The notes beneath the pieces are model-generated. The model saw only the letters and a program-made list of their open reading frames with translations, searched no databases and was not told where the DNA came from. Shown piece by piece: positions 1 to 64,000 of a stretch of 64,000 nt of DNA. The translations under genes and the position numbers were made by a program. Location of the stretch: NCBI GenBank assembly GCA_004022145.1, contig RCNU01000002.1. One strand, 5' to 3'. The first letter of the stretch is position 1, and every line of letters starts with the position of its first letter. This DNA is from Paecilomyces variotii (lineage: Eukaryota).

Positions 1-3000
1 CTGAAAATGGAGTGTGATCCTATTATCGAATGTGGGAAGGAGGACTGTGCTGAGAAAGATGATATTGCCTTCCCTCAACTCCTCAAAGGAAGGGACAGTG
101 ATTCTCATCTGATCAACGGAAAGAAATCCATTCCAGACGATAATACCTGGCAAATCTGTGACATAACAGATCCTCTTTTGCAGAGCATTGTAGCCACGGG
201 ACAGCTCCGTTCCGAAGTCTCGTGGAAGGATGGATTCTTTTGGAATGGAACAATGGCTAAGCTTGAGGTCATTATGCGCGATAAGTTAATCTGTCTCAGA
301 GATGGTAACATCCCTCTCGATGATGAATACAGGTGCCTCCTAGGTTTTCCTGAGAGATATGAATCCTCACAACGCGATCATATCAGGTATGGCCTAGAGT
401 TTGGCCAGACCTATACTATGAAGCAAGCTTTTTTGAGAGGGAAGATATTACGCAGGGCACGCATATCTCTTTCCCGAGGATCGATGATGCAGACTCAGAA
501 CGGCTCCCAGAACAACACTCCTGCACTCGAAAAGCCGCTGACCGAAGACCAACTACAAACAATTGATAAAATAGGAAATAAACAGTCGGCTCAGCGCCTT
601 TATAAACGAACATTAAAGATATTTTCCAAGGAGGAGAGGTTGAATGCAATTGATTTTCTTCGAACACGGAAACACGTCAACCCCACAACTGGACAGGAGC
701 GACCCATTTCGATCTCAAGTGCATCTGAAGTCCTCTACATCGGCGAGGGTACATTGAAACGGTGGATAAAAGAGGAAGGAAAAATCGTAGAAATGCGGCA
801 GGGGTCGTCAAGAGCAGATGGGCCAAGGAAAGAACCCGTCAAGATAACAGACCAGTATGATTCAGGACATTATCCATTCCTCATGCTATCGCCAGAAGAA
901 CTGCACAGCTATGAAGTCATACAACGAAATGAGTTGCACAAGGTACTGCCTACGACGGGATTCCTCTTCTGAGATAATTTACAGATATTTACTTACTATG
1001 GAATAGCTACATCCTTTTGAACATCCAGTCCCTTTCATCGGGATAGAAGGAGGCCGATCTGGGCGACTGAAAACTTTCGAGGATGCTTATAAGTATCTCG
1101 GCCAACAGACCCAGACTTTCCACATTGGACATCCACTTGAACCCTCTGAACCCTCTACAAATAACAAGATGGAAAAGCCAGTACAACTTCCAGATCCTAA
1201 TTCCACAAGTTCCTACCTGAGAGACCCAAAGTCTCAGGGGATAATCAAGAAAATGACAGCACAAGAAGTTAACTCTTGGCTTTACAGCCTTTCGCCAAAG
1301 TATGAACCCAGAACACTTTGTTCAACAGAGCGAAATCCTTTCTATCATGAGTTGACGACGTGTGTTGCCTTTATATGTCAGCAGATGATGGCTGCAAATG
1401 ATAAGGTGAGCGATGATAATACATATCTCCGCTAGATACCGATGAAGTATGTTGATTGTCTGCATAGCTCAAGTCTGCACTTCCAGTCCGGGTCGAGTTT
1501 GGTTACGACCAACCTTTCCAAGGTGCCCCCCAACAATGGGCCATTAAACTTTTGTTCACCACTGACATAGAGATCCTGCTTCCATTGGCACTATGTCTAA
1601 AGGGTTCTGTTAAAGATGAAGTCGCTCCCGACTCCCTCTATCTTCAAGGCTGGACTATAGACCATGCCTTGTTGCCTTGCACAGGGCAGAAAAGGATAAG
1701 AAAAAGGGAGAAGTCAATCAAGTACATGCAACAATTTTACGAGAACTCACAGCCTATTTTTGACAAGTTCAGGTTGAGTCCAGTACTGTATATCACAGAT
1801 GTTGATATGCTGTTTCTTAGAACGCCGGGTTGGCGGCCGCGTCGGTTTTCTGCAAGGTGGACACTATACAGTACAATCCTCCACACCAGCTACCGATTCA
1901 AGTCTCCACTAAGCCCTGTGTATGGAACATATATGGATATTGGACTAATGGTTGATAAAGTCCTTGAAAAGGGATCACAAGTTTCTTTCATAGTCCCACC
2001 TAAGCACCCCTTCCAGCTCGTCAAACTGAGCCAATTTACACTCGACCATGGGACTTCTGAGAGTAATATCCTGTCAGACTCGCTCCACCAGTTTACTGCT
2101 GGTGATACTTCGTCTCATATCACTTTGCGATTCAAGGATATTGAAGATTACTTCTACCATGAAAGCGCAGTTCCTGACTCTGAAGGAATATACCGTGAAA
2201 GATTACACCATGCGCTTAAGTCGAGCGTGGAAAGAGGTTTCAATTTTGTGGACAACAAGAGAAAGTGCATGTTTTATACGTGCCCGGAGCCTCCATGGTC
2301 CTCAAGAACGTACTACTGTCGCTATCACTCTGGCGCACTCATCAGGCATTTCTTCGACCTCACTCCTTTATCTATTGACGTATCCACAACCGCACATTCG
2401 GAACTGGAATTATCGATCACAGACAGCACACGAACCACCTTGAAGGAACTCAAGACCATGTTCTTGAGGCCTGAGAATACTTGGATCATGGACTTTGAGT
2501 TTATTTCCATGCCGGTTAAGTACTCACCAATCCCACTACAACTTGCAATCAGACAGATAGATGGAAAGCTGCTGTATTCGGGTAATGTGGACTACAAATT
2601 GTCCATGAAGGACTTGGTCGAGATTACTTCACCGTATGTCTCAGACAAGCATGGTATGATGGGTACACTATTCCTGAGATGCTATGGAGGTCTCAAAACC
2701 AATGGTGAGACGCCTCCGAAGATCAGAGACCACCTTCGAGATGTTTGCGGCTACGACAAAGACAAAGTTCAGCTATTATCCTGGTTTTCTGCTCATGACA
2801 TGCAATGCTTTCTCAGAATCCTTTCGGGGAATGATGGCTTAATCCAAGACAAGATGTCTCATCTGAACGCATCAAATTTTCAATCGATCAATGTAGGTAA
2901 GCTATGCCGAGACCTCTTTCCAGGGCTCGCCTCGGGCAGACTTGGGACAGTGCATCAATATCTCGGGAAGAATACGGATTCATCCAGCGGAGAAGATTAC

Positions 3001-3066
3001 CATAACGCCTCGTACGATACTGCAGCGATGGTGGACATTATCAATGTTCTCGTGGGGTTGGTTTAA
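1..3066 (+). CDS. Uncharacterised ~980-aa (possibly 5'-truncated) protein with an HTH-like segment and a C-terminal DEDDh 3'-5' exonuclease-like domain; exons ~1-942, 1007-1405, 1468-3066
   Basis: ORFs 7..972, 1169..1435 and 1552..3066 join in frame through GT-AG introns 943-1006 and 1406-1467. Motifs: ISISSASEVLYIGEGTLKRWIK (HTH-like); WIMDFEF (ExoI), SAHDMQCF (ExoII-like), HNASYDT (ExoIII H-x4-D). Confidence 0.6.
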
Positions 3067-3522
3067 GTCCATTTTGGAATCCCTGGCACAGATCAGAAAG
3101 TCGACCTAGGAGAAATCACTAGATTGTTTCTTAGCCAGTTAATTGGAAATAGGGTCAGATGACAGAGTATGGGATAGGGGGGAATAAATACGTATTATGT
3201 TGTATTGGGTACATACATAGTAGCTGAATATTTTATTGAACAATATAGTTGTATTGAAAATAACCCTTCACTCAAAGTAGAATATATTTACACTCCCGAA
3301 AAGAGTATCATAACTAGCCCGAGAACAGGTGTTATACATACGGAGTACAACGCAAGCCTTTAAACGCCGGGAGGGTTAATAATAATATCTTACATTCAAC
3401 CAAGCGCACTCCGAAAGGAGTAGATCACGTTAGGTACATTAAAAAATCCGAATAGGCTGAGATGCCTACTACGAAGCACACTCTTCGCTTCACGGTCGAC
3501 TGGTGATCTGGCAAGATTAAAG

Positions 3523-3531
3523 AAAAAAAAA
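3523..3531 (-). terminator. Pol III oligo-T terminator (T9) just downstream of the tRNA
   Basis: A9 run on + strand starting 12 nt past the tRNA 3' end. Confidence 0.75.
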
Positions 3532-3542
3532 GATTTAAATGC

Positions 3543-3678
3543 CGACAGAACTGGGATTCGAACCCAGGCGGGCGAACCCACAGGCTTACTATTTGGGGTG
3601 TTAGTTGAAAGTCGGGCTACGGTGTCTTGTAAAGGCTACTTACGCAGGCCTGCACCTTAACCACTCGGTCATCCTGTC
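3543..3678 (-). tRNA. tRNA-Ser(GCU), 81 nt mature, with a 55-nt intron (3589-3643) inside the anticodon
   Basis: Minus strand: acceptor GACAGGA/TTCTGTC with G73, D arm ACC-GAGTGGTTAA-GGT, anticodon stem CAGGC/GCCTG, long variable arm GGG-TTCG-CCC, T arm CTGGG-TTCGAAT-CCCAG. Removing GTAAGT...CTAAC...TAG gives loop CT-GCT-AA. Confidence 0.9.
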
Positions 3679-4126
3679 AGATGATGACTATTTTTTCCCG
3701 AAATACGCTACTTCATCCAAACATACAGTGCCCCATGGCTATGACCTCTTAATTGATCAGTCTTTGGAGCACTGGATCTCCGGAGGTACAACGGCTTGCC
3801 TCAGCTTGGGTGTAGATACTGCCACTCAAGCGCAGGCTGAATGCTCACCTGTAAAACCAGGCCTTTCTTCTTTCTTCGCTTCTTTCTGCTGCAGGCAGCC
3901 AACATTAGCCGCGTGCGCTTTTTCTTGATGACGTCCCACTTGAAGCTCACTTCTACCTGAGCCTGAGCGATGCCCAGAGACTTCGACCTGTTCACGCATC
4001 TTCCCTTGTACGTTCGCAGCGAGCGCAGACACTTCTCAATAAGCGCCCCGCATCATTTAAGTACCAAAGCCCTCTTGCTAAGAGACTTGTGGCACTGACC
4101 GCGGGGCTAGTTTTCCGGCAGGTCAG

Positions 4127-7100
4127 ATGCTAAACAAGATACGGAGCGACGACGCTCAAGATGATGAGCGCAGGTTGTTCCCGAACTTCGAGTACGTAAT
4201 CCCACAAGCATTCCTGTCGTCTGTAGTGCTCACTCTTTTCTCGGATACAGCAGGAACAGTTCGAATGCGGTCACGATCATTCCTGGAGCTACATTCAGAA
4301 AACCCGGCAAATTAACGCACGTAAGCAAGATCGCGGCTCCCTCATGAAGACGGCATCTAACAGTATACATGGATTAGGGGCTATCTCCGTTTCGGCCCAT
4401 AGACACAATCGCGCGTCACTCCAGACAAAGTGGGCCAGTTCGTGCGGCGGGGAAGGGGAGGCAGCTGGATGATCGCAGCGTTACAATTCCTGGTTCTTCC
4501 CACCGCGGATACTCTGTGGAACTGGATGAGAATAATAGGCCGACAAAGCGCCAACGTCGAAGCCTGGAGGCGACATCGGGTCCGGTTGTCGATTTGATAG
4601 ACGTTGAAGATATGGAACATCAGACGTCTCCAACAGGGACGTCATCCTCGTTTCAGCACACGTCCCGTCTATCTTCGACATCTAGCCAGCAGTCCGTACG
4701 TCCAAAGAAATCGAAGGGGACAGGGAAGAAACTAGACGAGTATAGGAACGTGGAACGGTTAATGAGCGTTGGTCACGCACCGACCAGTCCTCAGAATTAT
4801 TTCCACAGAAGACAGGTGATTATTGAGGATGACAATGACGCTCCGCCTACACCAAAAAGGAAACCTGGAGACACGCGAGAAGGTGCCGATCGGACTGAGA
4901 CTGACAAAGTCAACCGTGACAACAAGCCGGAAATCCTCGACAGTGTCGAGATTTGCAATACAAGGAACCAAAAGGATGTGACCGAGCTGGAAAGTCCAAA
5001 GTCTCTAAAGAAATTCTTTTCGACAGACAGTAAGCGACGCGGATCAAGCGGACGAGAGAGCCCGGACGAACTACAGGGAGATATCACCGTGCAGCGTGCG
5101 CCTTCCTCGCTGAATGGAGTGCATGCGAGGGAAGCCAGTGTCGGTTCCTCATCAGCCGACCGATCGAAGAAAGATGCCTGTTGGCGATCATCTCCAAGCG
5201 ATATTCGTCCCGTGGAATTCACGTCCACCTCCGGAAAAGATCGAGGAAAGGCAAACCGGAAAGAGAGGTCAGACAAGGGTGCTTCTCACAAGAAATTGTT
5301 CGAAGCAGACTTGTTCCGTTTCGGCCCTGTCGAGCGTGTATCTTTCGAAGGACAGGGCTTTGAACTCACTATCAATAAGGCCCGAGACACTCTTTGCCTG
5401 GCGGAAACTGCTGACAAGGACAGCACGAAGGGGATTGATATACCGCTGCAGAAAATCACGACTGTCTTCGAAGGAGAAAGTCCAAGTCGTAAGATCCGTT
5501 TACGTCTTTCAAAAGTGGAGGGCAGCGATGAAATGGTAGATATACAACTATCTTCAGAGAAGGAAAAGGACAACTTCTGCAAGGTCCTGAAGCGGAAAGA
5601 TATCAAATTTTTATCAAAAGAAAGGTATGCGTTTGTAGTGGCTTCCCACGGACCTAAAACTAATGAATCTGCCAGTGGGTGGATGGACGCTGCATTCAAT
5701 AGGAATGAGAAAAGAACTGCTGCGCAGAAAGGTCGCTACAAGCGCCTCAACGACGCAGAGAACAGCGAGGAGCCTGTTCAAAAGTCGAAATCCGAAACGA
5801 TTAAACGGCCAAAACTTTCCGAATCTCTCCAAGATGACAGCGCCAACACCAACCGCTCTGCAGGGTCTATGATTAGTCGACCCCCGCGTCGTCTAGGCGA
5901 AGCTTCGAGTCATGCGCAGAGCCAAACTGAAGTCCCTGACCCGGACAGTCACAGCCATCCATCCAGAAGCGGATCTGATGAAGGAGTCGCAATCCCTGTC
6001 AAGAAATATATGGATAATTCCTTGTACGAACGAGAAACACGGTCCAAATCCCGGAAAACACAGCCTGCAGTCATTAGGTTCGCGAATCCATGGCCCCCAA
6101 GAAGAAAGCTCAAATGTCAGCTAACAATGACCCAGCGATGATAAGGAGCCAACAGTAGAGAAAGCAGTGTCCGCTTACAAGCCGCGAAAGTGGTCGAAAT
6201 CCCTTGTGTACCCTCGAGTGGGAAAGAAGAAGGCTGAAGTCGATGTACATGATCTAGAAAGACTCCGTGACGGAGAGTTTCTCAACGATAATCTCGTCGG
6301 TTTCTATCTGCGATTCCTTGAACATCACTTGGAACGTACAAGCCCTCAAACGGCGAAGAAGATCTATTTTTTCAACTCCTACTTCTTTGAGACACTTACC
6401 AATCTTCCGAGAAGCAAACGTGGGATTAACTATGAAGGCGTCCAAAAGTGGACGAGGAATGTCGATATCTTCAGTCATGACTATATCGTTGTTCCTATCA
6501 ATGAGAGCGCACATTGGTACGTGGCTATCATATGTAATCTGCCGATCTTGGAGCGCCCTCAAGAGGGTAGTCCCGAGCTCGAAGGATTTCCTGATAAAGA
6601 AGTCTCGGAGGAGCGTTCAGAAATCCCTGAGACTCCACCAGCTGTGGCGGAAGATAGTTCGGTCAACGACCCTAACGCTATCGGCAATGTGCACTCGGAT
6701 TCCGGTAAAGAAGAGAAGACCCGTCAATCACTCGCTTCAATGACACTTTCTGACAATAGAGAAGTCTCCTCGCCCACTGGGGAAAAGGTTCAGTCTGGGA
6801 CAGCACCGGAAGCTGACGATGATTGGCCGGAGGGAGAAGAGAACCCTACCTCGTCACCCCCGAAGTTCACAAAGCCTGGTGATTATCCTCGTGAGCCAGA
6901 ACCGAGCCAAGAACAGGAAGATGTGTCACGGAAGAAATCGCAAGCGGCCGATAAGGGAAAGAAGCAAAAGAAGAAACAAGGACGCTCTTTGCCGAAATAC
7001 GATCCCAAGCAACCGGTTATTATTACGTTCGATTCCCTGGACCTCCCGCGCTCGCCGACAGTAAGATGCCTCCGTGAGTATCTCTACGAGGAAGGGAAGT

Positions 7101-8053
7101 CTAAACGCGGAATCGACGTCGATGTGAAGGCGATCAAGGGGATGACGGCGCGAGAGATCCCACTGCAACCTAATTTCTCAGACTGTGGTCTATACCTACT
7201 GGCGTACATGGAAAAGTTCATCCAGGATCCAGATTCTTTTGTGACCAAACTTCTTCAGAGAGACATGAAAACGGAGACGGACTGGCCTTCGCTGAAATCC
7301 GGTCTCCTCCGCCGTCGCCTTCGCAAGTTCCTCGACGATCTGTATGAGGAGCAGGAGGAGGCACGGCGCCATAAGATGACCGAGACAACCACAATGGCTG
7401 ACAGGAAGCCAATTTCATATCTATTGGGGCCCAGTCAAGTCTCTAAGAAGATAAGGAGCGGTGACAAGCCTGCGCGGAAATCTGAAGAGCATGATGCATT
7501 ATGCTCTAAGGACCAGAGTCCCTCCAAAGATCTCCCTGGAAACAGAAGCAGCCCGGAGGAGCTAGTGCTAAGACAGTCGAATGGTGATTCGTCGCAGCAG
7601 GCTGCATCAAAGGACACCCTGAAGAAGGGAACGCCAGATGAGACAACTCCAAGACAGCCTGAGGTGGATGATACAACTGTATCAGGCCCAGTTGGCGAAG
7701 CTGCAGAGGACGCCGCAGCAATAGTGCAGCCTCCCGCTATGAATGACACGGCACTCGAAAGTACGACTTCGGACCGCGAAGTGATTGAAGTACTTGATAG
7801 TCAGTCACAACAAGTACCAGCTTCTCCACGCCATCTCCGTCATAGCAAGGGAAAGAGACAGTCAGGACCTCGACACGCAGAGGCAGCTGACGATGAAAAC
7901 TTCCTCGATGAACTGCAAGAGGTCGTAAATACGTCCCCAAAAGTTAGAGTTGAGGTGCAAGTTCCAGGGACACCACCCCTTGGCAGAGCAACGGCACTTG
8001 TGGAGGATAGCCCGCGGAGAAGTCCGCGACAGGCGAGACCAACGAGCAAGTGA
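4127..8053 (+). CDS. ulp2: Ulp1-family (Peptidase C48) SUMO protease, Ulp2/SENP6-7-like
   Basis: FLNDNLVGFY, YFFNSYFF, VPINESAHWY, ITFDSL and QPNFSDCGLY catalytic motifs with a split catalytic domain. In-frame introns ~4193-4250, 4321-4377, ~5624-5675 and ~6078-6134. Confidence 0.9.
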
Positions 8054-8493
8054 AAGGAAGACTGAGTATTTTGCTGAGACGCGTCAAATGTTTTGTGTTT
8101 CAGCCTCTGGAGTTGTGATCTGGGTTTTAGCTTCACGAGAGCGCGACCACTTCCGGTTTGCATTTATATCTTTCAATTCGCGCTGTAGAGTTAGCGTCCT
8201 CCGTGTTGCATTTTCTAGTGGCGTTTTACACGGGGAATGGCCAATGCTCGTCTCCGCGGGTTCTGGTTTTTATTACATAGATGATACCAATATTTGCAAG
8301 CACTGATATTTAAAAACACCAGTGTGTCTCTATTATATCGCGATATCTTTAAGTAGGCCCGCTAGTTTTCCCACCGAGAGAGCTCGACTTACAACACCAT
8401 CACTCCAAAGTGCTCTGCCCTGATTCCTCTGGTTCATTTATGCCGAGTCCTCTTTCCAAACCCCCCCTTCTTTCTATGCCAGAACACACCTCC

Positions 8494-9218
8494 TCACCAC
8501 TCACTTTCATCCGCCTTTACCCACCAACTCATCTTATCCCTCTTGAAAGTCTCAAAGTCCCACTCGCCGCTCTCCAATTGATCCTCACCCGCCGCCCACA
8601 CATACACCACGGCATCGACCTCCTCCCCTTCATCCGCGAGCTCCGCTTCCGCCTTATCCAACATATCCCTCAAATGCTCGTCCCCTCTCTTCGCAGTACT
8701 CTCTTCCGTCCTCCCCCCGACGGCGGCGGTACTGCGCAGGACGCGCACTCTCACGGGCTTCTTCACATACTCATCCCCTTCGAACCGGTCCAGACGATAG
8801 ACGTCACCATCAGTAAGGCCCGAAACGACGGTCCCTAACACGGAAGACTCGGACGAACTGCTGCTGGGGATAATTCCAGGATAATCAGCATTGCGGACAC
8901 GATGACGGCGATATCCATGTAGAATGGCCGGTCGGATAGTCAGCATGTTTTTCTGCCAGGGTTCCGGGTCAGGACGGCCGTGGCATACGCGGTGGAGGAT
9001 TTGGGGAGCCATGAGGGTTCCTGTGTTGTAGATGGAGATTGTGTTAGATTAGAGAGAGAGAGATTTTGATTAGTTGATGAATATAAAAAGATATGCTAGT
9101 GAGGATGGCATGATGATGGTGGTTGGATTCTAAGCTGATTCGATCAAAAGTTGTTTGATTTTTTTTTTCGAATTTCAACTAAACACCTACCGTAAAAGAA
9201 AAGAGTATGGTCCCCCAT
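8494..9218 (-). CDS. AIG2-like gamma-glutamylcyclotransferase family protein
   Basis: Exon 1 MGDHTLFFYG (ATG 9218) splices to GTLMAPQIL. Also PAILHGYRRHRV..DYPGI and LDRFEGDEY motifs. Confidence 0.85.
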
Positions 9219-9827
9219 GATTTTTGTTCATGTGCTGGGAATTTCCCCAATTGAGATTCGTCGTGGTCTGCTTGCGTCGTGTAGGAAGGAAATGATAAAC
9301 CAACAATGAGCGAATGATTTGTTCAGTTGATGCCGGAGAATAAGTAAGTACTGTAAGTAAGTAAAACGTGCTTACGCCTTTTCTGAACTGAGATAAGTAA
9401 GTACGAAGACGTGAGAGATCTAATCTCAAAACCTAGCAAAATTCCAGATTATCCCTCGCAGTAGCCATCTAACGCGGAGAAATATCTACCAACATCGTCA
9501 TTGTTCTTCCTTCTCTCTCTTATCTTATCGGTCTCCTTCAACTTCCCCAGTTTCAGCCTGTTTGCTCTGTTTGCCTCCATCCTTTCTTTCCCGCATCGCA
9601 TCTCCGAAGCGTTCTTGAAGCTCCAGCTGGCCTGAACCGGAAAGCAACCCCAGTCCCACGCGCGCGTCTCTCAGTCTTTTTTCCTCTGCTCTCTCCTCTG
9701 GAGCGGAAAAAAGGATTGAGAAATATTCTCTTTCATTTTTGTATTTTTTTTTTCTTTTTTGAATCGTTCATATACTATCCTGAAAGTGGGAAAAAAGGAG
9801 GAATAACATTCAAGAGAAACCGCGGGG

Positions 9828-10810
9828 ATGCATTCGACAATCAACCGCACGCAAACCGTCTTCGGTTTCTTCACGACGGTAGCATTAACTGTCGCAGCGG
9901 CAATTGCGCTTTCGGTTCTACTATATCCAGCTGATGACGTGACGAGTAGTGTGGAGTTGAAGAATGTGCAAGTGTATGTTTGTCTGTCCCCTTGTGTGTT
10001 TCTCGTCGTCGCAACGGGGGAGAAAGAAAGAAAGAAAGAAAGAAAGAAACAAGAAACTAATGATAATTTATCGGGGATGTAGGATCAAGGGCCGACCGCA
10101 TTACTACTCTTCTAAAAAAGAGGAATACGCACGAATCAGTTTCGATTTGGATGCTGGTATGGAGACGACATCTTTCCTTTCTTCTCTCTCTCGCTTACTC
10201 GCAAGAGTATTATCTATCTATCTGTTTATCTATCTATCTATTCCCGAAATCTACAAGACTAACAATTTCAATTCTCTCCATCGCAATAGACCTCTCTCCG
10301 CTATTTAACTGGAACACGAAACAACTCTTCGTCTACGTTTATGCTTCCTACCCTTCTTCTAGCGATGCCCTTGCAACCTCCGAATCCATCATTTGGGATA
10401 AGATCATCCCCGCTCCGGAATCGCCTTACTCGCCTAGCGTGTTGAAGGAGCGCTTCTTCCCTGCCAAGTCTACGTCGAAATCGAAGAGTCGGAGACAATC
10501 ATCGTCTACCAAGCAGACACAGAAGAAAGGGGAGGGCAAGCCCGGTGTGCTGAAGCTGAGAAACCAGAAGCCAAAGTACCAGATCACGGACATCACCGGT
10601 AAGATGGCCGAGAGACAGAATGTCACGTTAACTGTGGGATGGAACGTGCAGCCGTGGGTTGGAGCACTCTGGTGGAGCGCTGGTACAGGAGCAGTCCCTC
10701 ACACGTCAGGCCAGACCGGCCAGAGTAAGACCTTCGATCTTCCTCCGTTGAAAGGTACCCGGCAAGAGGGAGCAAATGGTGATGCGGCCAAGACGAAGGC
10801 GAACGCATGA
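9828..10810 (+). CDS. SPC3: Signal peptidase complex subunit SPC3/SPC22
   Basis: MHSTINRTQTVFGFFTT, FDLDADLSPLFNWNTKQLFVYV, IIWDKII, KPKYQITD and WNVQPWVG; two introns. Confidence 0.93.
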
Positions 10811-11184
10811 TAGCTTTTTCCTGAAAGACGAATATTGAAATTCTCTTGGGGCTGCAGCGATAACTATTCATTCTGTTTTCTAAAATAAACTATCTGCCTT
10901 GATGGGGCACCCGACGCTTGTAATATTGTAGAGAGCACATGATAAAAAAGGAACGACGCATCAATCATAACCCTGTGTCACATTGAACTATTAAAATAGT
11001 ATGAAATATTACCAACCATCCCGTGCGCATCATGGGAACCCCCGGATGCCACTGAGGAAACGCCATTACTGCGAGGCAACAATAAGACGATCGATATCCG
11101 AAAGCAGCCTCCTACCCGAAAATTTTTTTTTCTCGCGTCAATTGGCGAAGAATCGTCATTGGATCGTATGGAATCGGTCAGATC

Positions 11185-11797
11185 TTAGGCTGCTGGAACT
11201 GTTCCATAAGTTGTGCCATAGTTGTTGCCAGCAGCCGCAGCCGGGGGAGCGTTGTGGTGATGGCCACCGTTTTGAATGCGGTCGGAGTAGACGCCAGGCG
11301 CCGGGCGGGCCGCGAAACGGCCCTCCGCACTCATCCGGCGGCGGTCATAGTAGATGTACTCCAGATAGAAGGCATGTATATGTCCCGGGAAATAACTATC
11401 GCATGTCAGCATGGATTGCCATCGCACATGTTTGATTTCCAAGGCGGACTGCTTACCCTAGGATTGTCAAGAGAATGTTGATGAGGAGATCTGCGCCGCA
11501 GCCAGCAACAAGGAACACTCCGACCGGAGGGACTGCAATGGAGAGAGTATCAGCAATTATTGCCAAATAAAAGACTGATCAAGGGCGTATCCAGATGTCG
11601 AGACCAGATCTGCGTTCCTGACCCACATCCAAGGCAATTCCACCATATAGTTATCATAGTTCTGCGAGCAACAAGCGAACCGCCATCCTTTCCAGATCGA
11701 ACCTCGCAAACAAAAAGGGAAGACTCAATGGCTTGGAAATTCACATACTCAGAAGCGTTATGATGATCAAACAGATCATGCCTAGTGTGCCTGCCAT
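11185..11797 (-). CDS. Pmp3/UPF0057 plasma-membrane proteolipid (stress-response RCI peptide), 3 exons
   Basis: Spliced translation MAGTLGMICLIIITLLI-PPVGVFLVAGCGADLLINILLTILG-YFPGHIHAFYLEY. Only the last exon appears in the ORF track. Confidence 0.88.
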
Positions 11798-12241
11798 TGT
11801 GATTTCCCTTGCAAGTCACAGGTATGTGCTTTGTTCACTCTTCTCTGACTTGAACTGCAGGACTAACGTCCGCGGTTTCCGCTTTCGACTTCTCAACTGC
11901 AGCTGGTCCTCCTGTAATAAAGTAGCTCAGGAAGATGATTGCAAAATAAAGCACAAAGATGAGGACGGGAATGCTATCGTCGATCGGAGTGTATATCCGC
12001 TTCATGGGGAGCAAGTATTAAGTGCGAAGAGAGTTTTGAAAGACAAAAGGACAAGCTAGGAACTGCAGTTACGTCACACTGGAGGGCGTCACTGGACACG
12101 TCACGGCAAGATACAGTAGTTAGTTAGACGATGTGAAGATCGACAGCAGTTAGTCTAGTGAGACAATAGCTCAGCCATCCAGAGCAAAAGGAAGAGAGGA
12201 AAAAAAAAAACAAAAGCCGCGGACGAGAAGGAACAGTCCAC

Positions 12242-12251
12242 ATGACGTCAT
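12242..12251. promoter_or_regulatory. ATF/CRE palindrome ATGACGTCAT upstream of the Pmp3-like gene
   Basis: Perfect 10-bp palindrome ~450 bp upstream of a stress-family gene; function is inferred. Confidence 0.35.
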
Positions 12252-12651
12252 CCGGCCCGACCACGGCGCCTGCTATTCTGGGAATAGCGCCAGGCCGTCA
12301 GGCACCGCGCAGGGCTTAGCGGTCGATCCATGGAGAAGCTCCTTAGTCTACTGACTCTACCAGTCTAGACTCTACAGTAACTACTGAGAACACTCCAGTC
12401 CGGCCAATAATAAATCCTTTGTTGAGTAACTACCTATCCTATCACCTGGTTCTAAACGAGTGTGAGTAGCTACTAGTGATGGAGCACTATACATGATATA
12501 ACCTAAGGATGCCACACCAGAGAAGAATATACATACTGACCGCGGAGAGAGAACGCGTAGCAATCAAAGCCCAACATATATGGGCGCAGACACAGAAATC
12601 ATTGTACAGTGGCCAGGAGAAACGATCAAGGAGTCCTAGAGAACAACTCGA

Positions 12652-15388
12652 TCAGTCAAAGACACCGCTACCAACGTTCCCAGCTTCCGCTTCGTCGTCA
12701 GCTTCTTCCCCATCATCGACGATAAATACAGTGCCGTAGTCGCTACACCCGCTGCCAAGAGACTCAAAGAGAGACACCTGCGAGGTATTCTCGGAAGAGA
12801 ACCAGATCGCTTCAGCGTTGGTGCCCAGAGACATACGTTCATCCTCGTGGATCTGTCTCATTCGCAGCAACAGTGCTAAAGCATCGTCACGGCGGATCAG
12901 CGGTGGCTCCTGGGGTTGTTCGAGCTCATCTGGTCTAGACTTCCCATCGGGAGCCGGTATTCGATATGTCTCTTCCGCGGTTTCATCGACCCCGCTCGTC
13001 GTCCCTCCAGAGGGATATGCAGTCGTATCATCCGATGAGAAGAATGGCCGCTTTGATTTATGTCCATTACGTTCATGGATATCTTGGCCTGACAAGATAG
13101 TGCTAGCCTCTCCCTTCGGTGGCGTGGGAGAATTTAGCGGCAGCTGACTCGCAGTAGCCATATCCCGTGTCCTTCTAACTTTGTAAAGACAGGATCTTAT
13201 GTCGTCCCACAGCTCCTCTGGACAGGCAAGGCGCTCGACACTCTCACTGGGCATCACATGTTCCCCATCATTGCTTGACTGTAATTGGCGCCGAGGCCGT
13301 TGACGAGGGGTAGCAGCGAAATCAATGAAATAGTCCGCTCGACGTCCAGGCTTTGATTCCTTAGCGAACTTCCACGCTGAGTATCTCGCTTCAAGATCGG
13401 CTGCGTTATTATCAAACCGAGGAACAGGACTGTTACAATCTGACGGGGTCGAGGGGTGTGGGTACTGCATCTTCTTCAAAGTAGATGGCCGAGATTTGTG
13501 AACAACTAGTGGAGCGGGCCTTGGAGGATCAACGCAGTCAGGAGTTGCGTTGACGGGATAAGCGGAGCTCCTCTTGTTAGCTTGGATCTCGAGGTGTTCA
13601 TGTCGATAATGATAAATATCAGGCACACCTTTGTGGCCAGAAAGCGATGCAGGAGAATATGTGTTATGAATATCAACATCCAATGGCGGGCGAGTAACCG
13701 GATCGCATATAGTTTCCTCTTTCGTGTCTGTCTCGTCCACTGCAAGGTTTTCCCGCGTGATGATGTCCAAGCTTCGATCTCGAGTATGATGAGAAAACCT
13801 CCGATTCCGCTGCAAAGTCACCTGGTCCGTCTTTGGCATCACCCTAAGCCGTATTTGCGTTCTCATGGTCTGCTCCAACGTCGGAGTTCCGAAGTTCTCT
13901 ACCAGCTCAGCTTTAACAATTATGTCGAGTATATGGACAGATGATGGATCGTAGGGCTTTGTTTCGAGAAGTCTTCGGCGTACCGGCACTGTGCCAGAGA
14001 AACTGCCAACCTTGTGGTCATAGCGGAGCCAGTCGACATTAGCTGAATACGTGAGACTGATCTCGCCCTTGGCAAGGGCATCTTCGAAAAGGTCCTTCAG
14101 TGCGCAGCAGAAGCTGGGCCGGAGATGAAACGCTTGCCCTTCTTCGACCTCGAAGTCAAAAGACTCGAATGAAATATACGGAGGGTTCCAGAGCAGCTCT
14201 GCCTGGGTAGGACCATCCACGTTAGATATCCTGGATTTGGGTAGCCTCGTGAATTTGACGCTGGAGCTACGGATACTGGCACATGGATGCGAACCAGGAC
14301 CTGATACTAAAGGGTCAATGAAACAGTCTTGGTTCCGCAGAAATCGTAACAGGCTTCGATGGACGTTTTCAGTCGACGCAAACCAACGAAAGGCGGTCTT
14401 TGTGCTATCCTCGGCTTGGATCATGTCAAAGACAACCTTCAAAGGATCAAGCCGCACAGATATACACGGATTCTTTGTAGAATCTTCGACCAACTTTGTC
14501 TGGGTGCCGTCAGACGATGTAAGCAGGGCCTCCAAGTTCGCTGCCAGAACGAGCTTGAATGTTTCTTCCCAATGCAATATCTCCGCCGCCTGAGAAAAGC
14601 TGAGCCGTTTCCACGTTTTTACGATATCGAGTTGCTGGATTGCAGAAGGATTGAGAGGCGATTTCACGTTGTAGACGAGGTCCGGCGGGTGCCATGATGC
14701 ACGATAATCTAGAAAGCGCGGAAGGAAAACCTCTTGCGTCAAATGACGAACAGGAAACGAGTGTCCCTTGATAACCAGGCGACCGGAACTGCTAGGGGCC
14801 TCCGATGGTTTCTTGGGGTCCTGCCTTGGGTCCTCTGGAGAAAAATGGACGCAAATGTCCAGAGGTGCGTCTCGCCGAACATCATCGTGGTGCGCATTGC
14901 CATATTGCCAGTTTCCAGAAGGCAATCCCTCTCTCCTTTCCGGTGCAATTCCTACAAAAGGCTTTCGTCCTGCGGGTGGGTGCTGTCTTCGCAAATTGTG
15001 AAGATGAGGAAGATTATAATGACGCAATATAGCTGGATTAGTAGGATGAGAAGCTGCGCAGTCTCCAATGATATGTTTTTTGAACTTTTCAACTGCCTCC
15101 GACGCCCTAGGATGACAGTGTGCGTCTCCTGATCCGGCGGCCATCCATTCGTTTCGAGTCCAGAGTTCTTTCGTGTCGAGTGAGTGAGTAGTTTCGGAGC
15201 TTGTGCGAGCATGGTTGCGGTAAGATGGGCGGTACTGAGAAGGAATATCTAACATGACAGCTCCCCTGCAGCCGTTAATCGCTTGCACTGGGTAGCGTGG
15301 ACAGGGATTAAGACTAACCTAAGCGGCCAAGTATTCATTGTTGAAGATGGTAGGTATACGATTCTTGCGATATAATCCAGCTAGACAT
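12652..15388 (-). CDS. Hypothetical ~880-aa protein with a central cadherin-like/He_PIG (CADG)-like segment; start uncertain
   Basis: 878-aa open frame. FEVEEGQAFHLRP...LTYSANVDWLRYDHKVGSFSGTVP resembles CADG repeats; possible short first exon from ATG 15388. Confidence 0.6.
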
Positions 15389-15659
15389 AGCGAGAGTATG
15401 GTTCTGGAATATCCTATGGGGTGTAGGACGTGAGATATCTGAGGTAGCGTAGAGTAGTGTTATCGGAACAAATGCATCATACCCAAGGAAAGCACATTTC
15501 GAGCGTGTGTTGTACTGCAAGTACGCCTTGTTCATTTGCGGAAGGCACGCTACACGCGGACAGTGAGATCTTGTGATACCGAAATTAATTCTAATCACCG
15601 CGCCATATAAAAAACGGTTGGTAGAAAGCGGTAGGTATCTATTGATTTGGGTGACAAGA

Positions 15660-17149
15660 TCAGACTGCGTCGATCATAGCTCTCGTGGTTACTTGTTCGT
15701 TCTTGTTCCCGAGCTTCGATATCTGGAGGAACGCGTCGACTCCATAGCCTTCTAGGCTGTGTAGTTCAAGGTTACCGGCCCAATATTCCGCATATACTCT
15801 GCTCATGGGGAGGCCCATGCCAAGCCGCAGATTGGGAGGCCGTGAGCTTAGCGAGGCTAAGGAGCTCTCTCGATAAGTCTCTCTGTCGGCAATTTTCCGA
15901 TCAGTCGATACCGTCAATTCTTGCATCGTAGCAGCCATCGTGGGGACTTGCTCCAGATTTTTCAGACGGGTTTGAGTCCTGGGACCCTTGCTGAAAGACC
16001 ATAAATACGGAAGGATTTCACGAGGGATTCCGCCTCCCTGGTCAGAGATCCGCAGGATAACATGCTGAGGTGCCTCGCAGATCAGCACTTCTATAGGCGG
16101 TGGCAGTTCCGGAGAATCTCGATACTTTTCCATGACGGCTTGTATCGAGTTACGCAGGAGCTCACCGACGATATACTCCAGATGGCTTAGTATATAGGGG
16201 AATGTCGCCTCGCGATGGCCTTGAATAGTGATATGTGGTATCTTGTCCAAACCAGAGCTTTGCCTGAGGAGATCCTGGGCAAGCTTTCCGCAGCGTTCGA
16301 CTACTTCCTTTGCATTGCATTTCAAAAACACCTCGCCAACAAAGTCAGCGTTGAGATCAGTGCGGGCCATCGAATCTGGAAAATGCCACGGAGAATTGAA
16401 GGTTTCTGTGAGAGCCAGGTGTTGTTCTGCTATGACTCTGCGAGATATCCTCTGTGCAAGTGGTCAGCCATATGCACCCTTGAGACTGGAACCAGGCTTC
16501 CATACAGCACGCAACAATGTATTCATGAACCGGTCCATTTCACCCGGTTCCACGAGATCTTGGCATTCCAGGACACCCATCGCGAGGTTTGGTATCACGA
16601 CCAGGTGCTCCTTGAGAGCATCACGTAGAATGTCGCAATATCGGTCATTGTCCTCTAGCGTCCTGATTTCCGGGACCGTCCGAAACCTCTCGAATGCTTT
16701 GTAGTATAGTTCGTACACAAGGGACATGTGCGGATTGGACACGACGACGTATGGTAGCTTTTGCATATCTCGCAGACGGTGGGCAAGCCTGGCTTCCAGT
16801 CAGCTATTACTTTCCATTCTTAGTTGCTCAGGTACCATATCACTGACCTTGTAGGAAGCTCTGTACGGACATAATTTGCAGAGCTGATCAAGCGAGCCTC
16901 TGTCAATGTCCGGCCAAAAAAGGTCAGCTGCCGTAAACTGATCGGCCTGGCCTCACGTTCCACCCAGCTAATTGCTGTCAGCAAAGAAGCTCACGTAGAG
17001 GTACGAGGAAGACGGGCATACTCATCGAGCACTGAAGCAGGTCTCCACGGCGGAGGGCTATGCTGCTGCTGTACCGAATAGAACCTCACTTGCTGTGCGC
17101 ATCTCAGCCGGACGTGTCGCCAACATCGAGCTGGATGATTCAAGCGCAT
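15660..17149 (-). CDS. Mitochondrial pyruvate/branched-chain alpha-ketoacid dehydrogenase kinase
   Basis: Arg-rich presequence, RPISLRQL, ELLRNS (N box), ISDQGGGIP (G1) and GMGLPMSRVYAEYWAG; three introns. Confidence 0.92.
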
Positions 17150-17929
17150 ACTGATCAGCCATGCAAAGCAGTAGTGACCAGAGAGAGGCGTCAATGATGC
17201 GGACGAGAATCAGCTCGTAGTTCCAGACAAGCAGTGCGCCCGTCACACATTGCTACTCGGTCCTCGTTGCCTGAGAAGCAGAATCGCTCGTAGTCCACAT
17301 TTAACCAATTTGCTGTGAATGGTCTCGTGTCGGTCCGCCGGTGTCGGTGCAGCTATTATTCTTAACTAGGGCAAGCCCGGTGACTCTTGGTGCAAGTTCC
17401 AGTTCCACTGCTGGCGCCACCCCACGGGCAACGGGAACTGCACCCCGCACGCATTCTAGATCGTTAGTTAGTTACTCGGTGCAGATTAGTTATCACCAAC
17501 AGATTAGTTAGTTAGTTACTTTTCTCTTTACAAGATGCTCGATGTACTGTAGTCCTTATCTATCAGATTGCGAGGTGACCCCAGTCTGAAATGTTATTAT
17601 TATTATCTGTCAAGGGAATCACTAGTTACCAGTACACAGCAAAGGCACGCAGCCTGTGAAAAGAAAGCAGTGCGGACCACGCGTAACAAAACCCCCGATA
17701 TTGAATCAGACCCCCTTCTCTAGTAGTTATTATTTTATCGGATTCGAGGATCACGCTCCTCCTCGCTCCACCACCAGGAACACTTTGCTGACATTAATTC
17801 CGATGTACGTCAAATATGTTCGCACTGGAAATACGAAAGTTATGAACAGTATCTTTCCAAGAGGCCATTGAGTGCCATGTCGCGAAGAGCCCACCCAGGA
17901 GCTCCCTCCACGATTGTTGTCTGGGCCAC

Positions 17930-20900
17930 TCAGTCTGCCTCCTCTTCCTCTTTCGCTGTTGTGATATAATATCTCCCCTTCGGTTCTCCTTCCTTCTCGT
18001 GCTCAAGCGTTAATCTGGCGAGGTGAGCCAGAAGGTTCTCCATCTTGATGTCCCCCTTGGTTCTCTTGGCTCTGCCCAGATCAGTGAGCCACTGGACCTT
18101 ATTCAAGACAAAGTACACGAGCGCAATGACGATGGTCACACCGAGGGAATAACCCCAAATGCGGACCACAGTGACAATATTCGTCCATCCATTGCGGGTT
18201 TCGACATACGAATCGTGCGGAATTGTCGGCATCGTCTGGTTGGTGAACCAACCGAAAAGACAGAAGATCGTCGCGATTACATCCACTCCCAGAATCGCTC
18301 CGACTAAGTGGACGGATGGCCATGTATCAGATCCCCTGGTGACAAAAATCAACCAATTCTCGGTGAGAGCAACCTCGAGGAACAAGACTTCCTGAATAGA
18401 TCCCCAGTTCTGGATAATGCCCCCAGAGGGAAGGAACATCGACCCACGAATTACCCATGTTCCCATGGCCAACAAAAGACCAAGAATGATAGATATTACC
18501 CATATCTTAGGAAGCTGCCATTCCACCGGCCGCAATTCATATGATGCATGATCATATGCAACTGCGACAGTGGCAAGATCCGCGAATAGAGCAAGGAAAA
18601 CTATCAGCTCTACTCGAATGCTCTCATTAAGAATGATCATGGACGTCACCAAGTAAATTTCCAGATGCAAGCATAAAGCAATGCGATATTGAATATATGC
18701 TTTCATGCGGTGGAAAATCTGACGGGCAACCTTGATCGAATCAATAATAGTAGATAAGCCAGGTGCTAGGAAGACAATATCAGCAGCAGACTGAGCCGCT
18801 TCTGAGGCACCCTCCACAGCTATACCGCAATCTGCTCGCTTCAAAGATGGTGCATCATTAACTCCGTCACCTGTCATTGCAGTCAAGTGGCCTCGCTGCT
18901 GGAGCATCTCAACAACTTGATATTTATGCTCCGGGAATACTTCAGCAAAGCCATCTGCTTTTTCGACGAGGTCATGTGCCATAGCGCCGCTAAGGCCACC
19001 ATGGATCAGCTTATCTGAATTGTAGACCTTAGTACCCAGAGCCAACATCTTGCATGTCTCCTTAGCAATGGCAATGGCATCACCCGTGAGCATTTTGACA
19101 CTGATACCTAGATTTTGAGCTTCAGTGATCGTTTGAGCTGTATCCTCTCTAGGCGGGTCAAACATTGGCAACATGCCAAGAAGAGTCCATTCTTCTCCTT
19201 CTTTTTGAACGGCGACACCGAGAGAGCGAAATCCACGATGGGCGAACTCTTGTGCTTTATCCCTATATAGATCTGCCACCTTCTTTGAACATTTGGATAG
19301 TTGTAGAACCGCCTTTGGGGCGCCCTTTGTGCATGTGTATCTAACACCCTCACAGCTACAAACTGTGACGATTCGTTTGGATACAGGATCAAAAGGGATA
19401 TACTTTTCGGTCTTCCAACCACGTCGAAGTATCTCCCTGGCTTTTGGATATTGCCTGAGCGCAAGAATTGTGACTTTATCGATCGGATCTAGCGTGTCGA
19501 TATTATGAGAAGATGCCAGTACAGCCACTGCAAACATCCAATTGATATCGACACCTTCCGCAACGTACGGGTTGCGAATGCTCAGTTTATTAGCAGTAAG
19601 AGTACCAGTTTTGTCGGAACAGAGAATGTCGACACCCTTTAGAATGTAAGGTTAGTCCACGATAGGGAATAACGTCTGGGGCAACATACTGCTAGAGACT
19701 CGATGGCTGTAAGCTTCTGCACTATGGCCTTCCGCCGAGCAAGGTAGGCTGCTCCCACCGCCATGGTAGTGGTTGTTACAACAGGCAAACCCACAGGAAC
19801 TCCGATGATCAACAGAGATAGAGTGTAGTGAAGTAAAGTTTGCTGTGGTGGGTCGGCGATAGGGATATGTCGGTAAAAGCCTCCAATCCATGCTGCCAAA
19901 ATCCATGCCATAACTAGGACGAGAAGAGAGGTTCCTATATTGTTCATCACCATCTCGAAGTGGCCTGCCCCAGCAGCACCTTGTACCATGGTTGCCGTAC
20001 GCCCAACGAAAGATGTTTTCGCCGTTGTCTGAACTACCGCGTAACATTTCCCGCGCTTGCAGGTAGTCGTATAGAAAATGGGGTCGCCCATGTATCGGTC
20101 AACGGCGAGAGACTCTCCAGTAATGGCAGAATGATCGCACGCCACAATCGGATACCCGCGCCGTTTCGGACGCTCCTCGTCCTCTTTGCCAGCATCTTCG
20201 GCTCCTTCTTGGTCTCCTTCTTGCTTTTCTTTCTGTCCCCCTTCTTCATCTTCGCTTTCAGAAGATGACTCATCAAGAAATCCTTCTGCTTGCATCCTCT
20301 TGAATTCCTCGAAGCCGTTGGGATCATTGTAATCGCAAATAACCTTGGCGTCAGCCGGGACAACATTGCCCTCCCCTACAACTATCTGTTTGAATATGTT
20401 TAGTCATCGGTATTCAGACTCTACCGCGTCAAGACATACCACATCGCCTGGCACGAGGTCTCGAGCTAGGACCTCTTGCTCTTGTCCATCCCGTACAACC
20501 GTCGTTCTCAATGCGATGTCTCCCTTCAGACTTGCGACGACATCTGCGGCTTGTTTTTCTTGGTACCAACCAACGGTAGCGTTCAAACACAAGATACCGA
20601 TAATAACACCAAAATCGATCCAGTCATTCAGGCCTGCAGCAAGGAGGACCGCCAATTCCATGACTAAATCAAGATTAGCCAAGTTCGCTGAGGGATGTCA
20701 CGCGTATTACCATATAGAATTGGCCCCTTGAAATACGACATGAATTTAGCGATAGGATTCTCCTTCTCGGATACCAACTCGTTCCATCCGGAGCGGCGAC
20801 GCCGGTTTATAACCTCTTCAGACGAAAGACCTTGCTTGATGTCTGTGAGGAGCCACTCGTCTGGGAATTTCCCAGCGTCTGCCTCCGTTCTCACGCGGAC

Positions 20901-21131
20901 TCTCCTTTTCCTCCATGGGGCGTACCAAACTCTTCTCAATTCAGTTCCTTCCTCTTCTTGTTCTTCTTCCGCACCAGGCTCCCGATACGTAGAGACGAAC
21001 TTGACCAGTCGGCCGTATTCGTCCAGATTCTCGTCAGGGATTGTGGCCATAGAAGCACGAGAAATACGTCTCTTCTCCCTGGATGGCGCCCGTTGTTCCA
21101 CGTCGCCTCCACTGCTGGAGTCTTGGGCCAT
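17930..21131 (-). CDS. Plasma-membrane H+-ATPase (P3A family, Pma1-like paralog)
   Basis: TGES, PVGLP, CSDKTGTLT (~19600-19625), KGAP, DPPR, TGD and GDGVND motifs; three introns. Confidence 0.95.
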
Positions 21132-22975
21132 GACTGATAATGTTCCCAAGGTGCACGGCAGATGTAGCAATTCTTCTACTCGTTGCCCTTGTTGCTTCCT
21201 CCTTCCTCGTGTTCACGAACGCAATTGAGAGCGACGGTAGGAAGATGAAACGAGCAGGATGAAGGTGCTACCGCCCATGCCATTGTAAAGTCTTCATCCC
21301 CTCCCTATCCTTGAGGTGTGTACATCGGATACGCATCCTCGTTCCCATGGTGGGATGTTCCTTTGTTCAATCATGCTGACGTAGGAGAGCAGGGGTATTT
21401 CTGCAACCCGTAGCGGGAATATTCAGCCATAGCATAGTTCAAACTCGACGGAGGGTGTTGAATCTTCCCGCATATGGACTGATCGAGAGTGTGCGATCAG
21501 CCTCGACCGACTAGCTCTTGGGTTTAGCGTAAGATTTGTCGTTGACCATACCCTTACGTTTCTAATGAGGTTTGACGTGTCTTGACGTGTGAGGAGTTGT
21601 GTGAGGAGTTGTCGCAGTGCATGAAGAATGCCTTGCCTCACCTGGGCCAGGGACGCATGGCAAGCGATTCGTCTAGACCCTTGAATTGACTCTGAACAAT
21701 GGAGTTGTTGTGTGAAGTCGGCGCTGCATTTCGATATTGGGAGAATGGAAATCAAAACAAGGGACCGCCATGCGGAGAGCCTTCCACGACGTTGGTTGGA
21801 TGGCTAAGAGCTCGTAGATCCATGGGGTGACAAGCTTGTCACGCGGTTGAAGTTATATAGTCTCAAATCCGGGGTTCGTTGTTCTTGGGGTTGACCTGTT
21901 TATCCAAGGGTTCCGATGGTGCTTTGGCTCCCGAGTGTTCCGACAGCTCCTGGGTAGGGATTACAACTGACTATCCGTGGCATGGACCTTGACAGTAACC
22001 CTGCCATTCAGATTGTCCATCGTGATTTGCCTATCGTACTGGAGAATTACCATCTGCAAGATGCCTCTTCAAACTAGAATAATGTGTTAGCCCCACCTGA
22101 ACCTGATGAGAGTAGCTCGTGATGGCAGATGTTGGTGTACGGGCCTGAGGGTTGTCTATAAACCAACACTGGCTAGTTATTCGTACGTTTATCTCGTTGC
22201 CAATCGGGCTGGTACCTACCTGGGTATGTCTCGTGTACCCGTGGTTCAACACGACCGGCTAGATGCCTCAAGAGTTCACAGTAGGAGCTTTCTTTTCTCG
22301 TCAGCCGATCCTAGAAAGTAGCCTTTCCATCAGTTGACTGATTCAGGTCCGATAAGAGCTCGTCCTATCAGGCGACAGCCGCTTGTCTAGAAACCCAAAT
22401 CGAGATCTTACCCTTGGATTATTAGTTAGGCACGCTCTACTTACAGTACGCCCCGACTACTGTAGCGAGGCTGCCAGAGATGGTTCCGAGACATTCAGCC
22501 CCACCATTTGTAGAAGAGACATGATTTGTGTCGAGAAGAATATATTTCCTTCTGCTCTTCTGTACGCGACTAGCACAGAAAAACCATCAAAAGCGAGTGT
22601 AGGGCAAAAAATGCTGTGTTAGAGACGATGAGAGGCGCCTGACAAGGGCGCATTCTGTATTTGTGTCCGGTGTGATACTTAACTAACTAGTCAACTGCGG
22701 GTTCAAGTAAGAACTCTAGGAAGGAATGGCTGGAGGCAGTGAGATGAGTGAGCTGAGTGAGACGAACACGGTGCGACCACCCGATACGGTTTGCATCAAG
22801 CTGAGCACCTTATGAGACGAGCTATTAATATTACTGAGCGTCAATATTGCTATCCTGCATATTTCTTGGCGGTTGGGGGCCTTATTCTTCCCTTCTTAAT
22901 TCACAATTCACCGCCCGTTGAGTATCAACACTGTGGAACTGGCTAGCTCATAAGTAAAACGCGAATTCCCACACC

Positions 22976-24424
22976 ATGGCTCTGCCACCTCTAGACTTCA
23001 AGGTGTGATATTAGATCAATCTCTGTAATAGATGACCACTAATGATGATTCTAGCTCCTAGCCACTTTGGCAGCGGTCTCCGGCTCGGCCCTGTTTCTCA
23101 GTCGGACAGCTCTACCATTTCTCATCGTCCCATCTCTCCCTACGCTTTGGCTTCCGTTCCGCAAAGGGAAAGCCGAGGTTCTGTTTAAGGAGATTATCAA
23201 GTACTCCGAAGACATCATCCTGGACCCCGAATACGGTATCGCGATCATCAGTTCTGACGGCAACCGGCCAAAATGGAACACGGTCATGGTACGATGCGTT
23301 GCCTTTCAAGCATGCTCCATCAATTCTAGCAGTGAGCAGATTTACTGATTTTTCTTTTCAGGGCCCTCACATCGATCCTAATCCGAAAGGGAGTTTGCAC
23401 ATCTATTCTTATGCGTCAGACAGGACCATTCGTAAGGTGCACCTGGTTGGGTTCCCAGAAGATGCGGACTTCCACCCTCTTGGAATCAACTACTTCCGCG
23501 CTTCCCACGGTGATCGAACAAGACTGTTCGTTGTGAATCACGAACGGACCGGGTGTAAAGTGGCTGTATTCGATATCGACTACGATAAAGCGGAAGCCCA
23601 GTATATTACGTCTATTTCTGACGGCGGCAACAACATTTTGTCTCCAAATGCTCTTGCTCCGATTTCATATACTTCATTCTACGTGACGAATGACCACTAC
23701 TTTGTCAAGCGTAGGAACCCGCTTCTCAACACCCTGGAAACAGCATTTGCTGTACCCCTCGGGTGGGTCACTCTGGTTGATTTCTCAGGAGAGCAGCCAG
23801 TGTTCAAGACCGCTGCGAGGGGGATCGCCTTCGCCAACGGCATCGTCATAACACCGACTGGGAAAGAGGTTGCTGTCGCATCCACGAGCGCCAGTTGTAT
23901 ATACATTTACGAGCGCGATCCCGCTACCAACGAGCTCTCTCTGGAACCTGAGAGAGTCCAGGTGAACTTCCATCCAGACAATCTTAGTTTCAACGAGACT
24001 CTAGACGTCAAGGACCCAAGTGTATTCGACGAGGACGGCAAGTTTCTTCGCGGGCTTATCGCAGGAGGGGCTCCCTCTGCTAAGAAAATCTTCGAAATGG
24101 CACGAAATCCCGAGAAATGCAGAGCTCCTTCAATTGTGGCAGAGATCCGAAGAGGCAATGGAAAAGATCCGGCGCCTTTTGCAGCCGGGCCATCAGGCCG
24201 TCGGAACAAATACCGTGCCTTGACTTTGTACCAAAGTAAGTACCTTTGATGAGCCTGCTTTCTTCAAAGCTGACTTCCCTCCTTTCTCTCCAGGTAACGG
24301 CGAGCATTTCCCCACCAGTACAACGGGAGACATGGACTCTAAAAAAGGCCGACTCCTTGTCTCTGGATTGTATGCTCACGGGATCCTTGAGATCTCTTGG
24401 GACCCGAATGAGCCTCTCGACTAG
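22976..24424 (+). CDS. Serum paraoxonase/arylesterase-like beta-propeller protein
   Basis: YSEDI, FHPLGI, LFVVNH, SPNALA, FYVTNDH, FANGI and HPDNL motifs; N-terminal hydrophobic anchor; three introns. Confidence 0.85.
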
Positions 24425-24751
24425 ACGGCTGAGGGTCCAGGAACTCTTGATCCGTATTGTTATTTTTACTCAGCAAGCGCAATGACTTTCTTTGTACTTA
24501 TGCAGCACTTTTGGTCTCTTGAAGCTGTATCATAGCGAGAGCACAAAAGAGATCAACGTCCTCTGTGAATAGCGACAATAAAGTAAATTGAGTGAAAAAC
24601 TGCTTATGCGGAAACTGCGGCGCTTGTACTAAGTAGTCCTCTCACTTGGCTCTTCCTACATACCACAGAAGAGTCGGAATAGATCCAGAGAATGAAATAG
24701 AGTTCCTTCAAACGTAACGATTCCTTTCTTTGCAAGGATTCATAATCTCCT

Positions 24752-26023
24752 TCAATCAAGCAATGGCCTACTGCCTCCTAATCCAGATGGATGAACAGTC
24801 GGACCATTAGACCCAGCCTGCTCATCTCCACCAGCTCCATTGGCACCTTCCTGACTCCAAGGGTCTCGGTCTAACCCAGTACTCGTCCCATTCAATGCCG
24901 GCCTTGGTCTCGTACCAGGATCTTCCTCACCGCTATGGTTGCTTTCTGCCGCCGTACTATCATCATGGTCATCGTCTCTGTAGCCGATCAATGGAGGGTC
25001 TGACCTTCCTCTGCGATTCTCGATCTCGGAAGAGGAGTTGAACACCTGCATGGATTCTATCCGGTTCCTAGAGGTGCTGTAGTAATGCAGAATAACCTGT
25101 CATCAGGAAAGGGGAAAGGAAAATCATCAGCATACTAGCCACTAGTAACGAGAGAGCAATACCCAAAGAAAAGAAAACTGAAACGCAGAAAACATACCTT
25201 CATCACAAAGACCACAACCACACTTCCCACCACCAATCCAGCAACACTCCTCTCTTCCTGACCCCAAACAGCCAGACAACTCCTCCTATATCCCAAATTC
25301 ACCTCACACGCATCGTCCCCATATCGTTTTCCATCTTTGAACGGCCAGGCTCTGTCCCGCGTACTTCTCAAACCGCAACATTGTAGCGTATCCTGAATCG
25401 TGCGGATCGCGGGTGCATTCTTATTATGGAAATAGGCTTGCCAGGTGCGCTCGAGGCTGCAAATCTGGGTATCTGACGGCACGAGATACGTTGTGGAGAG
25501 AGTGATGATGATCGTAGGGAGGATGACGAGTAGGGCATTTATCAATGGGACTAGGATGATTTGAGTTGTTCCTGACTGATTTCGTGTGTTTCTTGACTTG
25601 GATATGCTTGAGGATCTGTTGTAGAGTGTGTTGATGGCCGGTATGAGGAGAGTAAGCATAGGAAGAAAAGTTCCCGTTGCGGGGATTGCGGTTGGGAACG
25701 GAAGGTATAGAGAGGTGGTGCGAGTCCATGCGATGCTTGCAGTCAGAATAGAATGGTTAGTTCGAGGGCTTATCTTGTATGATGGGTGGTAGATCTCTCT
25801 TTCTGATGCGGGTTGTGGTCGAATTATTAAGTGAAGAAACATACGCTCCGAGTATGATCGAGATCGCTCCAAACTGGAAGGTAGGTAGGATATGTTAGAA
25901 GTCGCTTTGCATTTGATTGTAGTAATTTTGCTCGGCAAATAAACTCAGGAATAGAAGGCAAGAAGGGAGATAAACAGGAAGCAGTATACTCACCAGTATC
26001 AAAAGGATGGTTGTGACCGTCAT
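24752..26023 (-). CDS. Fungal tetraspanin (Tsp3-like)
   Basis: Hydrophobic segments plus loop CSLERTWQ..IRTIQDTLQCCG..RAWPF..C..SC; start could be 26059. Confidence 0.75.
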
Positions 26024-26705
26024 CGAAGGTGGTCGTACTAGGCAAGACTGGAAAGGCATGACTGAGAAGATCCTTGGGGTCAACTATCGTAGTAAGGAGG
26101 AAAACAAATATTTGATAACTGCTGTATACAATGAGCTATCCTAACTTCTGCGTCTTGTTCAGAAGCATGTGTAGAGCTAGATTAATTTGGTCAAGCTCCG
26201 AATGGATGGGAGAGCACAGTTTAAATGGACCTCACCTCCAAGCTGAGCTGCCCCTCCCTCTGAAACACTTCTTACCAGGATCAATATACCTTGCACCTGC
26301 AGTGCAGTACATACAGTTCGTACGCCGCCATCTCACGTTACCTAGGCTTTTGGTTGGCACCAAATGCGGGGTTCGATATGCAGATAGTGATATATTCGGC
26401 CTATGATGGCGTGTTATCTTCCACGACTTACCCTGCATGGTTTAATGCTGCAGACGGAGTCTATTCAATGTTTACTGGCGAAGGGAATGGATACCTATGC
26501 TCTCTAATCGTTGGGCGTTGTGTAGTGATAAACACTTTTGCGCCGGGTGTTTGTCATGTATCGAGTGCACTGTCTCCTTTTTTCTTTGTCTATTTCTAAT
26601 GCACAACAGAATATAATTGATGTTGATTTTTCAGTCCACTCTAGACCTCATTCATGCAACCGTAAAAATGTGATGTAATGGCGCAGAACAGTGGGAAATA
26701 TGCCT

Positions 26706-29005
26706 TTACCTTCCGCCCTTGCCAGATGGAACGTTGATGAAGACAGCAGGCTTGCCAGGACTGTAAGGCTTGTCAAGCCTGTAGTAGCCCTTGCGCTCGA
26801 ACTGGATGATGTCGCCTTCCTTGAGCTCGGCGACGTTGCAGTCTGTGACGGCATCCTCTTTAGTCTCGAGGTTCTTGCTGATGAAATCCATCATATCGTC
26901 CTCTTCTTGCAGGGAATCCTTGGTGAGAATATGGTCGAAGTAGAGAAGCTCCGCAGGGACCAGATCCTGACCCTCAGTAGCGAGCCAAGTAACCTTCTTC
27001 TCTGTCTTCTTCACATCTCCCTCGAGGTGTAGATCAAGCACAAGCTCAGTGACCGTGTCACCCGACTTCTTTATCTCGCGGACAATAGCGTTACCCCAGT
27101 TCATCAGAGTGATCTCTTCGTCTTGCTTGAAGCTCCTGGCGTCCTCCTGTTCAAGAACAATTGAAGGGCTGTAGACAACCTTCTTCATTCCGACAGCAGG
27201 ATTCTTGCCATGCTTCGGCTTGTTCTCCGTGTAAGGTGCAGGGGCACCCCTCACTGTAGCCTTGACGATGTCCTTGTTCAGGATAGCAGTGTGACGGGGA
27301 GCAATGGGATCGATGTGCTTCTTGTTCGTAGCCCTACGACAACATTAGTATTAACGACTTTTCTCAGATGGAGTATCAAACATACCAGAGCAGACCCCAC
27401 TCAAAGTTAACAATATTCTTGCTCGGACCCTGCTTGAGGATGAACTCTCTCAGGGCCGGCACGGTCATACCACGTCGTCGGATACCGCGGATTGTTGGCA
27501 TGTTAGGCGCATCCCATCCCCAAACGATACCCTGATCGACCAGCTTGGTGAGCTTTCTCTTGGATAGAACGGTTCGGATGAAGTTCATGCGCGCAAAGTC
27601 CCAAACCTGGACATTGCGAAGCTTGAGAGTATCGAGCATCCATTGGTACTGGGGATTACGGTCACGGTACTCAATAGTCCTGAGAGCATGAGTAACACCT
27701 TCGATAGAGTCGACAATAGGACAACAGAAGTCATAAGTGGGGTAGATCTTCCACTTCGTTCCCGTGCGGTGGTGAGGCGTTAGGTTGCAGCGATAGATGA
27801 CAGGATCACGCATAGCCTTGTTGGGGTTATCCACGGAGATCTTAGCTCGAATACACCACCTGAGGCCCTCCTCGGTGCCCTTCTTCATCTCCTCAAAGCG
27901 GGCAAGGTTCTCCTCCACGGAGGCATCACGGTTCTTGCTGGGAAGACCCTCCATTCTCTGGTGCGCCATCGTCTCCTTGTCGGTATCATCGGCATAGGCG
28001 TTACCATCCTTGATAATCTGGATGCAGTACTGGTACATCTCGTCGAAGTAGTCACTACTAAAGGTTACCTTGTCGGGCTTGATGCCCATGAGAGCGACGT
28101 CCTCCAATATGACGTCCTGGAAAAGCTGTTTCTCGTTGCTAGGATTCGTATCGTCAAAACGGACCAGAAGGGTGCCATTGTACTTCTCGTGCGCGAAGTA
28201 GTCGTTGAGGAGAGCGGCCTTCGCGTGACCGATGTGCAGGTAACCGCTGGGTTGAAGTTAGTTAAATGAGAACATCAGTGTCAACAAGGGTATGAACTCA
28301 CGAAGGCTCGGGAGGGAATCTTGTCACAACTCCCTTCTCCGTGTTCTTGAGCGAGATATCATAGCTTGCTCCCTCCTTGGACTTGGCAGCCTTCCTCTCC
28401 CTGGCTGAAGCGTTCAGGGCTTCGTAAGCAGCAGAGGTCCATGGGCAGAGTTCCTCGATGAAGCGGAACCAACGAGAGAGGTTGATGAAGGATCCCTTCT
28501 TCACCGCAGCCACACCCACGCGGTTGCCACGAAGAGCACCCCAGATAGCGACATCGGGCGCAGACAAGGAATAGCCGACAATGAAGGAGCGCAGGATCAG
28601 ATGCTTGTCCAGGCGCTGCAGGTGAGGCTCGAGCGCCTTGAAGTCGAGAGTAACCAGGTTCTCTACCTCAGAGAGCCAAGTATCCTCCTAAAATCACCGT
28701 CAGAAATAACCATGCAGGTGTCTTAGTGGGGTCATCCATACCAGCTTCTCATCCTTGCCCTTCAGGAACGGATAGGTGGCACGCAACTCCTTAATTGCAT
28801 TCTCCGTACCATACACTGGGCTTCCACTGGGGCCATTGAACTTGACAACAGCCTTGTCGCCATCAGGCAACACGGCAGTGTCCTCGTAGGTGACGGCGAT
28901 CAAAGGGCTGGGGCGCGCCTCATTGACCGAGGTTGCGACGAGCAGAACAGGGAGCAGAGCAGCTCCGTTGGCGCGGTTGGCCAGCACGATTTCGGAACTT
29001 GACAT
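26706..29005 (-). CDS. GUS1: Cytosolic glutamyl-tRNA synthetase
   Basis: TRFPPEPSGYLHIGHAKA, RFDDTNP, IYPTYDF, LSKRKL and QFERKGYY motifs; GST-like N-terminus. Confidence 0.96.
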
Positions 29006-29273
29006 TTTGAGAACAGTGAAGACGAAAGGAATACAATTTATCCAATTCGACTTCCCTGGTTCAAGACAAAAGCAGAACAAAAACCACTGCTCTGGCGGGG
29101 CAATAGTGGTTAGTTAGTCACGGCCCCTCCGGCACTCCGCTGACTCAACCACTTTCCGCCGGCGTGCGTGCTCGCCCGGCGCTACGTTCTTCCGTCGTCG
29201 CCCAAAGCTTCGGACTTCCTGAAGAAAACAGTCGAGGGATTCAGCATCACCGTTTCCCCTTCGCGCCAACGCC

Positions 29274-30293
29274 ATGGCTTCCACCGCTACATACTTGCCC
29301 GCGGTGGCAAGAAGTCTGACAGCGTCATGTCGGTCATCAATTCGCCAGGCTGCCCCGATGGCGCCGTTTCTCCTTCCTTTCCAGCAGCAGGTCCGGGGAG
29401 TGAAAAGCAACCCGCAGGCGAAGAACAAGAAGACGACCAAGAAGAAGGAGAAGGGCGCGAGAGAGTTCAAGCAGAGAGACTTGAAGGATATGGAGCAGTA
29501 CAGTCTCTGTGATGCCATGAGGTATGCGTTCTGTGGCCATTGTTGGTTCACGGGCAGCGATTAATGGGACTTTCGATCTAGGTATATCCGCGCATTCGAA
29601 GTCGGCCGTGATCGCTCCATATCCAAGTACGAGGTTCATATCCGTTTGAAGACAAAGAAGGATGGCCCTGTCATTCGAAACATGCTTCGATTCCCCCATG
29701 CAGTTCAGTCCGAGTCACGTATATGCGTCATCTGTCCACCGGGAACGAGGCACGAGAAAGAAGCCCGCGAGGCGGGAGCAGTGCTCGTGGGAGAGCAGGA
29801 GGTCTTTGATGCCGTCAAGAGTGGCAAGATCGAGTTCGACCGATGTATTTGCCATACCGACAGTCTAGATGCGATGAACAAGGCCGGATTGGGACGGTTT
29901 TTGGGTCCCCGAGGTCTGATGCCCAGTGTCAAGATGGGTACCGTGGTCGACGATGTCGGTGCCCGAGTGCAGATGTTGCGTGGAGGTACCGTGTACAGAG
30001 AGAGAGATGGAGTTATCAGATTGCCTATTGGACAATTGGGATTCTCCCCGAACGAGTTGCGAGACAACCTCCGTACTACGATCGACCAGATCAAGAAGGA
30101 TGCCGCAGGACTCAGTGACCGAATTACGAAGGAAATTTATGAAGTGGTAAGTTCTGCAGAGTCATCTGCCGTCGATTGTCCGAAGACTAACCAACTGCAG
30201 GTGTTGAGTTCCACCAGCGGCCCTGGCTTCAGCTTGAACGGCGAATTCAAGTCTGACAGTTCCCCAGAGCCGGCTGCCTTGAGCGGATTGTAA
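29274..30293 (+). CDS. MRPL1: Mitochondrial ribosomal protein uL1m
   Basis: Presequence, DAMRYIRAFEVG, LGRFLGPRGLMPS and VLSSTSGPG; two introns. Confidence 0.92.
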
Positions 30294-30427
30294 TATACTG
30301 TTCTGTTCCATACATTTTGTTATATCTAAATACAGCAAGGCGTACTCTGGTATTATGTGAAATACTCATTTTTGAAACTCCGGACTCCGTCGCTATGCCA
30401 TGAAAGATTACGATGTAGCAATGTGCT

Positions 30428-31417
30428 TCAGATCCTGAGTTGTTTCAGCGCAGACAACGCACCTGCCTCTTCGCCGATGAGGTCGTACAGGCGCATAATC
30501 TTTAGTACCCTTGTGTCCTTTTTTTCTCCAGACTGCTTTGCCTGCTCTAGGGCCGCATTGAGGTCCAAGAGCAGGGTGGCCTTGATTTTGAGGATCCTCG
30601 GTTGCTGATTGACAAGGAAGGGGTGCGTGTCTCCTATTCGCTCCGAAAGGATCGCGATGTAAACGAATTTCTGGATGTTCTGCTCCAATCTTTTCAAGGG
30701 CACAACAGTTGTAGTACCGGTCTCATCTCCGAGCTCATCGCTGTCGTCGTCGTCATCATCATCATCGTCGTCGTCTTCATCACTCTCTTCTCTTTCGGTA
30801 TCTAGGATGTCTGAGTCGGTATCTAACTCGTGGGGAGATCCCAGGCCAGGCTTCTCCGGCTCTGCGATCATCAATCGTTGTTCGAGCTCCTCAATGCGCT
30901 CCGCAACGTCGAGCAGCGCTTTTCCCACGTTGGTCTGGTTTCGGAGACGCTTCTTCTCAGCCAAGAGCCTCTCCAGCTCCAGCCGTCTCGCATCGACTCG
31001 GTCCCTAATCGTCCCGACGTCTCTTTGGAACCCCAACAGGCCTACGCGAACTTCCTCGATCTTTTCCTCTCCGCCATGTAATGCGCTACCGAGTGACAGG
31101 AAGTCCTGGTAGTTCTCATTGACCAAGTCGAGGAGCTCCTTATTCAGTGACTGGCTCAATTGACGCAGTTCGAGGCGCAGATCTTCGAGCGTCTGATGGC
31201 GGTTTGTCAACGAGGACAGAAATCCGGCCGGATCGAAGTCTGGCGCCAGGAAAGAGGCGCGCGAGAGAGGCTTGGGGAAGGGAAGTCCGGACGTGGTCTC
31301 ATCGAAGTCGGAACCCGAGTCGTCGGAGTCGCCAAACTGCGGACGTCAGCGCATGCGCACGGGAAGGAATCAGGATCAGGACAAGGACAGGACACGGCCT
31401 ACGTAGAAGCGGTTCAT
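30428..31417 (-). CDS. COG2: Conserved oligomeric Golgi complex subunit 2
   Basis: MNRFY|FGDS..LPFPKPLSRASFLAPDFDPAGFL..RHQTLEDLR..LLDLVNENYQDFLSLG. Confidence 0.88.
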
Positions 31418-31865
31418 GGCGGCAGGATTGCCCTGCTGCAACAGGAGATCTGATCTCTGCTTTGGGGGGGGGAAGTTGTCTGGAGAGAGAGAGAGTGGTT
31501 CGAGGTGCGGAAACGGGCTGGTCAACAGAGCTTCCGACTCGTGAATTCTCCCACCGCTAAGCGCTTGCCAACACACACATCTGCGACTTTCGACTTTCGC
31601 ATTGCAGCCTCCATGCAGCGCGTGCCACGATGGAATAGGTCAGATCTGACTGTAACTCATCCGCTGACTGGCTCTGGCTTCGCTCCATCGAACGAACCGA
31701 TCAGGGCTGATTCTCTACCGCCAGTTTCATCGCTCACCGGCGGGGTTGTTTCGTCCCTCGGCCGCTTGTTCTCCCTCCGCATTTGCTTGCGATCCCCGAC
31801 AAGCACAGCGCTTATACGGCCTTGCGACTGCGCTCCTGCAATCCTCCCGCGGATGTTTCGATGAG

Positions 31866-33176
31866 ATGGACGCCAGGTCAGACAGGTCTTTGACCCACCA
31901 CGAGGGCTATCGACTGTCCTCCTCCCTTCCCCAGCAGAGCTGGGCGCGGCCCTCTGCCTCGTACCCCTCCCCCGCCGCTGCGGCGCCTGTCTCGTCCCCA
32001 GCTCGTCCTCGCAACACTCCGGCCGTCGATGAATCGACTCTGGCCCATCGTACCACTGCTCTGCGCCAACTGAATGGCACTCCAAAGCCTCTCTCGCGAA
32101 ACCATCGGCAGAACAGATCCATTGGCAGCCGGTCGACGTTGGCATCCCAGCCAGTCCTGGTCCGCTCCTACTCGGGCGAGGCCGATGATAATAAAACACG
32201 ACCATCGTCCTCAACCATGGCTTCAGGCCCATTCTCCTTCACAAGCGGCTCGAGGGGTCAGCAAACTCCGCCGGAGTTGCCTTCGGTCCAGGACTTCAGC
32301 ATTGAAGGCATTCTCAGTGCCATTGAGCCTGATATTCGGAGCACACTCGACTCCATAGCGGAAATCTGCGGACGCAGCAAGCTGAGTCTGGCGAACGAAT
32401 ATGGAAGTCATATTGCTCCCTTGGGTGAGATTCGTGCTCAGCCTGGAGGCCTGGTGACTGTGGAGGAGGCCAGTTCCAGCAGTGAAAGACTAGCTGATGA
32501 CAATGTGGTCATTGTGGACGATGATACTAGCTTCTTGGACGGTCGAAATAATTACTCGCATCCTGCCTACGGCTTCCTGGAAAACCTCAGGAATACGGCA
32601 CATGCCATGGGATACCAGGCCAACATGCCCCCTTCCGTGGGAGACACGGCCTCTATGCAAGCTCAGCCAGATACTCCCAGGTCTGTAGCAATCGCAGATC
32701 CAGTACTTGATATGGATACGCAGGCTCAGCCAGTGCAGGTCACACATGAGCACTCACCCCATTCAAGAGCTAGTAGCCGTGCGCTTCTGCGGAACCGTAG
32801 AGCAGCGGCACAGAGTCAACTGGGTGACATTTTGACACCAGCGGTCGTATCTGAGGTACACATTGATGTTCGTGCCAATCAGCCGACTTGGCCGCTGACA
32901 CCTCCTGCTACTCCCGGTGTTCCTCATCACGATGGCGTTGATAGTGATAGCCATGCACTTGTACCGGAACATGACTGTTCGCAGGATGCTATGGACAAAC
33001 GGTCCCTGCTTGCGGATTTACAAGGACTGCTATCTTGGCTGAAGAACTACGCACAAGGAAAACCTTCCAGTGCCGCCGAGGCGCCTCTGCACTCCGCGGA
33101 GACCAGTTTGCGTGCCATGCTCCAGCGGCATGACCTGCATGAAAATGGCCAGCATGCTACAACATATTCTCACTGA
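31866..33176 (+). CDS. Hypothetical protein
   Basis: Long open frame with a conserved-looking core FSIEGILSAIEPDIRSTLDSIAEICGRSKLSLANEYGSH. Confidence 0.75.
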   Translation: MDARSDRSLTHHEGYRLSSSLPQQSWARPSASYPSPAAAAPVSSPARPRNTPAVDESTLAHRTTALRQLNGTPKPLSRNHRQNRSIGSRSTLASQPVLVRSYSGEADDNKTRPSSSTMASGPFSFTSGSRGQQTPPELPSVQDFSIEGILSAIEPDIRSTLDSIAEICGRSKLSLANEYGSHIAPLGEIRAQPGGLVTVEEASSSSERLADDNVVIVDDDTSFLDGRNNYSHPAYGFLENLRNTAHAMGYQANMPPSVGDTASMQAQPDTPRSVAIADPVLDMDTQAQPVQVTHEHSPHSRASSRALLRNRRAAAQSQLGDILTPAVVSEVHIDVRANQPTWPLTPPATPGVPHHDGVDSDSHALVPEHDCSQDAMDKRSLLADLQGLLSWLKNYAQGKPSSAAEAPLHSAETSLRAMLQRHDLHENGQHATTYSH

Positions 33177-33901
33177 GAAGAGGACCAACAACCCTCAAAC
33201 TCGAAATGATTATATCTCATGTTATATCATCCTTCCTACAGTGTTTGATTCGTGATAGGATCTCTTTGGCACCTTTATTGGAGCTCTCCATTGAAGTTGA
33301 TACGATAGTATATATGGCCGGCCATCTTTTTTTTTACACCTCTAGTCATGTCTATGACTTAATGCTTATGACTGAACGAATATTCTACGACACGTGCAGC
33401 ACACGAGGGAAAAATACTGGAACGGATTGCTTTTCTGTTTACTCTCATCTCATGAGCTATGACCTAATGAGCCTGATATACGATCTACTCTAATATATTT
33501 TGCATATTTCACAGCTAGCCTTGAACATAGAACTTACCGGACACGCTACATTCATTGTAAATTTCACGATAGTAAGGTAGTTGAATTCATTTAGCAATAA
33601 TATCTTTAGCAATAATATCTTCTTCATCTCAAATAGATAGTATGAATGATAACGGAAACAACCCTCTTAAACGCAGTCTAATAAGAGTCGTATGCCACAT
33701 AATATAACCAAGAACTGAACAACATAACATGGTGGTATCGAATAGTTAGGGTCCCCTCAAAGCACTTTTCCCGTAATCAAAGGAAAATACACCCCCCGGC
33801 CTACAACTCGGACCGGAAATGCAAAGAAATGTAACATACAGTCTCGGGAAACAAAACTAGAGCAACGAACAAGAACCAGAATCATAATTAAGACGTGGGC
33901 C

Positions 33902-35049
33902 TCATTCCCTCTCTATATTTTCAAGCAACGTCTTCGCGAACCCCTCGAAGATCGGCAGGGACCAGCAATCCTTATACCTTTCCACGAGAGGTCGATGATC
34001 CTCCTCAACGGTCCCATTTTGCTGCCCTTCTTCTTCATCCTCCTCATCGCTCTCGTCCTCTAGACCCGCGGGAATTTTGCCCTCGACGATTTCCCCGAAC
34101 TTTACATCCACAGGCACTGCGCCTAGGAACGGAAGACCCATCTCCTCAGACATGACTCGACCACCGCCGCTCGAGAACACATTGCTCACCTCCCCGCAAC
34201 ACGGACAGGCATAACCAGACATATTCTCTATGACTCCCAAGATAGGAATTCGAGTCTTGACGCAGAAGTTGGCTTCCTTCCGGACGTCAGATGTGGAGAT
34301 CGCTTGTGGCGTAGTGACGAGAACCGCACCAGCGAGACGAGGTAGGCCAGATGAAGAGGACGCTTCAACAGATGTCGTAGACATCGTCAGTAACTGCTCT
34401 GCCAGGGCGATGTGCTCATCACTTGTCCCCGGCGGAGTGTCGATGAGGAGGTAATCCGTCTCGCCCCAAAACACATCCGTTAAGAACTGGCGCACCATTG
34501 CGGTTTTCTTGGGTCCACGCCAGATAACAGCGTCGCCGCGATCGCGAAGGAGGAAGCCGAGGGACATGCAGCGGAGCGAGCCTCGTTTCGCGGTCTCAGA
34601 GCCTCCAGTTATGGCATCGTGTACGACGACGGGTAGCCAGCCACCCGGTGCTTGGGTGATTTTTGCATCTTCGAGTCCCACTAGGCGCGGGATTGAGGGA
34701 CCTGTAAGGTCGACGTCTAGAATGCCGACGGATTTGCCCTGTAACGAGAGAGACAGCGCGAGCTGGAGAGTCACGGAGGATTTGCCAACGCCGCCTTTGC
34801 CCGAGAGGACCTGTTAGGGTAGCATTAGAATATGATTAGAGATAGTCCTTAAACTAGACGGATCACATATTGAGATCATTGGAGTAGATTCTGTACGCGG
34901 AGTGGTCCTTCAATGACAAGAAGAGCTCATCTCTCCATCACATCGTTATCGATAAGTATGGAGAAAAAGAGCAGACACAGGAACAAAAATGGCGGGGGAG
35001 GGGCAGCGCCACTTACCAGCACGACATTCTTGACACCTTCTAGAGGCAT
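33902..35049 (-). CDS. CFD1: Cytosolic Fe-S cluster assembly factor CFD1
   Basis: [22 protein letters not shown] with no Nbp35 N-terminal Cys motif; [10 protein letters not shown] and [11 protein letters not shown]. Confidence 0.93.
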
Positions 35050-35496
35050 TTTTCCTGGTTTATTCTCTTCCTCAGAATATCTCCTCTATTAGAATTATAG
35101 AAGAAAGACAATGGTAGCGTTATCAGAGGTCCATCATCGCGTGGGGAGATTTCTTTTTCTTACTTAGTGGCTTCTGCGTCATTCCGCGGAGCTCTGGCTT
35201 ATCAAGCAGTTTTGCCTTCCGTTCATGACTAACTTAACCTTCACAGTATTAACTAATGGACATAAAGGGGCTATAGCAGATTCAATTGTCCACTCAGAGA
35301 CTCTATGATTAGTTCTCAGGACGCTAGGCTTCCTATCATATACTGTCACTGAGACCCTTTTTTCCGATACACCTCCATTGAACTAATTAGCATGCGACTT
35401 CTAGAAAACACCAAGCAACCCAGTCAATCCATCGCACAGCTCCAAGTATGTACTACTTACTTATGTACACACGTCGCCGAAGAATTCTCTATCTGA

Positions 35497-37044
35497 TCAA
35501 GTAACACTCGTCGTCAATGACTCAATTGTACCAACGTGTTCGGGTTGTTTCTGACATCTTGAATCATCGTCGACTTCGTGACCCTGAATGAAAGCCGTGC
35601 TTTTAGCAAATTCCGCTCTATCAAAGTGACAACCTCTATTCTCCGGACCTATTGCAGTGATGGCAAATATACTCATAGCAACCACCGCAGTCGCGAGGGC
35701 CATTGCCGGGCCATAGGCTGGAACTTCAGAGCCGTCTGCTCCGCTCGTATGGTGTCTCTCAGCAATGCCGTGAACTATACGCACGGAAGGAGAAGCGACA
35801 ACACTACCCAGCTGGCTGGTAATTCCTACAAAAGTTGACCGTAGTCCAGGGGGAGCCAGTTCGCTGAGATGTATTGGGATTACTCCCCATGCGCCCTGCA
35901 AGAAGAACTGCATGAGACATCCAGAGACAGATAGCCCAACCATCTCATCTGGAAGGATCCAGGCGGGAATAAGAATGCACCCAAGGAGTATCGTTAGGAT
36001 GATTGCGCGACGTCTACCAAGCCACTGTGAGAGATATCCAGTGGCACCTCCGCCCAGACAGCCCCCAACCCTGGTGATAATGCTAGTATGGCTTGCATCA
36101 GAGTCATCCAGACCTTTTTTGGTCATCACAAATGCCTTATAGCTGTCGTGTGAGAAGTTGTGACAATAGTTGAATAATGCCATGAGGATCGTGCAATACA
36201 AAAACAGCCTCCATTCTCTGACAGCTGCATGCTTGACGGCCTCAAATATCCTCATTGAGCGGTGGGTTTCATGGTTGATGTCGCTCTTGGACTTGATATA
36301 AAGACTCGATTCTGGTGCGATCGTCTGCAAAGCGGCAATACCCATAGAGAAACCAGCACCGATCCAAAATATAGTCTCCCAAGGTCCAGTCTCTTCTCCA
36401 ACAACGAGGTTGATACAGGCTGCAGATACGAAGCCAGTCGAGAATCCTTGCTGAACTATACCGGACATGAGACCCCGGGCATTAAGCGGACAGTTCTCCA
36501 AAGCCATAGATATGGCGTTTCCATATATTCCTCCCACAAAAATACCAAATAGGAAGCGTACGACAATAAACTGAGTGAACGACTTGCTGTTGACTGTTCC
36601 GATTTGCAGGATCCCCAGTATGAGCAAGTTGACAGCGATTGGCCACTTTCGACCGAACTTGTCACCAATGAGCCCGAACACAACGGCGCCCACAGGGCGA
36701 AGAAGCAACGTGAGACTGACCCTGTCCGATATGGTTTTCTCAGTTTCCCCGAAGTGTTTCGCGAGTTTGGTGATTTGGATGCCCAGACCATGTAAGTCAA
36801 AGGCACTAGCAATCCATGCAAACAAGCTGACAATAAAAACGGCCCAGTCTCTCCAGGATAGCTGACGCAGAAGTGATCGGGGGTATCTTAGCTTCTCTGG
36901 ACTTCGCCATTCAGTCGTGACATGTCCATTATCCGTTACAAGGAGGCGCTGTTTCCAGATGAACAAGTCACTGAAAGACTGTTTCGCTGTAGCCCAGGTA
37001 CCCTTCACGATGGGTACCTCAGCCCCATCGACGGGACCAGTCAT
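35497..37044 (-). CDS. MFS carboxylate transporter, Jen1-like, intronless and divergent
   Basis: Single 516-aa ORF; LLLRPVGA..GDKFGRK, ARGLMSGIVQQG and QGAWGVIPIHLSEL motifs. Confidence 0.85.
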   Translation of the reverse strand: MTGPVDGAEVPIVKGTWATAKQSFSDLFIWKQRLLVTDNGHVTTEWRSPEKLRYPRSLLRQLSWRDWAVFIVSLFAWIASAFDLHGLGIQITKLAKHFGETEKTISDRVSLTLLLRPVGAVVFGLIGDKFGRKWPIAVNLLILGILQIGTVNSKSFTQFIVVRFLFGIFVGGIYGNAISMALENCPLNARGLMSGIVQQGFSTGFVSAACINLVVGEETGPWETIFWIGAGFSMGIAALQTIAPESSLYIKSKSDINHETHRSMRIFEAVKHAAVREWRLFLYCTILMALFNYCHNFSHDSYKAFVMTKKGLDDSDASHTSIITRVGGCLGGGATGYLSQWLGRRRAIILTILLGCILIPAWILPDEMVGLSVSGCLMQFFLQGAWGVIPIHLSELAPPGLRSTFVGITSQLGSVVASPSVRIVHGIAERHHTSGADGSEVPAYGPAMALATAVVAMSIFAITAIGPENRGCHFDRAEFAKSTAFIQGHEVDDDSRCQKQPEHVGTIESLTTSVT

Positions 37045-37652
37045 CAATATTGAGCCGCCAGATCTGCTAATTCTTCAAGGCGTAGAGGCACAAGAAACCG
37101 AAACAAGTAGCCGGTGGGGCTGAAAGGTATATAAACAACGAGGAATCAACAGTAAGAACTTAGTATAAAGATCCGTTTCCGCATATGTAATATATCAATA
37201 AGGAGCGAATAGGTTGAGTATACGATGGAGTAGTCAAAAGCCAAGGTCGAAAGTGAAGCAGTAATTATGATGCTACTTGTGTATATAATCATGCGGATAA
37301 CGTGCAATGCTGCCTGGGAAGGCACATACGTCTTACACCCGTCTAGGAAGCTTCGACAATCCACGGGACCGCTTCGTAGATATCTGGATATCCACGAGTA
37401 GAGCTTGTTGGCTTTTAGACGAAAACCATCAGCATTACATTTTGATTTAATCTTGGAGCTGCTATTATGCCTTATCTAGTCCAACCTAGCACTCTTCAAC
37501 CCTTACGGAAATGTGACTGAAAGGCAGGGCTAAGGCTTCAAAGCTCTGCTGAATTTAAACCTAAAGGTAGCCTGCTATCCAGACATTTCGGAGACGAAGT
37601 GTCCTGGACAAGCGAATTACATACACGGCGGAGTCTGCGTTCTCATAAATGT

Positions 37653-38969
37653 TCAAGTCCATTTCTGTACAACCACACCACCCCGCTTGAAGTCAGGAAG
37701 GTCGCCCAGAACAGCACTCTTGTCGCTAAGTTCCTTGCTTGGGAAAGTGGTCATCAGCACCCACGGTCGAGATTGGCTGGCAGGGCTTGCCGCGGAAACG
37801 AAGGAGTAGACGTCGCCAATGGTGTGTGTGGTATTGAACCGGGAAGTCAGACGTGTGCCATCGCCTAGTCGAATCTGCAACGTGACGACAGGCTGTGACT
37901 CGTCCACGTTAGGTTTCACGGGTTCTGCAGCAGGCGCGGAGGCAGCAGCAGCAGCAGCAGGTGCCTGGTTCCTCACACCAGGTGTAGGGCTTCCCAGTCT
38001 CTGACCGGTACCAGAGAATGGCTTATACTTTGGCTTCGGCTTCGTATAAGCCTCCTCGTGTTGCTTGATTTCAACATCGACTTCCTGACCAGGAAGAACG
38101 TTCATGATAGAGAGCGGAGCGCGGCCTTGACGAATTCCATCAAGGATCTCGGCATTGCCTGGATCGTCAGATCTGTACAGATCGCCGTCATCGACAGAGA
38201 AACCATCTCTCCAGAAGTGAAGTGTTCTGTGCACTCGAGGTGGGCGTTGAGGGATTCCTGCATTTGGATCTTCTACTACCCGGCTGGGAGCATCATCGCC
38301 GCCAAGAGTGCGCGCCGTGCCGGAAAAGTAGGACTTCTTTTGCTTGGGCTCATCAGACGGAGGTTGTGCCCTTTGCATGTCAGTAAGATAGCAAACCTGA
38401 AGCCAGACTGCTGGAATACTCACCTCCTCGCCTTCTCGAGAATCTTGCGTTTGATATCATCCGGGTTCTGCACTGCCAACCCGGACTTCTCACCGCCCGC
38501 AAAGAAGTCTTGATTCTCCGTCTCGTCATCTTCTGAAGAATCGCCACCCGCGCCTGACTGAAGATCTCCCAGTGTAGCGAATTTCTTTTTTGGTGCTTTC
38601 CGCGAGGTTGAGGAAGATTGCTGCGGGGTAGAAGAAGACAATGCGGGACTACCACCCAGCGTGCGTCCACGGGGTCTATCTGTAGAGTCATCTTCGGACC
38701 CAAGTCGTCTTCCGCCTCCCGTGTTCATTCCTTGCAGAGCTTCGTCCTGCTCTGCAAAGAACTCTGTCACTGCGGCCTCGATGTCCCACTCGTTGGCGTC
38801 CAGGAAGTGGCGCGCCTAATATGAGTCAAGACAGTCAGCAAGACGCGATCCGTAAGTCTAGATAGAGTAACAGGGAGGATGAGTATTGTCCCACCTCTGA
38901 GGGGCCTGTGCCTGTCATGGTACAGAATTGAGATACGATCTCATCCTGGTCGGCGGGGTTCGACGCCAT
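37653..38969 (-). CDS. SHP1: Cdc48 adaptor Shp1/Ubx1 (UBA-SEP-UBX)
   Basis: FFAGGEKSGLAVQNP, LHFWRDGFSVDDG, FSGTGQRLG and QIRLGDGTRL..FP motifs. Confidence 0.93.
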
Positions 38970-39855
38970 GGCGGGAACAAAGCGGACGTTGGAGGAATGA
39001 ACGTGGCCCAGATATAGCTCTCGATATCGCCAGGCAGGATGAGCAAAGAGTTGCAGCACGGAAAAGAGGGGTGAGGAGGAATGGAAGTTTGCTTTGGCTG
39101 ATCTGGACAGTGAAAGGTGAGCTTAGAGCTTTACTGTAACTCTCCGCCTTTGAGCTTTCAGAACATCGCAGGCAGCCCGGGTACGTCACGGTTGCCTGAT
39201 TGGTCACGCGGTCCGGGGATGTTCCGGCTTGTATTTATATTTATATTTATGATTATATTTACTGTATTACAAGTCAACTGGAGGTGATTTGCTACTATAA
39301 TGAATGATTCTGAATATATAACTACTCATATCTTCCTTATTCTTTCAAGAAAGGGCGATCTTGTAGACAAGAGTGGCTGAACCACGTGAGTGAGTTAACT
39401 CATTCACTGCCGGAGGATCCCTGTGTTTAGTTCAACAAAGACCACTTAAAGAACATTGATTGTTGTGCGTTATAAACTGGAGTAACAGCTTATAGATGAT
39501 ATAAATAGCCATGCTGGATTTCTAATTTGCAAATAGCTATCCTCCTTTGTCTTGTTTACCCCAGGGACTGTTTCATTGATAGCTACCTAGGTACCTAGTT
39601 TGTTACAAGCGGATTATCTAAGCCGCGAGCCCTCCTACCTTCAGTCAACGGTTGCAGACTGGGTTCCCTGGGCCTGATGCTGCAAACCGACCCAGATTCA
39701 CTGCCATAATCAATCAATCTATACACTGATCAAGTCTCCTCCCTTTCGTCGGAGAAGGAGATGACAAAACTGCTCTAACTTCTCACCTTCTGCCGCCTGT
39801 TGCTGCAAACCCTCCACTAGGTCCATCGGTGGCCTCAACAACATCTCCCCGCAAT

Positions 39856-40353
39856 ATGGCTTCTGACGACAACGGCAGCTCGCGCGTCGAGCTCTACGAG
39901 TCAGGCCTGACCGTTCCATCGGATTCTGAGAACTACTCTGCAAACCACGAATTGTCATCTTCTCCTCCTTCGACATCGAGCTCGCCTCTGATCCTATACA
40001 AGCCCCCCACGCTCTGGAGCATCCTGCGCGGGGCGGCCATCAACCTCGTTCTGCCCTTTGTCAACGGACTGATGCTGGGCTTTGGAGAACTATTTGCACA
40101 TGAAGCTGCTTTCCGCCTGGGCTGGTCGGGTACTAAGGTGCGTCTACGATTCAGTCGATAATTATCTTCGTCTAGAGATTCCTACCTGTGCCTCGCCGGT
40201 CTTGCTCGAGCCTTACTGATTCGCTTTCTCCAGATCTTCCCCACCTACCGACGCTCAAGACCTGTTGGTCCCGGAATCGAAGCGCGAGAGATCCCGACGA
40301 GCAGGAGACGCGGTAATGCCGTGAACCTTGAGGACGCGATGTCTCTGGAGTGA
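39856..40353 (+). CDS. MIM1: Mitochondrial outer-membrane insertase Mim1/Tom13
   Basis: AAINLVLPFVNGLMLGFGELFAHE; intron ~40138-40233. Confidence 0.92.
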
Positions 40354-40836
40354 ATTTCCCGGATGGAACTGGGGCTTGGCTGGAAAGCCACCAACCCCCC
40401 AGAAAGAGTAAGGATGATGCGCACTATATGACTATCTCTTAATGTGGCCATTATCGTTTTTGTACATAGATACAGAGGACATCAGTACAGGCCCCGACTG
40501 GATGGCGTCTAAGGAGTGTTTTGTTTTCAGTGTACTACAACCTGATCCAGGGCTTGTCGGATTAAATGCACCTCTGCACTAAATATCATGTAGCGCACAA
40601 TGGGACTTGATACAGATTTCTTTTCTGCCATTACCAGGAAGACTAGTTAACTAATAGCGCACATGTATCCTGCTTGTTTGTAGACTGCATAATTAACCGG
40701 CTGCGATGGATGGCATTCCGGCCGCCCGGCAGAAAGTTCTTGGCGCAAAAAGTGTAGCGACACCGCGGAGACTACAGTATTCATCTGGACCTCAACCCAT
40801 CTGTTGCCCGGAATTGCTCCGCCATCGTACTTCAAA

Positions 40837-42522
40837 ATGCTGGGCGGAACAGGCTTGAGAGGTCCTGGCGCTGTTGCTGGCCTTGCCAGGCAGAGATTGA
40901 CTACGTCTGCATCTCCCAGTCGATCAGTTTGTCTTCCATTCATTCTCCGCGTCCCAGCTCCGATGCTGACTTTCATGGCTAGATCTCCTCTTTTGCCGGC
41001 CGCGTCCCACGAGTGTCTGCACGCTTGGGAAAGGCAAATGCCATTCTCGCGTCTAGCTCTCCGTCGAGGGCCACAGCCTTGCCAGCATTTCGAACAATTT
41101 CCGCTCGTTTCAACTCTACCTCTTCGGCCGCGCCGGCAGCTGCCGCGACAACTGCGAATAGTGCTGCTGCTGATGGCACAGGTGCGCTGGATGCGGTCGA
41201 TGTTACCGATCTATCTGCTACAGATATCACACAGATCCCCGAGCATGTGGGATATCTGAAGGACATCGGGCTGGACTATGGATGGGGTCCGTCGGCCTTT
41301 ATCGAATATGTCCTTGAGCATATTCACATCTACACCGGCTTGCCATGGTGGGCAAGCATTGCGGCAACGGGTCTATTAGTCCGTGCTGCTCTTTTCAAGC
41401 CTACGATGTCCGCATCAGATACCTCGGCCAAGATCTCGAACCTCAAGCCGATCTCCACGCCTCTTCGGGCCAAGATGATGTACTATGCGCGCGAAGGTAA
41501 TAACCAGGAAATGCTGAAGGCCAGAGCAGAGTTGCAGGAACTTCATGACCTCCATGGAGTCAAGTCGTGGAAGGCTTTTGTGCCTATGCTACAGATTCCT
41601 ATCGGATACGGTTGCTTCAGAGTCGTGAGAGGAATGGCCGCTCTGCCGGTGCCCGCCCTCGCTATGGAGCAGATTGGATGGTTGAAGGATCTGACTGTCT
41701 CTGATCCTTACTTCATCCTTCCTACCTTCGCGGCTGGATGTCTGTTTTTGACCTTCCGGGTACGTATTGATGTCCCATGTATGTGTATGTGTATGTGAAT
41801 ACGAAGACACTAACAACCTACAACAGAAAGGTGGTGAGAACGGAATGAACGAATTCACCAGGACGACCATGGGCAAGGCTATCCTTTACGGTCTTCCCGC
41901 TATTTCGTTTGTCTTCATGGCCTTCTGGCCGAGTGCCCTTCAGATCTATTTCTGCACGACTGGTGCCTTTGCTCTGTGCCAGGCGTATCTTCTCAACTCC
42001 CCCAGCTTCCGTAGAAGATTTGGCCTGGAGATTCCCATCCCCGCGCTGCAAACATCCGCGGGACCTTCGCAGGCGGGCGGAGACAACACCCCCAGCAGGG
42101 GCCTTCGCCTGATCTATGATGCGATCGAGGCGGAAAAGGCCAAGGCAGCCAAGGCTATGGAAGAGAAGCCCGCAGCTAATGTAAGCATCATCGACCGTGC
42201 CATTAACTCCGTCAAAGAAGGCTCCAATAAGTTCAGGAGCGAGATGCAAGAAAAGATGAACGAGCTTAGCGGCCAGGGACCGGTAACAAATGCTCACGGT
42301 ACGCCTGCAGCGCCGCCGAGACTAAGTGAGAAGGACCTGAAGATGGCAGAGGACTATGACAAGAGACGGAGAGAAGAAGAGGAATGGAAGCGAGAGGAGA
42401 GAAACCACGCTCGGAGAGAAGCACACCTCCGAGCTTTGGAAGCCGAGAGAGAGAAGGCCAGACGATCCTGGCTCAAGCAGAGCCAGCAATCCGCAGCCAA
42501 AGCCAAGGCCAAGCAAAGGTGA
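40837..42522 (+). CDS. OXA1: Mitochondrial inner-membrane insertase Oxa1
   Basis: GYLKDIGLDYGWGP, HIYTGLPWWASI, LQIP and WLKDLTVSDPYFILP; basic coiled-coil tail. Confidence 0.93.
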
Positions 42523-43150
42523 AAAGAAGAAAAAAACAAATAAACCTTCTGTGGATCTGCATTCTCTCGTTCTGGTTGAAACAAAGGAAACTATTTGGTT
42601 TTCTCTTGCCGGAGTTTTCGCTGTTGACGGCAAATATGTATTCATGGGAGCTTTCCTTTTTTTTTTCGCACCGTTGGCAGAGGTTATCCCCGCTATCATC
42701 CTTGTAAATTATGCTGCTATGTACCATTGTAGACTTCATCTTCAAGAATCCTATATAAGAAACAAAGAACGCAATTCTTGATCTTGTCGGAGACCAGAAA
42801 TCTATGCCCCCTTTTTCCAAATCATAGTCTTCTCGGGAGTTCTTCTATACCTGTAAATGTGAAGGGAAGAAATAATCCTATATGTATATAAAAAAAAGAT
42901 CACATTTCCCAATCCAGCACGGGATAGAAAGAGAGAAAATAAGTCCTAGACTCCAAAATCTACACGAGAAAAATATCATCATAATTCCAGAAAGGAAAAG
43001 AAAAAAACCACCGGAGAGCGCCTCCCGCTCAGATGGAGCCAGTTCCATTAATATCAAATCATAAAAAAAAAAAAAAAAAAAAGACAAGAAACGAACAAAA
43101 TACCCCCGGAGCCCACCGCGATCTCACCACCCCCCCACCCCCCAACTCCC

Positions 43151-44271
43151 TCAGGGATCGAGGTGGAACACCCTCACGCCACCACCACCACTACTGCTGG
43201 TAGAAGAAGTGGAAGAAGAAGCGGAGGGGTCCTCCTCGTCATCAGACGGAGCGAAATCGTCTAGTAACCGGTCGACCACGTGCTTGATCTGGCCATATAC
43301 TTCCTCGATCGTATCCTCGGCTTTCACCTAGATGAATCCCAATCAAATCAGCTCTGATTCACCTTCATACTATTAAACCCGGAGGGGAGATAGGGGATAG
43401 GAAACTCAAAAAGGAAGTCACATGAAGTTATTTGGACTACTAACCGTAGATACGATACCCTTGGCACCGAGGAACCGAATGACCTGCCTGCATTCACTCT
43501 TGAACCGAGCCAGGCGTTTGGTGAAGATCCGTTCGTGTTGGAGGAACAGCTCGGCTGCATCCTGGTCCAGGGGGATCCCCAGTAGATCTACGGACCGGAA
43601 ATACAATAGGTCCTGGGAGCACTCCAGGTGAATAACGTGGCGGACTCCGAGGGACTAGATCGAATAACAAAAGTAGGGTTAGATATCAGTAGTAACGTAT
43701 AGATATAGGAGTCACGTGGGTAGGGTTTAAGAGGGAGTAGTTTAAGTGAATTGAATGAATTAAGCTAACTTACCCGGGAGTAGTCAAGATATTGGTCGAT
43801 CGAACAGGGGAATCCATCAAGGAGGAACGTGCAATCGCCGTCCTCTACATGCCAGGTGATTTCGTCCTTGATAAGAGTCATGATCAGGCCGACTGGGGGG
43901 AGTTTGCCTTCTTCACGAGCGGATTTGACTGCTGCAACGGCGCCGGCTGGGCCGGTTTGTTCGAATCCGAGGAGCATAGCATCGACATCTAGATGAATGA
44001 GATCCAGCTCTGCAGCGAGACGAGCGCAGTGTGTGCTCTTTCCTGATCCGGGACCTCCTGGATAGTAGATTCTTTATTTTAGTATGTGGCCAGTTATATT
44101 TATAGTGGAGTATGCGAGGGCAGTATTGATGTAAGGAATCTTACCTATGACGAAGATGACTGTAGCATCATCCAAAGTCCGGCGGAGGGGGGGACTAGTA
44201 ATGACCATGGGATCTCCATCGTTGGTTCGGCGCACAGGCGGACTGGGAATCCAGATTCCTTCCATTGTCAT
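43151..44271 (-). CDS. Divergent adenylate/UMP-CMP kinase family protein, 4 exons
   Basis: VIFVIG|GPGSGKSTHCARLA..LIHL, FLLDGFP and final exon VKAEDTIEEVY. Confidence 0.7.
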
Positions 44272-44654
44272 TGTAAACGGATTTCCCTTTCGAGTAGATA
44301 TGCTCTATTTAGACCGTCGATGAAGAAAGTGTCTGAACGGGGTCCGTCGAGCAGCTGTAGGCCGGAGTAACAGCAGATCAAACACGAGGTTCTCGATGGT
44401 CTGGGTTCAGCAAGTACAGAACGCCGAAAAGTAGCAGACAGGAAAAGAAGAATACCAATCTGCAGACTGAAGATGCGGTTCTCGAGTTGTTCAGGACTGT
44501 CTGGAAGTAGAAGAAACGTGAAGATGTAGATGCGTATGCAAATGAGCCAGAGGAAGAAAGAATAAGTAAAGAAAGACCAGAAGCTGTGATACCCGAGTTG
44601 AAAGAGCGGTTTCTCTAGTCAGAATCTTTCCTGAAGAGGTGCCTTTTAGAATAT

Positions 44655-45220
44655 ATGAAGATCTGACCCGAGATCGAACGTCCCGATCCAGAAGTTGGAT
44701 ACCAAAGAGAGGTAACAAGGATAAAAGAGAGTAATCAAGATAGCTCGAGACAGACCCAAAACCCTTCTTGGAGCAGAAGTCTTAGGATCTCCCCGTTCAA
44801 AAGTCTTCTTCCAAGATATCAAGACCCAAATCGTCGAGCTCAAACGCTGAGATCGAGAAGTTAGTCGGGTATCAAAAAGAGGAACGAGAATGCAGAAAAG
44901 TAGCCAAGATAGCTGAAGACAGGTCCACCACCCTAGTAAGAGTAGAGATACCAAATCCTCTGTTCAATAGCTTTATCTGCAAGAGTGTTTCTCGGAGAAT
45001 GAAGAGGTCTGACTCGTCTCGAAGCTCAAACTGTCAGATCCAGGAGTAGATATCTTAAAGAACCAAGAATGAAACAGCAAGATAGCCAAGACAGCTCAAG
45101 ACAGCCACGCAACTCTACTCAGAGTATAGAATAACCATCGTTCTGTCTAGCAGCTCTCTCAGCCAAGGTGTTTGTCATGGGAAAGGAGATGTCCTGCTGT
45201 CTTTGTCGCAGCCGCGTGAG
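44655..45220. repeat. Degenerate tandem repeat, ~170-185 bp period, ~3 copies
   Basis: CAAGATAGCTCGAGACAG (44736), CAAGATAGCTGAAGACAG (44905), CAAGACAGCTCAAGACAG (45087); AGCTCAAAC at 44837 and 45023. Confidence 0.6.
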
Positions 45221-45721
45221 GATATATGACTCGCCGAGACCGACGACTAAGCAAGCACACGCAAAAGGGGTCACTTTTTTGCAAAATCAATGGCCCCATG
45301 ACAAGAATTCACTTCATAAGTGTTGCTGGACCTTTTGTTAGGAGTCAATGACATCGTTGCCTAGCTTGTGCTGAGACGAGCTGACTGAACTGGATTGATT
45401 ACTGAGCAGTACAGCGCAGGTTCGTGCTGTTTAGAACAATCTGGACTCTAGTTTTCTTTCCCATGATAATTCAAAACAAAAGGTGATTGATAGGTTTGGA
45501 TATTAACAAAGAATTGTTTCCCCGAAAGGGTAACAAACAGAAAGACAATTCAAACAAGAGCATAGTCCGGTAAGTGAACAACTATACTGTATGAGAGCGG
45601 TTCATGTCTCGATTCGGTGGCAGAAGTTGTCCCGGGGACAACTTCTGCCACCCTAATCGGCAGGATCTCCGTCTTAGAGCTGCAGAGCCCCTAGTACTAA
45701 CAGCAAAAGTCAATTCTCGCT

Positions 45722-46227
45722 ATGATGGACGACGTCAACAAGACCGAGCTCGTCGTTGCCGGGATCATAGGCGTGGTTGCCCTCACTGCCGGTAGAGCCA
45801 TCTTCTCGAATATCAATCAAGCTCCCCGCAGTATTCAAGAGCAAAGAGCATCGCAGCAATCGGGAGAAACTTCGAGTCAGAAGTCCACGAAAAGCAATAA
45901 TGGGTGAAAGCTCCGTATGTAGTAAATCCCAAGCAGCATGGGACAATCTGTCCTGATAGCAAAATACAAGTACTGATCGCATCACACTTTTAGGAAAGGA
46001 CGACGACACAAAAGAAAAAGAACCAATGATAAATGCCAGTATGGTCTCTGACGATGCTAGCAAGAAGGCTCATAATCCGAAAGACGGATCTCGAAATCCA
46101 TGGAGTAAGTCAAGCCGGTCATAAAGCTTGAACAGGAGAACATGCTGATCTAGTGACAAGCTCCTGGAAGGATCTGAAGCCCTGTAATGACAAGATACCA
46201 AAAGGAATCAGAAGGCTGCAGGCATAA
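45722..46227 (+). pseudogene. Small spliced orphan gene or pseudogene with an N-terminal hydrophobic helix and an in-frame TGA (45905)
   Basis: MMDDV..LVVAGIIGVVALTAG; GT-AG introns ~45570-45709, 45915-45993 and ~46105-46154 keep frame apart from the TGA. Confidence 0.3.
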
Positions 46228-47647
46228 CGAACAACATATCGTAAACATGATAATCAAACCTCACTCTTCGTCGAGTATACTATATCCAGATCTACCAAAA
46301 TGCCCGGAACCGGCCTTCTGATAACAGGCTTTCGGGAATCGGCAGGATTGAAATGCTATTTTACGGAATCAGCCACCACCGTTTCTCATAGGCGAGAGCC
46401 CCGTAATACTGCTAAAAACAAATCTCCGAGAGGACGCCACGAGCTCAGTGCAAAATGAGGCTTCGTCGAGCGTTAAAATTAATGCATGGGGTAAATTAGT
46501 AATAAATCCGCCCCCGGGTCCCCAGGTCATATTCGCGGATCACCGTATGGTACTGATCCTACCTAACTTGTATGTGATCGTCATAACTTGACTGCATTTC
46601 CTCGCTGTTTCCAGCAATCCAGCCCTCTAGATACACTCCAGACAATATGGAATCACAGCAGCTCTCACCGTAGTGTGAATTCATCTTCCCTAGCGATATT
46701 TATAAAAAGAAAACAGCCCCCTATGTAGGAAATTCTTGGCACTGTATCATTTCGGCGAGCCAAGAGTCTTGGAAGTAACAAGTAACTAACTAGTCAACCA
46801 CTCGTAGAAATGTGGCTTGAGGGGGAAAAGGGACTGGAAATATGGTCCTCCTCGTGAAAGTTGTCCAGTAGCAAGATAAGATCCAGGGGTTATTAGCAAA
46901 TCATACTGAATGTTCAATTCTAGATCGTATGTTAGCCTAAGCCACAACATTATTATTGGAGGAATGTGGAATTCCGCAAAGTAGCGGCCCCAGCGTATGT
47001 TCCACCCAAAATATGATACAGCATTCAATAATAAATTATGCTCACTGTTTGCGGATTTCACCGGAGCTTTGTGCTATGTATTATTATTGATGGGGATTCT
47101 CACATGCATGTCTCAGTCAGGATTGCTATATAGGACTCTCCTCTGGATATGGAATTCCTTGTATATTGACTAATTAGTTAAGACATGCTACGAAATTGCA
47201 GTCTCTATACTTGTCTGAATTGTCTCCATCTATGGTAACTGTACAGATAAGAGAAGACAACGTAGACTCCGCATCTTCTCTAGAGGAAAAGAAAAAGAAA
47301 TTTAGGAAATGGTAAAATATTTGTGAACCATCACTTGAACTCCTGAACACGATGCGGAGGGCCCGGAAGGCTGAGCAATTAAGAAAAAAGAAAAAGAGAA
47401 ATTGGTATTTTGTCCCAAAAAAAGACAAGTGATAATAGGAAATGCTTCGGTTCTGTCCGCACAATGCAATTATATCGGATAACGATTGGTTAGATCACGA
47501 CACTCGCTGACTGGCCAGCCAGAATCAGAGCGTGTTCATAGATCTGTAAATGGACAGACACATAGTCGTCTTGACCAGGAAAGTGATACTTGCTGATGCA
47601 AGGAATCAAGAAGAGACGGCGGGCTGTGGTTATCGAAGGGAATGACA

Positions 47648-49191
47648 TCAAGCCGTAGGCATCGGTAACGACGTTAGCGGCATGGGAGGATGAGGCTTCT
47701 CGTCCTCCTCGAACATTAAATTCTCGAGCTTCTGTGTCATTCTTGCACAGAACGGGTCGACATAGTTCGTCCACAGGCTGGCACAGATGTAGACAAGCAC
47801 GATCCAGCAGGGGATACTGATGGCAACCACCCACGGAGGCCGGATGTGGAGCCATGGTGGCGGAATAACATTACCATCCGCATCGACGGTTTCCTCCCAG
47901 GGCTGCCCAGTGATTCCGTAAAGCATCCAGACTAGGGGCACCCGGAGCAGGGTACCGTGGACGAGATACACAGCGAAACTCTGCTTTCCAAGCCAGAGTA
48001 GCAATCGACTCGACAAGAACTCCTTCACTCCTGGAGAAATGAAAATGGCGAAGATGATGCAGTCGGCAGCGATAGCGGTATATCGCTTTCCGATATTGAC
48101 TTCTGGCGGGAAGATGTAGTTCGAGAGCCACAGCATGGCATTCGACCAGCCGGACCACTCAGGATGTTCTCCGGGGTATCCAGCAACGAAGAGACCAAAT
48201 GCACATACTGATGCGGCAACGATCTTTCGGAGCCAGCTGTGCGTGTCAACGAATTCCTTGAAGTTCAGATCATAGGACAAATCACAAAGGAGCATTCCGT
48301 ACACAGCCTGCGTCTGGAAGGTCTCTGTGGGAAAAAGGTTAGCGACTAGATACACCGTGCCACGAAACGAACAGGCAACATACCAACATCCTTTCCTGCG
48401 TCCTGGTGGAAGTAAAGGAGCATGCCGACGTAGACCATAAAACGATAGCGGAACTTCAGATACATGGTGGCGAACAGCAGGATATAGACCAACATCGAAG
48501 CCTTCAGAAGAGGCAGGAGAGCCCACTGGTGGTCATCGTAGGCCATGTATCCCGTCGTCCAGGTGCTCAGGAAGTTCTTGAACAGCCGGATCACCTCCTT
48601 ATAGAAGGAATCCTCCAGGTCCGGGGCCGCATAACGACACCACCAGCAGTCAGATCGGTTGGCCACCGTGAAGCCTCCGCACTGAGCGATCACCCACGAA
48701 ATCACCATGGCGATGGTGGCCGGGAAGATCAAACGAGGCGGACGGCGGAAGGCACTCTTGGCGATGGTCGTAAAGGCGGACTGGGTGTTTCCCGCTCGGG
48801 AGAGCTTCAGCGGCTTCAACGCACACACATAGCCGGTGAGAAAGGCGAAGATGGTGACGCCAATACGGCCTTGCCACGGGATTCGGAATACAGGCCACTG
48901 AAGCAGCCGCGGAGCTGCATCTGGTGTGTCGCGCGGCGAAAACAGATCATAGTCCCATGCTCGTGCCAAATGGGTGAGGACTACCATAAACGATGCGATT
49001 CCTCGGAGACCCTATGAGAGTCATGTCAGTCTCTTGATGGTCGTGGACAGCTGGAGAATTAGACATACATCAACCCATTTAACGGTCTTCTTGGGATCTC
49101 CCTTCACTGAGGGGTCTCCGCCGGACCATGGGAGCGCCGCGGGGATGGTCTCCCGCAGTCGCTCGTAGATATACGAAGGATTGTAAGACAT
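47648..49191 (-). CDS. Acyltransferase family 3 (OafA-like) membrane protein
   Basis: KWVD|GLRGIASFMVVLTH, FRRPPRL, YDDHQWAL and LGKQSFAVYLVHG; two introns. Confidence 0.88.
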
Positions 49192-51378
49192 AGTACCGTA
49201 TGAGACGCTAAACTCGAGAGAACCCAATCGACATATCCAACAAAAAGAGGCAGAAGGTCCCTACCCGGAAGGTTGCTGTAGCTGGGGCGGATGCTTTTAA
49301 TAGATCAAAAGAATGACGAGGAAACGATAGATAGACCGGGGAAATGCAACCAGGTTTAAGCGTATTGTCTGTTAGCAGCCGCGTGAGCAGGTAGAAAAGG
49401 GATCTAAGGCGAGAACGGGCAGCATACTGATTAATTTGGAGAAGGGGGGCAAAAGCTCCATGTCCCAGCCAAGAAGCCGGCCAAGCCAGCCAAGAAGACA
49501 AGCCCATGTATGAGCCTATTCCGAGGATCGATTGCGCCATATCCGGAAGTACCATGACCACTCGTTGACTCCATCCAGCGGTCGATCTGGTACCATCCCT
49601 TCCATACTCGGTTGTGAACCACTCAGAGTACGTCAGTGTCGCGGCTGCGAGCCGTCGCCGGGAACAGTTGTTGGTGAATGACTGGTAATGATCATTGTTA
49701 GCTATCCTGTGCAGTCTTTTGCTTCCTGTTCCTGGCCTGTACCATACGGAAGGAGAGTAGGTATCCGCCGTCGGCCCATGCCAGAGCCCGTTTAGGGAAT
49801 GGGGAATACTCAAGAGGGAATAGAATAATATTTAATATTATTATCGAGAGCCCTTGCGGTGAGACAGCGTGACGGTTCAGCTCTGGGCAGTTCCACCGGT
49901 TCAGTCCCTTGTGGTGCCGGATTTGGCGTTGGATCTTCTTAACTCGCTCGTGGCCGGAACTAAACATGGCCCACGATCCACCAGTCCCTGGGCCGTCTTC
50001 TGAACTTGTCGCCGTTCTCAGTCGTGTGCCCCTTGGATCTGCCGCTAAGAAAACTCGTTAAGGTTAAGTCTGTTCTCCAGTATCGAACTTATTAAGCAGA
50101 GGTTGACAGCTAGTTAGTTAACTAGGGACTATCCAGTAGCCTCGGTTCATACGCAACAACAGCATTCATTATTTAACAGCATTGTCTTCCATACTTCTGG
50201 TCTCGAACCACGGATCACATTCGAGTCGGCGCGGTATGTGGCCAGTGGCTGTCAACTTTGCAAGCGGCCCTCGACAGAGATAAGGAGAAGAATTCAATCA
50301 GAACAATCACAATGCCGGGATCAGTTCGTGACCAGGTCTGGCCCAGAACGTGGATTAACTACTATCGACTCTGGGTTGTCGCGAGAATGTAAGACGCGTC
50401 ACCTGCTTCCACCGTCTCCGTACGATGATAACATTGCGACGAGACAAGGCTGTAACTGCATCTTGCTCTAGCTAGCTAGTCGATGCGCCCAGCGGTTCTC
50501 CAGGCTCCTTGCGGCGTAGATGAGTACGCAACGGGGAGAGAGCGCGCCGCAAGAGACCATTTGCAACCCCCATCACGCCATAAGGAGGACGCGTCTCATG
50601 GCAAAGTACTACCAAGAATCAGGATACGCTCTGGAATGAATGATATGGAACAAAACATTCGTCTTGGAATCAATCAGCCCATTAATCCACTAGCAGATCG
50701 ACACTGGAATTCATCAAGATAAAGATGATTAATGATTAATCACTCGACGGAAAGATAGTTAACTACTTAATTACATAGTTAGTCAACTGGATGATTGAAA
50801 TGGACTCCTTCAGATCGATTAAACTATGCCTGTCATACTCGGGTTATAAACAATTTTTCAGCATTGACCAGGCAGCGACAGAGCATCGGGATTCTGCTAT
50901 TCTCTTCGATAATCATTCGATAAGTATTATCCAGGGCGAGATATTCGCTATCTATCGAGATTCTAAGTACTACTGCAACCCCAGAAAGTAACAAGTACCT
51001 ATCAACTGATACGCGCTAACTATCCACTAGCCTGCTGGATTGTGAAGCGCAACTATAGAATAATACAATTATACTCCATCTATAGATCTATTTATTAGTC
51101 TAGTCCAGTTCCCCAGACAAGTTTACTCTACTGAGAAAGTAGCGTTTGAACTCGATACTCGATTCGTCATCAGGGGTTCTTAGCTGACCGCGCTGCGACC
51201 CTTTTCGACTTTTCTCGTGGCCCAAAACAACAAAGCACAATCTAACTAGACTGGTTCGGAACGCTTGCGACACTGATAATCCGAATAGGTATCCCATCTC
51301 TCCTTGAACTGAACTAAACAAGGCTCTAACATCTGTCGGCTGCGGCAGCTCACGGTATCAGATTTGGTTTGATCTATA

Positions 51379-51791
51379 CGGAGAAGTGCATCAAAATTGA
51401 CTGCCAACGCTAGTAATCATGCTAGTATGCAAATTACACCCCTATCCCCGAGGAAACACCAGGTCTCGCCCTCTTTAAATAAGGATATTGCTTCTGTTAT
51501 TGAATAAATATATAATTTATCGCTTCGGAATATCTTTGTACTTATAATAATCTTGATATAATATATTATTAAGCCGAAAAAGAAAAAGAAATATAGGAAG
51601 AATGTGATAAATTAAGGGGGCTATTTTAGTATACAAAAGCTTTTACAAATTTAGTCCTTTATCCTTAAGTAGTTTAGATAAATAAAACAATTTCCTAAAA
51701 TATCTCTAGAATCAAAATACGTAATTAGTAATACAATGGTATTTATCCTGTTATTACTAGCGTTGGCAGTCAATTCTGATGCACTTCTCCG
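51379..51791. mobile_element. Non-autonomous Tc1/mariner-type element (MITE), 413 bp, 39-bp TIRs, TA target duplication
   Basis: Left CGGAGAAGTGCATCAAAATTGACTGCCAACGCTAGTAAT (51379-51417) matches the reverse complement of 51753-51791 with one mismatch; TA at 51377-78 and 51792-93; AT-rich interior. Confidence 0.92.
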
Positions 51792-52530
51792 TACTTACCT
51801 TAAACTGCCACTAGGAGAACTCTAGACTTGGCAACTCCAGACTTTGCATAATAATGGAAGCAGTCGTTTGAAAGCCTAGTTGGGACAGAAGAAACGTGAA
51901 TATGGATTGCATCCTCCTGCACGCATCTCTGAATGGAATAGAGTGCCAAGGGATTCATCTCGATTGCAGATCTGGGCTCGTGTGTGGGACTGTCAATGAC
52001 AGTCTCAATCCTACGCTGGCTAAGTAGTCTAGTTGAATATCCCCTGGCAATGTTGTAAGAGCTGGATCCAGTTCAAACTGCAGCATCTAATCGCAACGGA
52101 ATCAATACCAGTATCATCACGTTCAGGCATCAACTGGAGAATGAACGATCATTATCCATCCCCCATGGCCCACTGCTGTTTGGCGACAATAGCCTTTGCC
52201 GTACATAGTTAACTTAACAACCACGACAGAGTCCCTGAGAGTGGTAGCTCCAGTCTTGCAATGATGTGATATAGTGGTAAACTGTCATTCATTCTTTCAT
52301 TAACCCTATTCCGAATAGCCAACATTATTATATCTAGTCCAGTAAAGAAATAAGAATTCCCGTCCTGAACCTGCGACTAGAAATATGCTCCGTAGTAATG
52401 TACATGGTATCATAGAAAAAAAAAACTAGAAAGTCAATGGATAATGTGCCCTCTCAAGATCAATCCCAGGATGCAACTTTTGTGGACATGAAGAACTTTT
52501 TTCTTTTCACCTGAATGTGATCTTAAAGCC

Positions 52531-53870
52531 TTATCGAAACAGCCTTCTGCCACCAGAGCCAACACTCCACGTGAAGGCACCCCGAACGCCCAGATTCTGC
52601 AAACTCAACCCCGACATTCCGACCCCGCCTCCTTCGCAGTCGCGCTTGTACCGCCGTAGTGCCTCACGGAGGTGCGTCGGAAGAAGCTGGCCGCGGTGTG
52701 GATTGGGAGGAAGCTTGAATTCCCGCTTTGGACGGATCTGCTCTTGACTAGGAGTAGCAGGTATTGTGCTCTGCGATAACGGCGCGCTGGCCGGATTGTA
52801 CTGGCCATTGCTGGGAACTGATGGAGGAGGTATATGGTGAGGAACCGAAGACGGTACAGTGTCTCCATTTCGCTCAGCTGGCTCTTGCTTCACGCCGTTC
52901 TGCTTCTGCTCCGTTGTTGCTGATGTCTCCGCTGACTTGGAGGGTTCGGGTGTCGACTGAGACGCGGCTTGGGCTGCAGCTGCTTTTGCTGCTTCAGCTC
53001 TTGCTGCTTCTGCCGCTCTGACCTCGGCCAGTCTAGCTTCTTCCGCGGCCTCTTCAGCCTCGAAAGCAGCCAGAGCAGCCTGATCATGGGCCTCTGCCCA
53101 CTCTGCCTGCACTGTTCGAGCCTTTTCGATGATTTCTCCAGCAAACACCTTAGTGAAACCGTTAATTGTTGTTACCACACTGGCCGGCACAGACTGCGAA
53201 AGCGCATGGTTGACGATTCGACGCAGAGTTTCTTTTCTTAGTTTCGCACGTTTAAATAGATCGTAACGAGCAGATTGGATCGGATTGAAGGCGTCAACGA
53301 GAATCCTGGAAAACAGTCAGATAAGTACGAATCCAACTTATGGGAACGCTTTTGCAACACATACGCGAGATTCTTCTTCTCGGCCTCCGTATCCGTAGGG
53401 CCTTCGTCCCCCCCCAGCAGCTCTCCCTCATCGTCAAAGTCTTCATCCTCATCTGCATCGTCGCCGCCTCCCCCTCCACCTGCTCTGACCGAGCTACCAT
53501 CTGCATCAACGGAACCTGTCCGCGTCCCATCAACCGTCCCCGCTCGCGTGCTCATGGCATCTTCCCTTTCTCTCTCCTTCTCGGCCTTGCTCTTGCGACC
53601 GCGTTTCTTCAATTTCGCTCCTGCGAAAACACCTTCACCCGTACCCACGCTCGCACCGCCCAAACTCCCTGTAAAACTGCCCGTCACACTGCCCGCATCG
53701 CTGGCCGCGCTAAACGCGCGCGGATCTGCAACAGAAGAAGCGGGAAACGATGTCTGTCGAAGCGGGTGCATGCGAGGGCGCTTGATGCCTGGCTGTGATG
53801 CCGTAGACGAGATAGAAGGCCGCTTGCGCGGGTTGGGCGGGTTTTGCTGAAGGGGCGGAGGCGATGACAT
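52531..53870 (-). CDS. TAF11: TFIID subunit TAF11
   Basis: Histone fold ILVDAFNPIQSARYDLFKRAKL..VFAGEIIEKA..LLPTHLREALRRY; one intron. Confidence 0.9.
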
Positions 53871-54732
53871 CCTGACGAGAAGCTAAAACTGGTATTGCTT
53901 TTTCTGTTCGTGATTCGAATAGCGGCGCTGTTGCGGTGAATATACAGCGTATTTCCACCACCTGCGTTTTGATGGAGAATAGAGTAACGCAAGCTCCGAG
54001 ATGGCCGAAATGTAAGGGTTTATTCTTCAAGGTCTAATACAAGTTGATGTCAATTTATTAGAAGTCATGCGAATTTGAAAGGACTGCTGCACGGGTGGCG
54101 GGGTAAGGGTGGAATAATCCAGAGGTTGAGTGAGCAGAGCGGAGAACATGTCGCGGAGATGCGCAGATGAAGTGAAGCTGATGGATGACCCGATAAGGCA
54201 AGCGTGCCAAGACCACTTTCCATTCACTGATGGTATCTATTGTTCCATGCAATAACAATAGTCCATCGCAGAATATTTATTGCGGAATATTTATTGGGAT
54301 TCTCTTCATCAGTGCTCTCCATACATGCTCATTATTACATTTTCCAGGTATTCACCTGGCCTCTGTGGACGTCTTGGTCACCAGTCTTCTTACAACTACA
54401 AAAACCACATCATACTAAGTGGCTTTATCTTCCTGATCTTCTCCAGAGGCAAAACTACCTTGCCATCACGCACATCTCACATTAAGAATTCATTAGCAAG
54501 TTACATAAAGAGTGGTGAGAAGCGAAGCCGAGATACAGATACGCAAAAGCCAAAAAAAGTCCATATACTCTTCTGGCTAATATTCCAACGCTTAGCCCTA
54601 ATAGCAAAGGAATGTGCGGTTTCAGAACAGAACATCAGACACGGGAGACGAGATACAAGAAATAGAAAACCCATGAGCTTCCTTTTCAGGTAAGACCATG
54701 GGTTATAGCCAAGGGAAACGACCCCAGATTCA

Positions 54733-56294
54733 TCAGAACCCATACTCTCCAATCCTCGGGGCACCGCCCTTCCAGTCGTTGCGCTCATAGTAGCGGAAAA
54801 CCAGATCGTAGCCATCGAGATCGTGGACGATACGGTCAACCCGGCGGTAACCGGGGATTTGCTCCATCCCGGCATTCCGGCGAGCAGCGTGACGAGAAAG
54901 CGTCTTAACGCTGTCGACGTCGCTGTCGGCTTGATCGACGCCTGGCTTCGCCTCGAAGAGAGTCACGCTGAAACGTCCAGGTTTGAAAATGTCCACAACG
55001 TGCTTGACGATGTCAGCAGTCTCCCGGCCCTTCTGCGCATGGGGCACGTTTGTCTCAAAAGACGCGTAGGAACAGTGAGGTTCCGGTGTGACGTGCACAG
55101 TGAAGTAGTGCGTCCCAGATGCACCTTCAGGGGCCGGAATAACACCGTTAGCAGAAAATCCGCAGGGAGTGAACAGATACGCATCTATGCGAGACTCGGG
55201 ATATTTGCTGGTCGGGTAGACGTCCGACAATCCACTGGTCTCCGATACGACAGTTCCCAGCGCATGTCCTTCCGTAGTGAGCTCCGGGGGCAAGGTCTTG
55301 CCGCCGTCGGAGCCCTCGTCACTCATGTCCGAAGAGTTGCTGAACACGTCGAAGTGATCTTTGCTCTCCTGCTCGATCTCCCTGTAACGGGTTTCTGCGA
55401 CCGCACTCGCATGGTCGAGATAGAACTGCTTGGCGTTCTCCTCTTCCAGGTCCGTCATCAGGATCTCAAGCGTTTCGTCATACTCTTCGCCCTTCTCCAC
55501 TTCGGTTTTGGCCGCAGCCATATCTCCAGGCAAATTGAGAACCTTGGTCTGGGTCTCATGCGTAGGACTCTCGGGAGGAGTCAGCGTAGTATATGGCTCG
55601 GTCAAGTACAAGTACCAATGCTCCCCGTTCATCTTTCCAATCATGTAAGCGCTTCCACCAAGGAAAAGCTTGTCCAAGGTATTGACCTCATCTCTCCAGC
55701 TGCGGTGAGGGCCGCGCTGGCGGTCTGGAAAGAGGAAATTCTTCCGACTGTAAAACACACGATAAGGCGCAGCAGCAACGCCAATTCCCCTCGACGTAGG
55801 GGCAGTGGACTTCGGGAATCCGGCAAAGAGAGCCGCAATCTCCAAAATACGTGGTAATCCGGATAGCAGTGTGGTCGTGCCACAAGTCTTGAGGATCAGT
55901 TTGTGAGGCCAGACAAACATGCTGGACTCGGAAAGGAGATAGGCGTCGACATCATCGGACTCCACGATAGACAGCACCTTGCAGTTTACGAGGTCAAGCA
56001 TGTCTTTCCATATTTCCGCAGGAACGGCCTTAAGGCCGGTAGGCTCAGAAGCTCCGAGGAGATTCTTAGCAGACGGAGCGAACCAGACTTCTAGAAGCTT
56101 TTCAGGTCCTAATGATCATTACGTTAGCAATATGACTCTGGCACAAAAGGGATTTCTGTCAAGGATGACAAACCTTCGAATGCATTTGTCGAGTCAAGAT
56201 CGACGGTAGCTTCATGATTTATCGTAAGAGACGGCGTCCCGGCAAACGAGGACGGGGAAGTCGTATAGTTCTTGGGGATCCCAATGTACACCAT
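54733..56294 (-). CDS. SPE2: S-adenosylmethionine decarboxylase proenzyme
   Basis: AFEG|PEKLLEVWF, YLLSESS (self-cleavage site), KTCGTT, PCGFSAN and TVHVTPE motifs. Confidence 0.96.
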
Positions 56295-56705
56295 ATCCGT
56301 CGTTCAGCAGAGATACGTCTGCTTATAAATGGGGATGCGAAAGCGAAGAGCGATTTAGGAGTGTCCGTGATACTTGAGAGAGCAAGCTTGTGGAAGCACT
56401 ATCTGCCACCCAGACGAACAATGCGGTGTCCGTCTGAGAAGAGAAGGCCCGTTATCCAAACGGAGAGGCTGGCAAATCGGCCAGCTAGGATGATCGTACG
56501 ATATAAACTCCCCGAAGGGTCGTTATGGAGGTCGAGTGGAAAGAGGAAGGAGGAAAATCTTGGGGCAGGGAATTGTGACTATCGGAAGTGACCCTCGTCC
56601 TGAAGATACCGATACCTGTTAGAGTATCGGGTCTAGCAGCCGAGAGTATCTGCTCTGCTGGTAATATGGCGTAGAGATTTGTAGACGTGAAAGTGAGAAC
56701 TCGTG

Positions 56706-57052
56706 TTATCTGGGCCTGGGTAGCAAAAATGAAGAGTCAGTCTGGGGTCCACATCCCACTAGATGGCAGAGGCACTGTCATGACAATATTCACGACGCAA
56801 CATATTAGAGACAGCACAGCCCTGTTGCCAAACAGTCACAGGGTAACAGAACCCCCACAGGAAGAAAATGACAACTGCAATGGCAAGAGCGAGTCGCCCT
56901 CTCCCGGAGGCAAAACCCGCGAACGGGAAGAGATTCAGAACCATAAGTAGCCAACAAAAGGAAATATTCACAGTCTGTAACAGCAAAAGAAAAATATAGA
57001 CAACTTACTTCGAGGGCTTGGAGAGGAAACGCAGAAGGTCCTTCGGGCTCAT
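56706..57052 (-). promoter_or_regulatory. Intron-split uORF in the SPE2 5' leader (MSPKDLLRFLSKPSKPR*)
   Basis: ATG 57052; donor GTAAGT at 57008; branch CTGAC ~56740; acceptor CAG at 56716 (alternative 56710); TAA 56708-56706. Confidence 0.65.
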
Positions 57053-57925
57053 GGAGGACAAGGTACAATTCTGCTTAAAGAGAGAAGCAGCTAAACGCCA
57101 CTGGTTAGTACATCAACAGAGAGGACAACGGCGTTGAACCCCTTCGAGGATGCACAAAAAAGACCAGAGACGTGATTATGCGCAATAGAAAATCGCCCGT
57201 CCAAAGGAAGAACAAGTAATTGTGCCTCCTTTGAACCCTGAAAAGACGGCGCGGGGTCCAGTTAGGGCAGGTTTGTTGCTCGTGTGTGTGGGTTGACCGA
57301 ATTCGTGGGGTGCTCCGAAGACGAAATAGTTAATCTCTGCAAAAAATTTCAAAGGGTCAGTGCCTAATGCGCGGGGAGCAGGCAGAAATGATGATCCGCA
57401 ATTGATCAGGACATTGAGGAGAAATCCACACAAGGACAGAGAAGAGAAATAGTAAAATTCCTTACCGAGATGAGCAGAATATGATGCGTCGGAGAAGACG
57501 TTTCCACGAGGGAGAAAGAATTGCAGAGAACCGGCTGGAGCTGGACGCTGAGGGAAACACTCGTGTGACACAAAGAAGGCGGTGAGCGAGGTCAACACCA
57601 GTCGGGCACGAATAATGAATGACTACGAATCTATGATGGAGTAACTAAATGCGCGATTCCAAGTATCCATCTATGATTTGCCAATGCATGCTACTAGGGG
57701 AGTTATATAAAGAATCCATGAATGCATCGTCCTCTTAATCGCAAGAGGGTATCGTAGGAAATGGTGCCCCAACCTTTTCAAGACTACCATAACAGAACAA
57801 TGAATAGGTAATGAAAACACAGTCGACATGCTCGTTTCCCTCCGAATAAGCCAACCAGCACCAGAACGCCTAAGGACCGTAACTACTGTGCCTGGAGATT
57901 CTTACTGCGCACGAAACACCTCCAT

Positions 57926-59374
57926 TCAGTCTCCGAGGATCGCATGTGCCAGCTGCACCTCCCCTGCGTCCGCAAGTCGCGCGGCAATGAGTCCTCCGAC
58001 TTTCTCACTGAGGCGATCCCTGAGCTCGTCCGTGACAATAGCACCGTGGCCATTTGCGAGATGGACGCGCCCATCCTCCAGTGTCGATAACACTGCCAGC
58101 AATGCCTGCAAGACCTTTTCTGCTTCTGGTTTTCGAGGGTTGTCGTCGCTGAGCCCGTCTCTCAGTAGCTGTTCGTAGAGTTTCAGATTAGGCAAGATGA
58201 GCTCGCGCACAACGTCTGGACCTCCAATGGCATGCAGTCCGATAATCGCGCCGTAGTGAGTTCCAAACGGTTTGGCCGGATCCAGAAAGTTTTTAAGGCA
58301 TGACCGTGCCAGTCTAGGCTTGAGCGTATGTGATGAATGCGAATATTTCCTGGCAATAAGTCCCAGAAGAGAGGCTGCCAGATCTCGTAAAGCGAATTGC
58401 TCCGCTAGGTCAGCATTGCCTCCAAGCTGTCTTCCGATAAGACATGTCAAGACAGGGGGGACGAGAGATGCGACCTGTGATCCGTCAGCTAGATGCAGGT
58501 AAAACATCGTACTTTGAAACTTACATAAGGGTCCACATATAAAGACTTGTTCTGAATCAGAGCTTCCGCCATGTGCATCACCTGCGTCAAGGCAAAAATG
58601 TCTTTCAAGCTATGCGTAACCTTCTCTGAGATGAACTGAACAAAGTACGGCACCAGCTGGTGCAGACCAGGATCCTCTCGCAAACTCGAATAGCCAGAGG
58701 TTCTATATTCTTCGCTGGACTCGTCCAAGAAGGCATTGCACACCTTCTCGAAGTAAAGCTGCAATTCTTTGGAGAGGATATGTTTGACAAGCGGCTTGAC
58801 GGCGACATTTGCGTTGCCGCTCATAGCAGCCAAGTTCGGGTTCGCGTTCGATCCCTTCGATACGAGCTCGAGATTGCGCGAATCGGCCGATGTAGGGTTC
58901 TGAGGGATAGATGGCTGCACGCCTTCGACTGCCAACCAGTGCGCTGAATAGGCTCTATTAGCAAACCGTCCGATCTCAAAAGAGATATATAGACACCTGC
59001 ATACCTGTAAATGAGATCTCTCTCGGTACTTTTGGCAGCGGCGCATTAATGAGCTTCTCGAAATCCACCTCCTCATCCTCCACGTAAAACAACGGCTGTC
59101 CAGGTCCCAGGGAAGCTTCCCCAAATCGCAGCGGTCGCGACGACTCGTATCCATATAGAGGCTCGACGTCTAGGACCCGTAATGCAAGCGCTATATCCTG
59201 CGTCGTGAGCAGTGTGCGTTTACTGTGTCGCATGAATTTGAGAGCCTCCTCGAGCACTTGAGCAATGCGGTATTCGACGTCGCGCGCGAGGTTCTCGATC
59301 ACATCGTTGTTCAGGTTCGCGATGCCAACGGACTCCGCAACGTCACGGATATTATCTGGATTCCAGACAGACAT
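57926..59374 (-). CDS. TAF6: TFIID/SAGA subunit TAF6
   Basis: [41 protein letters not shown] and [11 protein letters not shown]; two introns. Confidence 0.95.
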
Positions 59375-60105
59375 GATGAACAGTAGTTTCTGGGGAGGTC
59401 TGAAATAACGAACAAGGTTCGATAAGTGGCGGCGGCCACCGCGTCGGGTTAAGTACTGATGCTATTAGGTATCCGAAAGACTAGTATGAAATTGACGGAC
59501 AGCGAGTCGCATTCTGAGACAAAATCTCGAGATTCCCGGCAGCAGTCTGATAAGAAATTGCAGGCTGCTGGGAGCCACTTGAAGAACCAAAGGCACTTGA
59601 ATCAAAGTCCTGTCACTGCTACTCCGCTGTTGAAGCTATTCCGCGGCGAAAGAAAGTTGCACTTGTGGGTGACCCAACCGACCGTAGAAGATTCTGGAGG
59701 CCTGAGGCACAAAGGAATCAACAGTACTCAGTAGTAACATCCTACGCCATTTTAAACATATACATGCGAAATTAATTGTAAACGTCCCATAATATGTTGT
59801 GGTAACATATTAGTATTCGTTCATGGTCTAGTATCATCTTTATTCTCACACTCATATCTGGTCCTGGTTAGACGCAAAGCTAGGCGCCGAATAGCTAGCT
59901 ATATATTTATGTTGATACAGTGTGTATCTCCTTCCAAGCGAGTCATCCGTGATGGCGACTTGGTCATGAATGAAGACTCCAATCGGGATTGCCTTTATTC
60001 TTCACACTGGTCGGTAGTATGATAATGATTGGCGAAGCTAAGACACGAAATGCATTGGGCTGTTCTATATACAAGCCCCGTAACCATGCAAGCTGTATAT
60101 AGTTG

Positions 60106-61712
60106 TTATTGGCCACCTCGAATCGTAGTGTAGGTAGCTATCAGGCTATTCACAATCTTCTCCGCCTCTTCTTCACCCGATGGCTTCTCTGGAGGAATGG
60201 TATCTGCCATTGGAGCCGCTTCTTCAAACGGGACCTCTAAGGTGACGGTCTCAGTCATTGGGGTCGCCTTAGTATCGATGCGAAGTGTTCTTGTGAGAGG
60301 TATGGCACAAGATTCACTCTCAAGATACTCCCTTTCCAAGCGAGCATTATCCAAGTGGGCAAGAGTGCTTCCTGTCGAACGAGAAGTATAATCCGGTCTT
60401 TCTAGTAACCGTGTCCTTTTTGACACAATGCGGACTTTCCTTTCTTCGACCCGGGGCGTGTCGAGAAGAACTTCTGCTGGTCCTCGGAAATCAATATGTA
60501 GAATCTCTTCCTGAAAAGTCCCAGAAGCCTGTGTGCCGGACAAGAAGGCATCACGTTCGCTTTGTGTAAGACTGGACCATTGGCCCCAGGGATCTGAGCC
60601 ATCATCTCTTTGCCACTGCGTGAGCTGACTCTGAATTAATGATTGCTCTAAAGGGACGATGGTTGCGGTGTGGTAGATCTCGAGGCTTTTCCCAACCACT
60701 GTTGCATGCGGTTGGATTTCCCACGCTGATAACTCCTCGACCATAGAAGCTGGGTTGTTGTCGTATATATACCGAGGCGATGGCGGTGGACTCCTGGTAT
60801 TGTTAGCGATATATTATGCGGAAGGTAGCTACCTGCCTAACCTTTCATGACTGTCATCATCGTCTCCTCGACATCCTTGGTGTATCGGAGCCGTAGTTAC
60901 TCCAAAAGACGGGTGTGTATATTCAGGTGGTGGGCCTCGGGTGTCTTCCTCATTGTCTGGGTTGCCAGTGAGAAAACCAATATCAGGATCTCCTTTCCCG
61001 CCGCGACCAGCCTTCGCTTTCTCTGCAGCCACAATCGATCTGATCAGGGAGATTTGCTCATCAGGATTGATAACAATAATCTTTGAATTCTGCGTAGAAT
61101 TCAAATTACCACTGAAGACGTGTTAGTATGCCGCACGTTGCCAGCCAGATAATGCTCTAGGGCAGCAACAACTTACCTTTGCGTCACGGCTCTAGAGTAG
61201 GCCAGCATTGTAACCTGCAGAAGCATCATCAACGACTGTTTAGCCTCTCCCAAATCCCCACGGATTTCCTTTATCCGCGGCTGGAAGAACGGCCACTTGA
61301 GCCGTTCCGTCGTGGAAAGCTTGATCTTCTCCCCCTCATTGAACCCACGAGAGCTGATCTGTTTACTCGCTTTCCTCAACTCATGATCAACATCCATAAA
61401 GAGATCTTTACACCGATTCCCCAGGGCCTCCGCGGTTTTAAGCCCACTTTCACTGAAGAGGCTATTCCCGGAGTCCCTCTCGCTAGAATATTCTTGTCCC
61501 GAACCCTCGCCCTTTGCTGGGGGTACTTTCTGCTTCATCAGTTCCCCCAATTGCTGCAAGATATTGGCCGTCAGGGAAATATCTTCCGCGATGTTGCTGA
61601 TGGAGGAGGGCGCAGTCTTCACTTGGCCTGCAAATGCGATGAGTCGCAGCGATGTTTGGATCCCCACATCAGCGATGCCGACTACAGAGGACGCGGCACC
61701 GAGGGCCTCCAT
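60106..61712 (-). CDS. Protein with a fungal STAND N-terminal (HeLo-like/SesA-like) domain and no visible NTPase domain; 3 exons
   Basis: MEALGAASSVVGIADVGIQTSLRL...RLKWPF..I.EIRGDL..AKQSLMMLLQV pattern; introns near 61176 and 60832. Confidence 0.65.
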
Positions 61713-62599
61713 CGCGATGTCAACTCTTTGGAGCTAGTTCCACGATTGAAGTATCAATCTAGATCCAATAGGATTGTGAAAGTGGAAAAGTGGAATTTGG
61801 ACGAAATTCAGGTATAGAAGAAAAAAGGTGATGTGCTCTTCAGCTATGACGATGTCATTCATGCCTACACTGGCGGGGCATCGGGACGATCCTCGATCGT
61901 CAAGCCTTAAAAGTGGGCGGGCGATCTCGTTCTCGCAGCTTTGGCAGCCTTATGCCTCAATTTCTGATCTGAGCTCCCGAAACGAACACTGTGGCGGCGC
62001 TTAGACATCGGCCTACCGTCGCATCATCGAACTCTAGTTAACCGTGTTGGTAGTATGCACTCGAAAGCACGGCCCATGTGGTGAGAATAGAAACTCAGAA
62101 AGATCTACTATTGTAATTGATCAGCTGAGTTAATACATGCTTCGCGACGATGCAAAGGGATTGATATGGCAGCGTACTTAGCTTGGTGGTCTTCTCAAAA
62201 GCCAAAACCGACCGAAGAGTGAAGTCGCGTGTATATTACACTCGGTGAGGTGAATGCCCATAATTTCACAGAAAACGATATTATGTATTCTATTAAGCTC
62301 TTAAGTGGCATAATAAGTGATAAGGGGAGGTATCAAAAAGAGCAGAAAACGACAACGCTTATTCAATCCCGCTATCCTCCTGGGTATCAAACGAACCGGC
62401 GTCCTTGACACAAACGCATGTAGTTGTGCTATAAGCCGGACATGAAACCAGACCAAATCCAGCCACAAATATCACCATAATCCATAGTATAATCCTGCCT
62501 TCTGTCAGAATACATGTCAAAGCCACACGAGACATAGGAGAGCACGCCGAACTTCAATAAGAGACAAGGGTATCTTATCAGCTAGGAAAGCTGCAGCAT

Positions 62600-64000
62600 T
62601 TATTCGGCCCCAGCGGGAGCCAGCGCAGCTGCCCCGGCGGCGGACTCAGCCTTAGCTGGTTCTTCCTTTGCCTCTTCCGCCTGCTGCTCTTTAACTGGTT
62701 CAGCCTTTGCAGGTTCTTCCTTAGCCGGTTCTTCCTTAGCCGGTTCTTCCTTAGCCGGTTCTTCCTTAGCCGGTTCTTCCTTAGCCGGTTCTTCCTTAGC
62801 CGGTTCTTCCTTAGGCGGTTCAGCCTTTGTAGGTTCTTCCTTAGCGGGCTCTTCCTTAGCCGGTTCCTCTTTGGCTTCCTCCTTATTAGTTCTCTCCTCG
62901 ACGGGCTCTTCCTTGGGCTTCTCTTCCTTGACAGGCTCATTAGACGGCTCCTCCTTCGCAGCGTCCTTTGGAGGTTCTTCCTTAGCAGGCTCATCTTTAG
63001 TTGCAGCCGGTGCGGGCTGCTCGTCTGAAAGACGAGGAGTCGCGCCGCTCTCTTTCAGTTCAGGTGCCTTTCCACCGTAAGACTTTGGAATCTCATCCGC
63101 AAAGGAGAACTCGCGGGCGAGATTCGCTCCATTGGTGATTGGGTGGAACTTCCGCAGTGTGTTCTTGCTGAGGAAGACTTTCATGGCGGTGAACATCCAG
63201 CCCATGATGGCAGGAACGTTGACGAAAAACTTTTCCCGGAGAAGCTCAGGGTAGGCCATACTGAACACTTCGATTGTCTGCTTGGAGGCAGCACGAATGG
63301 TTGGATTCAAGCGCAGAAAGCTGACATTCTGGTAGTCGTGGACCTGAATCATCTGGTATGGGTCTTCTCCTGTGTAGTCAATCACAGACGTCGCCTCGCC
63401 CAGCTTCAGATCCTTGACAGCAATCTCCATGAGAGCCACACGCCACTTGATAAAGCTATTGTATCATAAGAATCAGGAAGGACCATAAGTGGCGACAGAG
63501 GTACTTACTCATCGACATCCCCGAATGTTGCGTTGATATCCTTGACGGCACCATAGATGTTCCAGGTGAAAATCACCTCTCCATTTTTGGGGTCTTTGTG
63601 AGAGGTGATATATCCCAGACCACCATACTTGCTGGCGTTAAAGCTCGTCTCGACCAGTGCGGTGGGGTTGATCTTCTTGCGCCATTCCAGGGCCTTGGTT
63701 AACTGCTGCTCAGCCAAAGCGACATTGCCTTCATTGGCACGAAGGAACTTGATCAAGATGTTGGCCGTTGGGGGATGGCTGGCGTCCTTGAGGGTAACAC
63801 CCCACATCTCACTGTGGCCGGTTTTAGAGAGAATAGAAGGGAGCTTGTCAAAGAACTGGCTCAGGGCCGGGTTCTTGGCAAGGAACTCTGGCTTCGCTGG
63901 CGCAGCTTCAGCAGGCTTTGCCTCTGCTGCATCGTTCTCCTTCGTCACTGCCGGCTCTTCCTTGGGCGCCTCTTTGGATTCCTCCTTTACGGGAGCGGCG
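62600..64000 (-). CDS. SFH5: Sec14/CRAL-TRIO phosphatidylinositol transfer protein SFH5 (5' end outside window)
   Basis: EMWGVTL, KFLRAN, TWNIYG, WRVALME, QVHDY and YPELLREKFFVNVP motifs. Confidence 0.9.
62712..62816. repeat. Coding minisatellite, 15-bp unit GGTTCTTCCTTAGCC (KEEPA), 6 perfect copies plus 1 variant
   Basis: Read directly; further degenerate units flank it (~62650-63000). Confidence 0.95.

Follow-up and report, generated by a model that had tools for sequence, protein, structure and literature searches.

The tRNA-Ser(GCU) gene on the minus strand of a 64,000-nucleotide stretch of Paecilomyces variotii DNA (contig RCNU01000002.1; hereafter the window) is interrupted inside its anticodon, between nucleotides 35 and 36, by a 55-nt insert that reads as a spliceosomal-type intron. 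We put the chance at about even (roughly 0.5) that this is a working nuclear Ser(GCU) gene of a P. variotii-like mould, with a U2-type GT-AG intron at 35/36 that the spliceosome would excise, much as it does the U6 intron of fission yeast. The narrower proposal, that the insert is an intron of the spliceosomal type, bounded by GT and AG and containing a branch point, has the stronger sequence case. The first-pass annotation of the window had advanced both ideas. The narrower one is strengthened by the match to neighbouring introns, by the lack of a bulge-helix-bulge (BHB) motif and by a second insert-bearing gene, L004, whereas for maturation by the spliceosome four sets of RNA contigs, which cannot show absence, contained no spliced junction. 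That annotation also knew of no established case in a tRNA; in the openly accessible full-text literature, likewise, no nuclear tRNA gene was found described as having a spliceosomal intron. The one match there to such wording was "non-spliceosomal tRNA introns."

The gene spans positions 3543 to 3678 on the minus strand, its 136 nt comprising an 81-nt tRNA and the 55-nt insert. G73 is a mark of serine tRNAs, and the body of the gene is of type II, with a long variable arm and a G73 discriminator, both of which are present in the Rfam alignment and in the ARAGORN output. The 5′ exon (3644 to 3678, minus strand; tRNA nucleotides 1–35) supplies the 5′ strand of the acceptor stem, the D arm, the 5′ strand of the anticodon stem and C32, U33, G34, and C35. 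The 3′ exon (3543 to 3588, minus strand; nucleotides 36–73) begins with U36, A37, and A38 and continues through the 3′ strand of the anticodon stem, the long variable arm, the T arm and the 3′ strand of the acceptor stem to G73. The Pol III anatomy was read against the consensus sequences of the A box and B box: an A box-like element, TGACCGAGTGG, occupies tRNA nucleotides 8–18 (3661 to 3671, minus strand), and a B box, GGTTCGAATCC, identified by pattern match and Rfam alignment, lies in the T arm (3554 to 3564, minus strand). A terminator-like run of nine T residues (3523 to 3531, minus strand) follows 11 nt downstream of G73. Position 10 is A, the usual base being G, and A10 pairs with U25. 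The Rfam tRNA model (RF00005) aligns over its full length (1–71) to 3678 to 3543 on the minus strand with 43.1 bits, against a gathering score of 29, and an E value of 7.8e-06; it is the sole Rfam match in the 64 kb. All sequence statements of the first-pass annotation stood up to checking, including that of a serine tRNA gene with intact stems, boxes and terminator. The gene is flanked by two genes, an exonuclease-like and a Ulp1-like one, both on the opposite strand; for the ORF upstream of it a protein atlas search gave a weak exonuclease match.

Standard tools handle the locus poorly. An unconstrained fold of the 136 nt gives no cloverleaf (z of −1.89) and is uninformative, and ARAGORN without its intron mode finds zero genes here. 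With the intron mode (-i) it reports a tRNA at c[3541,3679] whose 55-nt intron would lie at 33/34 and whose identity would be Thr(AGU), an identity that we rejected since it clashes with the long variable arm and G73.

The insert itself occupies 3589 to 3643 on the minus strand. The anticodon stem is formed by CAGGC (nucleotides 27–31) and GCCTG, and the 62 nt between these strands make up a loop of 7 nt and a further 55 nt. Written along the minus strand, the sequence is ...CAGGC CTGC|GTAAGTAGCC...CAACTAACACCCCAAATAG|TAA GCCTG. Its first six letters, GTAAGT (3638 to 3643, minus strand), fit the extended 5′ splice site consensus (GTAAGT, GTRNGY). A branch-site motif, ACTAAC (3600 to 3605, minus strand), fits RCTRAC, with 11 nt following its last C. 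The putative branch A, at 3601, is 12 nt from the end of the intron and thus within the 6- to 36-nt range that PMC5832005 gives for RCTRAC in fungal U3 introns. The insert ends in TAG (3589 to 3591, minus strand), a YAG 3′ splice site, and the segment between branch site and acceptor, ACCCCAAAT, contains no AG, so that past the branch site TAG is the first AG to be met. No T run in the insert is longer than 3, and T4 is therefore lacking. In donor, branch site, acceptor and length, the insert has all four sequence characteristics of the U2-type GT-AG introns of filamentous ascomycetes, and the GTAAGT, CTAAC and TAG signals first read in this anticodon insert were reproduced, as was its freedom from T4. 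From the k-mer frequencies of the 64-kb window, the chance that a donor, a branch site (8–30 nt) and a YAG coincide at one fixed placement is 5.4e-6 with relaxed motifs and 7.8e-8 with exact GTAAGT and CTAAC. BLAST of this insert and of the L004 insert against the window and the fetched loci returned self matches and chance words of 10–11 nt only.

These signals were compared with introns whose removal is documented in RNA. Contigs of four metatranscriptome runs (X15, X16, X17, and X18, the last two being cDNA) were compared with positions 3000 to 6500 of the window, and five splice joints were seen in the neighbouring gene, providing a positive control within the same RNA contigs. The five introns are 51, 58, 58, 59, and 103 nt long, a span that includes the 55 nt of the insert. 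Their donors are GTACGT, GTACGT, GTAAGC, GTATGC, and GTTCGC, and their acceptors are YAG. Four of the five, all but the 4191/4251 intron, contain a CTRAY motif that puts the branch A 11–17 nt from the end. Thus, the insert agrees in signals and length with the mRNA introns nearby, as the first-pass annotation had stated.

The placement of the excision is also informative. When the 55 nt are removed in silico at 35/36, ARAGORN returns an 81-nt tRNA, Ser(gct), as expected from the proposed GT-AG excision to the loop CU-GCU-AA; at the remaining placements the identity becomes Thr(AGU), Thr(GGU), or Arg(GCG). Among the possible excisions, the loop CUGCUAA arises at 35/36 only, and the corresponding CTGCTAA is common to all seven of the other Ser(GCU) genes that we fetched. 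The full set of tRNA-Ser(GCU) features, namely cloverleaf, long variable arm, G73, GCU anticodon and U36 A37, is present only once the insert has been excised at 35/36. The placement that restores the Ser(GCU) loop is also the one bounded by GTAAGT, ACTAAC, and TAG.

In textbook and review accounts, nuclear tRNA introns lie between nucleotides 37 and 38 (PMC10275265), and it is a protein endonuclease together with a ligase that removes them (PMC10275265, PMC4090602). An improbable alternative is that the insert is such a Sen/TSEN intron, cut at 37/38, its spliceosomal appearance being due to accident or descent; its product, with a GCG anticodon and U37, would be poorly active or would be a serine-inserting decoder of the arginine codons CGC/CGU. 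In eukaryotes this enzyme locates its cut by measuring from the body of the tRNA and requires no sequence motif (PMC4090602), and the Rfam model easily accommodates the insert inside the loop. In addition, the A-I position characteristic of Sen/TSEN introns is filled by C32:G90, and U33:A89 and G34:U88 also pair; together with the intact anticodon stem, these pairs make a canonical cut at 37/38 structurally possible. However, C32:G90 and U33:A89 follow automatically from any AG acceptor that precedes U36. Excision at 37/38 would leave an arginine anticodon and a pyrimidine at position 37 on a serine-type body with a long variable arm and G73, so that the insert does not conform to the canonical intron position, and it would give a loop at odds with the CTGCTAA of the seven other genes. 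It would also leave GTAAGT, ACTAAC and TAG unexplained, at the chance level given above for relaxed motifs, and would offer no account of the insert in the T stem of L004.

A second endonuclease-based reading, in which the cut is made at a shifted site by way of a BHB motif, a mode known from archaea, Cyanidioschyzon merolae and nucleomorphs, appears more improbable still. Non-canonical tRNA introns removed by the endonuclease do exist in some eukaryotes, according to PMC4090602 and PMC3728597. At 35/36, however, the central helix forms two of its four pairs, which are not adjacent, the outer helix one of three, with its first pair broken, and the inner helix none of three, and a strict BHB scan found no motif at the borders of the insert. 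L004 likewise has no BHB at any of three placements, with at most one of four central pairs.

Different in position is the insert of L004, one of seven loci (L001–L007) recovered by an unbiased motif scan of metagenome contigs. Five of these (L001, L002, L003, L005, and L007) contain canonical 37/38 introns, after whose excision the loop is CTGCTAA, and in L004 and L006 the same anticodon loop is uninterrupted. L004 is a Ser(GCU) gene identical to the excised tRNA-Ser of the window at 73 of 81 positions. Its interruption lies in the T stem, between nucleotides 51 and 52, where a 54-nt insert reads GTATGT...CTAAC...CAG; its longest T run is 2, and a T9 run follows the gene. The two inserts are unrelated in sequence, and the second, seemingly independent insertion suggests that intron gain of this kind happened more than once. 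All eight differences between L004 and the window gene form compensatory pairs, four in number (5:68, 6:67, 7:66, and 10:25), which indicates that both lineages have been under selection for tRNA structure, whether before or after the insertions. By comparison, none of the five canonical 37/38 introns of the Ser(GCU) loci contains GT..AG borders or a branch motif at any of eight placements each. An ortholog with a GT-AG insert at 35/36 was found at none of the seven metagenome loci, and scans of prokaryotic genome contigs and of viral contigs gave zero loci.

The same RNA contigs bear on whether the window gene is functional. No tRNA-Ser splice joint was present in the contigs of the four runs, a result to be read with the facts that contigs cannot show absence and that such libraries rarely capture tRNAs. 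In X15, X17, and X18 no contig lies over 3000 to 3700, and these runs therefore give no cover of the tRNA. The only contig that spans the insert, X16 record 5, is an unspliced and diverged copy of 123 nt, with 10 differences, no gaps and equal insert length; the four differences that could be located are all intronic, and none falls in GT, CTAAC or AG. X16 also holds several T-arm pieces of 32–38 nt that end at 3586, one of which, of 38 nt, continues with four unmatched letters past that position. Contigs of X16 also suggest other Ser(GCU) gene sequences in this mixed sample: one has an acceptor strand of the L004 type and its own T5 trailer, and another diverges exactly at A38. The copy of the L004-type gene in X16, whose contig match begins at 3551, appears to have no T-stem insert, and so the insert of L004 would be lineage-specific and possibly young. 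If these Ser(GCU) sequences come from the same fungus, the window copy may be redundant.

These observations give some weight to a serious rival explanation, which we consider possible at well below even odds: the window gene would be a dead or dying member of a redundant Ser(GCU) family into which an intron of the spliceosomal type, or else a mobile sequence resembling an intron, had been inserted, its transcript, if any, being unproductively spliced and its exons perfect only since the event was recent. According to a review, insertions in arms of tRNA genes of eukaryotes are, in the general view, signs of pseudogenes, and this is its default for tRNA insertions at unusual sites (PMC4090602). 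The X16 contigs hint, within the limits of a mixed sample, at further Ser(GCU) genes; no ortholog with the same intron emerged from the metagenome, prokaryotic and viral contig scans; the L004-type gene in X16 apparently has no insert in its T stem; and the spliced junction is missing from the four contig sets, from which absence cannot be concluded. A dying copy accords less well with two genes of one family that each retain complete and correctly placed splice signals, an intact cloverleaf, internal boxes and a T-run terminator, with a set of differences between them that is compensatory throughout, and with inserts that both remain free of T4. Moreover, record 5 of X16 preserves the length of the insert, and its located differences spare the three splice signals.

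If the window gene is instead a working gene with a spliceosome-removed intron, its maturation can be outlined as follows. Directed by the internal A and B boxes, Pol III would transcribe the gene as far as the T9 run, with no intronic T4 to stop it. Nuclear U1 would pair with GUAAGU directly after C35, and the branch site ACUAAC, which lies 12 nt before the first AG downstream of it, would then be bound. By two transesterifications the intron would leave as a 55-nt lariat while C35 became linked to U36, and the resulting loop, C-U-G-C-U-A-A, would have the U36 and A37 needed by a serine tRNA that reads AGY codons. End trimming, CCA addition and base modification would follow as in any tRNA.

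Work in animal cells reportedly found Pol III transcripts to be poor splicing substrates, which we count against this scheme, and the spliceosome is normally recruited in a manner coupled to Pol II. The latter favours a variant in which the spliceosome acts on a Pol II transcript: the tRNA would be embedded in a longer non-coding or read-through RNA, the intron removed co-transcriptionally, and the tRNA released by RNase P and RNase Z. We regard this variant as very unlikely. The window gene contains an A box and a B box and is followed, 11 nt past its end, by a T9 run, L004 is built alike, and the tRNA-Ser gene sits between two opposite-strand genes. X15, X17, and X18 show no contig for such a transcript over 3000 to 3700, a lack of cover that proves nothing. 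Also counted against removal by the spliceosome are A10, the lack of a same-site ortholog, the X16 copies, the pairing compatible with 37/38 and the pseudogene view of the review. As to competition between the two pathways, the tRNA endonuclease of budding yeast is located on mitochondria (PMC4090602), so the nuclear spliceosome could act first on a nuclear precursor, with the caveat that this location is that of yeast and may not be that of this mould.

Considering both insert-bearing genes, we think it somewhat short of an even chance that Eurotiomycete moulds possess a class of nuclear tRNA genes obligately matured by the spliceosome, with at least two independent gains (at 35/36 and 51/52) that would most simply have arisen by reverse splicing into a mature tRNA followed by retro-integration. 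A spliceosome-matured tRNA, if true, would link two splicing systems that are held to be separate, and would make a Pol III tRNA precursor a possible spliceosome substrate. The routes by which introns leave tRNAs, namely the endonuclease pathway, group I introns and group II introns, would gain a fourth. Such a tRNA would further constitute evidence from nature of the spliceosome's ability to reverse-splice into RNAs foreign to it, and a clean natural test of whether introns are gained by reverse splicing. Both insert-bearing genes were either missed or given a wrong identity by ARAGORN, a blind spot of tRNA finders through which serine tRNA genes could be absent from fungal annotations or wrongly labelled in them. 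Ordinary methods suffice to test the question, and the host mould is culturable.

Comparison with known systems places the insert apart from endonuclease-type tRNA introns. It resembles canonical Sen/TSEN introns in its Ser(GCU) family host, its location in the anticodon loop, its length of 55 nt, which is in the known range, and the pairing at the A-I position. In contrast to these, the anticodon is restored by excision at 35/36 and not at 37/38, and the window insert has the GT, branch site and AG seen in none of the five canonical Ser(GCU) introns. With the introns of C. merolae, nucleomorphs and archaea it shares a non-canonical tRNA position, such positions including the T arm and non-canonical sites of the anticodon loop (PMC4090602, PMC3728597). 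Those introns, however, are BHB-defined and have neither GT-AG nor branch signals, whereas neither the window insert nor that of L004 has a BHB.

The likeness is closer to spliceosomal introns of other non-coding RNA genes. As the first-pass annotation had stated, spliceosomal introns are on record in fungal U6 and in rRNA genes, and the review that bears this out adds U1, U2, and U5 snRNA genes to the list (PMC5855946). In fungal U3 genes, RCTRAC is present in 129 of 138 introns, with a branch-to-acceptor distance of 6–36 nt, and intron positions are lineage-specific, one being typical of Eurotiomycetes (PMC5832005). The U3, U1, U2, U5 and rRNA introns have an equal set of signals within a non-coding RNA gene; they differ from the window insert in the class of host RNA, and the excerpts of PMC5832005 and PMC5855946 list no tRNA gene. 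Fungal U6 introns are mutually unrelated in sequence and differ in position by lineage, and their proposed origin is reverse splicing followed by reverse transcription (PMC5855946).

Indeed, the closest working precedent for the tRNA-Ser insert, by analogy, would be U6 of Schizosaccharomyces pombe. The intron of the sole U6 gene of this yeast is spliced out by spliceosomes (Tani and Ohshima 1989, 1991, and Canzler et al. 2016, as summarised in PMC5855946), and U6 is described as a Pol III product. The two cases differ in that U6, unlike a tRNA, belongs to the spliceosome's catalytic centre, a position that accounts for its targeting; in that S. pombe U6 splicing has been shown experimentally, whereas splicing of the tRNA-Ser is a proposal read from its sequence; and in that tRNA precursors have a protein-only splicing pathway of their own as a possible competitor. 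What unites them is a gene for a small, abundant, structured non-coding RNA, interrupted by an insert with a canonical 5′ splice site, branch site and 3′ splice site.

The minus-strand interval 3543-3678 of the window matches the Rfam tRNA model from end to end (43.1 bits; gathering score, 29) and is the only Rfam match in the 64 kb. Dissection of the gene on this strand reveals an acceptor stem (GACAGGA pairing with TTCTGTC), a D arm with the loop GAGTGGTTAAGG, of the kind usual in serine and leucine tRNAs, an anticodon stem (CAGGC pairing with GCCTG), a long variable arm, a T arm (CTGGG-TTCGAAT-CCCAG) and a G discriminator (G73). The anticodon-stem strands are separated by 62 nt, a 7-nt loop plus 55 surplus nt, which confirms the tRNA-Ser gene with a 55-nt insert in its anticodon that was described in the first-pass annotation. 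The T9 terminator and lack of a T4 run within the insert also stand, as a T9 run begins 11 nt past the gene end and the longest T run in the insert is 3. The gene is flanked by two plus-strand genes. One, an ORF of 532 codons at 1468-3066, has no Pfam family, and its protein-atlas likeness to RNase T-type exonuclease clusters is only subthreshold (0.88). The other encodes an Ulp1-type protease (~3900-8053); joints in cDNA contigs place three short introns within 3906-4378, 5′ of its long ORF, on the plus strand at 4008-4110, 4192-4250 and about 4321-4377. One joint aligned as CG..AG plus an extra letter; shifting the alignment by a single base shows a GT-AG intron (GTAAGC). Another protein from the window shares 99% identity with one assigned to Paecilomyces variotii, which places the organism among the molds of the Eurotiales.

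Judged by its long variable arm and G73, the tRNA body is of the serine type. G73 is a mark of serine tRNAs. The long variable arm is the feature recognized by seryl-tRNA synthetase, according to excerpts of PMC10275265. Every placement of a 55-nt excision in the anticodon loop, from 33/34 to 37/38, was enumerated. Excision at 33/34 gives anticodon AGU, at 34/35 GGU, at 35/36 GCU and at 36/37 GCG, each with A37, while the canonical 37/38 excision gives GCG with U37. Among these placements, only 35/36 reproduces the loop CTGCTAA, which is present in all seven further Ser(GCU) genes (L001-L007, the metagenome loci described below). ARAGORN calls the 35/36-excised product an 81-nt tRNA-Ser(GCU), in agreement with the loop CU-GCU-AA and serine identity proposed earlier. 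Its call on the unspliced gene, Thr(AGU) with the insert at 33/34, was rejected because it disregards the serine body type.

The 35/36 excision starts at the donor GTAAGT and ends at TAG. Inside the insert lies ACTAAC, with the branch A 12 nt from the insert end, and the closing TAG is the first AG downstream of the branch site. Thus, the donor, CTAAC branch and acceptor claimed previously are all in place. For comparison, contigs of four metatranscriptome runs were aligned to 3000-6500, which yielded five spliced joints in the neighboring gene. These introns measure 51, 58, 58, 59 and 103 nt, with donors GTACGT (twice), GTAAGC, GTATGC and GTTCGC and YAG acceptors; four of the five contain CTRAY whose branch A lies 11-17 nt before the intron end, and the 4191/4251 intron has none. 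By these features the tRNA insert fits in well with the RNA-verified introns of the neighboring gene, in line with the match to neighboring mRNA introns asserted earlier, and it displays every sequence property of spliceosomal introns that we tested. The biochemical definition of such introns is release as a lariat and precise joining of the exons. Based on motif frequencies of the 64-kb window, the expectation for donor, branch and acceptor at one fixed placement is 5.4e-6 with relaxed motifs and 7.8e-8 with exact ones, and it remains small when corrected for eight placements in each of a few hundred tRNA genes.

The best-supported reading, to which we assign a probability of roughly 0.5, is that a tRNA gene transcribed by Pol III carries a spliceosomal intron, which the spliceosome removes to make tRNA-Ser(GCU); a Pol II transcript as the spliceosome's substrate instead appears very unlikely. 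The anatomy, the likeness to local introns, the absence of an alternative splice motif and a second case are direct observations, whereas transcription, splicing and function of the window gene we infer from sequence.

The insert has neither the 37/38 position of canonical tRNA introns nor the structure of bulge-helix-bulge (BHB) introns, whose motif the endonuclease recognizes at some noncanonical sites. At 35/36, no more than two of four nonadjacent central pairs are formed, an outer helix would come at the cost of the anticodon stem, and a strict BHB scan found no motif at the insert borders. A BHB motif is likewise impossible at all three placements of the second case, L004, and we give a BHB-guided shifted cut almost no credence. 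An endonuclease cut at 37/38 would leave GCG as the anticodon, followed by U37, on a serine-type tRNA body. In that placement C32:G90 (the anticodon-intron pair position), U33:A89 and G34:U88 pair and the anticodon stem stays intact and, as portions of PMC4090602 describe a eukaryotic endonuclease that acts as a ruler from the tRNA body independently of any motif, such a cut is possible in principle. However, any AG acceptor before U36 would produce two of these pairs, which are thus not independent evidence of a canonical intron; we regard this outcome as unlikely. In budding yeast the endonuclease is located on the mitochondrial surface (PMC4090602, in part), and a similar arrangement here would give the nuclear spliceosome first access.

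A scan of metagenome contigs, with a pattern of only a fixed D loop, the loop letters CTGC and a T loop and a 37-67-nt insert permitted anywhere between CTGC and the T loop, returned seven loci. In five Ser(GCU) genes (L001, L002, L003, L005 and L007) the introns are of the ordinary 37/38 type, and none of these has GT..AG or a branch motif at eight placements each. L006 (1-124, minus strand, at a contig end) is tRNA-Ser(GCU)-like with an intact CTGCTAA loop and about 40 surplus nt, located within the variable arm or next to it and lacking GT-AG borders; a strict BHB scan gave one candidate (35 nt), yet the product seems too long. L004, a Ser(GCU) gene at 520-654 (minus strand) followed by a T9 run and missed altogether by ARAGORN, contains a 54-nt insert (542-595, minus strand; GTATGT...TCTAAC...ACAG) between T-stem nt 51 and 52. 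Once this insert is excised at GT-AG, the T stem CTGGG/CCCAG is whole again and an 81-nt Ser(GCU) tRNA results. L004 matches the window gene exactly in its anticodon stem, its loop (CTGCTAA), its variable arm and its T arm; the excised products agree at 73 of 81 positions, and the eight differences all fall into four compensatory pairs (5:68, 6:67, 7:66 and 10:25). By BLAST, the two inserts have only the signals in common. The endonuclease ruler mechanism cannot reach an insert in the T stem, and L004 is a second, independent case of a putative spliceosomal-type insert in the tRNA-Ser(GCU) family. These features bear on the main rival, that the window gene is a dead copy, which is the default view of odd insertions in eukaryotic tRNA genes in the sections of PMC4090602 consulted and which redundancy of Ser(GCU) genes, if present, would make possible. 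Against it, two intact genes each harbor full, correctly positioned signals, both have terminators, neither insert contains a T4 run and the genes differ solely by compensatory changes; a dead copy is a less likely but serious explanation.

No tRNA joint was found in the contigs of the four runs, three of which lack tRNA coverage. Because these libraries are ill-suited to tRNAs and contigs lose rare forms, the missing junction weighs neither way. At the sequence level, the spliceosomal interpretation of the first-pass annotation has gained strength, and L004 extends it, but at the RNA level it stays a hypothesis. In the run X16, a 225-nt contig spans 3557-3679 unspliced and free of gaps, at 10 differences from the window; upstream, its flank departs from the window after 8 nt. 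Four of the differences were located (3594, 3598, 3608 and 3611), all within the insert, and leave GT, CTAAC and AG untouched. This contig may represent a paralog or a related fungus's gene in the sample, or may be DNA-derived. X16 also contains several short, deep T-arm contigs (3551-3586) that break at 3586 (A38), one of which runs on into unrelated sequence, as would be expected of a copy interrupted at the canonical position; a 38-nt piece extends 4 letters past A38, and in a loose end the acceptor strand is of the L004 type and is followed by a T5 trailer. These pieces hint that the sample contains more Ser(GCU) genes, one of which may have its intron at the canonical site. Because X16 is a metatranscriptome of mixed organisms, its pieces could stem from the window's fungus or another; if from the former, the window gene is not the sole source of tRNA-Ser(GCU) there. 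Separately, long contigs of X15 and X16 differ from the window by about 1.5% across the Ulp1-like gene and lose the match at 3729, continuing into unrelated sequence, so the relative in these samples is arranged differently between that gene and the tRNA locus.

In line with the earlier annotation, which cited no established tRNA case, full-text searches of freely accessible articles turned up no nuclear tRNA gene reported to carry a spliceosomal intron. Recent reviews, in the parts consulted of PMC10275265 and PMC4090602, describe only the 37/38 endonuclease type plus BHB-type exceptions in algae. Spliceosomal introns are already known from noncoding RNA genes, and excerpts of PMC5855946 bear out those cited in fungal U6 and rRNA genes; here the host would be a tRNA gene. 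The insert resembles the introns of fungal U3, U1, U2, U5 and rRNA genes (PMC5855946 and PMC5832005, both in part) and, by its sequence, can be likened to the intron of the single U6 gene of S. pombe, whose transcript is spliced by the spliceosome (PMC5855946, same excerpts). Like the fungal U6 introns described there, the two tRNA inserts combine canonical signals with otherwise unrelated sequence and different positions.

Follow-up and report, generated by a model that had tools for sequence, protein, structure and literature searches.

The window, a 64-kb stretch of DNA analysed over its whole length, gave a single Rfam match, a tRNA gene at 3678–3543 on the minus strand (RF00005, 43.1 bits). 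One protein encoded in the window was 100% identical to a protein assigned to Paecilomyces variotii, those of other Eurotiomycetes reaching about 70–82%, and the host would accordingly be this mould or a very close relative. The gene body was of type II, with a long variable arm and the discriminator G73, in agreement with the serine body that the initial annotation had read here. The anticodon was split between bases 35 and 36 by a 55-nt insert, which began with GTAAGT, contained CTAAC, and closed with TAG. The donor matched the GTRAGT consensus of U2-type introns, and the CTRAY branch-point motif lay shortly upstream of a YAG acceptor. With the insert taken out at 35/36, the anticodon loop read CU-GCU-AA, which together with the long variable arm and G73 corresponded to tRNA-Ser(GCU). 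As a tRNA-Arg(GCG), the product would have a type II arm and U37 instead of a short variable loop and a purine at position 37. The features of the locus are listed in Table 1.

Table 1. Positions of the split tRNA-Ser gene, its insert and neighbouring elements in the window
Feature	Position	Strand	Remarks
tRNA-Ser exon 1	3644..3678	-	Positions 1-35: acceptor 5' strand, D arm with A box, anticodon stem 5' strand, C32 U33 G34 C35; identical in 3/3 copies
Spliceosomal-type intron, 55 nt, between 35 and 36	3589..3643	-	One contig of run X1 lacks precisely this segment
5' splice site GTAAGT	3638..3643	-	First 12/12 alignment columns the same in three copies
Branch-point motif CTAAC	3600..3604	-	Ends 11 nt before the intron end; kept in 3/3 copies
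3' splice site TAG	3589..3591	-	Its G would also be the anticodon-intron partner of C32 in the 37/38 register
Intron GCCT, possible decoy (weak)	3633..3636	-	Can pair with the anticodon stem 5' strand instead of exon 2; pairing probability 0.70-0.77
tRNA-Ser exon 2	3543..3588	-	U36 A37 A38, anticodon stem 3' strand, variable arm 3580-3568, T arm with B box 3564-3554, acceptor 3' strand, G73 at 3543
9-T run, Pol III terminator-like	3523..3531	-	11 nt past the discriminator; T runs also follow the other two copies
Spliced 402-nt contig of run X1	3294..3749	- (inferred from intron polarity)	Reaches past the tRNA by about 70 nt on its upstream and 250 nt on its downstream side

When a 55-nt deletion was slid along the anticodon loop, removal at 35/36 (ends GT..AG) gave CU-GCU-AA, removal at 36/37 (ends TA..GT) gave CU-GCG-AA, and removal at 37/38 (ends AA..TA) gave CU-GCG-UA. 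This bore out the earlier proposal that the splice register sets the anticodon. Among the registers slid along the loop, strong splice ends occurred at 35/36 only; a second 55-nt GT..AG register, missed by the initial annotation, was present at 39/40, with a weak donor (GTAGCC), a GCG anticodon, and a broken 31:39 pair. The pentamer GTAAG, which had been noted earlier at both junctions, was found again at the insert start (3643–3639) and across the 3' junction (3589–3585). Among the 121 Ser(GCU)-like matches listed (119 metagenome loci), 118 continued with TAA after GC; two of the remaining three continued with TAC or TAT, one was Cys-like, and none continued with GT. The repeat arises because the acceptor G is obligatory and Ser(GCU) loops usually end in TAA-G, and it was therefore rejected as a designed switch or a target-site duplication. 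Against a profile of 95 intronless homologues, the 35/36, 36/37, and 37/38 products scored 56.6, 52.3, and 47.7 bits, respectively; since the homologues had been collected with a pattern ending in GC, these scores show only that such tRNAs normally carry U36-A37-A38. Donor, branch point, and YAG acceptor occurred jointly in 2 of the 127,890 55-mers of the window (both strands), and one of the two was the insert itself, which indicated that its splice signals were more than chance.

Removal of the insert was observed in one RNA-like run. Four of 24 listed sequencing runs (X1, X2, X7, and X9) were compared with positions 1200–6600 of the window; run X1 was RNA-like, its nature being guessed from its record, and its contigs skipped all six neighbouring mRNA introns. 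One X1 contig (402 nt, depth 10.8) joined 3588 to 3644 and skipped exactly 3589–3643. The ends of the skipped segment were CT..AC on the plus strand, and the joint was unambiguous, with sides of 296 and 106 letters adding up to 402 and no letter between them. The exact GT..AG removal, seen in this one contig from one of the four runs, produced GC|UAA, the junction of Ser(GCU), which excludes a cut at 37/38 as its source: a canonical intron of the tRNA splicing endonuclease (TSEN) would have left U37 and GCG. Neither a GCG junction among the contigs of the four runs nor an intron-retaining contig among those listed for X1 was found, although contigs drop rare forms. Runs X2 and X9 had no coverage of the tRNA gene, and the coverage of X7 ended at 3729 and looked unspliced. 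The proposal that a GCG product exists found no support in the only RNA junction or in the Ser(GCU) identity of the orthologues described below. The initial annotation had also held that a single detected junction, with no TSEN cleavage, would make the alternative product irrelevant; one junction only was detected, in contigs, which drop rare variants.

The local mRNA introns were 51–68 nt long, and the insert resembled them in length and signals. In the three of the six RNA-verified neighbouring introns that carried a branch motif, it lay 10, 11, and 16 nt from the intron end, and the other three (1406–1467, 2705–2772, and 4192–4250) had no CTRAY, so that the signals of the insert were stronger than those of many local mRNA introns.

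The spliced contig ran through the T run at 3531–3523. The tRNA gene was arranged head to head, at a distance of about 120 nt, with a spliced gene on the plus strand, the contigs of which started near 3800; a downstream frame of this neighbour (6131–8053) matched Peptidase_C48 of the Ulp1 type. Backward firing of this neighbour's divergent promoter may have given rise to the spliced tRNA contig as a passenger transcript. Because the contig is far longer than a normal pre-tRNA, it is possibly not the real precursor of the tRNA. The contig shows that the splice signals work precisely, and not which polymerase makes the productive precursor.

The genome contained three copies of the tRNA-Ser(GCU) gene (two on contig C12 and one on C17), all of them with the insert. 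Their exons were identical, their flanks shared no alignment, and their inserts were 55, 57, and 55 nt long, each with the GTAAGT donor. In the alignment of the introns, identical columns numbered 12/12 at the 5' end, 16/26 in the middle, and 17/19 at the 3' end. Identical exons despite unrelated flanks and diverged introns indicated selection on the tRNA. Within the intron, the three copies did not vary over the first 12 bases, six beyond the need of the donor; this stretch contains GCCT, which repeats the anticodon stem 3' strand. With targeted patterns on the assembly of 86 contigs, no Ser tRNA with GCU or ACU was found besides the three copies, and three A-box/B-box sweeps of the genome gave no further Ser(GCU) or Arg(GCG) gene. 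The extra matches of the targeted patterns were non-Ser (one of four in one pattern and all eight in another). The tRNA census was partial: Rfam scored 63 of 977 candidates, and genes for Asp, Tyr, Gly(GCC), and Val(AAC) escaped the patterns. Codons AGC and AGT made up 65 of the 2593 codons in five reading frames of the window, which shows that a reader of AGY is needed. Ordinary Arg(ACG) genes were present in the genome. Every Ser tRNA gene found for AGC and AGU is split in the anticodon by an mRNA-type intron.

Six Ser(GCT) rows of the Aspergillus niger NRRL3 tRNA table (PMC6108506, S1 Table) showed the same anticodon stem, variable arm, and T stem, with only a 20–23-nt intron at 37/38, and a metagenome locus, L080, was similar. 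By these orthologues and L080, GCU is the family identity of this Ser tRNA. In this lineage, a spliceosomal-type intron at 35/36 appears to have taken the place of the canonical one. A metagenome scan for other species whose Ser(GCU) carries a GT donor at 35/36, from which near relatives were possibly left out, gave no matches.

Seven more tRNA genes of this genome carried such inserts, at three other positions. A Thr(UGU) gene (L060, contig C10, 58.7 kb) had a GTATGT..CTAAT..TAG insert at 32/33 and a 12-nt canonical intron at 37/38; it would need both splicing machines, with the anticodon held by a middle exon of 5 nt. Three His(GUG) genes (L065–L067, contig C12, 4049681, 4052623, and 4054608) had an insert with GTGAGT..CTAAC after A14 in the D loop, and the only register restoring the D loop ended in TG, not AG, giving an apparent GT-TG intron. 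The donor of these His genes also rebuilt most of the A box. Their uninterrupted orthologues were His3 and His5 of A. niger. Two patterns for D-loop introns gave no matches, the second being unable by construction to match the His genes. In two Ser(CGA) genes and a Ser(UGA) gene (L198–L200, contig C23, 366 kb, 372 kb, and 440 kb), the insert lay in the T stem immediately upstream of the B box and was accompanied by canonical introns; the AGA family alone was insert-free among the Ser genes found. The sole good U6 match of the genome (contig C12, 3968705–3968804) was uninterrupted, while at least 10 tRNA genes carried spliceosomal-type inserts. On contig C56 (L028, 1831–1929), a tRNA-like gene was seen whose anticodon is TCC and whose canonical intron is 27 nt long; its D arm resembled those of the Glu tRNAs of the genome.

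Such genes were poorly handled by gene finders. ARAGORN missed the gene in one run and called it Thr(AGT) when introns were allowed; the expectation that automated annotation would mislabel the locus was correct, but the predicted Arg(GCG) label was not the one given. That similar cases may be hidden in fungal annotation was supported by the A. niger S1 Table (PMC6108506), in which 17 of 284 rows had such inserts, all 17 being mislabelled; these rows were counted by eye and re-read from the sequence, without RNA. They were re-read as follows: five Trp(CCA) genes labelled Ala18, Ala19, and Pseudo (three rows); seven Asn(GUU) genes labelled Phe1, Phe4, Pseudo (two rows), and SeC1–3; two Pro(UGG) genes labelled Asp6 and Phe3; and three Arg(UCU) genes labelled Ala2, Ala3, and Ala6. 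The rows named tRNA-SeC1–3 appear to be Asn(GUU) genes with D-loop GT-AG inserts. In the three Arg(UCU) genes, a GC..AG insert lay in the anticodon at 34/35 and the canonical register read TGC, so that Ala2, Ala3, and Ala6 would be the register-shift scenario realised as an annotation error. Inserts were present in 5/6 Trp genes, 3/3 selenocysteine rows, and 5/6 pseudogene rows, and Asn(GUU), Arg(UCU), and Pro(UGG) were represented in the table by interrupted rows only; a GCG row was absent. Rows Asn1–3 of the table were not tRNA-like in appearance.

From these results, we consider it highly probable that the locus is a functional tRNA-Ser(GCU) gene with an ordinary U2-type spliceosomal intron inside its anticodon at 35/36. 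The spliceosome would be the catalyst, and the mature tRNA-Ser(GCU) pool would be made through intron removal at this position. We propose that the nuclear spliceosome cuts the precursor at GTAAGT and TAG with CTAAC as the branch point, and that splicing would restore the loop CU-GCU-AA, the usual end trimming then yielding a reader of AGC and AGU. TSEN would be avoided mainly by order, with nuclear splicing taking place before export to a cytoplasmic TSEN, a location assumed for this mould; misfolding brought about by the intron, together with decay of whatever U37 product is formed, would perhaps give further help. The cytoplasmic location of TSEN is known for budding and fission yeast. In available passages on yeast, the enzyme resides on mitochondria and acts after nuclear export (PMC10275265), from which nuclear splicing should come first in this mould as well.

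The precursor is probably made by Pol III, the A box, B box, and T runs being intact in all three copies; yet the spliced contig extends beyond the gene on both sides (Table 1). A longer precursor, perhaps made by Pol II, may tentatively be considered, since splicing was seen only in a molecule of at least 402 nt that continues past the T run; it is conceivable, though we would not expect it, that these Ser tRNAs mature from long, capped precursors of the Pol II type. The motifs AATAAA (3237) and TATGTA (3340 and 3219) downstream on the minus strand were rejected as evidence for Pol II, since they are too frequent in AT-rich DNA.

The initial annotation had argued that the cell must either avoid TSEN cleavage here or tolerate a mistranslating product. 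This concern was structurally fair, but no GCG junction appeared among the contigs of the four runs. The genome had two genes for the catalytic subunits of the tRNA endonuclease (two matches to PF01974). According to the available passages of a review, TSEN needs only the mature fold, from which the distance places the 5' cut, and for the 3' cut the anticodon-intron (A-I) pair between base 32 and the third-last intron base (PMC8479045). In the 37/38 register, the acceptor G stood at -3 and could, by sequence, pair with C32, the next pairs being U33:A and G34:U. Position 35/36 was the only loop position that put the acceptor G at -3, and a 32/-3 pair was present in 19 of the 25 automatically parsed canonical introns of the genome (one mis-parsed row dropped). 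The TSEN route is therefore geometrically possible, and nothing points to its use.

A precursor escaping the spliceosome could in that case be cut by TSEN at 37/38 and ligated to a Ser-charged GCG tRNA, which would place Ser at CGC and CGU codons at a meaningful level. We regard such a two-pathway outcome as very unlikely. Anticodon-changed Ser tRNAs do mis-insert Ser in yeast, and those with the Arg anticodons CCU and CCG and with A37 can be toxic; the available passages on this toxicity concern A37 tRNAs and never name GCG (PMC6125640). The product here would have U37, unlike all 121 homologous metagenome matches listed, and yeast TSEN, as noted, acts on mitochondria after export. The probability of the A-I pair calculated by RNAfold was ≤0.001 in 3/3 copies, with or without enforced arms, a value for these copies alone and hence weak evidence against TSEN cleavage. 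RNAfold favoured a hairpin between the anticodon stem 5' strand and the intron GCCT (Table 1; other arms enforced). We rejected this decoy hairpin as a device for avoiding TSEN: all three copies showed it, but they are close relatives, and the native stem was likewise lost in 37% of 150 shuffled introns. A literature search gave nothing relevant on Arg(GCG) in fungi. We likewise give little credence to a competition of spliceosome and TSEN for one precursor, in which the winner would set the anticodon and escape, for example under heat or splicing stress, would lead to conditional Arg-to-Ser mistranslation.

Slightly less credible still is the explanation that tRNA-Ser(GCU) comes from an insert-free gene that escaped the search, while the three genes do not work as AGY readers and lose their insert in an incidental long transcript alone. 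The sole spliced RNA was indeed long and passed the T run, and the census was partial in an assembly of 86 contigs. Against this explanation, the exons were kept identical in three copies despite unrelated flanks and diverged introns, the targeted patterns found no other copy, and other isotypes showed the same pattern, both in this genome and in A. niger, whose interrupted Asn(GUU), Arg(UCU), and Pro(UGG) rows had no intact counterpart in the table.

The least probable of the three is non-spliceosomal removal at 35/36, by a relaxed endonuclease acting on a bulge-helix-bulge, as for non-canonical archaeal or red-algal tRNA introns, or by self-splicing. Archaeal tRNA introns do occur at non-canonical positions with a bulge-helix-bulge motif, as described in available passages (10.1101/614032). 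In the present gene, however, donor, branch point, and acceptor were conserved rather than a helix linking the junctions, the predicted folds had no pairing between the 35/36 junctions and thus no bulge-helix-bulge, and the inserts at other tRNA positions had the same signals. A group I or group II intron is dismissed, 55 nt being far too short for either.

With a U2-type intron in the anticodon, the decoding of AGC and AGU appears to depend on the spliceosome, which would tie translation capacity to mRNA-splicing activity. It also raises the question of how U1 and U2 recognise a tRNA precursor. The genes may serve as tiny, essential reporters, in a Pol III context, for intron gain in non-coding RNA, and tRNA counts and codon-adaptation analyses of moulds may be skewed by mislabelled genes.

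Reviews and tool papers, in the passages available, describe the introns of eukaryotic nuclear tRNAs as confined to position 37/38, removed by TSEN, and limited to one in each gene, and treat the intron types as unrelated (among them PMC8479045 and 10.1101/614032). The open-access literature searched yielded no description of a tRNA gene with a spliceosomal intron, subscription journals being mostly outside its coverage. The introns at 37/38 are alike in lying in the anticodon loop and, in sequence, in the possible A-I pair C32:G(-3), and the A. niger orthologue has such an intron (PMC8479045 and PMC10275265, in part). The present insert differs in its position at 35/36, in its conserved GT, branch point, and AG, and in an RNA junction that a 37/38 cut could not produce. 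The non-canonical introns of archaeal tRNAs, as described in part of 10.1101/614032, are similar in lying off 37/38, in occupying several positions per genome, and in defeating gene finders, and they differ in that the inserts here have spliceosomal signals without bulge-helix-bulge pairing. Engineered mistranslating tRNA-Ser variants resemble the hypothetical GCG form, since a Ser body is charged whatever its anticodon and a GCG product would mis-insert Ser (PMC6125640, in available passages). The GCG form here would, in contrast, arise by mis-splicing and carry U37, and it was not observed. The tRNA of the CUG-Ser clade is another mistranslating anticodon variant of tRNA-Ser.

The closest known system is found in other non-coding RNA genes of fungi: U6, which is transcribed by Pol III, as well as U1, U2, U5, and rRNA genes can contain spliceosomal introns, as far as the available part of PMC5855946 covers them. 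The U6 intron of Schizosaccharomyces pombe is a precedent for splicing of the transcript of a Pol III gene, and it shares with the tRNA inserts a short length, a canonical 5' splice site, a branch site, a 3' splice site, and a non-coding host (PMC5855946, available part). Lineage-specific gains of snRNA and rRNA introns at many positions, described in the same part of that review, are a further likeness. No tRNA host is listed in that part (PMC5855946), and the U6 gene of the present genome is uninterrupted. In contrast to U6, the host here is a tRNA, which has a dedicated splicing system of its own, and the junction sets its coding identity. The insert works like the U6 intron: it has the three marks by which a U2-type intron can be tested, namely the consensus donor, the branch point upstream of a YAG acceptor, and exact GT..AG removal in RNA, and it lies away from the position of TSEN introns.
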